A DNA stretch of 57,874 nucleotides from Octopus bimaculoides. Lineage: Eukaryota. This document shows positions 1 through 57,874 of this stretch, in pieces. Location of the stretch: contig NC_068988.1 of assembly GCF_001194135.2 (NCBI RefSeq), forward strand, positions 83,490,156-83,548,029, read 5' to 3'. The position numbers and the translations under genes were made by a program. The notes under the pieces were generated by a model. It searched no databases. It was not told the DNA's origin and saw only the letters and a program-made list of their open reading frames with translations. The stretch's first letter is position 1. Each line of letters opens with the position of its first letter.

Positions 1-252
1 GGGGGGGGGGTGAACGTAATATTCGTCATCAGCATGCAAAACTACATCTGTGTAGGAAATTTCAAACAATCCATTGAAATTTGAAAAATCTTCAAGTGGT
101 GGGAAGACAACGAAAAAGACCTAACATCCATTCTACTTATTTTGTCATCCCACTGCGCATAAGTCATAGTGGATCTCCTTGGGATTCGAACCCATAATAG
201 CAAGGCATGTAACTGAGCACCGCAAAGCAAGACTATCACCGGACGTCTTTTG

Positions 253-350
253 ATTGGCTGATTTACTGTTTCTTTTATCCAATCAAAACAATGCGAGAGT
301 GAAAAGGAAAGAGAAGGAAAGTGAAGGCTGCGATAATTTCAAATTTCGAA
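253..350 (+). promoter_or_regulatory. Putative PIF1 core promoter: two CCAAT boxes and CHR-like elements
   Basis: ATTGG 253-257, CCAAT 279-283, TTCAAA 338-343 (reverse CHR) and TTCGAA 345-350, in CpG-retaining DNA just upstream of a consensus donor at 396. Confidence 0.5.
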
Positions 351-395
351 CTCGGGTCACGTTGTGTTTACATAAAACACCGACTAAACTTTGAG
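300..395 (+). other. PIF1: Probable non-coding first exon of PIF1 (5' boundary approximate)
   Basis: Perfect donor GAG|GTAAGT at 395/396; the first coding exon starts at an acceptor (TTTCAG 2827-2832) only 11 nt before the ATG, so an upstream exon is required. Confidence 0.6.
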
Positions 396-2843
396 GTAAG
401 TTTAAGTGATTTTGTACTTGAAGAGAAGGGTTTTGAATTTGTTTTCTTGTGGAAGTGGGTGAACTTTCACATTAAATAAGAAGTTGCTAAGTTGCATGAT
501 CGATAAGTGAGCCAAAGGGCTGAAAGGAGATCCTTATCGTTGCGGCCGTAAACTTGAAAGAAAATACCATGTAAATAAATAAATAAAACATAAATTCAAA
601 TGTTATTAAATTTTCAAAAATAAATAAAAGCAGTATTTCAATTGCATATATTTAATCAATTTACCTTTTTCTTTTCTTTGTTTGCATTTCCCGATATATG
701 TAAGTGCATACAAAATGTATTTAGCAACATTAATTGATCAGATTATTTTTTTAGTTATCTTGAGGATGAGGTTACTGCTATAAACACGACGACAATTACT
801 TATTAAACTCAAAATCTCAGTTTTATAGTTACTTTCGGTACTATTAGTACCGAATAGTACTAAGTGAAATAAAAGGAAATTAAAACCGACTCGTGGTTTT
901 GGCTCTGTACTATTTTTTACCGGTGCTGACAAAAGAAAAGGGTGAAGTTGGAAATAAGATACGCAGTATTTGGGTGTCCATTTGAAATAAAGTATATGAA
1001 TCTAAAGTGTCAAAAGTTTGTGTATATCTTCAAATATGAGGGTTGAGTTTCCTATGATGGACCGGGGACTAAAGGTTATGTGAAGTTAACATAAAGCTGT
1101 GCCCTGTCTGTCATTTGGTAATTTGTAACGGGAAATATTAAAAGTTATTTCAATTTTAGTTATGGACTGAAAAAAAAAAAATAAAGAAGACAATCATCCT
1201 TTTGATCTAACAACGGGTCTTTCTGGACAATAATTTCCTGTAAGTAGTGAAGAAAATCCAATTTATGTGGGCGTCCTGATCCGAAGCTTGTTCAGCTGAT
1301 GCAAAATTTCTAAAACATTTTTCCTCTGAAATTCCTTGGTTATCTTCTTTTATTTTCTTTTTTTTTGTTTATCTTGTTTCAGTCATTTGACTGCGGCCAT
1401 GCTGGGGCACCACCTTGAAATTTTAGTCGAATGTATCGACCCCAGTACTATAATTTATTAGTTTCTTTTGCATATTCTTAGTTTATGCATGTGTATGCAA
1501 ATATAGTATTGGTATATCCCATTTATGTTCATTAGAAATTAAATAAATAAAGAATTTTGACATGTACGAATATTTATTTCCCTTCACTGTATATATATAA
1601 TAAATGGGAGATAGGAATTGCACCCGAGTCTATGCTACACCCTTCCTAACACCAACCACTTTACAGTGCATGCTGGGTGCCTTTAACGTAATGCCAGCAC
1701 AACTGCTTTTTATGTGACACTGGAACAAGATTCTTGCAAGCCAATCCTGTTCAGCAGGGGATGTGACCTTAACACTTCTGCTATGGAGGATGGGTCTTCT
1801 TGAGTGCAGCAAGGCACCATGTATCTAGGTTCTTATCTAGTAATAATACCTTGTTGCAGGTGGGTATTGTCAAATGCATGTAAACTCCCAGTGAAATGAC
1901 TGTACAAAAAGTTATTGGAACAAATTTGACACCTATATCCATGCGTTTGAAAACACACACAGTATAAGGGTACTACTAAAGCAGAGTGGTCCCGAACGCG
2001 CAGTCGCACGTCCGCGCTAGCTAGTCGTGAGTGGTCGATCCTATTATTTTTAAACTTCAAACTTCATTTGTTTTCTATTTTGATAAATTCTCTCTGTTGA
2101 AAATTATATTTTTATATTTTAAATAATTTGCAATTTCAGGAAATATGTTTTTATATTAAATTTGTGTTTTCTAATAAGGTGGACGAGTGATTGATTGATA
2201 GATAGATAGTAGATAGATATCAGTAAGTAAGTAAGCCAAAGTATCAACTCAAACCAGCAGGCAGACATACAGACGGACACAGCAACAGGCATGCAGGCAG
2301 ACAGATACTTCACTAGCAGTGAGCACTTTCACTTCTGACAGCTAATAGCATGACAGTGCCGAAAACACATCTAAAAATTTACTTTCAAAGGCTTTGTTAG
2401 TGTTTTGCTGAATATAGGACAGGTGTGGTTGAAAAATTCACTTCACAAACACATGGTTTTGGGTTTGGTCCTACTGTGTGGCACCTTTAACAACTGTATT
2501 CTATTATAACCCTGGGTTAACCAAAGTATTGTGAGTGGATTTGGGAGACAAAAACTGAAAAAAAAAACCTCATTTAATGTGTGTTTTTGTATCTCTTTGT
2601 CCTGACATTGTGTGCTAATTGCAAACAAACATTTCTGTGAAAATATATCTAGCCATTGTGCTACTTAAGTTTGCAGGATCATAGGAAATATTAATATACT
2701 TTAAAACAGGTGAGGGTTGTTGAGAGGGAGAGAATCTGGCTATAGAAAATCTCTCAGTGAATTCTGTCTGACTTTACCAGCATGAAAAAAGTGGTTAAGA
2801 TGATAATAATGATGATGATTCTTTTATTTCAGTGTTTTCAAGT

Positions 2844-3233
2844 ATGGCTCTGGAGTGTCAAAACTTAATTTGTTGGGTGTCAGTACAAGAGATATCAGCC
2901 CTTGGTAATGTTGTAAAAAGTGTACAATACAAAAATACAACACTGTCTCTTGGACGTGATGAATACAATGAGGTTATTCTGAAGTTGTTTGCTGGCAAAC
3001 GAGATGTAACCTACATGTTGCGTAATATTCAAGTACATAAGAAGTTTTTTAAAGATGGCAAAGCCACCATTAAGATATTAGACCAAAGTCTTCAGCTGAT
3101 GCTATCTAACTGCCCTCCAGATAAACTTGTTCTCTTCCTTAAGACAATGATGACTAAATTAGAATGCAAGAAAAAAAGTGGTTTCATTAGCAATCGAGAA
3201 AAAATAAAGACTGGTCTTAAAAGATCTTTTCAG
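2844..3233 (+). CDS. PIF1: PIF1 helicase coding exon 1 (N-terminal PINT/PH-like domain)
   Basis: MALECQNL...KKFFKDGKATIKI...LSNCPPDKLVLFLKTM...RSFQ; acceptor before 2833, donor CAG|GTAAGA, phase 0. Confidence 0.9.
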
Positions 3234-3296
3234 GTAAGAATTTACTAATTTTATTGAAAATAAAGTTGCTAGAAATTGATGTATAACATAGTTTTG

Positions 3297-3697
3297 GGTA
3301 TCTTTTACTTGTCTCATTAAGGTGTAGCCATGCTGGGGCACCACTATGAAAGGTTTTAGTTGAACAGTTCAACTGCAGGACTTATTTTTTTAGGCCTGGT
3401 ACTTATTGTATTGGTGTCTTTTGCTGAAGTGCTAAATTATAGGGATGCAAAGACACCTACACCAATTGTCAAGTGGTGGTGGGACACACACATGCACCCC
3501 CCCCCACACACACACTCTCTCTCTCTCTCTCTCTCATATACAACAAGCTTCTTTCAGTTTCTGTCTACCAAATCCACTTACAAGGCTTTGGTCAGCCCAA
3601 GGCTATAGTAGAAGACACTTGCCCAAGGTGCCATGCAGTGGGACTGAACCCAGAACCATGTGGTTGGGAAGCAAGCTTCTTATCACACAGCCATACC
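3297..3697 (-). mobile_element. SINE family A copy
   Basis: Reverse complement of the 57081-57460 element. Confidence 0.85.
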
Positions 3698-4684
3698 TGT
3701 GTGTATATGTTAATTATTTGTAATTTATTGCAATACAATTTATCATAAATTCTTTAATGCTTAGATGGTAGAATTAATTTATCACCTGGTTTAACACCAC
3801 CACTTCAGTTTTACAAGTAGAAATTAAGCAAGCCATTATTACCTCATTTCTCTTAACCATTCCTTTAATGCTTTTCCTTGCTAGCATGAGTTTGGATGAC
3901 AATTTATTTGAGGCAGGTTTTTTTTTCAGCCACCTATGTCTCCTGCTGTCATTCCATACCTGTTTTCGGGTAAGGGATATCTTTATTACTTGGTTCTTTG
4001 AAAGTGCAGAGCAACCAGTCATAATATCAACATCAATACTGCTCCATAGAAGCAGTGACAAGCTTGAAATATATTAACATTCATGCACACAAACACCACA
4101 CATACATATACAGGATAGGCTACTTGCAGTTTTTATCTATAAGATACTCTCACATGGCATTGGTCAGCCTGAAGTTATGGTAGAAGACACTTGAGGTGCC
4201 ATACATTGGGATCCCAAAACCATGTAGTTGTGAAGTGAACTTCTTAAACAAGTAATGTGGTTGGAAAGCAAATTTCTTGCACGAATCTCTCCATGTTGAG
4301 AATTTAAATCTAGCAGAAGTTAGAACTACATTTCTTCTCATGCTTGTATCCATTTGAGGGAGATTGAGCTACTAGCACACCAATCTGTTTGAAACTGCCC
4401 CTGACTCTCTGATACAAATACATTTTTTATAAACGATCTAAAGTAAAATCTCTCATCAAAATTACACATTAATTTATATATCAACCTCTAGCTTAATGAC
4501 GACAAATTTATTTCAATAAATACTTTATTTTCTAAATTAATTAGAGCAAAGCAGTGTAAATCAAAAGCAATATGGTAGCAAAAGGGCTCAGACTTTTTTC
4601 CTTAGCTTTCTGTTGTGTGGAAGTAGAACACCCCTATTAGTTGGCTCCTGATGGACTGTGCCACAATATAAATGGACATACAGG

Positions 4685-4863
4685 TGACACGTAAAAGCAC
4701 CTACTACACTCTCTGAGTGGTTGGCGTTAGGAAGGGCATCCAGCTGTAGAAACTCTGCCAAATTTAGATTGGAGCCTGGTGTTGCCATCCGGTTTCACCA
4801 GTCCTCAGTCAAATCGTCCAACCCATGCTAGCATGGAAAGCGGACGTTAAACGATGATGATGA
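4685..4863 (+). mobile_element. (GAT)n-tailed retroelement copy (family B, RTE 3' tail-related)
   Basis: AAAAGCACC...GGAAGGGCATCCAGCTGTAG...GGAAAGCGGACGTTAAACGATGATGA. Confidence 0.85.
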
Positions 4864-5146
4864 TAGAGATTTCATTTACTGCCCTAACACAACACTTCCA
4901 CATCACCTACATATCAGTAAAAGTACTAAGAAAGAAAGTGTTCTTGAATATGGAGTGACTCAATGTTTTGCTGCTGTAAATTCCATCTGATACAGTCTTT
5001 GCCACTACAAGCACAATCACAATCACCACCAAATCGCAGACATCTATAAAGCCATCATGAAATATTATTTTTTCCATTCACTCAAGACAAAACACAAAAA
5101 AATTAATATTTAATTAGGGTGTGTGTGTTTTTTTTTCTTTTTTTAG

Positions 5147-5402
5147 GAAATCAGTCCATTGACCCTAAAAGATTTGAAATTTGCAAAAGGTCTCCCTATT
5201 AATGACAATGACAAATGTTTAGATTCAACGCCAAAATCAAAGAGGCAACATTGTGAAAGTGATAAAGAAAACCAACCACAGATGAAGCAGTATAGAGAGA
5301 TCCAGCTTTCCAAGCAGAGAATATTACAGCCTTTTAAATTAACCAAAGAACAAAGGAAGGTTCTTGATATTGTTATTAATGGGGAGAATGTGTTCTTTAC
5401 TG
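5147..5402 (+). CDS. PIF1: PIF1 coding exon 2 (EISPLT...LTKEQRKVLDIVINGENVFFT-G)
   Basis: Polypyrimidine tract + AG at 5145-5146; Q-motif helix and NVFFTG strand preceding Walker A; end at 5402 inferred from phase-1 compatibility (weak donor GTAGTC). Confidence 0.85.
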
Positions 5403-5405
5403 GTA

Positions 5406-5550
5406 GTCTTCCAGGAAAAGCATCTCTAGCCAAGGTAAAATATTACCTTCATTGTAGACAAGTGAGGGCTGGCGAAGGGCATCCAGTTGTAAAAAATCTG
5501 CCTCCAACACATACAAGTATGGAAAAGTAGGCATTAAATGATGATGATGG
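5406..5550 (+). mobile_element. Degenerate (GAT)n-tailed retroelement at the PIF1 exon 2 donor
   Basis: AAATATTACCTT...GTGAGGGCTGGC...GGGCATCCAG...GGAAAAGT...AAATGATGATGA; related copies at ~5895, ~13915 and ~41455 (-). Confidence 0.75.
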
Positions 5551-6440
5551 TAACAGCATGTTAATGTCAGAGTGTGGTTAGTTTGCTTCCTAACCACATG
5601 GTTTCAGATTCAGTCCAACTGCTTGGCACCTTGGGCAAGTATCTTCTAGTATAACTTCAGGTTGGCAGCCAAAGCTTTGTAAGTGGATTTGGTAAACAAA
5701 AACTTCACATGTGTTCACTGGTTTGCAAACAATAGCCTTGTCAGCTTGCAATCCACCATGAAAACATGTCTGGGATTCTCAACATGTCTTGACAAGTTGC
5801 ATGATCTTTGCAAACAGAAAGCTCAGTCATACAGTGTTGTTTACTTCCAGTTCTCCAAGTAGATATTTCTAGGTTGTTTGTTCTTTGATGGATAAAAAGA
5901 TTATTACCTTACTTTGAAACAAGTGGAAGGTGGTGAAAAGATAAGCATCCAGCTGTAGAAATCTCTGCTCCAACATATTCTTGTTTGACTCACACAAGCA
6001 TGGAAAAGTAGATATTAAAACAATGGTGATGGTGGCAAAGTTTAAAATCCTGATATCTTTACTGCTCATAGTTTTTGAGTGATGGAGTAAAAGTAGAACC
6101 TGTCATTTTTGCTAAAGCCATGAAGACATTCAGTTGAGGAAGGTTTTATTTTGTGATATCTTTTCTATCAGTAATTATGGAAACTTCAAAAAAAAAAGTA
6201 AGCAAACTGCTTTTTCAGCCAAGCAGACTAAGCTAATTAGAAATAATAATGTATCTTTCCTAGAAGTAATGCCTATTACAGGATTCAAAACTTATGAACA
6301 TTAAATGATGATGATGAATCGTGTAGCAGCTATGAAGCATGTCAAATACTCAACACCTTTACAGTGGATATACCTGTTCTAGTTTTTTTGAGAATGTCCA
6401 CTTCTTTTAAGTAATTCTTTCACTGAGAATTGTTTACAGC

Positions 6441-7262
6441 TATTGTATTGAGTCAGAAGTTTTGTAATATTTTGGTAACCTATTTTCTTTATTTGTCAAG
6501 TTACAACAAAAACAGCCTAATATTCAAAATAGAGGCCATCATGTTACACTGTCAGACAGTGCAACACAATGACCTTACTTTTCTGCCAGTTGTTTGATCC
6601 CATACTGATACCTGTTCTTGTCCTTCATGGTGAAGAACTCTTTCACATGAGCACTGGAAACAAACAGTGGTTAAGCAAGGGCCAGCTTCCAGAACGTGTC
6701 ACTAAACACTGGCGTTTTGAAGGCAAGGTGATGCATTGCATCTGGGGGAATTATGAGGGGATAATTCACTACGAATTTGTTCCGGATTGCTGAACCATCA
6801 ATGCCAACCTGTACTCTGAACAGCTGGAGTGGATATGTGCCATTGTGTGGCAAAAATACCTGGCATTGGTTCACTGAAAGTGAGCTCTTTTGTAGCAAGA
6901 CAATGCAAGACCTCCGGATGACCCAGAATAAACTCCAGGAACTTGATAGAATTGAACTGATGCCACACCCAGCATATAGTCCAGATCTAGCTCCCTCGGA
7001 TTATTACTTGTTCCAATTCATGGCTCATTTCCTGCACTCACAGTGCAGGAGGTGGAAGCTTCAGTGAAGGAGTTCTTTGCCTTGAAGGACAAGAGCTGGT
7101 ACCAATGTGGGATCAAAGAACTGGCAGAAAGATGGCTTCAGACGGTGCAACACAATGGCCTCTACTTTGAATATTAGGTTGCTTGTGTTGTAACTTCACA
7201 AATAAAGTAAAAATAGTTACCAATGTATTGTCAAAAAATGTAATTATTTCCTGAGTCCCAAT
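6441..7262 (+). mobile_element. Degenerate mariner (Tc1/mariner) transposon derivative
   Basis: Frameshifted transposase pieces: GKVMHCIW, QDNARP, HPAYSPDLAPSDYYLF, GIKELAERW; ends approximate. Confidence 0.9.
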
Positions 7263-8064
7263 GCTTAAACGAAATGTAAACCAATACTAAACCTGCTCCC
7301 TGTTGACTATGTTCTGTGAGGAAAATGTGTGGGTACACAGTAGATTTTAAAATTTTAAAATAAAACTTGTCAAAGGTGGATGAACTGTTTAAGAGTCAAT
7401 GACACCCATATTGTAGGGAGGAGACGGGTACCACTAAGTTTAGTAAACTCAATGACATATTTGAATGGAGGTTATAACAATATTTAATTCCATACTAGAT
7501 TGGTTAGGGCTTGCAAAGCCCCAGACTAAAAAGAGTGGGAAAGATTGGTAAATAAAACTCAAGTGTCTCAATAGCTGAGATGGGAACAATATGACTTGTC
7601 TTGACTTAATTCAAGGTTCTTATTGAACTTCTTAACAACTAGACTCCTCCATCAGAACATGTGGACTATGTGAGTGTGTGTGAGAGGGAAGTTGTCAAGG
7701 TTCCTCTAGACATCTTTAATATATGGGCTCATCCATTAGAACATGTAAACATGTAGATTACATGGATATACATGAGTGTGTGCTTAGTTTAAGATTCTTT
7801 GAGATATCTTTAACACTGGATTCTTTCATTAGAATTTTGTATGTGTGTGTGTGTGCTTGTGCTTGTTTTGAAATTTCTCTTGCTCACACACTATCCAACA
7901 ATTGAAGTATAGAAACACCAACTACAACACACTTAGTCATCTCTGAACCAAATTCTTTTACTCATGTCTCTGAAGAGAAACTGTTCTTTTTCACATGCAA
8001 CAATAAAATGAAAGTATAAAAAGGAAAAACCTGCTGAATAAACAAACATTGCCTTACATTGTAG

Positions 8065-8154
8065 GTGCTCTGCCCCCAGATCACACATTTGCCACAGCAA
8101 GCACAGGTGTAGCTGCCTGCTATATAGGTGGAATTACTCTCCATGCCTTTGCTG
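8065..8154 (+). CDS. PIF1: PIF1 coding exon (G-ALPPDHTFATASTGVAACYIGGITLHAFA-G; motifs Ia/Ib)
   Basis: TGTAG| acceptor, G|GTAAAG donor, 90 nt, phase 1-1; not shown in ORF track, translated by hand. Confidence 0.93.
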
Positions 8155-9671
8155 GTAAAGTATCAGTGTTTCTTTACTCTTTTTATTTGTGTTTTTGTTG
8201 TGGTTATTGATTTCTGCTGCTGTAGTAATAGTAGTAGTAGTAGTAGAGCAGCCACAGATCAGTCCCTATCAAGCAATTCTATTTTTCATACATTTCTAAA
8301 AATGGTAGAGCGAACTCTGGGAGATATTTGACTGCTGTTTCTAAGAGGTTAAGCAATTATATATTGGTGATTTTTTTTTTTTTTTGTGAGGATAAGGATA
8401 AGGTAGGGTTGTTTATAAGTGAGTGTGTGGCAAAGTCAGTAGGACTGTTGGACAACCAGCCAAGAGCTTACTGGTTCATATCCTATCATCAGTATTATAA
8501 TGTGTCATCAGCCAAAATATTTAGTTCTCCAATGGATTCAGTCTGCCTAACTATAGACACCACAGAGTAGTAAGCAGTAGTAGCTCTGCATAAATAACAA
8601 GTGCTTTATTAGCTTGGTTTCCTTCCGTTCAGCTTCTCCAGTTGGAGGGCATCGTGGTAGTGGTCAGAATAGGAACTGGATTAGTCTTATTTTTATGTGA
8701 GGTCAATAGGTATAATCTCCCATTGATGGATACCTCCAGTCATGGAGGCTCATGTAATTAACTTGATTGTACTCAGCATAGCTTGATCTCTCAACCTTCC
8801 ATGTTGAGTCAGCAGTGATGTCATGGATGGATGGCTGTCAGAACACTCAGATACACCACAGGAAACAACTTCTACCCAGTGATAACTTGTTCATAGCTAC
8901 CCAGATATCTATATGAGACAATGGTTGAGATATAATTATACGGTTACCTAATACAGGTTGCTCACTAACACACGTTCATAACACATGCTGCTTGAGCCAA
9001 TGAAAGAGCCACTAAGTGGTTTCTTAGCTGCTAGACATAACAGCTGAATCTCTCTCAAATGGTACCTTCATCATTGGCTGTCCATCATAGGTCAATGTTG
9101 ATGATTCTGTTCAGAAAAAAAAAACACTTTTGAACAGTGAATTAGGCAGTTGGCCCCCGCCCCCACTAGACTGCCTTTCTGGGCCTCCATGTCAAGTACC
9201 AAATAGTGTACAAGAGTGCAATGAGCATGGTTAACAATGAGGCTACGCTACAGTTGCAGCTCACTTGCAAGTTGATACCTAACTTTTGTCTGGTGGTGAA
9301 GATCGTTCACTTGTCCACAATAACCAGCAAATTGTTATTCTAGGACTCCTCAGCCTTGTCGGTTATCCAATGTCCTGTTGCTGATGTCTTTACCATATCC
9401 CTGTCATGGGAGGCTAAGGAGTTGCTAGTACTTGCCCAAGGTACCACCTCAGTCTATGGGCAGAAGGGGTGACATTTTCTCCTTTTTACAAATTGCCACT
9501 GATGTGGGTGCTGAACCATAACCTTCCTGTTTTAAATAAATAAAGACATACTGATAGTGTACTCTGAGATGTACTACATCTAAAAATATAATGGAATGGT
9601 CATTGCTGGAATATCTTACATTGTAGACTTGTTGAGTTAGATTTGATTTAGGACTTAACAGCAACACACAT

Positions 9672-9703
<32 letters not shown>

Positions 9704-10605
9704 TTTGACCTTAACCAGCAGTTCATGACCTAAGGTCAATGAGCTGTGTTCAAAATTTTAAAAGGCTGCAGTGTATTAAATATATAATTTTTCAAGCAGG
9801 GCTCTAAGTAGTTAAGAAGTTTGCTCCGTAACCACATGGTTCCAGGTTCAGTCTCATTGCTTGGCACCTTGGGCAAGTGTTTTCTACTATTGCCCCAGAC
9901 TGACCAAAGCCTTAGGAGTGGATTTGGTAGATGGAAACTGAAAGAAGCTCATCAAGTGTATGTATGTATATGTGCATATGCATACATATATATGACAGAA
10001 TTAGCAGTTTTAAAATATTACTGCTTTTGCTGTTCAGGATGTCCATAAATTACCTTTACAATTTGAAGTGTAAAAGTTGTAAAGGTAATTCATGGATACT
10101 CTATATTATAGTTATCAAAAGGGTTTTGGATTAGTAGAATTGGTAGAGCAGCTGACAAAATGCCAAATGAGGTTTAGTTATGTAAAGATATATCTCTTTA
10201 TGTTCTGAGTTCAATTCCTGTTAGGGTTAAGTTTGACTATGATTCTTCCAGTGTTGATAAAATAAACCCTTGTTACATACTAAGTGTCAGTATAACCAAC
10301 CATGCCTATCTCTGAAACTTGTATCCGTGTATGTTAGAAATCCTTATTATCAAATTGAGTATTGAAAGTTCAGCTCTGTAGAGAAAAACCCATTCAAGAA
10401 CAGAAATCATTTACATCCTCCTCCTTTCTCTCAAATGTGTGGTTTTCAGCCAAAGTCAAATATGGTTTTTTTTTTCCTCATTATTGAATACCACAAAATG
10501 CCATCAAAAACTTTTCTGAATCCTTTCATGATTCTCCACCACACCTCTATACTCAAATGAGCAATAACAACATACTGTTTTTCATGTTTATCTTTCTGTT
10601 TATAG

Positions 10606-10759
10606 GAATTGGTTCTGGAAATGGTCCATTGGAACAATGTGTGCAACTAGCAAACAGACCATCTGTCAAACAGAACTGGATGAAATGTCATCATTTGATA
10701 ATTGATGAAGTATCCATGGTACACAGAGATTACTTTGATAAATTAGAAGCAATAGCTCG
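10606..10759 (+). CDS. PIF1: PIF1 coding exon (IGSG...LIIDEVSMV...KLEAIAR; Walker B)
   Basis: TATAG| acceptor, CG|GTGAGG donor, IIDEVSM motif II. Confidence 0.95.
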
Positions 10760-11249
10760 GTGAGGAAATTTCTTTCTTTCTTGTTTGTTTTATATCTATT
10801 TTTCAATATCAGTACTCTAAGAAGGCCACATTAGGATGGTTAAAGCCAATAAAAAAATATATATGTGTATATATTTATATGTGTGTCTTTGTGTCTGGGT
10901 CTGGGACAACCAATCTTGGTGTGGTTATGTCCCCGTAACTCAGCAGTTCAGCAAAAAAAAACAAAAAAACGATAGAATAAGTACTAGGCTTACAAAGAAT
11001 AATTCCTGTGGTTGATTTCTGCGACTAAGAAAAACCCGTTAAGGTAATGCTCCAGCATGTCTGCAGTCAAATGACTGAAACAAGTAACAGCATAACAAAC
11101 ACACACACACACACAGATCATAAGTGACCTATGGTCATAGATGTTGGGTAATAACTGGAAGTGTATGATTGTAAATGTGAGCAGTCAAAATTGGATTCTT
11201 CCAAAGGATTTCTGGAGTAACATTATTCAACAGGGTGTGAAGCTCAGTG

Positions 11250-11615
11250 ATCAGGGCATCTCATAACCCTCCCAGGAATAGTGGGCAGAGAAGATTAATG
11301 CATATATATAAAAGTACTCGGCCAAAAGTAAGCCATTGTACTTAGCCTTCATCGACCTGGAGAAAGCTTTCAACAGAGTTCTCTGCTCTGTTATATGGTG
11401 GTCTCTAAGGAAGTTAGGAGTAGAGGAGTGGCTTGTTAGATTTGTACAAGCCATGTACAGTGGTGCTGTCACTAAGGTGAGAGTCATCCATGAATACAGT
11501 GATGAATTTAGTGTACAGGTAGGGGTTCACCAGGGCTTAGTTCTCAGCCCACTTGTATTCATTATAGTCCTCCAGGTCATAACAGAGGAATTCAAAACTG
11601 GGTGCCCATGTATTT
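11250..11615 (+). mobile_element. RTE-type LINE reverse transcriptase fragment
   Basis: LYLAFIDLEKAFNRV...GVHQGLVLSPLVFII. Confidence 0.9.
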
Positions 11616-11698
11616 TCTGTCTCTACCCGTTTGAAAATACTTTGATGTTTATATCAGAATATATTGTTAAAATGTGATTCTTTACTCCTCCATTGCAG

Positions 11699-11813
11699 GT
11701 TAATTCGCAGAAATGACAAACCATTTGGTGGCATTCAAGTCATTGTCTGTGGAGATTTCTTGCAGTTGCCTCCTGTTACCAAGAAAGCCGATAAAAAGAA
11801 ATTTTGCTTCCAG
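11699..11813 (+). CDS. PIF1: PIF1 coding exon (PFGGIQVIVCGDFLQLPPV; motif III)
   Basis: TGCAG| acceptor, CAG|GT donor, GDFLQLPPV signature. Confidence 0.95.
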
Positions 11814-12749
11814 GTCAGATAGTTTTCAGTCAAATTTTTGAGTTTTTGAGGTGAATTTGTTATCAGTCAGGTTGCAAGATTAGATCATGTTCTGTCTCAT
11901 AATACTTACCTCAAATGGCCCAATCTGTCTAGTTGTATGCAGGTACCACTTTGGGTTATAATTCACCACTAGATGTAGGAGTAATAGCACTTTAAAGTTG
12001 ACAGAAATTCATGAGAAAATTTATGTATGATAAACTGGCTCCCTATCTGGAACACGATGTAACACTTGTCTGTTTAATGATGCAAAACGATGCAACTTAG
12101 TTCCAGCTTATGTGTTGGAAAAAGATAACAAAAAGCCGAAATTCAAAGAGGGTTACATGTTACCGATAACTGTAGACTAAATATACTTCACAGATGTGAT
12201 GTTTTAGTGAAGGAGGAGTTTCTTTATTAAAATAGTAAATCTGCAAAAAACAATGGTTTCAAGTTCAATCTTACTGTATGGCACCTTAGGCAAATGTCTT
12301 CTAATGTAGTTCCTGGCCAACTCAAGTCCTGTAAATTGATTTGGTAGACAGTGAGTAGAGAGTATTTTAACAAAAATAGTATTGACAATTACTTCAAGGT
12401 TTTGGCCGGCTAAGCCATCACCATCATCATCGTTTAACGTCAATGCACTATAGTACAAGAGGTGGACTATGTACCTGTTGTGATTTAGCTATCTATGGTC
12501 TGATGATGTTTCAGAGTGCAGTTCTTTCTTCAGATATTCTTGGATGGAGTCACTGCTGTAATATAGATTATAGAAGCGATTCCATCTAGGAATGTCTGAG
12601 GATGGAGTTGTGTTCCGAAGTATCATTGGATTATAGATGGCTAAATTGCAGCAGGTGTATAGTCCATTTTTTTGTGATATAGTGCATTGTTGTGCCATTC
12701 AAAACTTTTTATTCTTTATATATATATATATATATATATACATGTACAT

Positions 12750-13031
12750 GTACATCGTTGCCAGTGCCACTGGACTGGCTCCTGTGCAGGTGGCACGTAA
12801 AAAACACCATTTTGAACGTGGCCATTGCCAATACCGTGAGACTGGCCCTCGTGCCGGTGGCACGTAAAAGCACCCACTACACTCTCGGAGTGGTTGGCGT
12901 TAGGGAGAGCATCCAACTGTAGAAGCTCTGCCAGATCAGATTGGAGCCTGGTGTAGCCATCCGGTTCACCAGTCCTCAGTCAAATCGTCCAACCTATGCT
13001 AGCATGGAAAGCGGACGTTAAACGATGATGA
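12750..13031 (+). mobile_element. Family B copy
   Basis: Same consensus as 4685-4863 with longer 5' part. Confidence 0.85.
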
Positions 13032-13674
13032 TATACATACATATATATATATATATATACACACATACACATATATACATATACATCATTATCATCATCG
13101 TTTAATGTCTGCTTTCCATGCTAATTTTTACCAAGTAGTTCGGTATGTAAAAAACCATTATCGGTAAAGAACTTATATAAAAAGTTCTTTTAAAAATTAT
13201 TAATTATTAATTTATTAATAAATTAATAATCCTTTACCCTATATCTGTAATGATTATTCACTCCCTGATAGTAAACCGTAGATTTTCTGCGGTATTGCTT
13301 GTGACGCACATGGTGATTCTTGAGGATGGATATGGACTGACTCGTATATATAAATTCGGAAATGCTGCTTTTCTTATGTGATGCACGATGTTGCCTGGTT
13401 GAGCATACATGGTTTTTGCCAGCATTTTCAAATTTATAACCTAGAATATCATACTGATGACGGAAATGAATTTTTTCACTATTCTGATCCAGAAACGCGT
13501 CTATGATTGACTAAGACTGGTTAGTTTCGATATTTTTTCTTCTTGCTTTGCCTTTGTGAGTTACAAGTATTGCTATCTGCTGGAGATTTATTTTAGTAGT
13601 AGAATTAGCATTTTAACTGCTATTTCTAAATTTCGGTATGAAGCAACTGTTGCTGATCCCTTAATTATGTGTAT

Positions 13675-13678
13675 ATGC

Positions 13679-13713
<35 letters not shown>

Positions 13714-13724
13714 TGTATGCATGT

Positions 13725-13778
<54 letters not shown>
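13675..13778. repeat. Compound (TA)n/(CA)n microsatellite
   Basis: Direct inspection. Confidence 0.98.
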
Positions 13779-13780
<2 letters not shown>

Positions 13781-14109
13781 GAGTCACGTGTTACAATCTC
13801 CTTGTCTTGGCATCTCATAATAATGGTAAATGCACAGCACTTTTATACAGATGATGTCCTTCATCTCCAGTCTTCTTTGAGAACATGGAAAAGTATTACT
13901 TTACTCCTTACCTCAGAGCAGTATTATCTTACTTAAAAATAGGTGAGGGCTGGCAACAAGAAGGGCGTCCAGCCATAGAAAATATTCCTTAGTGAATTCC
14001 ATCCAACTTGTACAAGCATGGAAAAGTGTATTTGAAAACAATGATGATTGTATAAATTTATTGAACATCAACCCGCAGCCTTCTGACTCATATCTATCTG
14101 TCACCTGCA

Positions 14110-14420
14110 CTCATACGGACATGTCTTCTGTCTCCTGCTAGATCATCCTACCAGTGTTTTACTCTCATTTGATGCAACAGCTGTAGGCTGGAAGAGGCCT
14201 CATGGCAGGCCCTGCATCAGATGGCTGGATGTAATTGGGGAAGATTTCCAGAGGTCAACGTCACCTTGGAGGATGCAGAGGGGCTGGCATGGGAATGTCA
14301 GCAATGGGGAACACTGGTGGAACTGGTTGGTTCTACACATGATGACACCTCCGGGACCACTAACTTGAAATGTCTCCAGCCTCATCAAGCAAGAGCATGA
14401 AGCCAAACCAAGCCGCATAT
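14110..14420 (+). mobile_element. LINE ORF2 C-terminal fragment
   Basis: GWKRPHGRPCIRWLDVIGED resembles the KRPRGRP..RWLD C-terminal motif of RTE/L2-type LINEs. Confidence 0.7.
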
Positions 14421-14531
14421 GTAAAAATATTACCAATTAATTAAAATATGCTTCTTAACTGGAGACTTAACTATTTGACTCATTGTCTGGCTTGTGATTT
14501 ATTTCTCCTTCTTTCTTCACTTCTTTCCCAG

Positions 14532-14638
14532 TCACCTGCCTGGCGGAAATGTATCAACGTTAATCTAGAACTCACAGAAATCAAACGACAAGATGATCCA
14601 AAATTTATTGACATTCTTCAGAATATCAGGAAAGGATT
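14532..14638 (+). CDS. PIF1: PIF1 coding exon (SPAWRKC...LTEIKRQDDPKFIDILQNIRKG; motif IV)
   Basis: CCCAG| acceptor, TT|GTAAGT donor, phase 0-2. Confidence 0.95.
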
Positions 14639-15112
14639 GTAAGTTGCTGTAATCGTAGTTGTTATTGTTGTTGTTTAACCCTAGGTCATCTCTGATTGTC
14701 CCAACCTATGATTAATGATATTCCAGCCATGAGCATCTTGTCTTTTTCTATATCTAGAACCACATTATCTAATATGTCTGTATCCATTTTTCATGATTGT
14801 TGTATGTGATTTTAGGGAGATCTGACCACTGTTTCTAGCAAGAGGAATGACTGCATAGAGACACCTTCAATGGAATGATAAGGAAAGATAATAGTGGCAG
14901 TGGTGGTGGTGGTGTATCATAGTCAGTGGAATGCTAGACAAATACGCTGCAGTATTTAGCTAAGCTTTGTTTTGAATTCAAAACTTTGCCTTTCTTCATC
15001 CAGAAATCTATAAAATAAATACCAGTCATATACTGTGGTCAATTAAATTAATTGTTGCTTTCCCACTACTTCCCTACAGTATTTCTGTCCTTTGGTATCT
15101 ATGTTAGAAATC

Positions 15113-15185
15113 CTCCTCTTCCTCCTCCTCCTCCTCCTCATCATCATCATCATCACCACCACCACCACCACGCTCCTCCCCCTCC
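15113..15185. repeat. Compound (CCT)n(CAT)n(CAC)n trinucleotide repeat
   Basis: Direct inspection. Confidence 0.95.
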
Positions 15186-15924
15186 ATTTCTTCATCCCTC
15201 ATTTTCTTCTCTTTTTTCACCAGCCAAAGCCTTGGGAATGGGTTTGATAGATAGAAACTTGAAGAAGCCCACCAAATGTATGTTTGTGCCTCCTTGTCTT
15301 GGCCTCTTGCTATAGCTACAAACACGCATCACCTTCATACAAGCTGTGTCATTCATTTCCAGACTTTTGTAAAACTTATCCAGCAGTGGAGAACTATTAC
15401 CTGGGGAAATTGCATTTTGATAGTTCAGCATCTTATCCAAAGTGAAATGTATCTTGCCTATGTGTCATCTATTTAACAGCATAAGGCTGAAAACAATCTT
15501 TAAATGCTCTTGTTGGATTAGATGTTATTTATATCTTTCCTCTGTATCATCATTTAATGTTCTTGTTCCATGCTGGTATGGATTGAATGGTGGGTCCAAA
15601 GACTGCATTGTGCTCTAGTATCAGTTTAAGTATGGTTTCTATGGACAGATGCCATTCCTAATGCCAACCATTTTACAGCTTGTACTGGGTGTTTTTATCA
15701 TGCCACCACCACAAATGATGTTATCACACAGCTTACAAGACTAAGGTCTCTCTCGACTGAGTGGGGTTACAATGGAAGGGGAAGCAGCTTAATGCTAGAA
15801 GATGAGGGGATAAAGTATGAACGATGGGCCAGAACTGAACAGGTTTCTTGCTGTAGACAAGCTAATTGGCTACTGACATTAAAAAAGAAAGGTGGAACTT
15901 GAAAAAAAAAAAACACATATATAG

Positions 15925-16450
15925 GCACAGGTGTGGCTGTGTGGTAAGAAGCTTGCTTCGCAACCACATGATTCTGTGTTCAGTCCCACTACATGACATC
16001 TTGGGCAAATGTCTTTTACTGTAGCCTTGGGCTGATCAATGCTTTGTGACTGAATTTGGTAGCTGGAAACTGAAAGAAGCCTGTTGTATATATGTGTGTG
16101 TGTATATATATATTTATCATCAGCTATACAAACTCACAAGTCTTCGACCTGCAACTAGTTTGATAAGTGCCAACGCATGAAACTTTCAGGCCTTGAGTCA
16201 TTCTGTTACTTCTGCTAAATATTAATAAAAATGTGTGTGTGTGTGTGTGTGTGCCTGTGTTTGTTTCATTACCACCCTGCTTGGCAACCGGAGGTGGTGT
16301 GTTTACATCCCTTTAACTTAGTGGGGATGTAAGCATGTGTAATTGACCTCAGGCTTAAAGGAATAAGTCCTGGGGTCGATTTATTTGACTAAAACCCTTC
16401 AGAGCTGTGTCCCAGCATGACTGCAGTCAAATGACTGAAACAAGAAAAAG
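15925..16450 (+). mobile_element. SINE family A copy
   Basis: Head and tail match 57081-57460. Confidence 0.85.
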
Positions 16451-16562
16451 ATTAAAGATAGAAACAAACACATATATAGAGTGGTGTTAATGAGGTGTCA
16501 GAGAGTCCTCTCAAGATATTAGGGTTTTAATATATCAAGAATGACATTGTTCCCTTTAACAG

Positions 16563-16702
16563 GTGCCCTGGGTATGTCAATGATGCTCTTCAGAACACAG
16601 TGAATTCTCACAGTCAGCAAAATGGTATCGAAGCCACTCGGCTGTGTACCCATAAAGATGATGTCAACTACATCAATTTGAATCATCTTGCTAAGCTGAA
16701 AG
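16563..16702 (+). CDS. PIF1: PIF1 coding exon (CPGYV...ATRLCTHKDDVNYINLNHLAKLK-G; PIF1 signature region)
   Basis: AACAG| acceptor, AAG|GTAAGA donor, phase 2-1. Confidence 0.93.
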
Positions 16703-17001
16703 GTAAGATTTTATTTTTTCACACACATGTATGAATATATGCATGTAAGCATCTACATACACATACATTTAGATGTATATATGTAAGTATGTAAATCATG
16801 CATGCATGCACACATGTATGAATACACACATGTAAGCATCTACATACACATTTGGATGTATATATGTAAGTATGAAAAGATGTGGGAGTTCATATCTTTA
16901 AACATCTACACATTTATGAGTGCATACATGTAGCTAAATACATGCATGCACATATATTAGTGGTTGCACACGAGTATATAAACACACATGTGTAAGTGTG
17001 T

Positions 17002-17210
17002 ATCATCATCATCATCGTCATTTAACGTCCGCTTTCCATGCTAGCACGGGTTGGACGATTTGACTGAGGACTGGTGGACCAGGAGGCGACACCAGGCTCC
17101 AATCTGATTTGGCAGAGTTTCTACAGCTGGATGCCCTTCCTAACGCCACCCACTCCGAGAGTGTAGTGGGTGCTTTTACGTGCCACCGGCACGAGGGCCA
17201 GTCAGACGGG
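17002..17210 (-). mobile_element. Family B copy (left arm of inverted pair)
   Basis: (CAT)n CGTCATTTAACGTCCGCTTTCCATGCTAGC... Confidence 0.9.
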
Positions 17211-17268
17211 TATACACACATGTATAAGTGGATGCTTCTAAATATGTAGACACAAACATGTTTAATGC

Positions 17269-17444
17269 AAAAGCACCCACTACACTCTCTGAGTGGTTGG
17301 CGTTAGGAAGGGCATCCAGCTGTAGAAACTCTGCCAAATTAGATTGGAGCCTGGTGTTGCAATCCGGTTTCACCAGTCCTCAGTCAAATCGTCCAACCCA
17401 TGCTAGCATGGAAAGCGGACGTTAAACGATGATGATGATGATGA

Positions 17445-17448
<4 letters not shown>
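17269..17448 (+). mobile_element. Family B copy (right arm of inverted pair)
   Basis: Reverse complement of 17002-17177. Confidence 0.9.
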
Positions 17449-17482
<34 letters not shown>

Positions 17483-17679
17483 ACACGCTCATACATAGAT
17501 GTAGCTATGCAGTTACATATCTAGAAGATAGTCAAAAAAGATGTGTACACAATCATACACATACAAAATTCTCTATACACAAAACTAATGAAAACACATA
17601 TAAAAGTATTTTATACATACTTGACTTTTAATTGAAACTGTCACACATTCTAGAAGAATTTTCAGAGATCCACAGATGC

Positions 17680-17822
17680 AGGCATGGCTATGTGGTAAGA
17701 AGCTTGCTTCCCAACCACGCGGTTCCAAGTTCAGTCCCACTACATGGCACCTTGGGCAAGTGTCTGGCCAACCAAGGCCTTGTGAGTGAATTTGGCAGAT
17801 GGAAACTAAAAGAAACTCGCAA

Positions 17823-17868
<46 letters not shown>

Positions 17869-18090
17869 GTGTGTGTGTGTGGCTTTGCTTGTTCCCCACT
17901 ACCACTTGACAACCAGTGTTGGTGTGTTTACATCCCTGTAAATTAGTGGTTTGGCAACAGGAACCAATAGAATAAGTATCAGGCTTAAAAAATAAGTATT
18001 GGGGTTGATTCATTCATCTAAAACAATTCTTCAGTGTGGTGCCCTAGCATGGCCACAAACTAATGACTGAAACAAGTAAAAGATAAAAAT
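17680..18090 (+). mobile_element. SINE family A copy
   Basis: Head and tail match 57081-57460. Confidence 0.85.
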
Positions 18091-18186
18091 ACATGTAAAC
18101 ATACATGCACATGCATATGTACACACATACATATAAACACACATGCATATTCACAAACATACACATAAACACACATACCACTCACA

Positions 18187-18432
18187 CACTTTTATATCCT
18201 TCTATACATTGGATATAGAGATTTCATGAAGCAGGGATAGACACAACTGTCTTCACTCGACCTACTTCAAATTACTCCAATAAATACAAACTCTCAACGT
18301 TGTCAACGACTTCCACGAACTCTCAACAACTCCTATGACTTTTCTCCCATCTCAATCAATGCGCTACTTTTTGTAAGAGTTCGGTTAATCCATTCTTCCA
18401 ATCCTAGAGGGGTGTCAATGACTCTTGCCACA
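18187..18432 (-). repeat. 3' LTR of the Gypsy element (end truncated or diverged)
   Basis: Immediately follows the polypurine tract; aligns by eye with 21350-21610. Confidence 0.85.
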
Positions 18433-19202
18433 ATATCTCCTCCTTTTGAGATTGACTTTCGTTGGAAGTTAATATTATTATTTTTTTTTTGTTATTTATT
18501 TTCTTTCACCACATCTCCCTTTTTGAGATTTTCTTCTTAGGGAAGTTTAATATTTCTTCTGTATAGGCACTACTTCCAACCATTCTGTTTGTTTCCTCTG
18601 TCTTGTGCTGCTACACCTAGGTTTGATTTCTTGTGGTGTTGGAACATCAAAGGTGTTGTAGAGCACTTCCATGGGTATCTCTTTTCTTTTTTCCATATAT
18701 CTGTTTCTTTAACTGGTTTAAATGTCTTTTGTGTTCCTATTTTTCACCTCTTATCATATATATTCATTTTGCCTATTCTTTTTGTTACTACTACATCTTC
18801 CCAACCTTCTCTTCTATTTTTATATACTTTGAAAAACACCTTGTCACTGATATTAAAATACTTTGTCCTATTTTCAGTGTTTTCCTTGTTTGTTTTCCTT
18901 ACTGGTAACAGCTTGTCAAAAATTGACTTTATTTTTCGAGCAAACATTAGTTCAGCAGGCGACTATCACTCTTTGCATACACCAACACATTGTCATACAG
19001 TGAGAAAAGGTTCGCATTTGTGTTGTACATATTTATATTTTCTTTGGCCTTCAGTGTTTCTTGCATTTTTATAATGAATTTGTTCTCTGACTTTGATTAT
19101 AATTTTTTATTGCTGATATCAGAGAACGTGAGGCATGAACCACTGCCTTCATGTTACCATTTTTATATTTATGTAGCATTACTGCTTCTATACCGTACTC
19201 AG

Positions 19203-19587
19203 TGTGGAGGCGCAATGGCCCAGTGGTAAGGGCAGCGGACTCGCGGTCATAGGATCGCGGTTTCGATTCCCAGACCGGGTGTTGTGAGTGTTTATTGAGC
19301 GAAAACACCTAAAGTTCCACGAGGCTCCGGCAGGGAATGGTGGCGAACCCTGCTGTACTCTTTCACCACAACTTTCTCTCACTCTTACTTCCTGTTTCTG
19401 TTGTGCCTGTAATTCAAAGGGTCAGCCTTGTCACACTGTGTCACGTTGAATATCCCTGAGAACTACGTTAAGGGTACACGTGTCTGTGGAGTGCTCAGCC
19501 ACTTGCACGTTAATTTCACGAGCAGGCTATTCCATTGATCGGATCAACTGGAACCCTCGACATCGTAAGCGACGGAGTGCCAACAAC
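19203..19587 (+). mobile_element. Young full-length tRNA-derived SINE inserted in the Gypsy RNase H
   Basis: A box TGGCCCAGTGG 19216-19226, B box GGTTTCGATTCC 19259-19270, (CAA)n tail, perfect 11-bp TSD ACCGTACTCAG at 19192-19202 and 19588-19598, CpGs intact. Confidence 0.95.
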
Positions 19588-21100
19588 ACCGTACTCAGAA
19601 ACATCTGAAGTTACAACAGTCTCTGCTGCAGAATCGAAGTGAGCTAATGACAAATCAGATATTAATATCTTTTTAATTTTGTCAAATGCCTTTTGACAAT
19701 TTTCTGACCAATTCCATTTCCTATCTTTTTCAGCAAACTATTCAATAGAGCCCTAACCTTATGCACATTTGGGATATAATTTTGGCAATAAATTATCAGT
19801 CCTAAGAATGCTTGTAATGTCACTATATTAGTTGAAGAAGGCACATCTTTAATTGTGGTCAGGTTGTCGTCCATTTCTGTCAATAATTTGTCCTAAATAT
19901 TTTATTTCCGGTAAAAAATTCCCTCAAGGTAAAGCTGTAATTCTTAATTTTTTCAAATATGAATTTTACATGCTCAGCATGTTGGTCCCTGGATTTGCTT
20001 TTAATGAGTATATCATCCAGATATGGAATTGCGAATTCACAGTCCACCAACATTGCATCCATAATCTGTTGAAAAATCTCTGGTGCGACTTTAAACCAAA
20101 TGGTAATTTGTACTTATTCAGTCCTTTATGTGTGTTGACTGTTAGGTATTTCATGCATTCATCGTCTACTCTAATTTGTGATGTGTCAAAGAGATCCGAC
20201 TTAGAAAATATCTTTCCACTGTTTAACTTCGCAAAAATATTCTCCAGAGTAGGTAGCGGATAATGCCACATTCTAAGACATTTGTTTAAACCAGTGGAAA
20301 AATCAGCACACACTCTGATTTTATTTGTTTTTCTTAATATACACAGTGCTGCCCGCTAAGAATATTCCACTTTTTGGATAACACCAATTTTTTCTAGTCT
20401 CTAGTTCTTCATTGACTTGCTTCATTGCTGCGAAGGCTACCATTCGTTTTGGTTTAAACACTGGTATGGCGTTTTCTTTTATTTGAAAACACACCTTTGT
20501 CTTGGTACACAGACCTAATCCATCAGACTTTAGGAAAAATGTTTTTTTACTTTTCTTTCAATTTGTCTGACAACTTGTTTTTACTGGAGGAATAAACCAT
20601 TTATATGTTTACTGAACAGATTTATGGGGAAGTCCCATAAATTAAACAACTCCATCCAGTCAGTACTGAACAAGTTTGTTGCATTATTTAACACACAAAT
20701 TTTTGCTTTCAAGGTTTACCCCGAAATGTAACCTCAGTTATTATTTTGCCCCAAAAATGTAATTTTTTTCTTGGGACACCTTTCACAATTTTCAAAGTTC
20801 CCATTAATGTAGGTTTTCCTATTTTTTTCCATGTGTCAGTGTAATATCACTGTTATTGTAATATAACTGCCTGTATCTAGCTGTAACTTCACATTCACAT
20901 TATTGGTTTTTATGTATACAAATTTTCTTTTGTGAATCTCAACTAGACTTTCTGTTGAGAAAACTTTTCCAGAATTCTTTGCGTTCAACCTCTTTTTTTT
21001 TACTCTGCAATGTGAGCTTTTATGTCCATTTTTTGACAGTTAAAACATTTCAAATTTATAAATGGGCAATTATTTCTAAAATGTAGACCTCTGCATCCAT

Positions 21101-21184
21101 GAGTACTGTTGTTTGATTCTTGGGTACTGTTGTTTGACTCTTGGGTACTGTTGTTTGACTCTTGGGTACTGTTGTTCGACTCTT
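21101..21184. repeat. 4 x 21-bp tandem repeat in the gag remnant
   Basis: GGGTACTGTTGTTTGACTCTT units; encode PKSQTTV on -. Confidence 0.95.
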
Positions 21185-21297
21185 TCTGCTGTTACTGTTG
21201 CACTGCACCACAAAGGCTAATAAGTCTTCCATGTTAACTGTTTTTTTTTTTTTTTTTTTTTTTACATTTTGTATCAAAAGAAAATGTTAACACCCAA

Positions 21298-21610
21298 TGT
21301 AAGCTTCGAATAAACTTGTCACTTTTATAAGTGGATATCCCCATTGCCACTTTTATGTCCTTATATATATTGGATTTATAGATTTCATGAAGTTGGGATA
21401 GACACAACTGTCGTCACACGGCGTACTTCAAATTACTTCACTAAACACAATACTACAATAAATACAAATCCTCAATGATCTCAATGACTTCCATGAACTC
21501 TCAAAGACTCCTATGACTTCTCTCCCATCTCAACCAATACGCAACTTTTTAGAAAAGTCCGGCTAGTCCATTCTTCCAATCCCACAGGGGTGTCAATGAC
21601 TCTTGCCACA
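21298..21610 (-). repeat. 5' LTR of the Gypsy element
   Basis: Direct repeat of 18187-18432; TG start at 21610; far boundary inferred from ...TACA. Confidence 0.8.
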
Positions 21611-21695
21611 ACGCATGCACAAACATACATATAAACATTCACACAATTGTCAGACAGTCATTCAAAGAGATATTCAGACACACAGATAAGTGTAC

Positions 21696-22110
21696 ATGTC
21701 TTTTTTATCTTTTACTTGCTTCACTCATTAGACTACGGCCATGCTGGGGCACTGCCTTGAAGAAATTTTAGTCATATGTATCATCAACCCCACAGTATTT
21801 ATTTTTTAAAAATAATTTTTAATATTATAATATTTATTTTTTTAAAAAACTTTCTATCATCTCTTTTGTTGAACCACTAAGTTATGGGGATGTAAGCACA
21901 CCAACACCAGTTGTCAAGTGGTGGTCGTGGGTCAAACACAGACACGAAGATACATACACACAGATACCTGTATATGCATATATATGACGGGCTTCTTTCA
22001 GTTTCCATCTCCCAAGTCCACTCACAAGGTTGATTGAGGTGCCACACAGTAGGACTGAACCTGGAACCATATGTTTGGAAAGCAAGCTTCTTACCTCACA
22101 GCCATGCCTG
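21696..22110 (-). mobile_element. SINE family A copy
   Basis: Reverse complement match. Confidence 0.85.
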
Positions 22111-22619
22111 TACCTAGATATATGTAGATCTATAAGTATGAATACACCAGAAAATTAAAAGTAAACATGGTTGATTCTGTCTTTCATGAAAGAGAATTAA
22201 GAAAAACAGTTATATGATGTAGAGTCAATTGGGAAAGATGAAGGTGCTGAATTATATATAAGATGGGTGTGTTTGGTGTAGGGATGGAACACTTGTAACA
22301 GTACTTCATCTAAAGAGGCTCAGTAACCATGAGGGTTACACGGTGATAGACTAATTGCTACATGATCATCAAATTAAATCTTACTACCATAAGTAGTCAT
22401 GTATGTCCAGGATAGGGTTATGATATTAAATCCTCACAAACAATCCCTCATATAAGGTGTCACAGTGGCTGTGAGGTCAGGGTCATGAGTTCAAACCTAG
22501 CTACAGTCATGTTTGTTTCTTTTACTACTTACACAAAGATTATCCTCGTGTTTACCTCAGCCTACCTGCACCAACAACAGGCTCCACTGTGTAGCACTTT
22601 GGGTAAGTTTGTTTCCTGA

Positions 22620-22975
22620 GCATGTAGATTTGGTTCAGTCTCTCTGAGCAGTAGTTTAGTCAAGTGTCTTCTACTATGGCCCCAAGCTAACCAAAGCCTT
22701 GTGAATGGATTTGTTAGATGGAAACTGAAAGAAGCCTATCATGTAAATAAATATATTTGTGCATGTGTGTGTGTCTTTGTCCCCCACCATCACTTGACAA
22801 CCAATATTAGTTTGCTTATGTCACCATAAGTTAGTAATTTGTTAAAAGTTACTGATAGGATAAATATCACACTTAAAAATTAATACTGGGGACAATTTCT
22901 TCAACTAAACCCTTCAAGGTAGTACCCCAGCATGGCCACTGTCCAATGACTGAAACAAGTAAAGAAATAAAAGAT
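22620..22975 (+). mobile_element. SINE family A copy ending ~30 nt before a PIF1 acceptor
   Basis: CAAAGCCTTGTGAATGGATTTG core and GACTGAAACAAGTAAAG tail. Confidence 0.8.
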
Positions 22976-23008
22976 AATTACTACTACATAAAAACTCTTG
23001 TCTTTCAG

Positions 23009-23109
23009 GAGATTGCCATGTGTTTACAGCAACGTGTAACAGTGAATATGTGTCTGAAGGTGACCACTGTCCAGTGGAGCCAAAACTGAAGCTTAAAATT
23101 GGAACACAG
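23009..23109 (+). CDS. PIF1: PIF1 coding exon (DCHVFTAT...CPVEPKLKLKIGTQ)
   Basis: TTTCAG| acceptor, CAG|GTAAGA donor, phase 1-0, LKLKIGTQ matches LxLKxGAQ. Confidence 0.92.
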
Positions 23110-23120
23110 GTAAGATTATA

Positions 23121-23360
23121 GTTGTGTTTAATCCCAGGTCAACTCTGACTGAGCAACCCTACGGATGTTGTTATTTAGCCCTAGGTTAGTCTGGCCTAAC
23201 ATACTTAAGGTTGTTGTTGTTTAACCTAAGGTTAACACTAACTGAGCATGGCTGATGTTGTTGATATTTAGCTCTAGGTCAGTCAAAAGACTGTTGTAGT
23301 TGTTTAGTCCAAGGCCAGCCTAGCTGAACATAACCGTGTTGTTGTTCAGTTCCAGATGAG
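23121..23360. repeat. Degenerate minisatellite, about 6 units of 36-47 bp
   Basis: Recurring GTTGTTGTTTAGCCC(T/C)AGGTCA-like unit. Confidence 0.7.
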
Positions 23361-24622
23361 GTCCTTGAGTGCAAGAATTGAGGTCAGATCTTCAGTCCAC
23401 AGATAACTTCCTCCCTTCCTTCTATTAGTCATAGAAGCACTGAAAAAGTAGGCCATGTATTATATTTCTTCTTCACAGGTGCTAAACTGTTTAACTATGT
23501 ATAGGCCTTACCTTATTCTAGTTATCTGAATAAATAGGCACCTCTCTTACTATAGTGGAACAAGCCTATTATCAAAAGTACCCCAGCTATGACCAGTGTA
23601 TCCTGGAATTTCTTCTCCAATGTATATTTTTTTGATGGTAAGATGTGTATGGCAAGTGAATTTGCTGTTATTTTCAGTCGGTCGAATGGACCCTTAGAAT
23701 ACCCTCAGCTGCCACCAAGCTGTAGATCATTCTCATTCAAGCTTCAATGGTTGGTATTAAGGTTTTATGATGAAAAAAGGACTTTTGTGAAGAATTCATC
23801 TCTTCATCATTTTAATGATCACTTACCTATGCTTGCATAAGTCTGATGAAATTCATTGGAGCAAATATTTCTATGACTGGATGCTCCTGACACTAACTCT
23901 AACCTGTTTCCAAGCAAGCTAATATTTCCCTGTGGTCAAACATGTTTTCAGGGAAAATTGGAAATGAATGACACTGCTTCTATAACTGAAAAATCATTTA
24001 CAATTATTGCATGATGTCAGGACAAGAAGACACAAACATACACACACATACATAGCCAATTACCACCTACAACCTATCTGAGCCATTCCTATTTCTTTCT
24101 CCTTCCTCCCTAAAACCATTCACTACATTACCCTCTATTTTTATCTGTAGCCATTTGCTATTCTTCTCTCACATCCTTATGAACATACTCACCCACCCTT
24201 CCTAATTCTTTGCATTCTCACCATCTTGTACCTTGAAAGTATGCCCTAACACCTCGTCATCACTGTCTTTATCTCTCAGCTAATTCCAACTACCCTATAT
24301 AATGTGAGGTAACCATGTATCTCCTCTACAGTATGAAACCTGTTCCTACCCCTCCTTTCATACTTCAACCTTTTAACATCTGACATAAAACCACTTCCAC
24401 TCACTTGAAGGGAGCTTGTCTTGCTTGAGTGTACATTCTGTAAAGTGGCTAATGTTAAGGGTGTCTACTCACACAGCTTTGGTCAGCTTGGGACTGTAGT
24501 AAAAAAACACTTTCCTAAGGTGTTCCATATCATGTATGTATATATTATATGGATGTGTGTATTATTAGTTAATATATTGAATTAATCTTATGTTCAATAG
24601 TTTTTTTTGCATGTTTTATTAG

Positions 24623-24710
24623 GTGATGTTGACAAAGAACTTGGATCTCCAACGAGGTCTTGTGAATGGTGCAAGAGGTGTAGTGTGTAGCTTTGATAAA
24701 GGAAATGAAG
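24623..24710 (+). CDS. PIF1: PIF1 coding exon (VMLTKNLDLQRGLVNGARGVVCSFDKGNE-G)
   Basis: ATTAG| acceptor, AAG|GTAACT donor, GLVNGARGVV signature. Confidence 0.95.
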
Positions 24711-25598
24711 GTAACTATTTGAATATCACTCTGATAGGTTTGATTCTTTGCCCATTAGGGATTTGGTCACAAAATGAAGATTTAAGAAGCACTTCCAGTT
24801 GTAAAAACAACTGCTTCAACTAGAGTGAAAGTATTTTGCTCAATCCAGTTGAGAAACGTGATACAGAGCAACTGGAATAAATTGGAAGACCAGATTCTTT
24901 ATTGCAGAACATGCAAAAGTGCAGCAGTTAGAGTTTCATAATTTGAAAGGATGGTTTTTAATCCAAAGGCCTGAAGATCACATTGAAAAGACTGAAATAC
25001 TAATATTTCATCTTTTCATTCATTTTTATGTCCTGTGTCTGTTTTCTGTGTCTGCTATCAAGGATCAGATGAATATATTGTTGAAGTAGTGTTTTACAGC
25101 TGGATGCCCTTCTGGTCACTAACCTTTACCTGTTTTTCAAATAGGGAATCTCTTATTCCACAGATTTCCAAAGGTACAAAGCCTGCAGACGATATGTTTG
25201 ACAGGAAATGACAACAATGTCACCACTTGTAGCTCAGAAGTGTAAATGTAAACCGACACATACACACACACACACACATGTATGTATATGCAAAGAACTT
25301 CTTTCTATGTTGGTCTGGGGCTATAGTAGAAGACACTTGCCCAAGGTACGATACAGTAGCCTTGGAAGTGAACTTAACTATACAGCTATATCTGAAGCTA
25401 AAGAGCACAAATTCCCATTATCATGCAAGATTTTAATAAATACTGAGTACTTGTTACCTGCAAGGTGATCACAAAATATTTAATGTAAGATCCTTGCTAG
25501 AGGAAGGTGTCCTAGTTAATAATGGAGGTGGTTGTAGTATAATTATTACCCTTTTCAGCACTTGTCTTTCTCTCATGATTTCTTTCCATATTCCACAG

Positions 25599-25741
25599 GA
25601 TGGCCCCATGTAAAATTCCTGTCTGGAACAGTGGAATGTGTCAGACCATTACGATGGGTTATCAAGTCCAGTTCAATAGTGACTGTATGGAAGCAACTAC
25701 CTCTAAAACTAGCCTGGGCTATTTCTATACATAAAAGTCAG
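25599..25741 (+). CDS. PIF1: PIF1 coding exon (WPHVKF...QLPLKLAWAISIHKSQ; motif V)
   Basis: CACAG| acceptor, CAG|GT donor, QLPLKLAWAISIHKSQ. Confidence 0.95.
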
Positions 25742-27212
25742 GTTTGTAACTTCTATTTTTTGCTTATACTCTTTTTCTTTTCTCCACATATTTTCCATTA
25801 TTATATTATGAGTGGTGCAAGTTTGGTTTCAAAATTTTGTTCTTGTAGCTGGGATTTGTTCTTATTACCCTTCTTGATAATCCCTCAGGTATGAAGTTGT
25901 CAAACCTGATTTTTATCAGCCAGTAATACTAGAACCAAAGTTTCATACCTTGCTGTATAGTTTTTTTTTCCTTGTTTTTTTTTTTTTTTATAGCTTAATC
26001 AGAAAGTGGGCAGTCCCTCTAATCCTTAAGGGTTTCTGAGGCTAGTGTCAGGGACAAAGAGGAAGGTAACCTCAAACCAGTGGCCTGGCCTATATTCTTT
26101 TGCTTGCAACAGAATTTTTATTTAACCTCTTTTCTTATATTTATTGCATTTGTTTCAATCATTTTTGAAAATAATGATGAATTTCGTAAAATAACTTTTT
26201 CATTATTGAGTTGATCTTTATAGAATATATTAACATGAGAGTTTGATAGATTTTAATTTAGATCACTTAAAAAAAAGCAAGTTTTTATTATAGAACCAGA
26301 GAGTCTTGGGTAGGTTGGTGTCAAAAGAGTTAACTTTTAGGGATCTAAATAGTCACTCTATACACACATACACATAAATATTGTCCTGCTTCCTCAAAAC
26401 ATATCTGGTCCCTGAATGCCTTTAGTGTGGGATCCACTCAAGAACCAGGTGGTCAAATAGTGGTGTTAAATCAACCACCCAATATAGGCCACAATGAGAT
26501 TTGAACTTGGACTAAATACCCCAAGGCATCCCATTTAACACTAATAATTCCTCTTGCTCACCACTGTAACCTAGTAAGTTATTTATCAACTCAGAGAAAA
26601 ATCAAAGACCTCATCAGGATTCGAAATCATAACAGAAGTTGAAATACTCCAATGCCCTAACAACTCTGCCAATTTGTCAAATGTGAACTCGTGTCCAAAT
26701 TGTACAATGAACCACCAAAAGTGAATCTGAAGAGTTGATAGTTCAATACCAATCATCAACGGCGTTGTTTCACTTTGTTGATTATCTGTTAAATGAAGGA
26801 GAAATATTTCTAGATATGAACATCAGCTATGGGCAAAATAAGGAGTCCCTGATGAACTAACAGCCTGACCCACAGTGTATATACTCCTATTCAAATATAT
26901 ATCTCAGAAAAGTGCACAGATATTTGTAGTAAAAGGCAGCTCTGATAAGAGCATTTGGCAACTACTATTGAGCAAGAAAAGCCTTCAAGTCCTTGGCTCC
27001 CAAGGAAAGCATCAAACCTGTTGACTATGGGAGCCCTTTATGCAGTTGCTCAATCTACTAGAAATAACCAAAATTTCTCAAATCATCCTCACACCCTACT
27101 GTGTTAAGATTAGCTATTTTAGTTCTACAATAACTAATGTTAAAACAGTAGGCTCTTCACATTCTAGATTCAAATCTTGCTGAAGTTAGCTTTGCTTTTC
27201 ATTTCTCTATCA

Positions 27213-27770
27213 ACATCATCAACATTTAATGTGTTTTCCATGCTGGCATGTGTTGGACAGCTTGACAGGAATTGGCAAGGCTGGGGGTCACACTAGGTTT
27301 TATGGTCTGTTTAGGCTTGGTTTTTACAGTTGGATGCCCTTCCTAATACCAATCATTTTACAGAGCATACCAAGTGCTTTTTATATGGCACTAGCACACA
27401 CACCAAAGCCTTTTACATGGCAGCTTGGTTTTAGGATATCAATTTTGTTGTGATGGGCAGGTTTTCTTTTGTACAGTAATGTGTCACATATGTTGGTCCT
27501 CTGTCTTCTTCATAAGACTCAGCATTTTGAGATTGGCTTTCAATACTTCATCTGATGCCTTCCGAGGTCTCTAAGTGATCAGCAATTTATGCAAATGTCC
27601 TCACCCGTTCGCATTATGTGAGCACACTGCATATAATTTCTCTTATACCCAACTTCTCTCTCAATACACCAGGACTGTCACACATGCATGTCCAGCAGAG
27701 CATACCAGCTTTGTTCCTCTGCAGCCTTCACTTCATTCAAAGCCTACATCTCACTGGCCATAAAATAAAG
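27213..27770 (-). mobile_element. RTE-type LINE 3' fragment with (GAT)n tail
   Basis: Degenerate RLQRNKAGMLCW...LREKLGIREI and DEVLKANLK, continuing into the (GAT)n-tailed 3' UTR shared with many short copies. Confidence 0.7.
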
Positions 27771-27864
27771 AACCAGTCAAGTACTGTTGTCTGTATCAAT
27801 TTAACCCTGCCCCTCAAAGATACTGGCCTTATACCTTAATTAGAAACCATTATTATTATTATTT

Positions 27865-28075
27865 AGGCAGTGAGCTAGCAAGATTAACACACTGGGCAAA
27901 ATGCTTAGCAGCATTTTGTATCCTTATGTTCTAAGTTCAAATTCTGCCCAGGTCGACTTTACCTTTCATCCTTTTGGGATCAATAAAATAAGTATCAATT
28001 AATCACCAGGGGTTGATGTAATCAACTATTCCCCTACCCCGAAATTGCTGGCCTTGCACCAAAATTTGAAACAAT
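27865..28075 (+). mobile_element. tRNA-derived SINE family C copy, just upstream of the last PIF1 exon
   Basis: AGGCAGTGAGCTAGCAAG...AGTTCAAATTC...GTCGACTTT.CCTTTCATCC; related copies at ~10125, ~14930, ~52515 and ~52715. Confidence 0.8.
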
Positions 28076-28104
28076 CATTATAACCATAATCTTTTTTCTT
28101 TCAG

Positions 28105-28320
28105 GGTATGACACTTGATTTTGTGGAAATTTCTTTGTCGCGGGTCTTTGAAGCTGGTCAAGCATACGTTGCCCTGTCTCGAGCTAAATCATTGAAAGGT
28201 TTACGAGTTCTTGACTTTGATCATTCATGTGTTCGTGCTGATCCTGATGTTTTAAATTTTTACAACCGTTTAAAGATCAGCCACCCAACTGAACAAATGT
28301 CTTCAGACAATTTCAGTTAG
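28105..28320 (+). CDS. PIF1: PIF1 last coding exon (GMTLD...[10 protein letters not shown]...; motif VI) to stop
   Basis: TTTCAG| acceptor, [10 protein letters not shown] motif VI, TAG 28318-28320. Confidence 0.95.
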
Positions 28321-28584
28321 GAAACATTTCAATTAATTTAAACTCACTCAGGAAAACTATTTAATTAATCAAAAATTCGTTTAAACATTTTTAATTCTTT
28401 CTTTTTCTGAAGTGGCTGTGGTTTAACACAAACTCTACAGATGTTTCATTTCTAAATTATGCATCCTGGCTATTTACTACCATCATCACCACAGATAGAG
28501 ACAATACTGAGTGACACATTGTCAGTAAGTGTATTGACTGAAAAGTTACATCATTATAGTCTAACTCTTCTATAGGAAATGGCC

Positions 28585-28590
28585 AATAAA
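28585..28590 (+). terminator. Candidate PIF1 polyadenylation signal
   Basis: First AATAAA about 265 nt after the stop; others occur further downstream. Confidence 0.35.
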
Positions 28591-31560
28591 CTGTACTTTT
28601 AGCAGAAGTATAGTTGTCCAAAGATGGCTATGTGGTTTGAGGTTCATTTTCACCTTAGACAAGTGTCTTCTATAGTGTCAAGAAGGCATGAATTAACATC
28701 ACTACCTGACCTTTAGTAGTTCCCTCTGTTGCAAGCACTCAAGCCCAGTGTCCAACTTTATCACTGCCTTGCATCATTGTCGCAGGAAACTTAAAACTAC
28801 AACACTGAGTATGTGTATAACTGAAAGAATTTATATTTATTCACGGAACCCATGGTAAACCTATTGGGTTATTTCTGAAAACTTTATATATATATATAAA
28901 GAAAAACCTGAACGAGTAGCCTGTATTATATCTGTATGGAAAGATAGTTGCTCATCTATTCCTTGAAAAGTGAAAGGAATTAGAATATGAGGATTACTTA
29001 ATGCACAATTTAATATAGAGCACTCATAAAATAAATATTCACTCTTATGTTTCCATTTCCCCTATAAACAAATAAGAAAAAAATCCTGTGTAAATAGGTG
29101 AATATTTCATGGAATTGCACTTATGCACACGTGTTAGGTTATATAAAAAATTTCACTATCCAATCACTCTCTACCTTTCTTTAACCTCACCCCTCTGCTA
29201 GAATTATATTTAACTCCAACTTTTTTTAACCACGTAAAATACATTCCCTCTACCTCACATCATATGAAAGCGTTACAACAGGCTATATAATGCAATGACA
29301 AGCAAAATTAAGATTTTTGAATTAGTCGATTTGAGAGGAAACAAATACTGACTGCCAAGTGTTAGGTTTGCACATGCCCTTGTATCTAGATGATTTACTG
29401 TTAGGGTACTCACCTAATGATAGTGTCATGGGCTCATTTCCTGAACTGGTGACATTATTGAGAATGGCGCTTTCAAATTATTCCCAGCCAAATTTTGTAG
29501 AAACTTACCCCACTCCTTGATGTACTACTGGATCAAAGAGCAGAAGAGTCAAGGAGAGGGGTATCTGTTCACAACTACAGAGGCTACCAAGCCATACTAA
29601 TTTAGGTAATGGCTCTTTGAGATTATTCAGTTGTGTCCGTGTATATAAGGATTCCTTATATAGATGTCACAAGTGTGATCTGTGAATTGAAGTCCACTGT
29701 GGGCATAACTTGCCAACAACTTGATACCACCTGTATATATAATAAATCAATTTTTATATCAGATTTTGTTTTTATCTTTGGTCAGTGCCATTTCCTTCTG
29801 TCTATAAATCAAAAGGAATGAGTATTCCCTTCAAACTTTGATTTTGTGACCTGAACATCAATTACATATCTTCCGTTACCTTTCAGCACAGAGTTGCTGA
29901 AGCAGAAATATAGCAATATCCTACTTAGTACCTCAGATTTGCTGGACTTTAAGAAGTCCTTTAGTAGATATGTTCATCCCTGATGAGTAGTGGGGGAGTA
30001 ACATTAGCCATTTTTCATACTTTCCAGTGGTAAGCAAATAAAAATAATAGTTGCTACAAGGACAGAAACTGTTAGTGTAATGCAATAAATAGAAAAAAAT
30101 TACTATGAACATAGTATAGAATTAGCTGATGGAAAAAAAAAAGTCCGGGTTGAATCAGCTTGCCCTGGGGCTAAATGACAGATTCATGGAATAACAATTT
30201 ACTAAATAATGCAAGTTTTGTGTCTGTTCCAAGTACAAATCTATAATCACTCGGATGTGTAAGACCCAAGAGAGGAGGATTTCAGATCAAACCAATGGAG
30301 TCTGTACATGATTATTCTTGCTTGAAATACCAAAGTCTCAAATCCAGCAGATGAATGCTGACTTGGCAAAGGTTTTTGGAAAGGAGGAAGCAGATGTATT
30401 TGGAACTAGACACAGAATAACTAAGCATTATATTCTAAAGATAGCAATTACAACTGTAATATCTGCCCCAAGACAAAAAAGTATTGAACACTGGGCTTTT
30501 AAAATTGTTCACTATCTGATTTTAAACATAAGCCCTGAAACTGCTATGGATCAAGTTTGTGTAACATGCATGCTGTTTATACAAGACAATGGATCAACGA
30601 GGGCTATGTCATTAATAAATATGCTTTCACAAATTGGAATCAATTATTTTCCCTCTAATCAATAAAAAAAAATCAATCATACTGGACTGAAAATATACAG
30701 CTTTTGACCTTAACCCATCCTTTCATGCTATGATTATACCAGAGATACCTGCTTCAGAGTTCGTTGAAAGACTAAAACTGGAAATTTCAACTTGAAAGTG
30801 AAGTCTGAATTTTTCACATTTTATGGATAAACTATCACAGAAAACTAATGTATTGATATCTTTGAAACCTGTTGGAATGGTTATCTGAAATTTTATACTT
30901 ATTGCCACTATTTAGACATATCCTATATTTTTTTTTAACCTAGACAATCTCAAGTGTGTATACACCCCGCTGTTTCCACATTGTGATCAAATGAAACAGT
31001 TATGAGGACCATCCTTCCGTATACACCTCACAAACATGCAAAAGTACTCAATACATGTGTATATTCTTTGCTATCTGAATGGTTACATAGAAGCAAGAAA
31101 CTAAGTAATGAATAGATTCAATAAATCTTTTAGATCTAATAGATTTGCATGTAAGTCTTCAGAACTATCCATTTGGTAATTCTTTCTCACCATTGCACAC
31201 CCAAAAGTATGCATACATGAGTGTCTTAATCGGTTTCCTAGCTCCATCCCATTTACTCCCAACAACCAATATTATAATGCAGGACATGCCACAAATCTCT
31301 TTTGGTACCATATTTTTAACCCCTCAATACCTTCTATAAAGCAGCTTCCCTCTAGTCTTGCCAGTTACAAGATCTCACCTGTATTGGTTGCCATGAAGAA
31401 AAAAAAGAAAAAACACCCACTGAGCAGTAGAGTATAGGCATCTAAGTACAAAAATGTTCATATGTCCATGTATGAACGTGTTCATACATATATGTGTATA
31501 TATATTACATTCAGTTAAATTAAAACAAAGAGCAAATAAATTCAGAGATATTTTTTCAAT

Positions 31561-31566
31561 TTTATT
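31561..31566 (-). terminator. Candidate peroxiredoxin polyadenylation signal
   Basis: AATAAA on - strand about 360 nt after the stop, followed by T-rich sequence. Confidence 0.45.
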
Positions 31567-31924
31567 TTTAATGCAAATTGCATACAAAATAGATATGACC
31601 ATTTCTAACAAAGGTGAGAGGGTGGAACATGTTCGATGAAACCAGCAGTAAACTGCCAAGTGCATGTATGTGACAAATTGGATTGTCTACTAAAGGAGGT
31701 ATAAGTGAACATTTGCCTGGAAACAAAAATAGAGAAAATATATTAACGTCATATTTGGGATCCATTAATATTTAAATATTTTCATGATTTTCTGCTTGTA
31801 AATTTCAAAACACTACCCAGCCAAAGTAAGTAATATTTGAAACGACCTCAAACCCCAACTGCAAATCACAGGGGTTAAAGTAGATGTCTGGGTGGGAGAC
31901 AAAGAGCCAAGAGAAGTTCTTTGT

Positions 31925-32007
31925 TCACATTTGCTTGAAGTATTCCTTGCTGCCTTTAGGGTCAGGTTTCATGGTGTTACTTCCAGGCTTCCACCCAACT
32001 GGACACA
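31925..32007 (-). CDS. PRDX1: Peroxiredoxin terminal exon ([27 protein letters not shown]; resolving Cys, YF motif)
   Basis: CTTTCAG| acceptor, phase 1, TGA at 31927-31925. Confidence 0.97.
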
Positions 32008-32134
32008 CTGAAAGAGAAAAAGACTTTATAATGACAAGGAACCAAATACGATGGCACTGAAGAACCATATGATAGAAAAGCAAAGATTTCAATGCACCCA
32101 CATCACCTCTGAAACATTAATGAAACTTTAATTT

Positions 32135-32457
32135 GTCATTTGACTGCAGCCATACTGGAGCACTGCGTTTTAGTTGAAGAAATTGACCTCAGGACTTCTT
32201 TGTAAGCCCAGTACTTATATCAGTCTCTTGCCAAACCACTATGTTACATAGATGTAAACACACCAACAGCATTTGTCAAGCAATGGTGAGGGGATAAAAA
32301 CATACATACACACACACACACACGACAGGCTTTCAGTTTCCGTCTATCAAATCCACTCAAGGCTACAGAAGGTATTTGCTAAAAGGTGCCAGACAGTGTG
32401 ACTGAACCCAGAACCATGTGGTTGGGAAGCAAGCTACTTAACATACAGTCATGCTTG
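32135..32457 (-). mobile_element. SINE family A copy
   Basis: Reverse complement match. Further partial copies at about 1365, 2420, 4095, 5570, 9800, 10865, 12235, 24470, 25290, 41680, 42860, 52025, 52258, 54660, 55330 and 55545. Confidence 0.8.
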
Positions 32458-32619
32458 CATTGTAAAATTATAAAAAACATGCTAATGTTTAATTTAGAAT
32501 AAGGAAGACTTCACCTTCTCTTGTAATCATGGTTCTGACCTCAATTTTGGTACTTGCCTAGGTCTTACGAAAATTTTTAAAATACAAGTATAGGTTAATG
32601 TAATTTAGGGAGTAAAAAA

Positions 32620-33420
32620 ATTGAAATTACACTTGTAAATTAGGTAGACAGACAATTTGTAGACAGAGTTGTCTGACATAACTTATAGACAAGACAATTG
32701 AGAGATTGGACAATTTGCCAAAAAGACAGTGTCATTTTTTAAAACCAAAGTAAACATTACGAAAAATTATTAGACTTACAAATAAAAACTATAAAAAGAT
32801 ATTACGTACAATAGGTTGACATTAAAAAAGCACAAAGTTTTGTCAGTTTTACAAATAGAAATAAAGATATCACATACAATTCCTAAATTTTTCACAGTAC
32901 CAAATATAGAAACCTCATTTCTATACAGTAAAAAATTATCACCTCTGGGTGTTTTATACAATTCATCCTCATTAATAACTGGTCTTTTCTGTTACACTGT
33001 ACTTTAAGAGATTCCATTTTCAGTAAACATCCAGCAACACTCTAGAGGATATTGGAAGCTAGAGTTTCAACTATAGAGCTTGGCAATTGTTCAGCTCATC
33101 CAGCAAGAAGCTTTATTTCTTAACTTTTGCAGTGTGATTTTCAATTGGCTAGGATGTACGTGTTCAGAAGGAGTCGTGCTAATTTCAATTGCTGTCAGTC
33201 TAGCACTGCACAGTTTACAATTTGCACATCTCCAATAAGTCTTTTCTAGTTCTATCAATAATATAGGTGTACCCTTTGTATAGAAGCTTTCTGCCACCTT
33301 GTTCTATTTTGATGAACTCCATGATCGATACTTCTGCATGTCAACTTATTGTCCAGTTGGCAAACTGTCTGCACATGATCAATTAGAAGCCATTAGCATT
33401 ATCAACAATTCCAGTTTAGG
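32620..33420 (-). mobile_element. Mutator-like (MULE) remnant with FLYWCH zinc-finger
   Basis: ATG 33322: MEFIKIEQGGRKLLYKGYTYIIDRT /frameshift/ KTYWRCANCKLCSARL...SEHVHP; then KTPRGDNFLLY...IFGTVKNL; GACAA/GACAG motif arrays in opposite orientation at both ends. Confidence 0.7.
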
Positions 33421-33803
33421 AAAGTAAGGAAGAGAACTTAAAATTAGAAAATAAATGGAAACCTAGTAGGAGAAGTGACAGTTATAGTGGGAACTCTGGA
33501 CATGTTTGAGACTTTTCAATCAAATCAAGTCTAATCAGACTTTAGGAAAAGTTATTAGAAAAACTTGGCATTTATATGTAAAACTGTTTGGCTGAGGTTT
33601 AAGACAAACATGTCTGGGAAAAGTATATTGTATTGAATTCAATTATTATACAGTGACTATTTTAAAAACTGTCAAAATAAAACATTGATAGTTTAGGATT
33701 CAGGTTTATTAAACAGACTCAAACTTATCCCATTCTTCATTAAATTTTCAGCTTTCTGCTAAAACACACAATCCTACTTATATATAAGCTTCACAAGAGA
33801 TGA
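33325..33803. repeat. Copy 1 of a near-identical ~480-bp local duplication
   Basis: Matches 35406-35509 and 35757-35918 almost base for base. Confidence 0.95.
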
Positions 33804-34870
33804 CAAAGAACTAGAACAATTGGCAATTTGCTGTGCTTGAGAAAACCTGCCTAAGTAAATTCCAGGACATAAAGGCACACCCTTTATTTCCATGCCTACC
33901 TGCTTCCATGCTCACCACTGCTGCATTTCCCTCCATTCTCCTTCCAACCTGCACACAGTGTCCCTTTTGAATCTTCCCCCTCCCCCTCTCTACCCCCATA
34001 CTCCTCTGAATTGCATCCATTTGACACTGTTCAAACCTACCTCTCAACACCTTCCCGCAGTCCAACCCAAATATCTGCTCAACTAGAGAAGATCTGTAAA
34101 GGAAATGGGCAGTCTTGTCCTTTCTAAAACTTAGGAATACAAAGTTTACAGGAAAAAAACCGTGCATTGTACAGAAATGAAAGTGAACACGATAATCAAA
34201 CTACAATATTTAAAAGATGAAACCTGCATCAAGAATAGTGACTGGTAAAAGGTTGAGTGGGTGTGATGAGGCTTCCATTTTAAGGATAACCATTGGCTTT
34301 TATCTAATATTCACCTTGAGGCTGATTTAAAATAGAATTCGTCTTACACAAGTATAATTATACAGGAATACAAAATTGGCACTCATGATCTATGAAAAAG
34401 GAATTAGTAATAATGAAATATTGAACCAAACACTTAAAACAAGAACAGCTGTTTTTTATGCATGGTGGGTCTGCTAAACTAAATCACAAAAGGTTGAAAA
34501 TAATTTACCCATTAAGGATCAGGTTTACAATGAAACTACAGATTAACAGAAAAATAGTAATTTAAGCTTAATGCTGCTAAGAAACGAAAGACTAATTACC
34601 CAAAGAAAAATACTAACCACACTATAAATATATTAAATGGCCATTGTTGCTATATTATTGCTGTTAGCACACAGCAACAGTATCTATGGTATACCACAGT
34701 TATCACAGTTTAATATATATGCCACAAAGAAATGAAATCAAAATATATCCTGCGTTTTGATAATACCATATGACTTCTAATTCATAGGAACTGTGTCAGA
34801 GTGAAATGTCTAGTATCTTGCAGTGCAATCAGCGAGGGAAGTGTTTGTAGGCAAATACAAAGCAGCTTAC

Positions 34871-35024
34871 ATATTACAAGCACCACCAAATGTGACTAAA
34901 ACACGAAGTGCAAATATGGGAGAGAAAGCAGTTTCAAAGCCATCATTGCCCACAGAAGAGGATGGATAGTCATGGGCTGGACAAGCATTCAGACGTACAT
35001 GAGGCTTTTCTCCCCATCCTCTTC
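34871..35024 (-). CDS. Candidate alternative peroxiredoxin exon (GRGWGEKPHVRLNACPAHDYP...VTFGGACN)
   Basis: Acceptor TTTTTTTAACCTTGCAG, donor AT|GTAAGC, only the phase-1 frame is open, matching exon 4; no transcript evidence available. Confidence 0.55.
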
Positions 35025-35405
35025 CTGCAAGGTTAAAAAAAGTAAATCTAGTTATTTTTTTTTTTTAATTAAAAGTTGAAAATATTTCATTAAGAGTACT
35101 ATTTTAAAATAAGGTACCTTGGAGATTTCTAAGTACAGTTTACACTACATAAAGTCAGGTTTGATGATTCTAAATAAATATTGCAAAGCACAAAGTAAAA
35201 GATAGCAACTAACAAGCAGTTTAATTAGCCAGCAAATATTTTAAGTTAATTAACTTGACAATGTGCTCATTGTTTTCTATTAAAAGCAAACATTTATTAA
35301 TTCTAATAATATTTAGGAACTACATAACAAAATTAGACATTGCTTTTTCATTTCCACATAACAAAACAACTAAACAGTTGACAACCTCACAAAACTGCAA
35401 AAATT

Positions 35406-35918
35406 TCGATACTTCTGCATGTCAACTTATTGTCCAGTTGGCAAACTGTCTGCACATGATCAATTAGAAGCCATTAGCATTATCAACAATTCCAGTTTAG
35501 GAAAGTAAGNNNNNNNNNNNNNNNNNNNNNNNNNNNNNNNNNNNNNNNNNNNNNNNNNNNNNNNNNNNNNNNNNNNNNNNNNNNNNNNNNNNNNNNNNNN
35601 NNNNNNNNNNNNNNNNNNNNNNNNNNNNNNNNNNNNNNNNNNNNNNNNNNNNNNNNNNNNNNNNNNNNNNNNNNNNNNNNNNNNNNNNNNNNNNNNNNNN
35701 NNNNNNNNNNNNNNNNNNNNNNNNNNNNNNNNNNNNNNNNNNNNNNNNNNNNNNNNATTATTATACAGTGACTATTTTAAAAACTGTCAAAATAAAACAT
35801 TGATAGTTTAGGATTCAGGTTTATTAAACAGACTCAAACTTATCCCATTCTTCATTAAATTTTCAGCTTTCTGCTAAAACACACATACCTACTTATATAT
35901 AAGCTTCACAAGAGATGA
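35406..35918. repeat. Copy 2 of the ~480-bp duplication (middle is an N gap)
   Basis: Both gap flanks match 33325-33428 and 33642-33803. Confidence 0.9.
35510..35756. other. Assembly gap (247 N)
   Basis: Run of N. Confidence 1.
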
Positions 35919-37352
35919 TTCATGAAAGAACAAACTATCCTGGATATCTCATAATGCAAAGAGTATCTTTCATCTCCTTTTCTTCACCTGGTTATTATTG
36001 AGGACAGAAACTGATAATTGCATTTCAGAATGCAGCAGGATTTATGGAACAACCATTCATCCACTGACCACCCATTATAATTTTTGGTGTTCATTCATGT
36101 ACATCAAAATACATCTATTAATCTGATAACTACAGGCAAGGCTATGGTTTACTAATGAGATCTCATAAGACCAAGGCACATCAGGAGTTATTACCCATCT
36201 TGGCAAAGATCAGCTTAAATTAACATTAGCCAATGAATAAATGTTTTGTTACTGTATTACAATTTTACCCAACTACATTATGGCCTTAACTTTACTGGCA
36301 GTTTTCTACTCTAATAATTGAGCCAACTGTTAATCTTGAAATAGGCATACCTAAGAACTAAAAGTTGCCAGAAAGCCTTCCATTTGAGAGGTTTGCTTCT
36401 CAGTTACATAGTTTTGGATTCAGTGTCACTGAATAATCCTCTAAGCTGTCACTCAACGAGCTAGACATAACAGCTAAACAGCCATCAAATTACACTATAC
36501 CAGCTTAAAAACACTATGTAATCCAAGATAGCTCTAAAAAAAAGCAGGATGATCATTGTTGGATTGCCTTTAATCAGAGATCCGCTTGATCAGTTGATCT
36601 GTGGTTACACAACCACAATGGCTTATTCTAATAAAAAAATTCTATTATTATTGCCAAAGCACAAAGGGAATTTCCTATCAAATATGCACTATGGAGGAAT
36701 CTGTTCAATAATCTGACCTAGTCAAAGTAGCAGTAAAATCTTTCAGTATCAGAACAGAGCCACATACTAATTTACATACCATGTAAAATGCAATTACTAC
36801 AATTACATTCCTATAATTGCATCTCGTACAGCAGTTATTTCTGAGGAAAAAAAAATCTGCAAAGACTACCTAAGTCAAATTTAAAAGCATCAGCTCTCCA
36901 TTGAAAGAGCAGAATATATAATATTGTTTTATGTCCACTACTACTGTTAGTGTGTAGAGGACATGAGATAACAGGTTAAGGAATTTTAGTATTTCTTTTA
37001 TGTATGAGCTATGGTTTAAAGTGTAACTGCTAAGAAGCAGACTTGCTGCGTATCATCTTCAGCAGTAGAGGAATTTGCTGACCAAGTAGCTCCCAGGATA
37101 CTTTGGTAATGAAACAAACTGACCAACTTCAGTTGAGTTTCTGCAAGCAATGCTTGGAAAAATTACAAGTTCGACAGCCACTTTCTCTATACATTGAAAG
37201 TTTATTAGCCTCATTCCAGTCATGGCTATCACTTTAGTTACAGAGTGCATCTAGAACTGCATATATGTATCCTTTGTCGCTTAAGATGGCTGTTACAATA
37301 GCTAGCATATTGCAGAAATTTGAACCCTGAATATATTTTAATATATGGGTCC

Positions 37353-37356
<4 letters not shown>

Positions 37357-37412
<56 letters not shown>

Positions 37413-37461
37413 AAGAGAGAGAAAGAGAGAGAGAGGAAGAGAGAGAAAGAGAGAGAGAGAG
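37357..37461. repeat. (GA)n/(GAAA) microsatellite
   Basis: Direct inspection. Confidence 0.98.
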
Positions 37462-40400
37462 CAACTGCCAGTTGTCAGAAATGGCAGAGTTTGAAATGTA
37501 GCTTGCTACAAAATGTATCAACCACAGAAACTGGATAGCACTGTAGCACTCCCTAAAGTCACAAACACATAAAAGTTGATCTGTCACAATTCAGAAGACT
37601 CACTAAATACAGCAAAAAAGAATTAACATTTTAGCCTTTAAACTGACCATATCAGACCCAGATATGGAGCCTTTTACAACTACCTACAAAGTCAGTGTTA
37701 AAGAAAATCATAATGAAATCTGGAAACTGAGATAATGCACGATTTATTCAAAACAATGTGAATAAATAAGCATTGTATTTAACTGACTAACCTGAATGCT
37801 CAGGATTAAACCAATTCTCTCACCCATACTGTGTTGATTCAAGTTCTGAAACTTGTAGACAATATACAGACCAAAAGTTTGTGGGTAAAATTTGGTAGGT
37901 AGAGGGTACAGGTACCTATCTTACATGTTGGGCTTTTTATATTTGTCTATGTTCTATAACAGTGGTGCAACAATGAATATCAAACAAGTACCAGAGTTAA
38001 TATGATCTACTTGAAAACTACTCCAGTTGGCTACAGTCCCATGACTGAGCCCAGTAAAAGTATATGTACACTGGTTCCTTAATTACATATACAGAACTAA
38101 AATAGGGGGCTTCACTACAGACAGAACACTAACAGTGCACTATATTATGCCACATGTGCAATAATGTTAAGAGGGAAGAAAAGTTAGTAAAAAGACCCAC
38201 ACACCAACATGGAGAGAGTAACAGCATCACGTAGACGACAGTAAGGTTGTGTTTGAGGATTTATAAGGTCATCAACTAGAACAGAACCAATGCCAGTCAT
38301 TGCAATTTCATTAAAAAAAAAAAAAAAAAAAAAAGGCTAGCAGTCAGAAATTTGAAAATTTCAAACAGAAGCTGTAGAAAAACAATTTATTATTGAAGTA
38401 CCTAGTACTTTAAGGTTACTGTGATAGCTTCACTTAAAATCTGTAGTTTTCATACCTGAGGGGTGCCGTATAACAATCCAAAACAATACTTCTACAAAAC
38501 TAAACTTTATATACACATCCAGTAGTCCAGGTTTTGACATGATCATATGAGCACGATAGAAACTAGACATTTTAAAGGAATTCATATTAATGAAAATTAA
38601 GTTACATTCTAAAATGTAATATATTTCAGGGAAAAAAAAAGTTAGGATTTTTTTCTTCAAGACTTACTTTAAAGAACTAATTTAAAAGAGCTTTAGAAAT
38701 TAGAATCAAGTAGATGAAATAGATTCCAAGTATGTCTAATGCCTTCATATTCTGACAGAAAAACACTGACAAGAATACAGAAGAAGCAAATCAAAAATCA
38801 CAAGAATCAAATGTAATTCAATCCTGAAATACTAATTTTTATAAATTATAATCCTAAGCTATATTGAAGCTTTCCAAATGGTTAAGAAAGGATTCATATT
38901 TATAATTTTCCAGAAGAAAAAAAAAAAAAAAAAAAAAAAAAAAACTTAATGAAATTCATATAGTTATAGACATAAGTTTAAATTAGAATTAACAGACCAA
39001 TTTGAACTGAAATTAATCATTTTCAACCTTTTATACAAGAGCAAGTATATATTAAAAGATATAGCTACCATTGTTAATAATTAAAGAGAATTATGCCAAA
39101 ATCAAAGGCATTAGTTTTACATTAATTCTGAAACAACTGGCATTAGACATGCACAAATAGTCAGAACAACTTATTGTCAGCAAAGGCATCAGTTATAGTG
39201 AAACCTCAAAACTTAAAACTATTGAAGTTTAAACTTCAGTCAATTTAACAGTCAGGCAAATAGTATCATTCAATACATGATAACTAAAGCACAATATTAA
39301 CATTGACTTAAGTTTTCATTTTCTGTATCGCTCAGAACCTGAACAAATTCAACCATTAAGTCAACATTTGACTTGCATGACCAAATTAGTGTCGAATCCG
39401 TTTCAAAATCTTAAGCCAAACTAGAACCAGTTTACTTTACACAAATGATCCATACCATTGAGTGGCTGAAATAACTATATATATAAAAAGACCCTCACTA
39501 TGCAAAGGACAGACTCCATCTTATCAAAATCACTGAAACGAAACTGATGTAAGAGCTTAAATGGAGTAATGACTAACCAGAAAGCTGACAATAGATTACA
39601 TACAATATTGTTGAGTCAATCTTTTCTAGTGAAGATAAAAGCTTCAACAGAAAGGAAATGAGGCTTGTAATATGGGCTCACAGGCAATACAAATTTAGGA
39701 CCTCTACAACAATAGAATTGATTAATTATTTTGCCAACATATCAGCAAGCTAAAGACAGTGTTGCTAGTAAGCCTCAAAGAGAAACTTGTCCAGTGCAAG
39801 TCTTTCATTAATACCAATGAAAAAATTTGATAAAACAAAAATAGTGTATATTAAGCAAACATTATTTCACCAAGTAAATCTATAAGTATTTAAATTCTAT
39901 AGCAAGCTAAAATAAGACTATTCTGTATGAATTGCGTAATCAGGACAATTTTATCCAACGTCCTTTAAGATAGCAGCATGTGGGTCAAGGGAGATTAGCT
40001 GTTATTTCTCTTCCTTGAGAAAACAAACTTGACAACTGATCAAGTTAAGCTGCTTGAATACCAAATTGCATACAAATCTAACATCTGTGATTGATGTTCA
40101 AGCAATACTGTAACATGGTCTACAGTATTATATAAATTTGAAGTAGGAGAAATATTTACAAAACTATTCAGTAAATTTTTGGCAACTGAAAAATAAACCT
40201 CAGTAAATTAGGTATGCAATTAAATTATTTTCCTACAGAATCAAATCAACTTCAAATCAGTTTAAGTTAAAAATTTTCTAAGAGAAGGAAGGACCTAAGA
40301 AAAAAAAAATTGAAACCAAAAACTAGAAACCAACAAGTATTATAGATATAATTGCATGTTTCTTTTATCAAAGCAATCTGAAAGTAATTATACAGGATTA

Positions 40401-40568
40401 AAAAACTCGATTAACAAATGTGTTATTTTAATTCTTTAGTGACTAAACACTGCCATAAAACTATCAGAGATCAATAATTCATATTGAACATAAAGCCATT
40501 GTCAGATAATTATTACAAACATTACTGACATTCAGAGATAAAATGGAACTAAGATTGCAAGGTCTTAC

Positions 40569-40699
40569 CTTCACCGTGTTTGTCTGTAAATTGGAATGCT
40601 TGTACCAAACGCAGTGTCTCATCAACTGATCGACCAACTGGTAGGTCATTAATAGTTATCTGTCTCAAAACACCTTTCTCATCAATGATAAATAGACCC
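40569..40699 (-). CDS. PRDX1: Peroxiredoxin coding exon 4 (GLFIID...[27 protein letters not shown])
   Basis: TTTCAG| acceptor, AAG|GTAAGA donor, ends phase 1. Confidence 0.97.
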
Positions 40700-41338
40700 C
40701 TGAAAGAAAAAAAAAACCTATATAATAAATCTGAAGAAATGAGTTAATGAGTTTCTGAAACTTGCTTTAATCAAATTTATTTTCAAATGACTAATTGTTA
40801 TGTGTGGACTATAGTTACTAGTAATATGTTAAGTGAATTAATAGTTATTAGCCTGCTTTACAATCATACGAAACAAATTGGTTTTCACAAAAAAGCTATT
40901 GTTTTACTAGTCCTTTCATCTAATCATTTCCATTCAAGAAACCAATCACTCTTTAAGGAGAGAGCTTAAAAAACAAAAGTGTCAAGTCAGCTAAATTGAC
41001 CGAAAACCATTATGTCAGACAACTGAGTGAAAAAACAGAAAATAGTTTTAATGCAATGAACAAGTTCACAAGTGATTATAGGAGAGTGTGGTGGATAATA
41101 GCAGTTAAAGAAGTCTGACATAAATGGAGGTTTTGATGTGTTACAACCTGAGACCATGCTGCCTCTGAAACCACATGAGATCAATGCCAGTGTGTAACTT
41201 GGGTCAGTCTAGACTGAATACCCTAATTGCATCTAAATCAAATGACTGTAGGATCCACAGTTATACCACATTTTACACTAATTGAATACCACACCTCAGG
41301 TTTCAACACTGACCATGTATTATTAATTTGTAGGTTCG

Positions 41339-41353
41339 NNNNNNNNNNNNNNN
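41339..41353. other. Assembly gap next to poly-G
   Basis: Run of N. Confidence 1.
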
Positions 41354-42014
41354 GGGGGGGGGGGTAACCACTGTAGAGGAAGACGTGAATGCAATAGCTG
41401 CAACATTTCAGAGCTTATTACGGCAGTATTTCAGGTAATGGTATTATCTGCGCCAATTTAATGTCCACTTTTCCATGGTCAGACAGAATTTGAAGATTTT
41501 CTACAACAGAATGCTGTTATAGTCACCAACCCTTGCATTTCCAAGCAAAGTAATATTTTCCCATGATCAGGTTTTCATAGAATATTGGCAGCAACACTGT
41601 CTGAAAGACTGATGTTTTATAACTATTGCAGGATGTCAAAACAAAGAGAAATACATTCACACAACAAGCTTCAGCAGTCTTCATCTACCAAGGTGCCACA
41701 CAGTGAGACTGAACCTGAATCCACATAACTGGGAAGCAAACTTCTTAACAACACAGTGCTTCTGTTTGTGTTCAATGTTCTTAGGACAGCATTTTAGATA
41801 TCTCTTTGAAAATATAAGGATTGTAAGAGCTAAAGTCTGCAGTAGCAACTTTGAAGTGGCCAAGTATTTTGGTTTTAGTGCACAGGTAGCCTATGCACAG
41901 TCATACATATTGATTGTGTAAGTTATGGAACACTTGCCGTCTCAAAACAGGACTGACATACTTCATGATGGATGTAATAACGTCTTTCTGTCTGCTAGCT
42001 AATGTGGTGCCCAT

Positions 42015-42017
42015 GAG

Positions 42018-42078
<61 letters not shown>

Positions 42079-42151
42079 AAGAGAGAGAAAGATAGAGAGA
42101 AAGAAAGAGAGAGAAAGATAGAGAGAGAGAGAGAAAGAGAGAAAGAGAGAG
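42015..42151. repeat. (GA)n/(GATA)/(GAAA) microsatellite
   Basis: Direct inspection. Confidence 0.98.
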
Positions 42152-42284
42152 CCCCCACTGTTCTTACTATGGCAGACACAGGTAATTTACTGTTGTGAAT
42201 ACTAATTCACCAATGCAAACTACAGTAAAGCTACAAGAACTATCAGTAAATATTTCAAATTCGCTAAAAGTGCAAATTAGTCAC

Positions 42285-42407
42285 CTGAAAGAAATTCCCT
42301 CATCTTCCTTCAAACAACCATAATCTGATGCAATTTTGAGGATCTTGTCAGCCAAGAGAGGAATCTTCATTTCTCCCAAACCTCCTTGTTTCCGTGGTGT
42401 ATTGATC
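42285..42407 (-). CDS. PRDX1: Peroxiredoxin coding exon 3 ([11 protein letters not shown]...DEGISF-R)
   Basis: TTCCAG| acceptor, AG|GTGACT donor, GGLG motif. Confidence 0.97.
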
Positions 42408-43104
42408 CTGGAAAAGAAAACGGTTAGCCGTTACCAAAATATTCATGACACACCATCCTAAATACATTCCTTTTTTCTCATTGGCATTTAATGAAGCCCA
42501 CATCTATATAAGAAAAACTAAATCACTAAAATTATATAGCGATACAAACTGCCGTAAAGAAAAAAAAAACACCCAAACATTAATTCAATGTATGGGAGAC
42601 AACTGTGGACATGTTTTGGCAAACTTCATACTTGAAAAAGGGAAGAGAGAAACATCTGCTTCTTCACGCTAGCAAGGATTAGACAAGTTTATTTTTATTT
42701 TAACCAGATACTCTTGCTGTTGCTAACCCTTAGCTCTTTTTCAAGAGGGATCTCTTAAAACATCAAAAGTACAAAGCCAGCAGATTTGTTGACAGGAGGA
42801 ACGACATCACTTCTATTTCTCAATTTCTGGAGAAATCTTAAGTGTCAACAAACAAACATACAGAGTTCAATTTCTGTCTAAAAAATCCACTCAGACGGTT
42901 TGTGATCAGCTCAGTGCTATAGAAGACACTTGTCCAAGTCACCATGAAATAAGATTGAACTCGAAACCATGTGTTCGTAATGTGACCATCACTCCACAGC
43001 CATGCTTGTTTGTATCTAGCACACACACACCCACCTTCCAAAAGCAGTTACAAAATTAGAATAGATGGAATAGTTCAGAACAAGTCGATTAAAGAATCAC
43101 TTAC

Positions 43105-43221
43105 CAAGCAAGATGGGAATAATGGCTGTCAGTTGAGCAAGCAACAACTTCACAGTTGATTTTTTTGAATTCTTCCACTCTGTCACTAAAGGCAGTGATT
43201 TCTGTGGGACACACAAAGGTG
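43105..43221 (-). CDS. PRDX1: Peroxiredoxin coding exon 2 (TFVCPTEI...SHLA-W; peroxidatic Cys)
   Basis: TTCCAG| acceptor, TG|GTAAGT donor, FVCPTE motif. Confidence 0.97.
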
Positions 43222-44981
43222 CTGGAAAATAAGCATGAAGGAAAAAAAGTTACCATAAATTAATTGACAAACTGATTTAATTCCTAAGTAGAGGTTAGTG
43301 ATGTTCTGTTTGAAGGATGATGAAGCATCAAAGACTAAAAGTAAACTCACATGGAAAGAATGTAAACTATCAAAAAGTATAAGTCACTAGTGACTAAGTC
43401 AGCTTTCAACAGATGAATCTGAAATTCTGCACCAGGAAAAGAACCACAGTTCTATGTCGTATATACCACAGAAATTAATATCTAATATTAGACCTAATCA
43501 TAACAGTTAAGCTCTTATACACTTCAGCATTTTGCTTTTATTACCTGATTGGAGACATTTTACTTCATAAAGCTAAAATACTTGAACTATAAGTTACATC
43601 AGCCCACCTTGCCTGCAAGTACCGGTATCCCAAGAGGACATACTTCAATGCATACCTAATACCATACCTTAGCTACATTATACTTTAAACAAGGCAATTT
43701 TCTAAGGATGAGATTGTAGATAAATATACCAACTGCCAGTGACATACACAGAGCTGAGATTAACCTTTACCAACCAAATAAAAACAATTGGGATATCTAA
43801 ATCTTTTTTCAGATAACACTGCCCATATCTTGTTCTATAATTCATCATTAAAAATCTAATAAATTTAAGGTGTGCAATAGTGGTTTATAAAGCTAAAACA
43901 AAATCATCAGTGAAATCTGTGTGCATGTGTGTGGGGCGAGTGGGGTATGAAATATGCTTCACAATATCTGACACCATGGAATTTATCTTATCTTCCTCTC
44001 CAATAATACTAGATGTTATTTGAATATAGAAATAATATTCTCCAAACCTTTGTCAAAGACCATCACATGTATACAGATGGGATATTTATAATTAAAATTA
44101 CTAACAGTGAGAAAGTCAAATTAGTCACCCTAGACTTAGCACAAACATATTTTGCTCTGTGAACCTACCTCATTAAAAATCTTAAGGGAAGATTGTACAT
44201 TATCAAAAGAAAAAAAAAAATCATTGTTTAATCTCTTTAATATCTCACTCTTAGCCCAGAACTGTTTCAGTAAGAGCCAAGCCAACTAGATATTTGGTCA
44301 GCAATCAGAACATCTGATAATTACCAGCTAGTCAAATTAGATTATTATATTCTATAAAGATTGCTCCATAGCTGTCCACCATTATTTAATTCTCAACTGT
44401 AGGGATCAAACACTAACAACTATTCTAAATGAGAATATCTTTAAGTGACTGCTCATTACCCATTTTATACTCATGTTTTAATATTTAAGTCCAATCAATG
44501 CTGACAGTAACTGATACCTCTAAACCTACATTAAAAAACAGATCATTCACCAAGACTAGGGAACAGTGTACTTGGCATTATTACTGATGGTTCCATGAAA
44601 AATATGATCCATTCCAAAAATTTTTGATGAGATCATGCAGGATCAAAAGCAAAAATGGGAAAAAATCTATGACCACCCTAAAATAACACTAACACTTTTA
44701 AAATATTTGTAATACTTTATCTAAATGCAGTCTACTAATCAGTCAACTACCCAAGTAATTAACCTTTTTGTTAGCATATTTTCAATTAATTTTGAAAAAT
44801 GTAGTTAGTAAAGTAAATCATTATGGTGGTGTCTGGAACAACTTGATGGAAGGTTTTAATTTAAATCAATTTAAAATAAGATTGAATTACAGAATTATTA
44901 GGAGCGATTTCAGTTGGGTTGGTATCAAAATGGTTTAGGAGAAATGTTTTCTGTATGATATGGAAATGAATTTATACTTAC

Positions 44982-45109
44982 AAATCAAGTGGATAGAAGA
45001 ATAGCACCAAATATTTTCCTTTGTAGTCTGACAGTTGGATAGTTTTGAACTCACCATTAACAACAGCCATTCCTTTGAATTCTGGGGCTTTCTGGGCTAA
45101 TTTTAGCAT
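44982..45109 (-). CDS. PRDX1: 2-Cys peroxiredoxin coding exon 1 ([13 protein letters not shown]...[14 protein letters not shown])
   Basis: Acceptor TTTTTCAG before 45118, ATG at 45109, donor TT|GTAAGT; Prx1/2-type orthology to PRDX1 vs PRDX2 not resolvable. Confidence 0.95.
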
Positions 45110-45329
45110 GTTGATAATCTGAAAAATAAGTTTCATACTTTTGTTACCATGGCAACACTATAGCTAAATGATCATTCATGAATCAGAAGTTAAGCTAATG
45201 TTAGTGAAAGTCAACAAGGAAATGTACTTTTTCAAGGAGCATAACACAGATGGCTGTAGTCCAGAACTTCAATGTTTAAAGCTGAAACTTAAGTTGCACT
45301 ATAAAAATCACAAAAAAAAAAAAAAAAAA

Positions 45330-45339
45330 NNNNNNNNNN
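45330..45339. other. Assembly gap within poly-A
   Basis: Run of N. Confidence 1.
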
Positions 45340-48300
45340 AAAAAAAAAAAAAAAAAGAAAAAGGATAGGACGCAACCCTTTATAAAAAAAGGCTTATTGG
45401 AACCATCCAAAGAAGATGACAGGGCATGGAATGGAAATAAATCCAAAATGTTCAATAATTTAAGCAACCCCGACGGTGTGAACTGAGCAACTCCGAAGTT
45501 GGTATCAATTTACATCGATACAAACAAATGGAGGGAGGGAGGGACTGACAGTCTGAAGCATACTGTATACCTGTATTAGCTTGACAAATTTAGTTTCAGT
45601 ATGATTGGAAAGTCTGCAGTAACAAATCTCAAATGTGTCCTAAGTGAACCAAATCAATTCCAAAACTTTATAGAACAAATATAATCCTTACTTGCCAGCC
45701 TACATTAGTCAAATCATTGCATTCACAAGTCTGGTGCCACAGCAAAATTATTTTATCAATAAAAATACCAAAATAAACCCCCACCCCCATTAAACTTTGA
45801 ATGCTTAACTAGAAGCCAGCAGGCAAGAAGAGAAATAAAATTTTATACTACAGACATTGCAGAATGTACTAATTGTGTAAAAGTCATTGCATTTATATAT
45901 TTCAAGTCCGATTAATTGTTCAAAGTTTTAATAATGCATAATTAAGGAAGATAAGATAAAGAGATGCAACACAAAATCAACTACACAGTTACAACTGAAG
46001 TTCAACAAGTTACTTAAGGTTATAAAGACACCGGAGGTGGGGTATGTGTGTAAAGTTCAAGTGTTAAGTAGCATAGAACAACTTGTTTAAACAATTCACA
46101 AAATTGTTATGTAATTTTAAAACTAGCCCCCACATACTCGCCTTAAACTAGTCAGAGTTAAAACTGGTCACTACAATACAAACATAGCTCATCAATGGTA
46201 GTTATAGGAGGAAAAAATAAGTGAATGAATATGGCATGATAAAGAGGAGCAATGTTAATGAGAAAGGATGAATGCCAAGTTGAGAAAGTTGGACATCAAA
46301 AGCAATGACATGTAAAAGTACATGGTTTTAGACCTGTAATGTCCAATACCTGCAGGAATAAAAGAAATACTGGTTACAGCTGCTGACTTGAGAATTAGAT
46401 CAAGGCTTTAAATAGTTTAGGCTTTGCAGATGCAGTTACACAGGAATGAATACAAACCACCCACCCTCTCTAATCCAACAGGGTTAAGTGGATATAAAAG
46501 AGTATTATACCATGCTTATATATAATTAACTTTTCAATTTCTGTGACAAGCAAGCCTCTCTAATCTACAAAGTGAAACTGTCAAACCACAAAAATAAAGT
46601 TATGTTAAAAAATATTACTGAAAGATCAAAGATGTTTGTACAAATGGAAATTTCAATTCAAAACAGGTTTTGCAAAGGTCGTAACTGATGCAAACGAAAA
46701 CTTCCATTGATGTTATTAAGTTCGACATGGCCTGGACCAGTAATGGTCAAAACTTAAATTATAAGTTAAATAGAAACCAAAAGGCAGAATCAGTAGCGTA
46801 TCAGAAAATGTTTTACAGTGATTTAGCCCAGCCCCCCGTGTCCCAAAGGGGCTGTTAAATATTAATGAAGGATTAAAGTTGATATAAAGTCATTTACTTC
46901 TGTATTTATTTCCGCCACAATGCACTAAAAATTAATATGCAAGTCATCATTTAAATTCTTATTGTTCACCAAGCACATGATTTATCAATAGTAAATACAT
47001 CAGTGCACATGAAAATTTGTTTACTGGAGTTTTAAACACAATATCCTTGAACCCTTGTTAGATTTATTGTAGTATGTGATGTACAACAACTTAAATCTAG
47101 ACTAGCTTGTGATCTACATTCAAAATTGTTATAAATTTGCAATTAGAGGAGCAAGTTAAACATTTAAACTTTGATTTTTTTTTTTTTTATTTCATACTAG
47201 AAACAGAATACTGTGGCTATTTGTATACAGCATGGCTATCATTTAAAAATGCAATAAAGAGATTTTGCTCATTTCATCTGAAAATCTTCCAACAAATGAA
47301 ATCTAAATGAGATTGAAATGTTTGCAATGGAACATCACTCAATGTCCTGTGTATGTGTTCCATCTTGAACTAATGTAGATCAAAAGCTATACCAAAAACA
47401 TGTAGATCACATACTACACTGGTTTATTTGTCCAGAGTGCTTTCAGTTGACAAAACAATGTCAAAAATCAGAGGGTCCAGAGTCCTCTTACACTAATGAA
47501 TTGAGTGTTATGAACAGAGCCACCTTTAAGAAGTTGGTCTTTTTATGAAACACTAGCAATTAGCATATTTACATTAAAATCTGCTGAAACATATGCAAGC
47601 TATCTAATTACATTTTGTGCTTGAATTTAAAATGCCACTAAACCAGTCACACCAGTCAATGTACAATATTGGAATGTGTTTTTGTCAAAGTTTAGGTAAT
47701 TTTTTTAAGCAAATGTCCTCGGGTTTTAATCCAAGCTTGTCAAATACAAAGCATCTGATAAGTTTTTTTTTTTTCAAGAACAAGGCTAAAATAGAATGAT
47801 TTGGTAACACGAGGCCTTTCTCAAGAGTGTAGAACAATCTATTCCAAACTTTAAAATTATCTCACGTGGTACCAAATTGCATCTAAATAGATGTAGCTGT
47901 TATATAGGACAATACAACACTGGCAGTATACATGCAACTAATACCTTAAGGTATGAGATGAACAAATGAAAATATTTAAGTAAATCAAGCCTAGTGGTAT
48001 ATTTGAAGATGAGAAAACGCTATTTACAGCAGTCCTTTTATTTTATAGGCTGGGCAAAGTTGAGACTGCATAGAAAGAGGATTACAAAATGTTCTTGAAT
48101 AGATGCAAATTAACAGCAAGGAAAATATGGAAAAAGGAATTCCAACGTCATATTCTAGGGAGGAAAGATGTGATAATGGTTAGTGTAGGGGCCAGGGACA
48201 ATACAAGTGACAAAGACAATGAATCAGGAACCCGAGTGGCAGGAAGGAACAGGTAATTTCTAAGTGAAAACCTGACTAAAGAGACAGCTGATCCCCGAGA

Positions 48301-49048
48301 CTAAAGTGTTGAGTAACTCCATGCTAAGCAGAAGGGTAACTAATTTATCAACTTCATTGTTGTAGGCATATGGTAACTTCTCAAATGTTTTGAGGGGAAT
48401 GCTTAGATTATGTAATTAATGTCATTAAAATGTTCAAATTTTGTGTTAAGCTATATTATTTAGCTGTTTCAGTTATCAGTAAGTGTAGTGAAAGTTATTC
48501 TTGGAGATCTCATCAGAAAACCTTTTTCCTCCTGTTTATTTCTAGTTATTGTATTTAATATGGAGATACCTAAACTAACTACAATAGATAACGCCTCTAA
48601 TAATACTGAGAAAAACATTGTAGCTGTCAGGTGTTTATTTGAACATCTAAAATATTTAGCACATTGCTTGCATGGTTATATTACAACTTGAACACGTAAT
48701 AACTTCTAAAATACGAAATTTTGTCAAAAACGTTCAGAGTAAACCGTATTTTATGCAAGAAATTCTACCAGTATTTGAAGTTTCAAACTGCTAGTTAAAA
48801 AAAATTGTGATTGAAATGGAATAGATCCAAGGGTAGTGAGTGTCCTTGTTAGTACATGTGGTAAGCATGAACGGCACAATTATAAACTAGTTTATATTTG
48901 GTACAAATGACGTAAATCAAAACCACTTATCTTCAGCTTTCTACTTAAAAGATATATAAGACACTAGAAACAATTTGAAGTGTTTTTACCGATATGCCTG
49001 TAGAACGTAGCATTGCAAATATCAGAAGTATAAAGACGTTAAAAATGC

Positions 49049-49282
49049 GGTCAAACTAAAGCGTTTGACCCAGTGACAAAAAAAAAATCGTCTGATAGGT
49101 GTAAAACAACTTGTTGGGAACGAATATGAAGAAAAATGCGCGCTCGCGAACGGGGGGGGGGGACTCAAAACATTCACATCGTGAATGTTCCGAGACGCCT
49201 CACCGGAGCAAAGAAACAAAAGAAAAACAGTGTAATAGATGTAAAACAACTTGCTCTGAAAGAATATCAAGAACACACACAC

Positions 49283-49329
<47 letters not shown>

Positions 49330-49571
49330 TTTATTCACAGCAAGTTGTTTTACACCTATTACACTAATTTTTTTGTTTTTGAGCTCGGGTCAAACTCTAT
49401 AGTAATTTAGAGGCCATGGACTGACGATGTGGATGTTCCGAGCCCTCTCCCCACCACCCGTTTGCGAGCGCGCATTTTTTTCTCCATATTCGTTCCCAGC
49501 AAGTTGTTTTACACCTATTAGACTAATTTTTTTAAATTTTTTGTCACCGGGTCAAATGCTTTAGTTTGACC
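49049..49571. mobile_element. Palindromic MITE with ~135-bp TIRs and nested inner inverted repeat
   Basis: Termini GGTCAAAC...GTTTGACC; flanks AAAAATGC / CAAAATGC (7/8 TSD); no ORF. Confidence 0.85.
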
Positions 49572-50012
49572 CAAAATGCTATCTAACAGTGTACGATAAC
49601 TATATGGCAGTGAATTAAAACAATTTTGTGACTGAAATGTGCAGTTGAAATCAGAATTTTAAAAACTTTTCTACACAGTATCGACATTAATTGCTTATTT
49701 TTAGTAAAAGCTTTCTTATGTAGATTTGATATTTTATCAGTTGAAAGGATTAGTTTAAAATTCTGAAATAAAAATACTGATGTAGTTTTATTTAAAATAT
49801 GAAAATTACAAAATTCAAGTGAAAGATTGTATACGAAATCGACATAAACGGATTGATATTTTAAATAAAAATTTTGTAGATTAAGCTGATGTCAAAAGAA
49901 ATCAAGACCTCTTAAAGAGGAACAGTAAAAAAAATTTCAAGTTGAGAGGAAGTTTAAAAAATCTTCGCTTAAACGAAGTGCCAAAGTAGTAGTGATACTA
50001 AACAGAAGTTTC

Positions 50013-50848
50013 GGTTAATGTTTACGTAAACACCCGGCCACAAAAAAAAATAAATAAAATAAAGTGTAATAGGTGTGAAAAATGCGTATTAAACGAATAT
50101 GAAAAACAATTTGTGCCAACGAACCCGACTTAAGTTAAAATAAAATTTAGATTCATTCATCTTTCGTTTGAGCAAGGGCGGAGAGAGTATTAAGAGCCCT
50201 TGGGCATAACTTTACCGGGTCCCTTTGAATGTATTTTAGAAGAGTTAACCTGTAGAGTGCGGGTCCCTCACAGATCCGGGCCCTCGGGCAGTGTCCGATT
50301 GACCGACGGCTCAGTCAGCCCCTACGTTTGAGTAATAAATTTTTTTTTTTAAAGATCCCAACGGTGATGTGCTAAAACAGCTAAATCGACCTTAACTTTT
50401 TTCATAGTGAAACCATATTCAACATCGTATTTATGAATTTGTGTCACCACGATACATGGGATCTTTTTTAAAACCTTTTACTCAAACGAAAAATGAATGA
50501 ATCTAAATATTTTTCAAACTTTTCCATTACACTCAAGCAAAAAAATAATTTATGAATTTCTTCCTCTTCGAAAGTGCTTCCCTCACCACCTCTGAAAAAA
50601 ATTTCCCCAGAAATTTCTTTATAATCGTAATCTATGCTGTTTGAAAAGGTTACTTATATAAAATTTCATCAAAAGATATCCATTTTCCTTAAAGTTATAA
50701 GGGAAAAAAATCGGATCTTGTGAATTTTCCGAGAGTCCTCTCTTCACTCCGATTCGTTGGCACAAATTTGTTTTCATATTTGCTTATTACATATTTCTTA
50801 CACCTATTACACTGTTTTGGTGGCCGGGTGTTAAAATAAACATTAACC
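50013..50848. mobile_element. Second related MITE with ~110-bp TIRs and inner inverted repeat
   Basis: Termini GGTTAATG...CATTAACC; flanks GAAGTTTC / GCAGTTTC (7/8 TSD); shares GTGTAATAGGTGT and AACGAATATGAA motifs with 49049-49571. Confidence 0.8.
50173..50324. mobile_element. 152-bp hAT-like MITE nested in the second MITE
   Basis: Perfect 8-bp TSD CGTTTGAG at 50165-50172 and 50325-50332; imperfect (C/T)A(A/G)GGGC termini; GC-rich. Confidence 0.8.
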
Positions 50849-53800
50849 GCAGTTTCTTACAATGAACATTAAGTGTGTGGTAGGTAAGTTTGTAAACAAC
50901 TTAAATATTAGGTGCAAGCTACAGATCTGAATATGCCGCACCTTCGTCAGTGACAGGTTGGAAAAACTGGTTGTTTATCGAGCAGGACCAAGGAGTCATG
51001 TAACGACTTGACATGGTCTCAAACTAGGTGTATTATAACTATAGTTATAAAAATTACAAGGCCAACCAATTACTGGGGTCGATTTCTATTCCTATAAGGT
51101 GAATGGACTTGTAATAGAAAACAAGGTCGAGATTGTTTCACGCTGTCTCCACAAATTAAAATATATTCATTCTTCTTTGCTAGGAGTAAAAAGATTTGAT
51201 AAAATATGTAGGTCGTCACTAAAAATGTGTTCCAATCGCAACTATCGTCTTTTCTGTACAGAAAATTTGAAATTACTTGTTCTAGTTTAAAAGGACAACA
51301 AGTAGGATTTAAGGGAGATTGGGTTATTTCTAACAAGTCGTGCAACTGTTAAGGTTACTTCATTGAGCGGCAATGACTACTAAATGGTACTCAAACAGAA
51401 ACAGGAAATGATGTAAGAGACTAAGAAATAAAACGAGAAAGATTTCATTAATTTATGTCAATGGCGAGACAACTTCGTAAGACAAACAGTCCGATTAATT
51501 AGTGGTTCACAACAATCAAAACAATATTTGGAGCCTTTTGCCTCAAACTGTCCAACATTGAACACAATTCTTCATTACTCTAAGAATTACTTTACGAGGA
51601 AGAAAGTCCTAGAGACTATCTAGTACAAACATCAGTCTGCCTACCCTACAGATAATATATTTAAGAACATCCGGCAGTGATAGAAGTGGGTCAACAGACC
51701 GACAGAAGGACTATAAAAACTACGTAGTTTATAAAATACTTTCACCTTAACACTAAGTTCCTTTCCCACACAACCAGACGTAAAATATTTTGAACAACCC
51801 ATTCATCGATGGGAACAATTTCTTTTGATGAATTGTAACGCTGACACAAAAAGAACGTTAGCATTGAAGGATGAAAGGACCAGCAAGTGTGGTGAATTTG
51901 AATATAAAGATTTGCTTTTCTTTAATTTAACGAGCCAACACTTACAGTAGTCGGACAATCCGACAGACAATTAGGCAATATAGGTAGACCGACATTATGC
52001 GTAAATTCATTTAAACGTGGATTTTTATCCCCATTTAACTTTTACTCGTTTCAATCAGTTGACTGCGATCATGCTGGAGCACTGCCTTTAGTCGAAGAAA
52101 CCGACCCCCAGGACATTTTTTGTAAGCCTAGTACTTATGTCGGTCTCTTTTACCACACAAACACACCAGATCATAATTTACTTTTTAAAATCAGAAACTG
52201 AGGCAATGGTTCTTAAGTCACTGAATCCGAGACGCACCGCAGATTTAAAATTAGTCATACTGTGTGGTAAGAAGCTTGCTTCCCAACCACATGACTATAA
52301 GTCCTGGGGTCGATTTCTTCGACTAACACCCTTTAAGGCGGTGCTCCAGCATGGTCGCAGTCAAATGAAACAAAAGAATATATGCTAATTATGCTTAGTA
52401 AAATTACGAACATTTAAAAATTTACCACGCACCCAGAGATAATTCTTCCACTGAGTAAATTAGTGTTAGTGCATTCACAAGTGGAAACCGTATGATACTT
52501 CATTATTGAATATAAGGTGGTGAGCTGGCAGAATAGCTGGTGCGTCGGACAAACTACTCAATGTATTGAGCCAGAAGAAATGCTGAGTTCACTGTCTTCC
52601 ATCCTTTCGGTATCGATAAAATAATAGTCGACCACGGAGGTGGATGTAATCGACTATACACCTTCCTCTAAAAATTGCAAGCGTTTAACCAAAATCTTAC
52701 ATTCTGACAACGTAAGGCAGCAGAATCATTAGCACGCCAAACAAAATGCTTAGCGGTAGTTCTTGCGGATTTACGTGGAGTTCAAGTTGTACCGACGTCG
52801 ACTTTGCCCTTCATCCTTTGGAGTTGATGTAATCGACTAGATTCCTCACAAAACATTTCAGGCCTTGTGCTTAATATAGACAAGATTATTCTGAAAACAA
52901 CTATTTTCAGCCAACTGATATATAATACATTTATAAAACATTGCATTTGAATTACTATTTAAGGAAGTTTAAAAAATTGGGGGGGGGGGGGGGGTAAATT
53001 CCACGTTTAAACATTCTAACAACGTACAGGAAGTGCGGGATGGTCACGAGTGAAACGCGTTTGGACTAAGTTTCATAACAGTTGTCGTAAAGGTATGGAA
53101 AACCGGGGGCAAAGATGTAAAAAATGATCTTCGGAAAAAAAATATTCCAAATCGTAATTTGTATTGTATGCAAAGAATGGTGCGCGGATGAATACTGCAC
53201 TTTCCCTTTCCTATGAGGTATGGAACTTCAAAGGATGGCATTTCTACAACTCCACTAGTATTGGATCAGCAATTTGCTTAAACCAAGATGGTTTAATCAA
53301 TTGGAAATTGCACAATTCGTTTAGTTAGTATTAAAAAAACAAAAGCATGCAGAATTTTTCCCTTTACGAAATATTACAATGTTAAATTTTTATTATTTAT
53401 TTACAAGAAATTTGTTTCCAAATGTCCTTGCTATTGATTCTTCCAAGAAAATATTTTGCAGGCTATTCAAATCCGAGCTTACGATCCACTAAATATAATT
53501 CTTTTAGCGAGTCATTTGCATTAGGATTTACGAAGTTTTTAAACCATTAATGTGAATTTAGTATTCCAGTTTCACTTTTGTCCCCCAGCAGCTACTGTTC
53601 AATAATGAAGAAAAAATGTCAGGTTAAATCCATCCATGTAGAGAGAAAAGCAATTACTGCAATAACAAATGATCGTCAGTGATTAACTAGTCAAAGACCA
53701 AATAAAAGCTAAAAGGCCAAAAGTTCTTTAACAGAAGAGGAAATGATAAAAATCAATATTTCATTCTTAAACTATCTGACGCAACCATATCCTCCGCCCA

Positions 53801-55194
53801 CGAGAGCTCACAAAGCTTGAATGAGAAAAAAAACAAAAAAACTCGGCCGGTGAACAAAATGACGCCAGCTGCTGATTGACAAAGTGAAAGTGGAGTCACT
53901 GACAGCGTTTTTACATTTACACGAAGAGAAACAGCACTGCTTTTGCGTGATCTTCGATCTACTAGTTAGATCTCGCAAGATAACTCAAAACATGTCTCTT
54001 ATCTATCCCACTACGTTTTCCTCCAGAAAAAAATTACCAAGTTCCATTTATTCTTAGCTCCAATCTAATGTTATCGCCTGCTTCCCATTACTTTATAAAT
54101 AGGAAGGCAATCCCATTCGTTGGAACATTTTAGTCAAAACAGACTCGCTAACTAGTTTAAACATTTTGTACAAGACATCTGTCCTTGTTTAGTCCCAAAT
54201 CAACGACCTCCAAACGAAATGGCAGTTTGACAAAGTGGGGCTCTAATACTCAAAGTTCGCCTTATGGTGATTTTTTAGTTTAGCATGCCACATTAATTTC
54301 CTTGAAGATTAGTTAGTGGCCGTGGAATATTCTTTTGACGCAGTGCTGCGGTCAAAGGTTTGAACGTCAAAAGAATCAACGAATCAAAATTTGTCCTTTT
54401 TTTTTTTTTCGTTAGAGAAAAATACCCAAGGGAAATAAAATATGCGATAATGAAAGCATTAACTTTCAATTTTCTCAAATAACTCGAACGAGTTAAAAAA
54501 AAAAAAAACGTATTTGAAACAATGAAAAATTGTGTATCATAGGGCGGGTTCAATACACCTCGATACCATTTGGAGATGCAAGAAGTGTAATGAGTTTTCA
54601 GTGAATTTCACGTTTCCAAATGACCCACGGTTATATTTTTCGATTATTTTTTCGTTTTTTAACCTTTCACTTGTTTCAGTCAGACTGCGGCCATGTTAGG
54701 GTACCTGATTTTCAACCAACGTATGAAGTTAAACCTAAAAGATATCTACACTTCGTAGAAATAAAAACCAAATATCTTAATTTTTTTTATAACCCCCGCT
54801 TTATTTTCTAAAAATCTGTCATTGGACTACGGCCATGCTGGGGCACCAGCCTGAATTTTTGGTCGCAGAAAAATCAGCATTTTAAAATGTTTTCTTCTCT
54901 CAGCGATTACAGATTAATGAGAATAAGTTGACCTTTTGAATTTTATCCGGCCGATGAAGGTCTAACAGAATTATGGCGCCGAATGCTAGTCATTCAAACG
55001 TACTTACCGTTTTTGTTTCTACACATTTATTAGAATTCAGACAAAGAGCCTAATGTTCAGTTATTCTATAATTGGTGTTACGGTTGATTTATTTTAAAGC
55101 TTTAAAATTCTAAAAACGAGGAAAATAATTGAAATGCAGGGAACATAGCATTGTGAGGGACAGCTGTCTTGACACCGTTTTTCGATTGACTATA

Positions 55195-55262
55195 TTTTGT
55201 TTACACCTATTACAGTCATTTTTTTTTTTCGTTTTTGAGCTCGGGTCAAACGCTTTAGTTTG
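55195..55262. repeat. Solo terminal fragment of the 49049-49571 MITE family
   Basis: TTTACACCTATTACA...TTTTTGAGCTCGGGTCAAACGCTTTAGTTTG. Confidence 0.75.
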
Positions 55263-57080
55263 TAAGATTTGGCTGTTATTTCTTGCGCATGTGGAGAGAC
55301 CTAGACTTAACTATGTGCTAGTTCAAAATCATCTGAAGATTCTGGGGTCGATACATTCGACTGAGAATTCAAGGCGGTGCCCCAGCATGGCCGCAGTCCA
55401 GTGAATGAAACAAGTAAAAAGATTAGAAAATAAAAATAACCAAAAATATAACAGTTATAAAAAAAAGATTTGGCTGTCATTTCTAGCATGTCGAGAGGCT
55501 GTCTAGGCTTAACTTCATACGCTGATTGAAAATCTAAAAAATTCTGGGATCGATACAATCCACTAAAATTACCCCAGCATGGCCTAGACTGCAACAAATA
55601 AGAAAAACAAATGAATTACATCACAGAAGTGGTTTTGATCAAGCTTTAAAAATTCTGGGTTCCAGACAGCCATCTAAGAATTCAAAGTGGTGCCCCAGCA
55701 TGGCCGGCAGCAGTCTAATAACTGCAGGGAAAAAAAAAATCTGGGGTCGATAGTCAACTAAAAATTCTAAAAGGAAAAATATAACAGTGGGGCTTTTGTC
55801 CAGATCTCTTTTCAAGACGGTGTTTAAATTCATTGATAAACGACTATGTAAGCAAAAATGGTTTCTTTTGCTTTTATAATCCAATATATCTTTTCCTCGG
55901 TTGGTTCTCCTCCTTAAACATATTTATCATTATTCATTTAAAAAGAAGTGGCTGTTATTTTTAGTACTGTGAAAATTTTAAAAATCGGTATGTAAAAAAG
56001 ATTTTCATTATTTTTGTAGATTTTATATTTTTAACATTCTTAAGTGGTTTTTGAAGTGGGTATCCTGACTGAGAAAAAGAAATTGTCACGTGTCGAATGA
56101 TGACATTCACAAATTAACACCAGCCAAGTGTTATAAGAACCAATTAATCATAGAATTGCTAGTTTACAAAAAAAAAAAAAAATTAGGGGGTAACAGTGCA
56201 AAATATAACCGAAAGGAGGACTTAAAAAAAAATTGAAGACATTTAATGCGATAACGATTTAGTGGAAAATTGCCACATGCGACCTGGACAAAACGACGTC
56301 AGTTACAGATTGGTGCACGTCCATGAAAATGAATGATGCTATTGGTATCAAATAGCTATCAGTAGAATCATTGTAGATATTTCCAGTGTGTGTGTGTGTG
56401 CAAAAGACCAATTGAGACTGTCAGTAAAGATATAATTTGAGCAGACAGCAAAAGACATTTCCTTGGACAAATGCCAAGGCAGAAGAGCAGACACTGCTCA
56501 ATATTATAAGTGCTCGTAGACCAATAGCCGAGCAATTTTCATTTGAGAAATCCACTTCATAGAACTGACCATTCCACACCGCTTTACAGGGAAGCACAGT
56601 GAGAATTTGGTCAATCCTAGTAAATATTTAAATCCCACGCGTGTATTGAATACCTTTGGTCTCCTACCAAGGAAGAATTGAATATCAAGACCTTTTTCAA
56701 AAGTTACCCGAATGATTTTGAGTAATGGTGGTTCAATGATAGATACATGAGCATGGTAGTTATGCAACATTTGAAAATATTAAGGTTGCTATTCGTGAAC
56801 AAAGTTCTACGATTGATTATCTGATACATTCGCAGTTCTATAGTATTGAAATTAGATTTGTTGAAAAAGCCGATCGAGTAGTGACTTAAAATGATTCAAA
56901 ATTACTATTGTCTTCAATATAGCACTTAACTGAAATGAAAGCTGTTTACGTTCACAGTTGGGCTGACCGTTTCCTTATAACTTGCAGAAATAGGGTTATT
57001 TTTTCATGAAATTTTCCATAAATACCTTACACAGTGTTATGTTACGATTATAACTGAGTTTAATGTTAGAAAAAAAAATT

Positions 57081-57460
57081 GGTGTGGCTGTGTGGTAAGT
57101 AACTTGCTTACCAACCACATGATTCCGGGTTCATTCCCACTACGTGGCACCTTGGGCAGGTGTCTTCTACTTTAGCCTCGGGACGACCAAAGCCTTGTGA
57201 GTGGATTTGGTAGTCGGAAACTGAAAGAAGCCCGTCGTACATATGTATATATACGTATGTGTGTGTATACGTGTTTGTCCCCCCAACATTGCTTGACAAC
57301 CGACGGTGGTGTTTACATCCCCGTAACCTAGCGGTTCGGCAAAATAAACCAATAGAATAAGTACTAGGATTCCAAAGAATAACTTCTAAGGTCGATTTGC
57401 TCGACTAAAGGCGGTGCTCCAGCATGGCCGCAGTCAAATGACTCAAACAAGTAAGAGAGA
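57081..57460 (+). mobile_element. Young full-length tRNA-derived SINE (family A)
   Basis: GGTGTGGCTGTGTGGTAAG head, GGCACCTTGGGCA core, (TA)/(TG) spacer, GACTCAAACAAGTAAGAG tail, CpGs intact. Confidence 0.9.
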
Positions 57461-57874
57461 TAGAGGCTCGCACATTAACACATCACAAAATGAAACTTGA
57501 AATTACAAAAATAATTGTGATGCGTGTCAATATGTATAACTGCACCCCATATTAAATTCCGATCTAACTCATTTACACCATCTGAAAAATATTTGTACAA
57601 AATTTCACAAAAATATCCATTTTTCTGAAGGATATGAGGAAACAACGCCGACTTGTTAATTTTCAGAAACTAACACGCAGAAAAAAAGAAAAATTTCCGT
57701 AACATTCCGATACAACTAAAATCTGCATCACCTGAAGCACATTTGAAAAAGAAAATTGCATTAAAAAATATCCATTCTTCTGGAAGTTATGAGGAAACAA
57801 AATCGGGGGAGCACACTTGTGGGTCGATATAAAAACCTTCACCCGGAAAAAAAAAAAAAAAAAAAAAAAAAAAA

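Follow-up and report, generated by a model that had tools for sequence, protein, structure and literature searches.

Results

The analysed stretch of DNA, a window of 57,874 bases, corresponds to Octopus bimaculoides chromosome CM046608.1 (GCA_001194135.2), with 0 mismatches across the 31,320 bases compared. It harbors a PIF1 orthologue at positions 2844 to 28320, whose 11 exons were threaded and which is represented by the public models XP_014774888.1 (RefSeq) and A0A0L8H7K1 (UniProt). All features named below lie on the forward strand, and slashes mark exon borders. Exon 1 (2844-3233, donor CAG/GTAAGA) encodes the N-terminal PH_LRR1-type domain (PF25344, E = 5e-17). The kept part of the ancestral exon 2, delimited by blastn to O. 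vulgaris, spans 5147-5407 and ends in NVFFTGS. Exon 3 (8065-8154) reads (G)ALPPDHTFATASTGVAACYIGGITLHAFAG, holds motif Ia, is of phase 1 at both ends and comprises 90 nt in O. vulgaris and Argonauta as well. Exons 4-11, placed by threading at 10606-10759, 11699-11813, 14532-14638, 16563-16702, 23009-23109, 24623-24710, 25599-25741 and 28105-28320, carry motif II (DEVSM), the signature PFGGIQ, the 2B domain and motifs IV-VI, all intact. Exon 2 aside, all ten remaining exons have open frames; of the ten introns, nine are of the ordinary GT-AG type, and no other stops or broken splice sites were found.

Human PIF1 matched the gene with E = 3e-142, while its translation shares about 94% identity with O. 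vulgaris PIF1. Pfam detected the domains PH_LRR1, PIF1 and Pif1_2B_dom; in the RefSeq model the PIF1-like helicase domain (PF05970) scored 157.5 bits against a cut-off of 25.9, and the 2B, SH3-like domain (PF21530) reached 48.9 bits. Motif II (LIIDEVSMV) and the Pif1 signature DKPFGGIQVIVCGDFLQLPPV (PFGGIQ..GDFLQLPPV type) are both present and aligned with invariant columns, and the alignment to human 6HPT runs without break up to residue 416, on the side of the 2B domain and motifs IV-VI. Orthology is supported by a collinear blastn chain with O. vulgaris over exons, introns and flanks, and the lengths of exons 3-11 are the same in O. bimaculoides, O. vulgaris and Argonauta hians. This is an ordinary PIF1 orthologue, present in O. 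bimaculoides as a single copy. With canonical metazoan PIF1, an SF1B 5'-3' DNA helicase (human 6HPT, 6HPH and 5FHH; O. vulgaris CAI9726716.1; O. sinensis XP_029640114.1), it has in common the orthologous locus, the 11-exon structure, the PH_LRR1-type N-terminal domain, the PIF1 domain, the signature motif, 2B and motifs Ia to VI. In contrast to these proteins, it does not encode the 15 residues SAGTGKSFLLRRIIG, made up of the P-loop and the beginning of helix alpha1, and the native donor of exon 2 is lost. Two further Pfam families, AAA_30 and AAA_19, stayed under their cut-offs.

A preliminary description of this DNA had stated that the window lacks a Walker A motif and that intron 2 contains no assembly gap. 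Both statements held: GxxxxGK[ST] gave 0 matches in the six frames of the window, and its N runs are found only at 35510-35756, 41339-41353 and 45330-45339, thus all outside 5403-8064. Likewise, the reported in-frame junction with a loss of about 15 residues could be reproduced, as the join of 5402 to 8065 reads NVFFTG/ALPPDHTFATASTG and, aligned to human PIF1 6HPT, is short of exactly 15 residues (sagtgksyllkrilg).

Comparison with other cephalopods, proposed in the same description, changed the picture of what is missing. The motif is kept in O. vulgaris and Argonauta, but as the end of exon 2 and not as an exon of its own. In O. vulgaris (4753-5053, L002) and A. hians (2164-2467) the 3' end of exon 2 itself encodes Walker A and reads FFTGSAGTGKSFLLRRII-G/gtaagt, also given as GSAGTGKSFLLRRII G/gtaagt. 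In both species the exon extends 45 nt past the equivalent of position 5402, encoding SAGTGKSFLLRRII-G up to the donor TTG/GTAAGT. Consequently, neither the exon end assigned to 5402 nor the proposed loss of a separate, symmetric Walker A exon of phase 1-1 could be upheld, since in these two octopods the motif occupies the last 45 nt of exon 2.

Compared to O. vulgaris, the assembled O. bimaculoides sequence lacks 439 bp across the boundary of exon 2 and intron 2. Of exon 2, the final 40 nt are gone (AGTGKSFLLRRII-G), which encode the Walker A lysine and the following helix; beyond them, the lost segment takes in the native donor, a pair of dispersed repeats and some 40 nt of unique intron. 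By blastn, window positions 4863-5407 correspond to L002 4469-5013 (93%) and 5403-5882 to L002 5448-5975. The overlap at 5403-5407, defined by alignment with O. vulgaris, is the deletion junction: a 5-nt microhomology, GTAGT, which O. vulgaris has at either breakpoint (L002 5009-5013 and 5448-5452) and whose GT is at the same time the cryptic donor 5402/5403. When the O. vulgaris sequence of the lost part was compared with the window, the match was limited to 23 nt ending at 5407, and neither the motif scan nor a query with the O. vulgaris exon end found the lost end of exon 2 elsewhere in the window.

Dispersed repeat makes up about 80% of the lost segment and starts 8 nt past the exon end; repeat A has at least 6 and repeat B at least 10 copies in the window. 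One breakpoint precedes repeat A by 49 nt and the other follows repeat B by about 40 nt, so that both fall into unique sequence. This is not a repeat-collapse pattern. Indels of 100-3000 bp relative to O. vulgaris are common, with at least 14 counted across the compared region, and only the PIF1 deletion touches an exon. A direct repeat around the intron (ccttcattgtag / ccttacattgtag) was considered as a sign of insertion and rejected, as both copies are found at the orthologous places in O. vulgaris.

The preliminary description was right that the other motifs are intact and free of stops; its clean splice sites do not extend to position 5402. With a rough donor matrix, this donor (CTG/GTAGTC) scored -1.04 bits, while the nine other donors of the gene ranged from 1.6 to 7.05. 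The join to 8065 owes its frame solely to a coincidence of phase between the lost donor and a weak cryptic GT within codon Gly216. Two cryptic donors further downstream, one at 5434 (distance 32 nt) and one at 5461 (59 nt), are stronger than 5402, but use of either shifts the frame and brings a stop in exon 3. The former (AAG/GTAAAA, phase 0) scored 3.36 bits and, joined to 8065, reads SLAKVLCPQITHLPQQAQV followed by a stop. The preliminary description had missed that the exon 2 frame remains open beyond 5402, as SLPGKASLAK, up to this better donor, which both public models use.

These two models cover the same locus, lack Walker A likewise and both read the 5408-5434 stretch as SLPGKASLAK. 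In XP_014774888.1 (613 aa) the lesion is bridged by a non-canonical GT..CT intron (5435-8054), so that the last 10 nt of intron 2 (8055-8064) are taken as coding (YIV + G); the same sequence is intronic in O. vulgaris, where RRIIG resides in exon 2. In A0A0L8H7K1 (654 aa), as its threading revealed, the frame is restored by a cryptic exon at 6590-6722 (acceptor ctgccag/, GC donor AAG/GCAAGG) within a relic of a mariner transposase, recognized as Pfam Transposase_1 over 6533-6790 (E = 1e-8). Since a GT..CT intron and a transposon-derived exon were needed to keep the frame, the junctions probably had no clean transcript support. No orthologue supports either of these models or the 5402/8065 join of the preliminary description.

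Two stretches resemble a decayed P-loop and were rejected as such. GSLPGKASLAK (5402-5434) is from 5408 onward the counterpart of O. vulgaris intron sequence (L002 5453 onward), which reads SLPGKHL and a stop there; the in-frame LPGKASLAK at 5408-5434 is thus intron-derived (orthologous to L002 5453-5480), and it resembles a P-loop only by chance. The second stretch, RKNLLNKQTLPYIVG directly 5' of 8065, read as P-loop or helix, is a conserved intron 3' end that is near-identical in O. vulgaris, a species with RRIIG in its exon 2.

The overall dN/dS relative to O. vulgaris amounts to 0.29, that of the helicase part to 0.23, and dS to 0.085. Argonauta served as outgroup at a saturated dS of about 1.2, so the branch analysis is restricted to dN lengths and parsimony counts: 9 amino acid changes fall on the O. 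bimaculoides branch versus 14 on that of O. vulgaris, all at variable positions, and the dN branch lengths are 0.0107 and 0.0138, respectively. As the rest of the gene is constrained and the other ATPase motifs are not relaxed, the lesion therefore appears to be recent. A processed or decaying pseudogene was ruled out, given one lesion, the retention of all introns, the dN/dS of 0.29 and no excess on the branch. A Helitron Rep/Hel or transposon-borne Pif1-like helicase was ruled out as well by the 11 exons, the PH_LRR1-type N-terminus and the single locus syntenic with O. vulgaris.

None of ten candidate ORFs and transcripts, among them minus-strand junction ORFs and the 599-aa deleted and 614-aa repaired proteins, had an exact match, but control ORFs of exons 1 and 11 had none either, so that this outcome carries no weight. 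Searching by similarity with the ORF of exon 2 gave 0 matches, too. A short first homology query delivered 2 matches, and a search of a representative library delivered 6 weak matches to distant proteins.

Discussion

By analogy with ScPif1-K264A, DNA-dependent ATPase and 5'-3' unwinding are expected to be absent in any product of the assembled allele. The claim that the Walker A lysine is essential is borne out by yeast, as ScPif1-K264A is null in all tested in vivo functions (PMC6144861), and the assembled O. bimaculoides allele likewise lacks this invariant lysine. While S. cerevisiae pif1-K264A changes a single residue, the octopus allele is without the entire loop and helix and also without the splice donor, and a frame shift is predicted for most of its transcripts. 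If donor 5402 were used, the protein would be short by 15 residues, would lack the P-loop and its helix and would be catalytically dead. Transcripts spliced via 5434 or 5461 would run into the stop in exon 3, and nonsense-mediated decay would be expected. The assembled allele would thus be a loss-of-function allele. In our interpretation, it represents neither a novel type of helicase nor an enzyme that evolved to work without a P-loop.

Three readings of the locus had been offered at the outset. Mis-assembly and haplotype deletion are both still live, while an in-frame ATPase-dead PIF1 is the least supported of them, as the other motifs are not relaxed. The junction itself rests on one assembly. 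We give about an even chance to a deletion allele that is real and perhaps confined to one haplotype. In the most likely scenario, the junction would be present in the DNA of the sequenced animal and would have arisen by a young microhomology-mediated deletion. Its appearance is that of microhomology-flanked deletions (alt-EJ, replication slippage), with a 5-nt identity at both breakpoints of which one copy is kept, unique DNA around each breakpoint and a length of a few hundred bp. Compared to such deletions, or to heterozygous structural variants fixed into haploid drafts, the mechanism is here deduced from the junction alone. A short-read de Bruijn assembler would favor the deleted haplotype, because the intact path crosses two repeats; we presume such behavior of an assembler that we take to be of the Meraculous type. 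Two general observations speak against a real deletion. A segment that turns into dispersed repeat so shortly after the exon is a typical place for short-read assembly to fail. Moreover, exon loss in a conserved gene is rare a priori under purifying selection, while artefacts are blind to function.

That exon 2, Walker A and the native donor are intact in the animal, that about 440 bp were lost during contig joining or gap closure and that PIF1 is normal, is a serious possibility which falls somewhat short of probable. The base-level sequence of the assembly derives from the 2015 short-read shotgun draft, and version 2 is a Hi-C re-scaffolding only (PMC9068888). Furthermore, the lost piece is mostly dispersed repeat beginning 8 nt past the exon end, the rest of the gene is conserved and constrained as in a working gene, the motif is found in all other animals sampled, three further octopods among them, and the RefSeq and JGI/UniProt models kept the frame only by means of the GT..CT intron or the transposon-derived exon. 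However, both breakpoints are unique and have just 5 nt in common, repeats A and B are members of distinct families, which makes a collapse between them unexpected, and no N run or other scar is near. Closures by k-mers or read walks require identity well beyond 5 nt, and contigs normally run into a repeat and do not stop 49 nt short of it.

A real deletion might also be fixed or frequent in the species. This would amount to a recent loss of active PIF1, with either no protein or a P-loop-less protein from the weak in-frame splice, and we consider it improbable. We strongly doubt that the species as a whole possesses a functional in-frame P-loop-less PIF1, made by splicing 5402 to 8065 or according to one of the frame-restoring models and acting as DNA or G-quadruplex binder, strand annealer or scaffold. 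The frame of the join and the integrity of all other motifs and domains fit this idea, as does the finding that Pif1 strand annealing is independent of ATP hydrolysis (PMC6144861). PIF1 loss is also tolerated in mice, as knockouts were reported viable (Snow 2007, Bannwarth 2016, as cited in bioRxiv 10.64898/2026.08.31.748286). However, the 5402 donor is the weakest of the gene and competes with the stronger out-of-frame donors downstream, no in vivo role is known for an ATP-independent activity of Pif1 (PMC6144861), and the alignment to 6HPT suggests that not the lysine alone but the beta1-P-loop-alpha1 connectivity of the RecA core would be lost. If the ATPase had long been dispensable, motifs II, III, V and VI should be relaxed, while the O. 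bimaculoides branch carries the fewer changes. Refuted by these comparisons is a separate Walker A exon missed in 5403-8064 or in the window, or surviving there as decayed remains (SLPGKAS and KNLLNK..YIVG): reading through exon 2 does give GSLPGKASLAK, reading through 5' of 8065 gives ..LPYIVG, and both public models take the SLPGKAS and YIVG stretches as coding, but both are orthologous to O. vulgaris intron with the motif in exon 2 there, GxxxxGK[ST] occurs in no frame of the window, and the O. vulgaris exon-end sequence is unmatched past 5407.

Taken together, the PIF1 records XP_014774888.1 and A0A0L8H7K1 are defective and patched by homology, and the O. bimaculoides reference is defective likewise. 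They are not usable as proof of a P-loop-less PIF1 and require a warning when employed in alignments or selection scans. If the deletion allele is real, a laboratory cephalopod would carry a naturally occurring null or helicase-dead version of a conserved gene for genome stability, albeit one of modest interest, since mouse knockouts are viable. Although the evidence is not in favor of fixation, a deletion fixed in the species would bear on the dispensability of PIF1 in animals, and, if truly fixed or of high frequency, it would make O. bimaculoides the first animal known to live without a PIF1 motor in nature.

Results

The window is identical to chromosome CM046608.1 of Octopus bimaculoides GCA_001194135.2 over 31,320 compared bases (0 mismatches). 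Version 2 of this assembly combines the earlier published shotgun draft with Hi-C (PMC9068888), and consequently its base-level sequence is that of a short-read assembly. The PIF1 gene occupies 2844-28320 on the + strand. Its top database match is XP_014774888.1, 'ATP-dependent DNA helicase PIF1 [Octopus bimaculoides]', followed by PIF1 of O. vulgaris and O. sinensis (~94% identity), of Argonauta hians (79%) and of other molluscs. In tests for a canonical PIF1 orthologue the locus behaved as one in every respect except Walker A, and when checked as a possible decayed pseudogene or transposon-borne Pif1-like gene it was negative for both. The gene spans 25.5 kb, compared to 20.7 kb in O. vulgaris, where a peroxiredoxin gene (AhpC-TSA / 1-cysPrx_C) follows downstream (26034-26681, - strand, of the O. 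vulgaris locus, L002).

The absence of Walker A is real in the assembled sequence. A six-frame scan of the whole 57,874-nt window for GxxxxGK[ST] gave no match, and runs of N occur only at 35510-35756 (247 bases), 41339-41353 (15) and 45330-45339 (10), far from the PIF1 lesion and outside 5403-8064. These three runs, 3' of the gene, are scaffold gaps of the draft assembly. Near 37.3 kb and 42.0 kb lie long repeats of (GA)n type, translating as RERERE. Joining 5402 to 8065 yields, in frame, ...NVFFTG followed directly by ALPPDHTFATASTG..., and the product aligns to human PIF1 (crystal structure 6HPT) along the entire helicase core (E = 3e-142), interrupted by a single gap, sagtgksyllkrilg, of exactly 15 residues. 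All remaining PIF1 motifs were found, and the other exons are open. The preliminary description thus holds on all of these points. In the RefSeq model, Pfam still detected PIF1, PH_LRR1 and Pif1_2B_dom, while AAA_30 and AAA_19 were under the cut-offs that both exceed in O. vulgaris.

Threading the PIF1 proteins of O. vulgaris and Argonauta hians onto their own locus DNA (L002 and L003) resulted in 11 exons in all three species, O. bimaculoides included. Exons 3 to 11 have the same lengths in the three octopods, while exon 2 measures 301 nt (O. vulgaris) or 304 nt (Argonauta). In O. vulgaris it ends with ...TTTACTGGTAGTGCTGGAACTGGTAAATCTTTTCTTCTTCGTAGAATTATTG/gtaagt, encoding ...FFTGSAGTGKSFLLRRII-G in phase 1; Argonauta ends on identical residues with synonymous DNA differences. 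Thus the octopod Walker A forms the 3' end of exon 2 and not, as previously assumed, a separate exon. Nor is 5402 the clean exon boundary it was taken for, since native exon 2 runs further and the GT at this point lies within codon Gly216. In exon 5 (L002 11263-11377), Cys at residue 328 (O. bimaculoides numbering) is retained in O. bimaculoides.

Breakpoints were mapped by blastn and base-level alignments against L002. Window 4863-5407 aligns with L002 4469-5013, and window 5403-5882 with L002 5448-5975, so that O. bimaculoides lacks 439 bp of O. vulgaris sequence (L002 5014-5452). O. vulgaris has GTAGT at each of the two breakpoints (L002 5009-5013; L002 5448-5452), and the window has it a single time (5403-5407). 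The absent segment takes in the final 40 nt of exon 2 together with its native donor, dispersed repeat A (L002 5063-5216), a family with at least 6 copies in the window, dispersed repeat B (L002 5249-5409), with at least 10, and ~40 nt of intron that is unique. As the left breakpoint lies 49 nt 5' of repeat A and the right one ~40 nt 3' of repeat B, both fall in unique sequence. The coding part is present in Argonauta and in every other animal sampled, which makes this a loss in O. bimaculoides and not an insertion in O. vulgaris. Both repeats are short SINE-like families (~150 nt, 71-88% identity) with many copies in and around PIF1, for example at window 4715-4864, 12887-13032, 16992-17156 and 17291-17443 (A) and 3538-3681, 5580-5704, 9814-9970, 15946-16095 and 57097-57254 (B); one copy of each is within the missing segment.

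Between O. bimaculoides and O. vulgaris PIF1, dS is 0.085 and dN/dS 0.29 overall and 0.23 in the helicase part; dS to Argonauta was saturated and left out. With Argonauta and a decapodiform transcript used for polarisation, the O. bimaculoides branch carries 9 amino-acid changes (dN 0.0107) and that of O. vulgaris 14 (dN 0.0138), all at variable positions. The 1.8 kb PIF1 coding sequence contains no second disabling lesion, and no relaxed constraint was seen on the other ATPase motifs. Therefore, the Walker A loss is either recent on the scale of the lineage split, said to be ~34 million years ago, or absent from the animals. Window 1-31500 differs from L002 by 14 or more indels (100-3300 bp), several with junction overlaps of 3-11 nt, and most resemble transposon insertions. 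A non-LTR retrotransposon reverse-transcriptase fragment in intron 4 (11312-11674, + strand; Pfam RVT_1, E = 2e-10) lies within a 528-bp stretch missing from O. vulgaris.

Splicing and public gene models

Donor scores come from a rough position weight matrix based on the literature, and all values are approximate. The donor at 5402 (CTG/GTAGTC, phase 1, in frame) reached -1.04 bits, the lowest score of any donor of the gene on this matrix, compared to 1.6 to 7.05 bits for the nine other PIF1 donors and 4.98 bits for the lost native donor (TTG/GTAAGT, phase 1, in O. vulgaris). The splice sites had been called clean, which is correct for the other introns, all GT-AG, but not for 5402. Its join to 8065 is in frame only because the GT within Gly216 has the phase of the lost donor. 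The reading frame runs on past 5402 as GSLPGKASLAK, a read-through previously overlooked, to a better-looking donor at 5434 (AAG/GTAAAA, 3.36 bits, phase 0, out of frame), whose splice to 8065 gives ...SLAKVLCPQITHLPQQAQV and a stop within exon 3. Further donors lie at 5461 (CAA/GTGAGG, 3.98 bits, phase 0, out of frame) and 5516 (CAA/GTATGG, 1.13 bits, phase 1), the latter weak and in frame but expected to insert 38 junk residues. Most transcripts of the assembled allele are thus predicted to be frame-shifted.

Both public models include the 5402-5434 stretch. XP_014774888.1 reads ...GSLPGKASLAK/YIVGALPP; it takes the last 10 nt of intron 2 (YIV plus G) as coding and needs an intron, 5435-8054, with non-canonical GT..CT ends, which appears to be homology-forced. 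A0A0L8H7K1 (654 aa) proceeds from 5434 through an extra exon (6590-6722) with a GC donor to 8065. This exon sits within a mariner-type transposase relic in intron 2 (6533-7174, + strand; Pfam Transposase_1, E = 1e-8) that carries stops and frameshifts and has an orthologous copy in O. vulgaris. We considered SLPGKAS as a decayed P-loop and ..LPYIVG, 5' of 8065, as a decayed helix. However, sequence from 5408 onward is orthologous to the O. vulgaris intron, which reads SLPGKHL and a stop in the same frame, and that intron closes with almost the same bases as those directly preceding 8065. Consequently, both resemblances are due to chance, and each public model is a patch driven by homology.

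Discussion

From the sequence comparison, we give about an even chance to a real young deletion allele, possibly of one haplotype. Breakpoints in unique DNA with 5-nt microhomology are the signature of an end-joining or slippage deletion rather than of a repeat collapse. Repeats A and B come from different families, and indels of 100-3000 bp between the two species are common at this locus. Moreover, k-mer assemblers faced with a heterozygous deletion would favour the deleted path, because the intact one crosses two repeats. The same junction and the two unrelated families speak against an assembly artefact, in which the Walker A segment would be missing from the draft only. We nevertheless regard such an artefact as a serious, if not the favoured, possibility: the bases derive from a short-read draft, the absent piece is 80% repeat, beginning 8 nt past the exon end, the rest of the gene is perfectly constrained, and conserved genes are a priori rarely hit by true exon deletions. 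The exon 2 ORF had no match in a similarity search, an exact look-up of ten candidate ORFs or transcripts found none in the collection (controls likewise none), and a representative search matched distant proteins only.

A P-loop-less PIF1 maintained by selection is improbable. Yeast pif1-K264A acts as a null, the Walker A lysine being needed for all tested in vivo functions (PMC6144861), and any product of the assembled allele would lack this lysine, the whole loop and the next helix of the RecA core (6HPT alignment). Judged from this, any such product would be inactive as a motor. That a Walker A exon was overlooked is barely credible beside the empty six-frame scan.

PIF1 knockout mice are reported, as cited in a preprint, to be viable with mild mitochondrial myopathy (bioRxiv 10.64898/2026.08.31.748286); on that report, a null allele, even homozygous, would not be implausible. 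Taken together, the locus is an ordinary PIF1 gene, affected either by one young lesion or by a fault of the assembly, and no new kind of system. Either way it is papered over by public annotation, and the practical outcome is a warning on two database protein records, XP_014774888.1 and A0A0L8H7K1.

Follow-up and report, generated by a model that had tools for sequence, protein, structure and literature searches.

Typical 2-Cys peroxiredoxins (Prx) are among the most conserved and most abundant antioxidant and signalling enzymes, and their catalytic cycle and sensitivity to hyperoxidation are set by the arm carrying the resolving cysteine together with the YF helix. Isoforms with differing termini are also known, for example the testis-specific isoform of PRDX4, which has a differing terminus and possibly a differing localisation. 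The YF helix is said to govern the hyperoxidation sensitivity of 2-Cys Prx, a result that reportedly goes back to Wood and colleagues in 2003. The canonical Octopus gene considered here resembles human PRDX1 and PRDX2 in possessing FTFVCPTE, GGLG, VCP, and a YF-type C-terminus, whereas an isoform predicted from two conserved exons of its last intron, exon A and exon B, would differ from typical 2-Cys Prx in lacking VCP and YF and in ending with a 90-aa tail without relatives. This predicted isoform would be comparable with the testis-specific PRDX4 isoform and with molluscan N-terminal Prx isoforms, in which one gene likewise yields different termini and possibly different localisation, but in those cases alternative first exons change the N-terminus and leave the full catalytic C-terminus in place, whereas the octopus gene would exchange its C-terminal arm. 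The 1-Cys Prx (Prdx6 type), engineered resolving-Cys mutants, and C-terminal truncations provide a functional analogy, namely a peroxidatic Cys without a partner, although the sequence of the predicted octopus isoform places it outside the Prdx6 subfamily. Exons A and B are similar to conserved animal cassette exons in their splice sites, conserved flanks, reduced dS, and weaker donors; they differ in being known here from genomic sequence alone, in that they must be used together to keep the frame, and in that the last exon would be read out of frame.

The window, the whole stretch of 57,874 nucleotides that was analysed, is Octopus bimaculoides DNA and contains, on its minus strand from 45109 to 31925, a Prx gene, the 193-aa product of which is 100% identical to "peroxiredoxin-1 [Octopus bimaculoides]". 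The gene encodes a typical 2-Cys peroxiredoxin (AhpC/Prx1) with FTFVCPTE in exon 2, GGLG in exon 3, and HGE/VCPVGW...KEYF at the entry to and along the last exon (slashes mark exon ends here and below), and the identical protein carries the precomputed Pfam entries PF00578, PF08534, and PF10417 (AhpC-TSA and 1-cysPrx_C). The canonical splice junctions are backed by transcript contigs of a close relative (L005, L006), and the isoforms listed at NCBI for O. bimaculoides, O. vulgaris, and O. sinensis differ solely at the N-terminus, those of O. vulgaris being 193, 202, and 237 aa long. The gene model is as follows.

44982..45109, minus strand: Prx coding exon 1, with the ATG at 45109
43105..43221, minus strand: Prx coding exon 2, with the peroxidatic Cys motif FTFVCPTE
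42285..42407, minus strand: Prx coding exon 3, with the GGLG motif
40569..40699, minus strand: Prx coding exon 4, ending in phase 1 at AAG/gtaaga; the 5' partner of exon A (and of exon B in the model of the original prediction)
32008..40568, minus strand: last Prx intron, 8561 nt including 247 N, containing exons A and B
31925..32007, minus strand: canonical last coding exon, the canonical reading of which begins with VCP and ends in YF

The last intron is far longer than the others, as had been pointed out in the original prediction (8561 nt vs 1760, 697, and 1585 nt). It contains an assembly gap (35510..35756, 247 N), the flanks of which (35406-35509 and 35757-35918) are 99-100% identical duplicates of 33325-33428 and 33642-33803, and O. 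sinensis carries about 1.1 kb of unrelated sequence at the site of this gap and duplication; the duplicated block, which is 400 nt away from exon B, was probably created during assembly. The long last intron is real despite the gap and the duplicated block, since the orthologous introns are also long, measuring about 8.5 and 8.7 kb in O. sinensis and O. vulgaris, respectively, and 4.8 kb in Argonauta hians. The last introns of Patella, Magallana, and Solemya lie at the same codon position and measure 0.6-2.6 kb. Within the octopus intron, two segments of the minus strand are of concern here.

38205..38275, minus strand: exon A, an alternative coding exon of 71 nt, absent from the original prediction
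34871..35024, minus strand: exon B, the segment originally flagged, 154 nt in O. bimaculoides and 170 nt in O. sinensis, O. vulgaris, and Argonauta hians

Read on the minus strand from 35024 to 34871, exon B has the sequence ttgcag/GAAGAGGATGGGG...GCTTGTAATAT/gtaagc, with the 3' end TGTAATAT/gtaagc. The GC-rich 154-nt segment with an acceptor and a donor that had been proposed at this place is indeed present: its GC content is 0.448 vs 0.33 in the intron, and it is the sole intron segment that reaches its own pair of crude splice scores. Together with the G of exon 4 (phase 1), it translates as GRGWGEKPHVRLNACPAHDYPSSSVGNDGFETAFSPIFALRVLVTFGGACN, beginning GRGWGEKPH and ending GGACN, and the forward frames of the O. 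bimaculoides exon contain 2, 4, and 0 stops, respectively. The earlier claim that only the frame matching exon 4 is open is therefore correct for O. bimaculoides, but it does not extend to the other species, where a direct splice from exon 4 to exon B (4→B) gives early stops. In O. sinensis, O. vulgaris, and Argonauta, the sole open frame is phase 0, which is the conserved frame of exon B and reads EEDGEKSLIQHKEPVRLNACPAHDCPSSSVGNDGFEIAFSPIFALRVLVTFGGACN. As a chance control, AG..GT pairs of 50-300 nt were counted across the last intron (n=7132), and 452 of these segments are open in phase 1; because of their number, the open frame by itself is unremarkable, and it is the cross-species conservation that places exon B beyond chance. 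The 452 phase-1-open segments, along with the interspersed repeats in the intron, could be taken to mean that the segment arose by chance as a pseudo-exon of a long intron or derives from a transposon. Such an origin is barely conceivable, however, since in Argonauta the orthologous conservation is bounded by the exon ends while the remaining intron is unalignable, no second copy occurs in the window (self-blast of 34600-35300 against the window), and an exhaustive HMMER search of 1.84 billion representative proteins with the 43-aa conserved part of the tail gave unrelated repeat-derived matches only.

Exon A lies 3.2 kb upstream of exon B in the same intron, reads ttctag/TTGATGACC...CCATGTTG/gtgtgtggg, and is conserved in five octopod sequences. 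It is open in phase 1 only, continuing exon 4 as (G)TT.. = VDDLINPQTQPYCRLRDAVTLSML, and encodes VDDLINPQTQPYC(G/R)LRDAVTLSML. Because it is 71 nt long and is entered in phase 1, exon A ends in phase 0. It is required because exon 4 ends in phase 1 and the conserved frame of exon B is phase 0. The proposal of a single replacement exon therefore stands insofar as exon B is conserved, but it missed exon A (38275..38205), which is needed for the conserved frame; likewise, the frame that proves to be conserved in related species is the phase 0 frame reached through exon A and not the 4→B frame originally put forward.

The orthologous loci of O. sinensis (L001), Argonauta hians (L002), and O. vulgaris (L003) were compared with the O. 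bimaculoides gene. When the whole gene is aligned between Octopus and Argonauta (blastn, tblastx), matches are confined to the five coding exons and to a pair of islands within the last intron; the islands, at 38296-38185 (84.8%) and 34999-34864 (83.1%), correspond to exon A and exon B, respectively, and the coding exons match at 75-87%. A third conserved intronic exon was not found by tblastx of Argonauta against O. sinensis. Beyond the ends of exons A and B, identity drops to the random background (about 0.55) within 25-75 nt, and the first ~25 nt of flanking intron on either side are more conserved than the remaining intron. The AG acceptors and GT donors of both exons are identical across all species compared, from Octopus to Argonauta, as an alternative exon would lead one to expect; for exon B, the sites ttgcag/G and AT/gtaagc are the same in the four species. 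The donors of exons A and B score below three of the four constitutive Prx donors, and weak donors are expected for regulated exons. In ungapped comparisons with Argonauta, identity is 86% for exon A and 81% for exon B vs 74-82% for the canonical coding exons. Exon B is 98.7% identical between O. bimaculoides and O. sinensis/O. vulgaris vs ~78% over the whole intron (median window ~88%), so that it ranks among the top 0.5% of windows. In a fifth octopod, represented by Logan genomic contigs (L007-9), exon A shows one change, which is synonymous. An alternative acceptor near 34093, also part of the original prediction, is not conserved in Argonauta. Among the molluscan loci compared, exons A and B lie in the last Prx intron of the Octopus species and Argonauta; tblastn gave no credible match to either exon in the last introns of Patella, Magallana, and Solemya that would indicate an older origin.

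Selection was measured between O. sinensis and Argonauta by the Nei-Gojobori method, a comparison that covers two deep lineages only, since O. sinensis and O. vulgaris are identical in exons A and B. Over 241 nt (81 codons) of A+B, there are 42 substitutions, 20 amino-acid changes, and no indels, with dN 0.134, dS 0.455, and ω 0.29 (A 0.10, B 0.42), as against dN 0.149, dS 1.235, and ω 0.12 for the canonical Prx CDS. The synonymous excess in A+B is significant (p=0.0012), and a simulation with random substitution gives P(≤20 amino-acid changes)=0.001. The signal is confined to the one frame, as the other two frames of the same DNA have ω of 1.1-1.6, and is strongest in exon A, where seven synonymous and three non-synonymous changes (dN/dS 0.10) are distributed over the codon positions as 1/2/7. 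The dN/dS check suggested with the original prediction thus comes out in favour of the A+B frame and, with the conserved splice sites, supports its central claim that the segment is an alternative exon of Prx. An antisense exon was considered and rejected, as every reverse frame of exons A and B is interrupted by stops in Argonauta and O. bimaculoides and no plus-strand splice sites occur at the boundaries. Conservation, conserved splice sites, a continuous frame, and protein-level purifying selection are directly observed for A+B, and exon B of this assembly is probably the O. bimaculoides copy of a selectively maintained alternative Prx coding exon that works together with exon A.

The dS of A+B is 2.7 times below that of the canonical CDS, which points to constraint at the nucleotide level as well. 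Low dS with similar dN is typical of alternatively spliced exons, and an extra RNA-level constraint is usual in regulated exons. The islands could also be conserved for a role of the RNA itself, as unproductive (NMD) exons that lower Prx output or as splicing-regulatory or RNA-editing-associated elements. Inclusion of exon B alone leads to an early stop in all three other species, the A+B reading of O. bimaculoides ends prematurely, 118 nt short of the exon B donor, exon B contains an 11-nt perfect inverted repeat, and there is no annotated coding isoform, all of which would suit such a role. It is nonetheless unlikely as the explanation of the islands, because the A+B frame has stayed open for 81 codons without an indel at a canonical CDS dS of 1.24, ω is 0.29 in the conserved frame only, and third-position changes dominate, especially in exon A. 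Searches for RNA features point the same way: an Rfam scan of 31800-40800 gave no match to the islands, its one weak hit being to mir-6130 elsewhere (36794-36890, E 0.27), a stable fold of the snoRNA or miRNA type was not detected (z-scores -0.84 and +0.62, not significant), and no long complementarity occurs elsewhere in the pre-mRNA, an editing-type complement being limited to chance matches of 9-12 nt.

Neither exon A nor exon B was found in annotated isoforms or in assembled transcript ORFs, a negative result that carries little weight because no canonical protein of Octopus (0/3) has a Logan source either, RNA-seq assemblies being poorly represented there. A profile built from three tails matched only P0121, an ORF of exon A called on unspliced genomic contigs. 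The isoform containing A and B is accordingly presented as a prediction: the exons appear to be real, conserved, and alternative, and the function that we infer for their product is read from sequence.

Exons A and B might instead belong to a separate small gene nested in the Prx intron on the same strand, in which case their frame match with exon 4 would be coincidental, an event with a phase-match prior of ~1/3. An in-frame ATG at the end of exon A (ATG TTG/GAA...) could start a product of 59-69 aa, and in Octopus the acceptor of exon A is preceded, at 25 nt, by a further in-frame ATG, also seen in the P0121 ORF. The upstream ATG, however, is missing or out of frame in Argonauta, the acceptor AG and the pyrimidine tract of exon A are conserved, and the strongest constraint (exon A ω 0.10) falls upstream of the internal ATG. 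Moreover, the intron offers no further conserved island as a candidate first exon, and no such small protein is present in the databases searched, so that a nested gene is very improbable. Another ORF of the intron, of 118 aa at 34167..33811, was set aside, being not conserved in Argonauta and having no Pfam match.

If exons A and B are taken as alternative Prx exons, splicing in the order 4→A→B (170 nt)→last exon would keep one frame in O. sinensis, O. vulgaris, and Argonauta hians. This route would replace the last 27 residues of the canonical protein, with the VCP resolving Cys and the YF helix, by an orphan tail of 90 residues made up of VDDLINPQTQPYCGLRDAVTLSML (exon A), EEDGEKSLIQHKEPVRLNACPAHDCPSSSVGNDGFEIAFSPIFALRVLVTFGGACN (exon B), and frame-shifted residues of the last exon, and the predicted product of 256 aa would consist of residues 1-166 followed by this tail. 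The loss of VCP and YF and the gain of a tail with a hydrophobic stretch, which had been anticipated for inclusion of exon B alone, are accordingly retained in the prediction. Exon B enters the last exon in phase 2, and the resulting shifted reading ends within that exon at 31979..31977, as originally described; O. sinensis, O. vulgaris, and Argonauta share this shifted tail. In these three species, the stop of the A+B route thus falls in the last exon, and no premature stop precedes the last junction by more than ~50 nt. Premature stops of that kind would arise when B is used alone in the three other species and when A and B are used together in O. bimaculoides. A terminal-exon model, in which the ORF would end at NM before an intronic poly(A) site, was also considered: the unspliced ORF would end in this manner because the TAA sits inside gtaagc, and ATTAAA occurs 154-157 nt downstream of exon B in the three Octopus species. 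The terminal-exon model is not favoured, and splicing to the last exon is preferred, because positions up to +7 of the donor are conserved and neither AATAAA nor ATTAAA occurs within 670 nt in Argonauta.

The exon B of O. bimaculoides departs from that of its relatives through a short deletion.

34998..35000, minus strand: site of a 16-nt deletion; TACAACATAAGGAACC is missing here and is present in O. sinensis, O. vulgaris, and Argonauta

The deletion falls after exon B nt 25/26 and accounts for exon lengths of 154 vs 170/170/170 nt. Since Argonauta, the outgroup, has the 16 nt, either they were lost on the O. bimaculoides lineage or the assembly is in error here; an error may be suspected because the assembly is a draft and has a gap and a duplicated block at a distance of 400 nt, and exact-ORF look-ups bearing on the deletion returned no record. 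As a result of the deletion, 4→A→B in O. bimaculoides stops early at ...SMLEEDGEKSLMYV (...EEDGEKSLMYV, then a stop), after 11 codons of exon B and 118 nt before its donor. The direct 4→B frame is open in this species because the 16 nt missing from exon B and the 71 nt of exon A add up to 87 nt, a multiple of three, whereas in the three other species the same junction reads GRGWGEKPHTT or GRE and then stops. The direct 4→B junction with its first nine codons (GRGWGEKPH), on which the original prediction was built, is therefore specific to this assembly, exon B being 170 nt elsewhere. In addition, four substitutions separate O. bimaculoides from O. sinensis/O. vulgaris in A+B, and all of them (three non-synonymous and one synonymous) fall on the O. 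bimaculoides side, the sister lineage having none; the amino-acid changes are Cys49→Tyr, Ile→Thr, and Gly→Arg. This pattern hints at recent relaxed constraint or rewiring in this species.

It could accordingly be argued that the segment of O. bimaculoides is a decaying relic, in which the A+B isoform has been lost by deletion and the open 4→B frame is accidental. The 16-nt deletion is found in the O. bimaculoides assembly alone, A+B stops there after 11 exon B codons, and the three amino-acid replacements have no counterpart on the sister lineage. Against this, exon B still stands far above the intron in its identity to O. sinensis (98.7%), so that any loss of constraint would have to be recent, the deletion may be an assembly error, and 4→B restores the conserved tail exactly in frame; a decaying relic is thus decidedly unlikely. 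The O. bimaculoides isoform would be either damaged, mis-assembled, or produced by skipping of exon A.

The tail predicted for the A+B route is acidic (11-12 D/E vs 2-5 K/R), and its best-conserved stretch, AFSPIFALRVL(V/T)TFGGA, lies 2-13 residues from the C-terminus. The maximum of a 19-residue Kyte-Doolittle window, 1.73 in Octopus and 1.47 in Argonauta, falls in this conserved C-terminal segment in both cases. Similar to tail-anchored membrane proteins, the octopus tail has one conserved hydrophobic segment near the C-terminus after an acidic linker; it differs from them in its borderline hydrophobicity (KD 1.47-1.73) and in the Arg and Pro inside the stretch, which is borderline for a membrane span. 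Through the acidic linker and the hydrophobic stretch, the isoform may be anchored at a membrane or bind a partner. The tail of O. sinensis contains four cysteines (C13, C44, C49, and C79), that of Argonauta C49 only, and since C49 is Tyr in O. bimaculoides, no tail Cys is conserved in all species and the predicted isoform has no conserved resolving Cys. The best-kept Cys motif is H(D/H)CPSSSVGNDG, the Cys of which is the residue changed to Tyr in O. bimaculoides. The ACPA of exon B, initially read as an echo of VCP, does not survive the comparison, because its Cys is not conserved and Argonauta has NVYQ at this place. The impression that the peptide belongs to no recognised family was confirmed: in addition to the HMMER search described above, a word-index search of 5.8 billion proteins gave no match to the exon B peptide, and the tail has no relatives in Pfam or PDB. 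A search of the literature likewise found no paper describing such a Prx isoform. Peptides that may serve as examples from the tail are DAVTLSMLEEDGEK and SLIQHKEPVR.

If the isoform is made, it would keep the peroxidatic Cys and the dimer/decamer core and would lack a resolving Cys of its own as well as the YF helix. On account of these losses, it might act as a 1-Cys-like or relay-type Prx or as a heterodimer partner of the canonical subunit. More speculatively, octopods may have kept a second Prx product, tethered to a membrane and devoid of a resolving Cys of its own, that would serve for local sensing or relay of peroxide or would tether the canonical subunits of hetero-oligomers, over a period that we take to be ~100 Myr, and O. 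bimaculoides may have been rewired by the 16-nt deletion so that exon A skipping became its productive route; this fuller scenario is a tentative one and, as a whole, rather unlikely to be correct. If true, the isoform would constitute a natural experiment on a Prx1-type core with the peroxidatic Cys only, with possible bearing on relay signalling, chaperone function, and localised scavenging. Exons A and B were missed in three RefSeq-annotated octopus genomes and were revealed by the comparison of their sequences between species.

Within exon B, a predicted, unannotated alternative exon in the last intron of the typical 2-Cys peroxiredoxin (Prx) gene, the opening bases at the acceptor pair with an internal stretch through an inverted repeat, which forms a 12-bp stem in the minimum free energy (MFE) fold. 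The overall z-score for folding was not significant, and a 9-nt counterpart, judged by eye, occurs at a shifted position in Argonauta.

Inverted repeat and repeat-type features of the last Prx intron (window coordinates)
35014-35024 and 34955-34965: perfect 11-nt inverted repeat, GAAGAGGATGG / CCATCCTCTTC, inside exon B
35510-35756: assembly gap, 247 N
37357-37461: (GA)n microsatellite within the last Prx intron, roughly 52 units, higher-order period 24 nt
32135-32472: interspersed repeat of about 330 bp, directly upstream of the last Prx exon
57442-57085, 3551-3694, 18039-17866, 21852-22110 and 16435-15934: example copies of the interspersed repeat in other parts of the window

Immediately downstream of exon B, a stretch at window positions 34697-34821 (50-175 nt 3' of the exon) is 97-98.5% identical across O. 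bimaculoides, O. sinensis, and O. vulgaris, a level equal to that of the exons, and contains an ATTAAA 154-157 nt past exon B in all three species. In Argonauta this stretch is not conserved; it may act as an intronic regulatory element or mark an alternative 3' end.

Exon B also lies between the two copies of a direct duplicate of about 480 bp, placed 2.1 kb apart (35406-35918 and 33325-33803), and the assembly gap falls within the first of these. The gap flanks within 35406-35918 are 99-100% identical to 33325-33428 and 33642-33803, and O. sinensis carries about 1.1 kb of other sequence at the gap position; the block of duplicate and gap probably arose as an artefact of scaffolding or gap filling. 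The interspersed repeat has at least 10 diverged copies elsewhere in the window, on both strands and at 66-82% identity, with copies present in O. vulgaris too, and resembles a SINE or MITE family. On the minus strand, 36794-36890 gives a weak Rfam match to mir-6130 (24.8 bits vs a gathering score of 117, E 0.27), almost certainly due to chance.

The gene next to Prx in all three orthologous loci is convergent with it and encodes a PIF1-type helicase of about 614 aa with PH_LRR1, PIF1, and AAA_30 domains.

PIF1-type helicase convergent with Prx, and an open reading frame (ORF) in the window
O. sinensis (L001), 18813-19446: helicase
Argonauta hians (L002), 13281-13835: helicase
O. vulgaris (L003), 41820-42467: helicase
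Window, about 25562-25894, plus strand: ORF with LPLKLAWAISIHKSQ

In the window ORF, LPLKLAWAISIHKSQ resembles the PIF1 C-terminal motif; a Pfam search with that fragment gave no match. The O. vulgaris Prx gene model (L003 3001-26164) reaches 23 kb further upstream, and its alternative first exons give rise to N-terminal extensions and thereby to isoforms of 202 aa and 237 aa. The annotated diversity of isoforms is N-terminal in every case.
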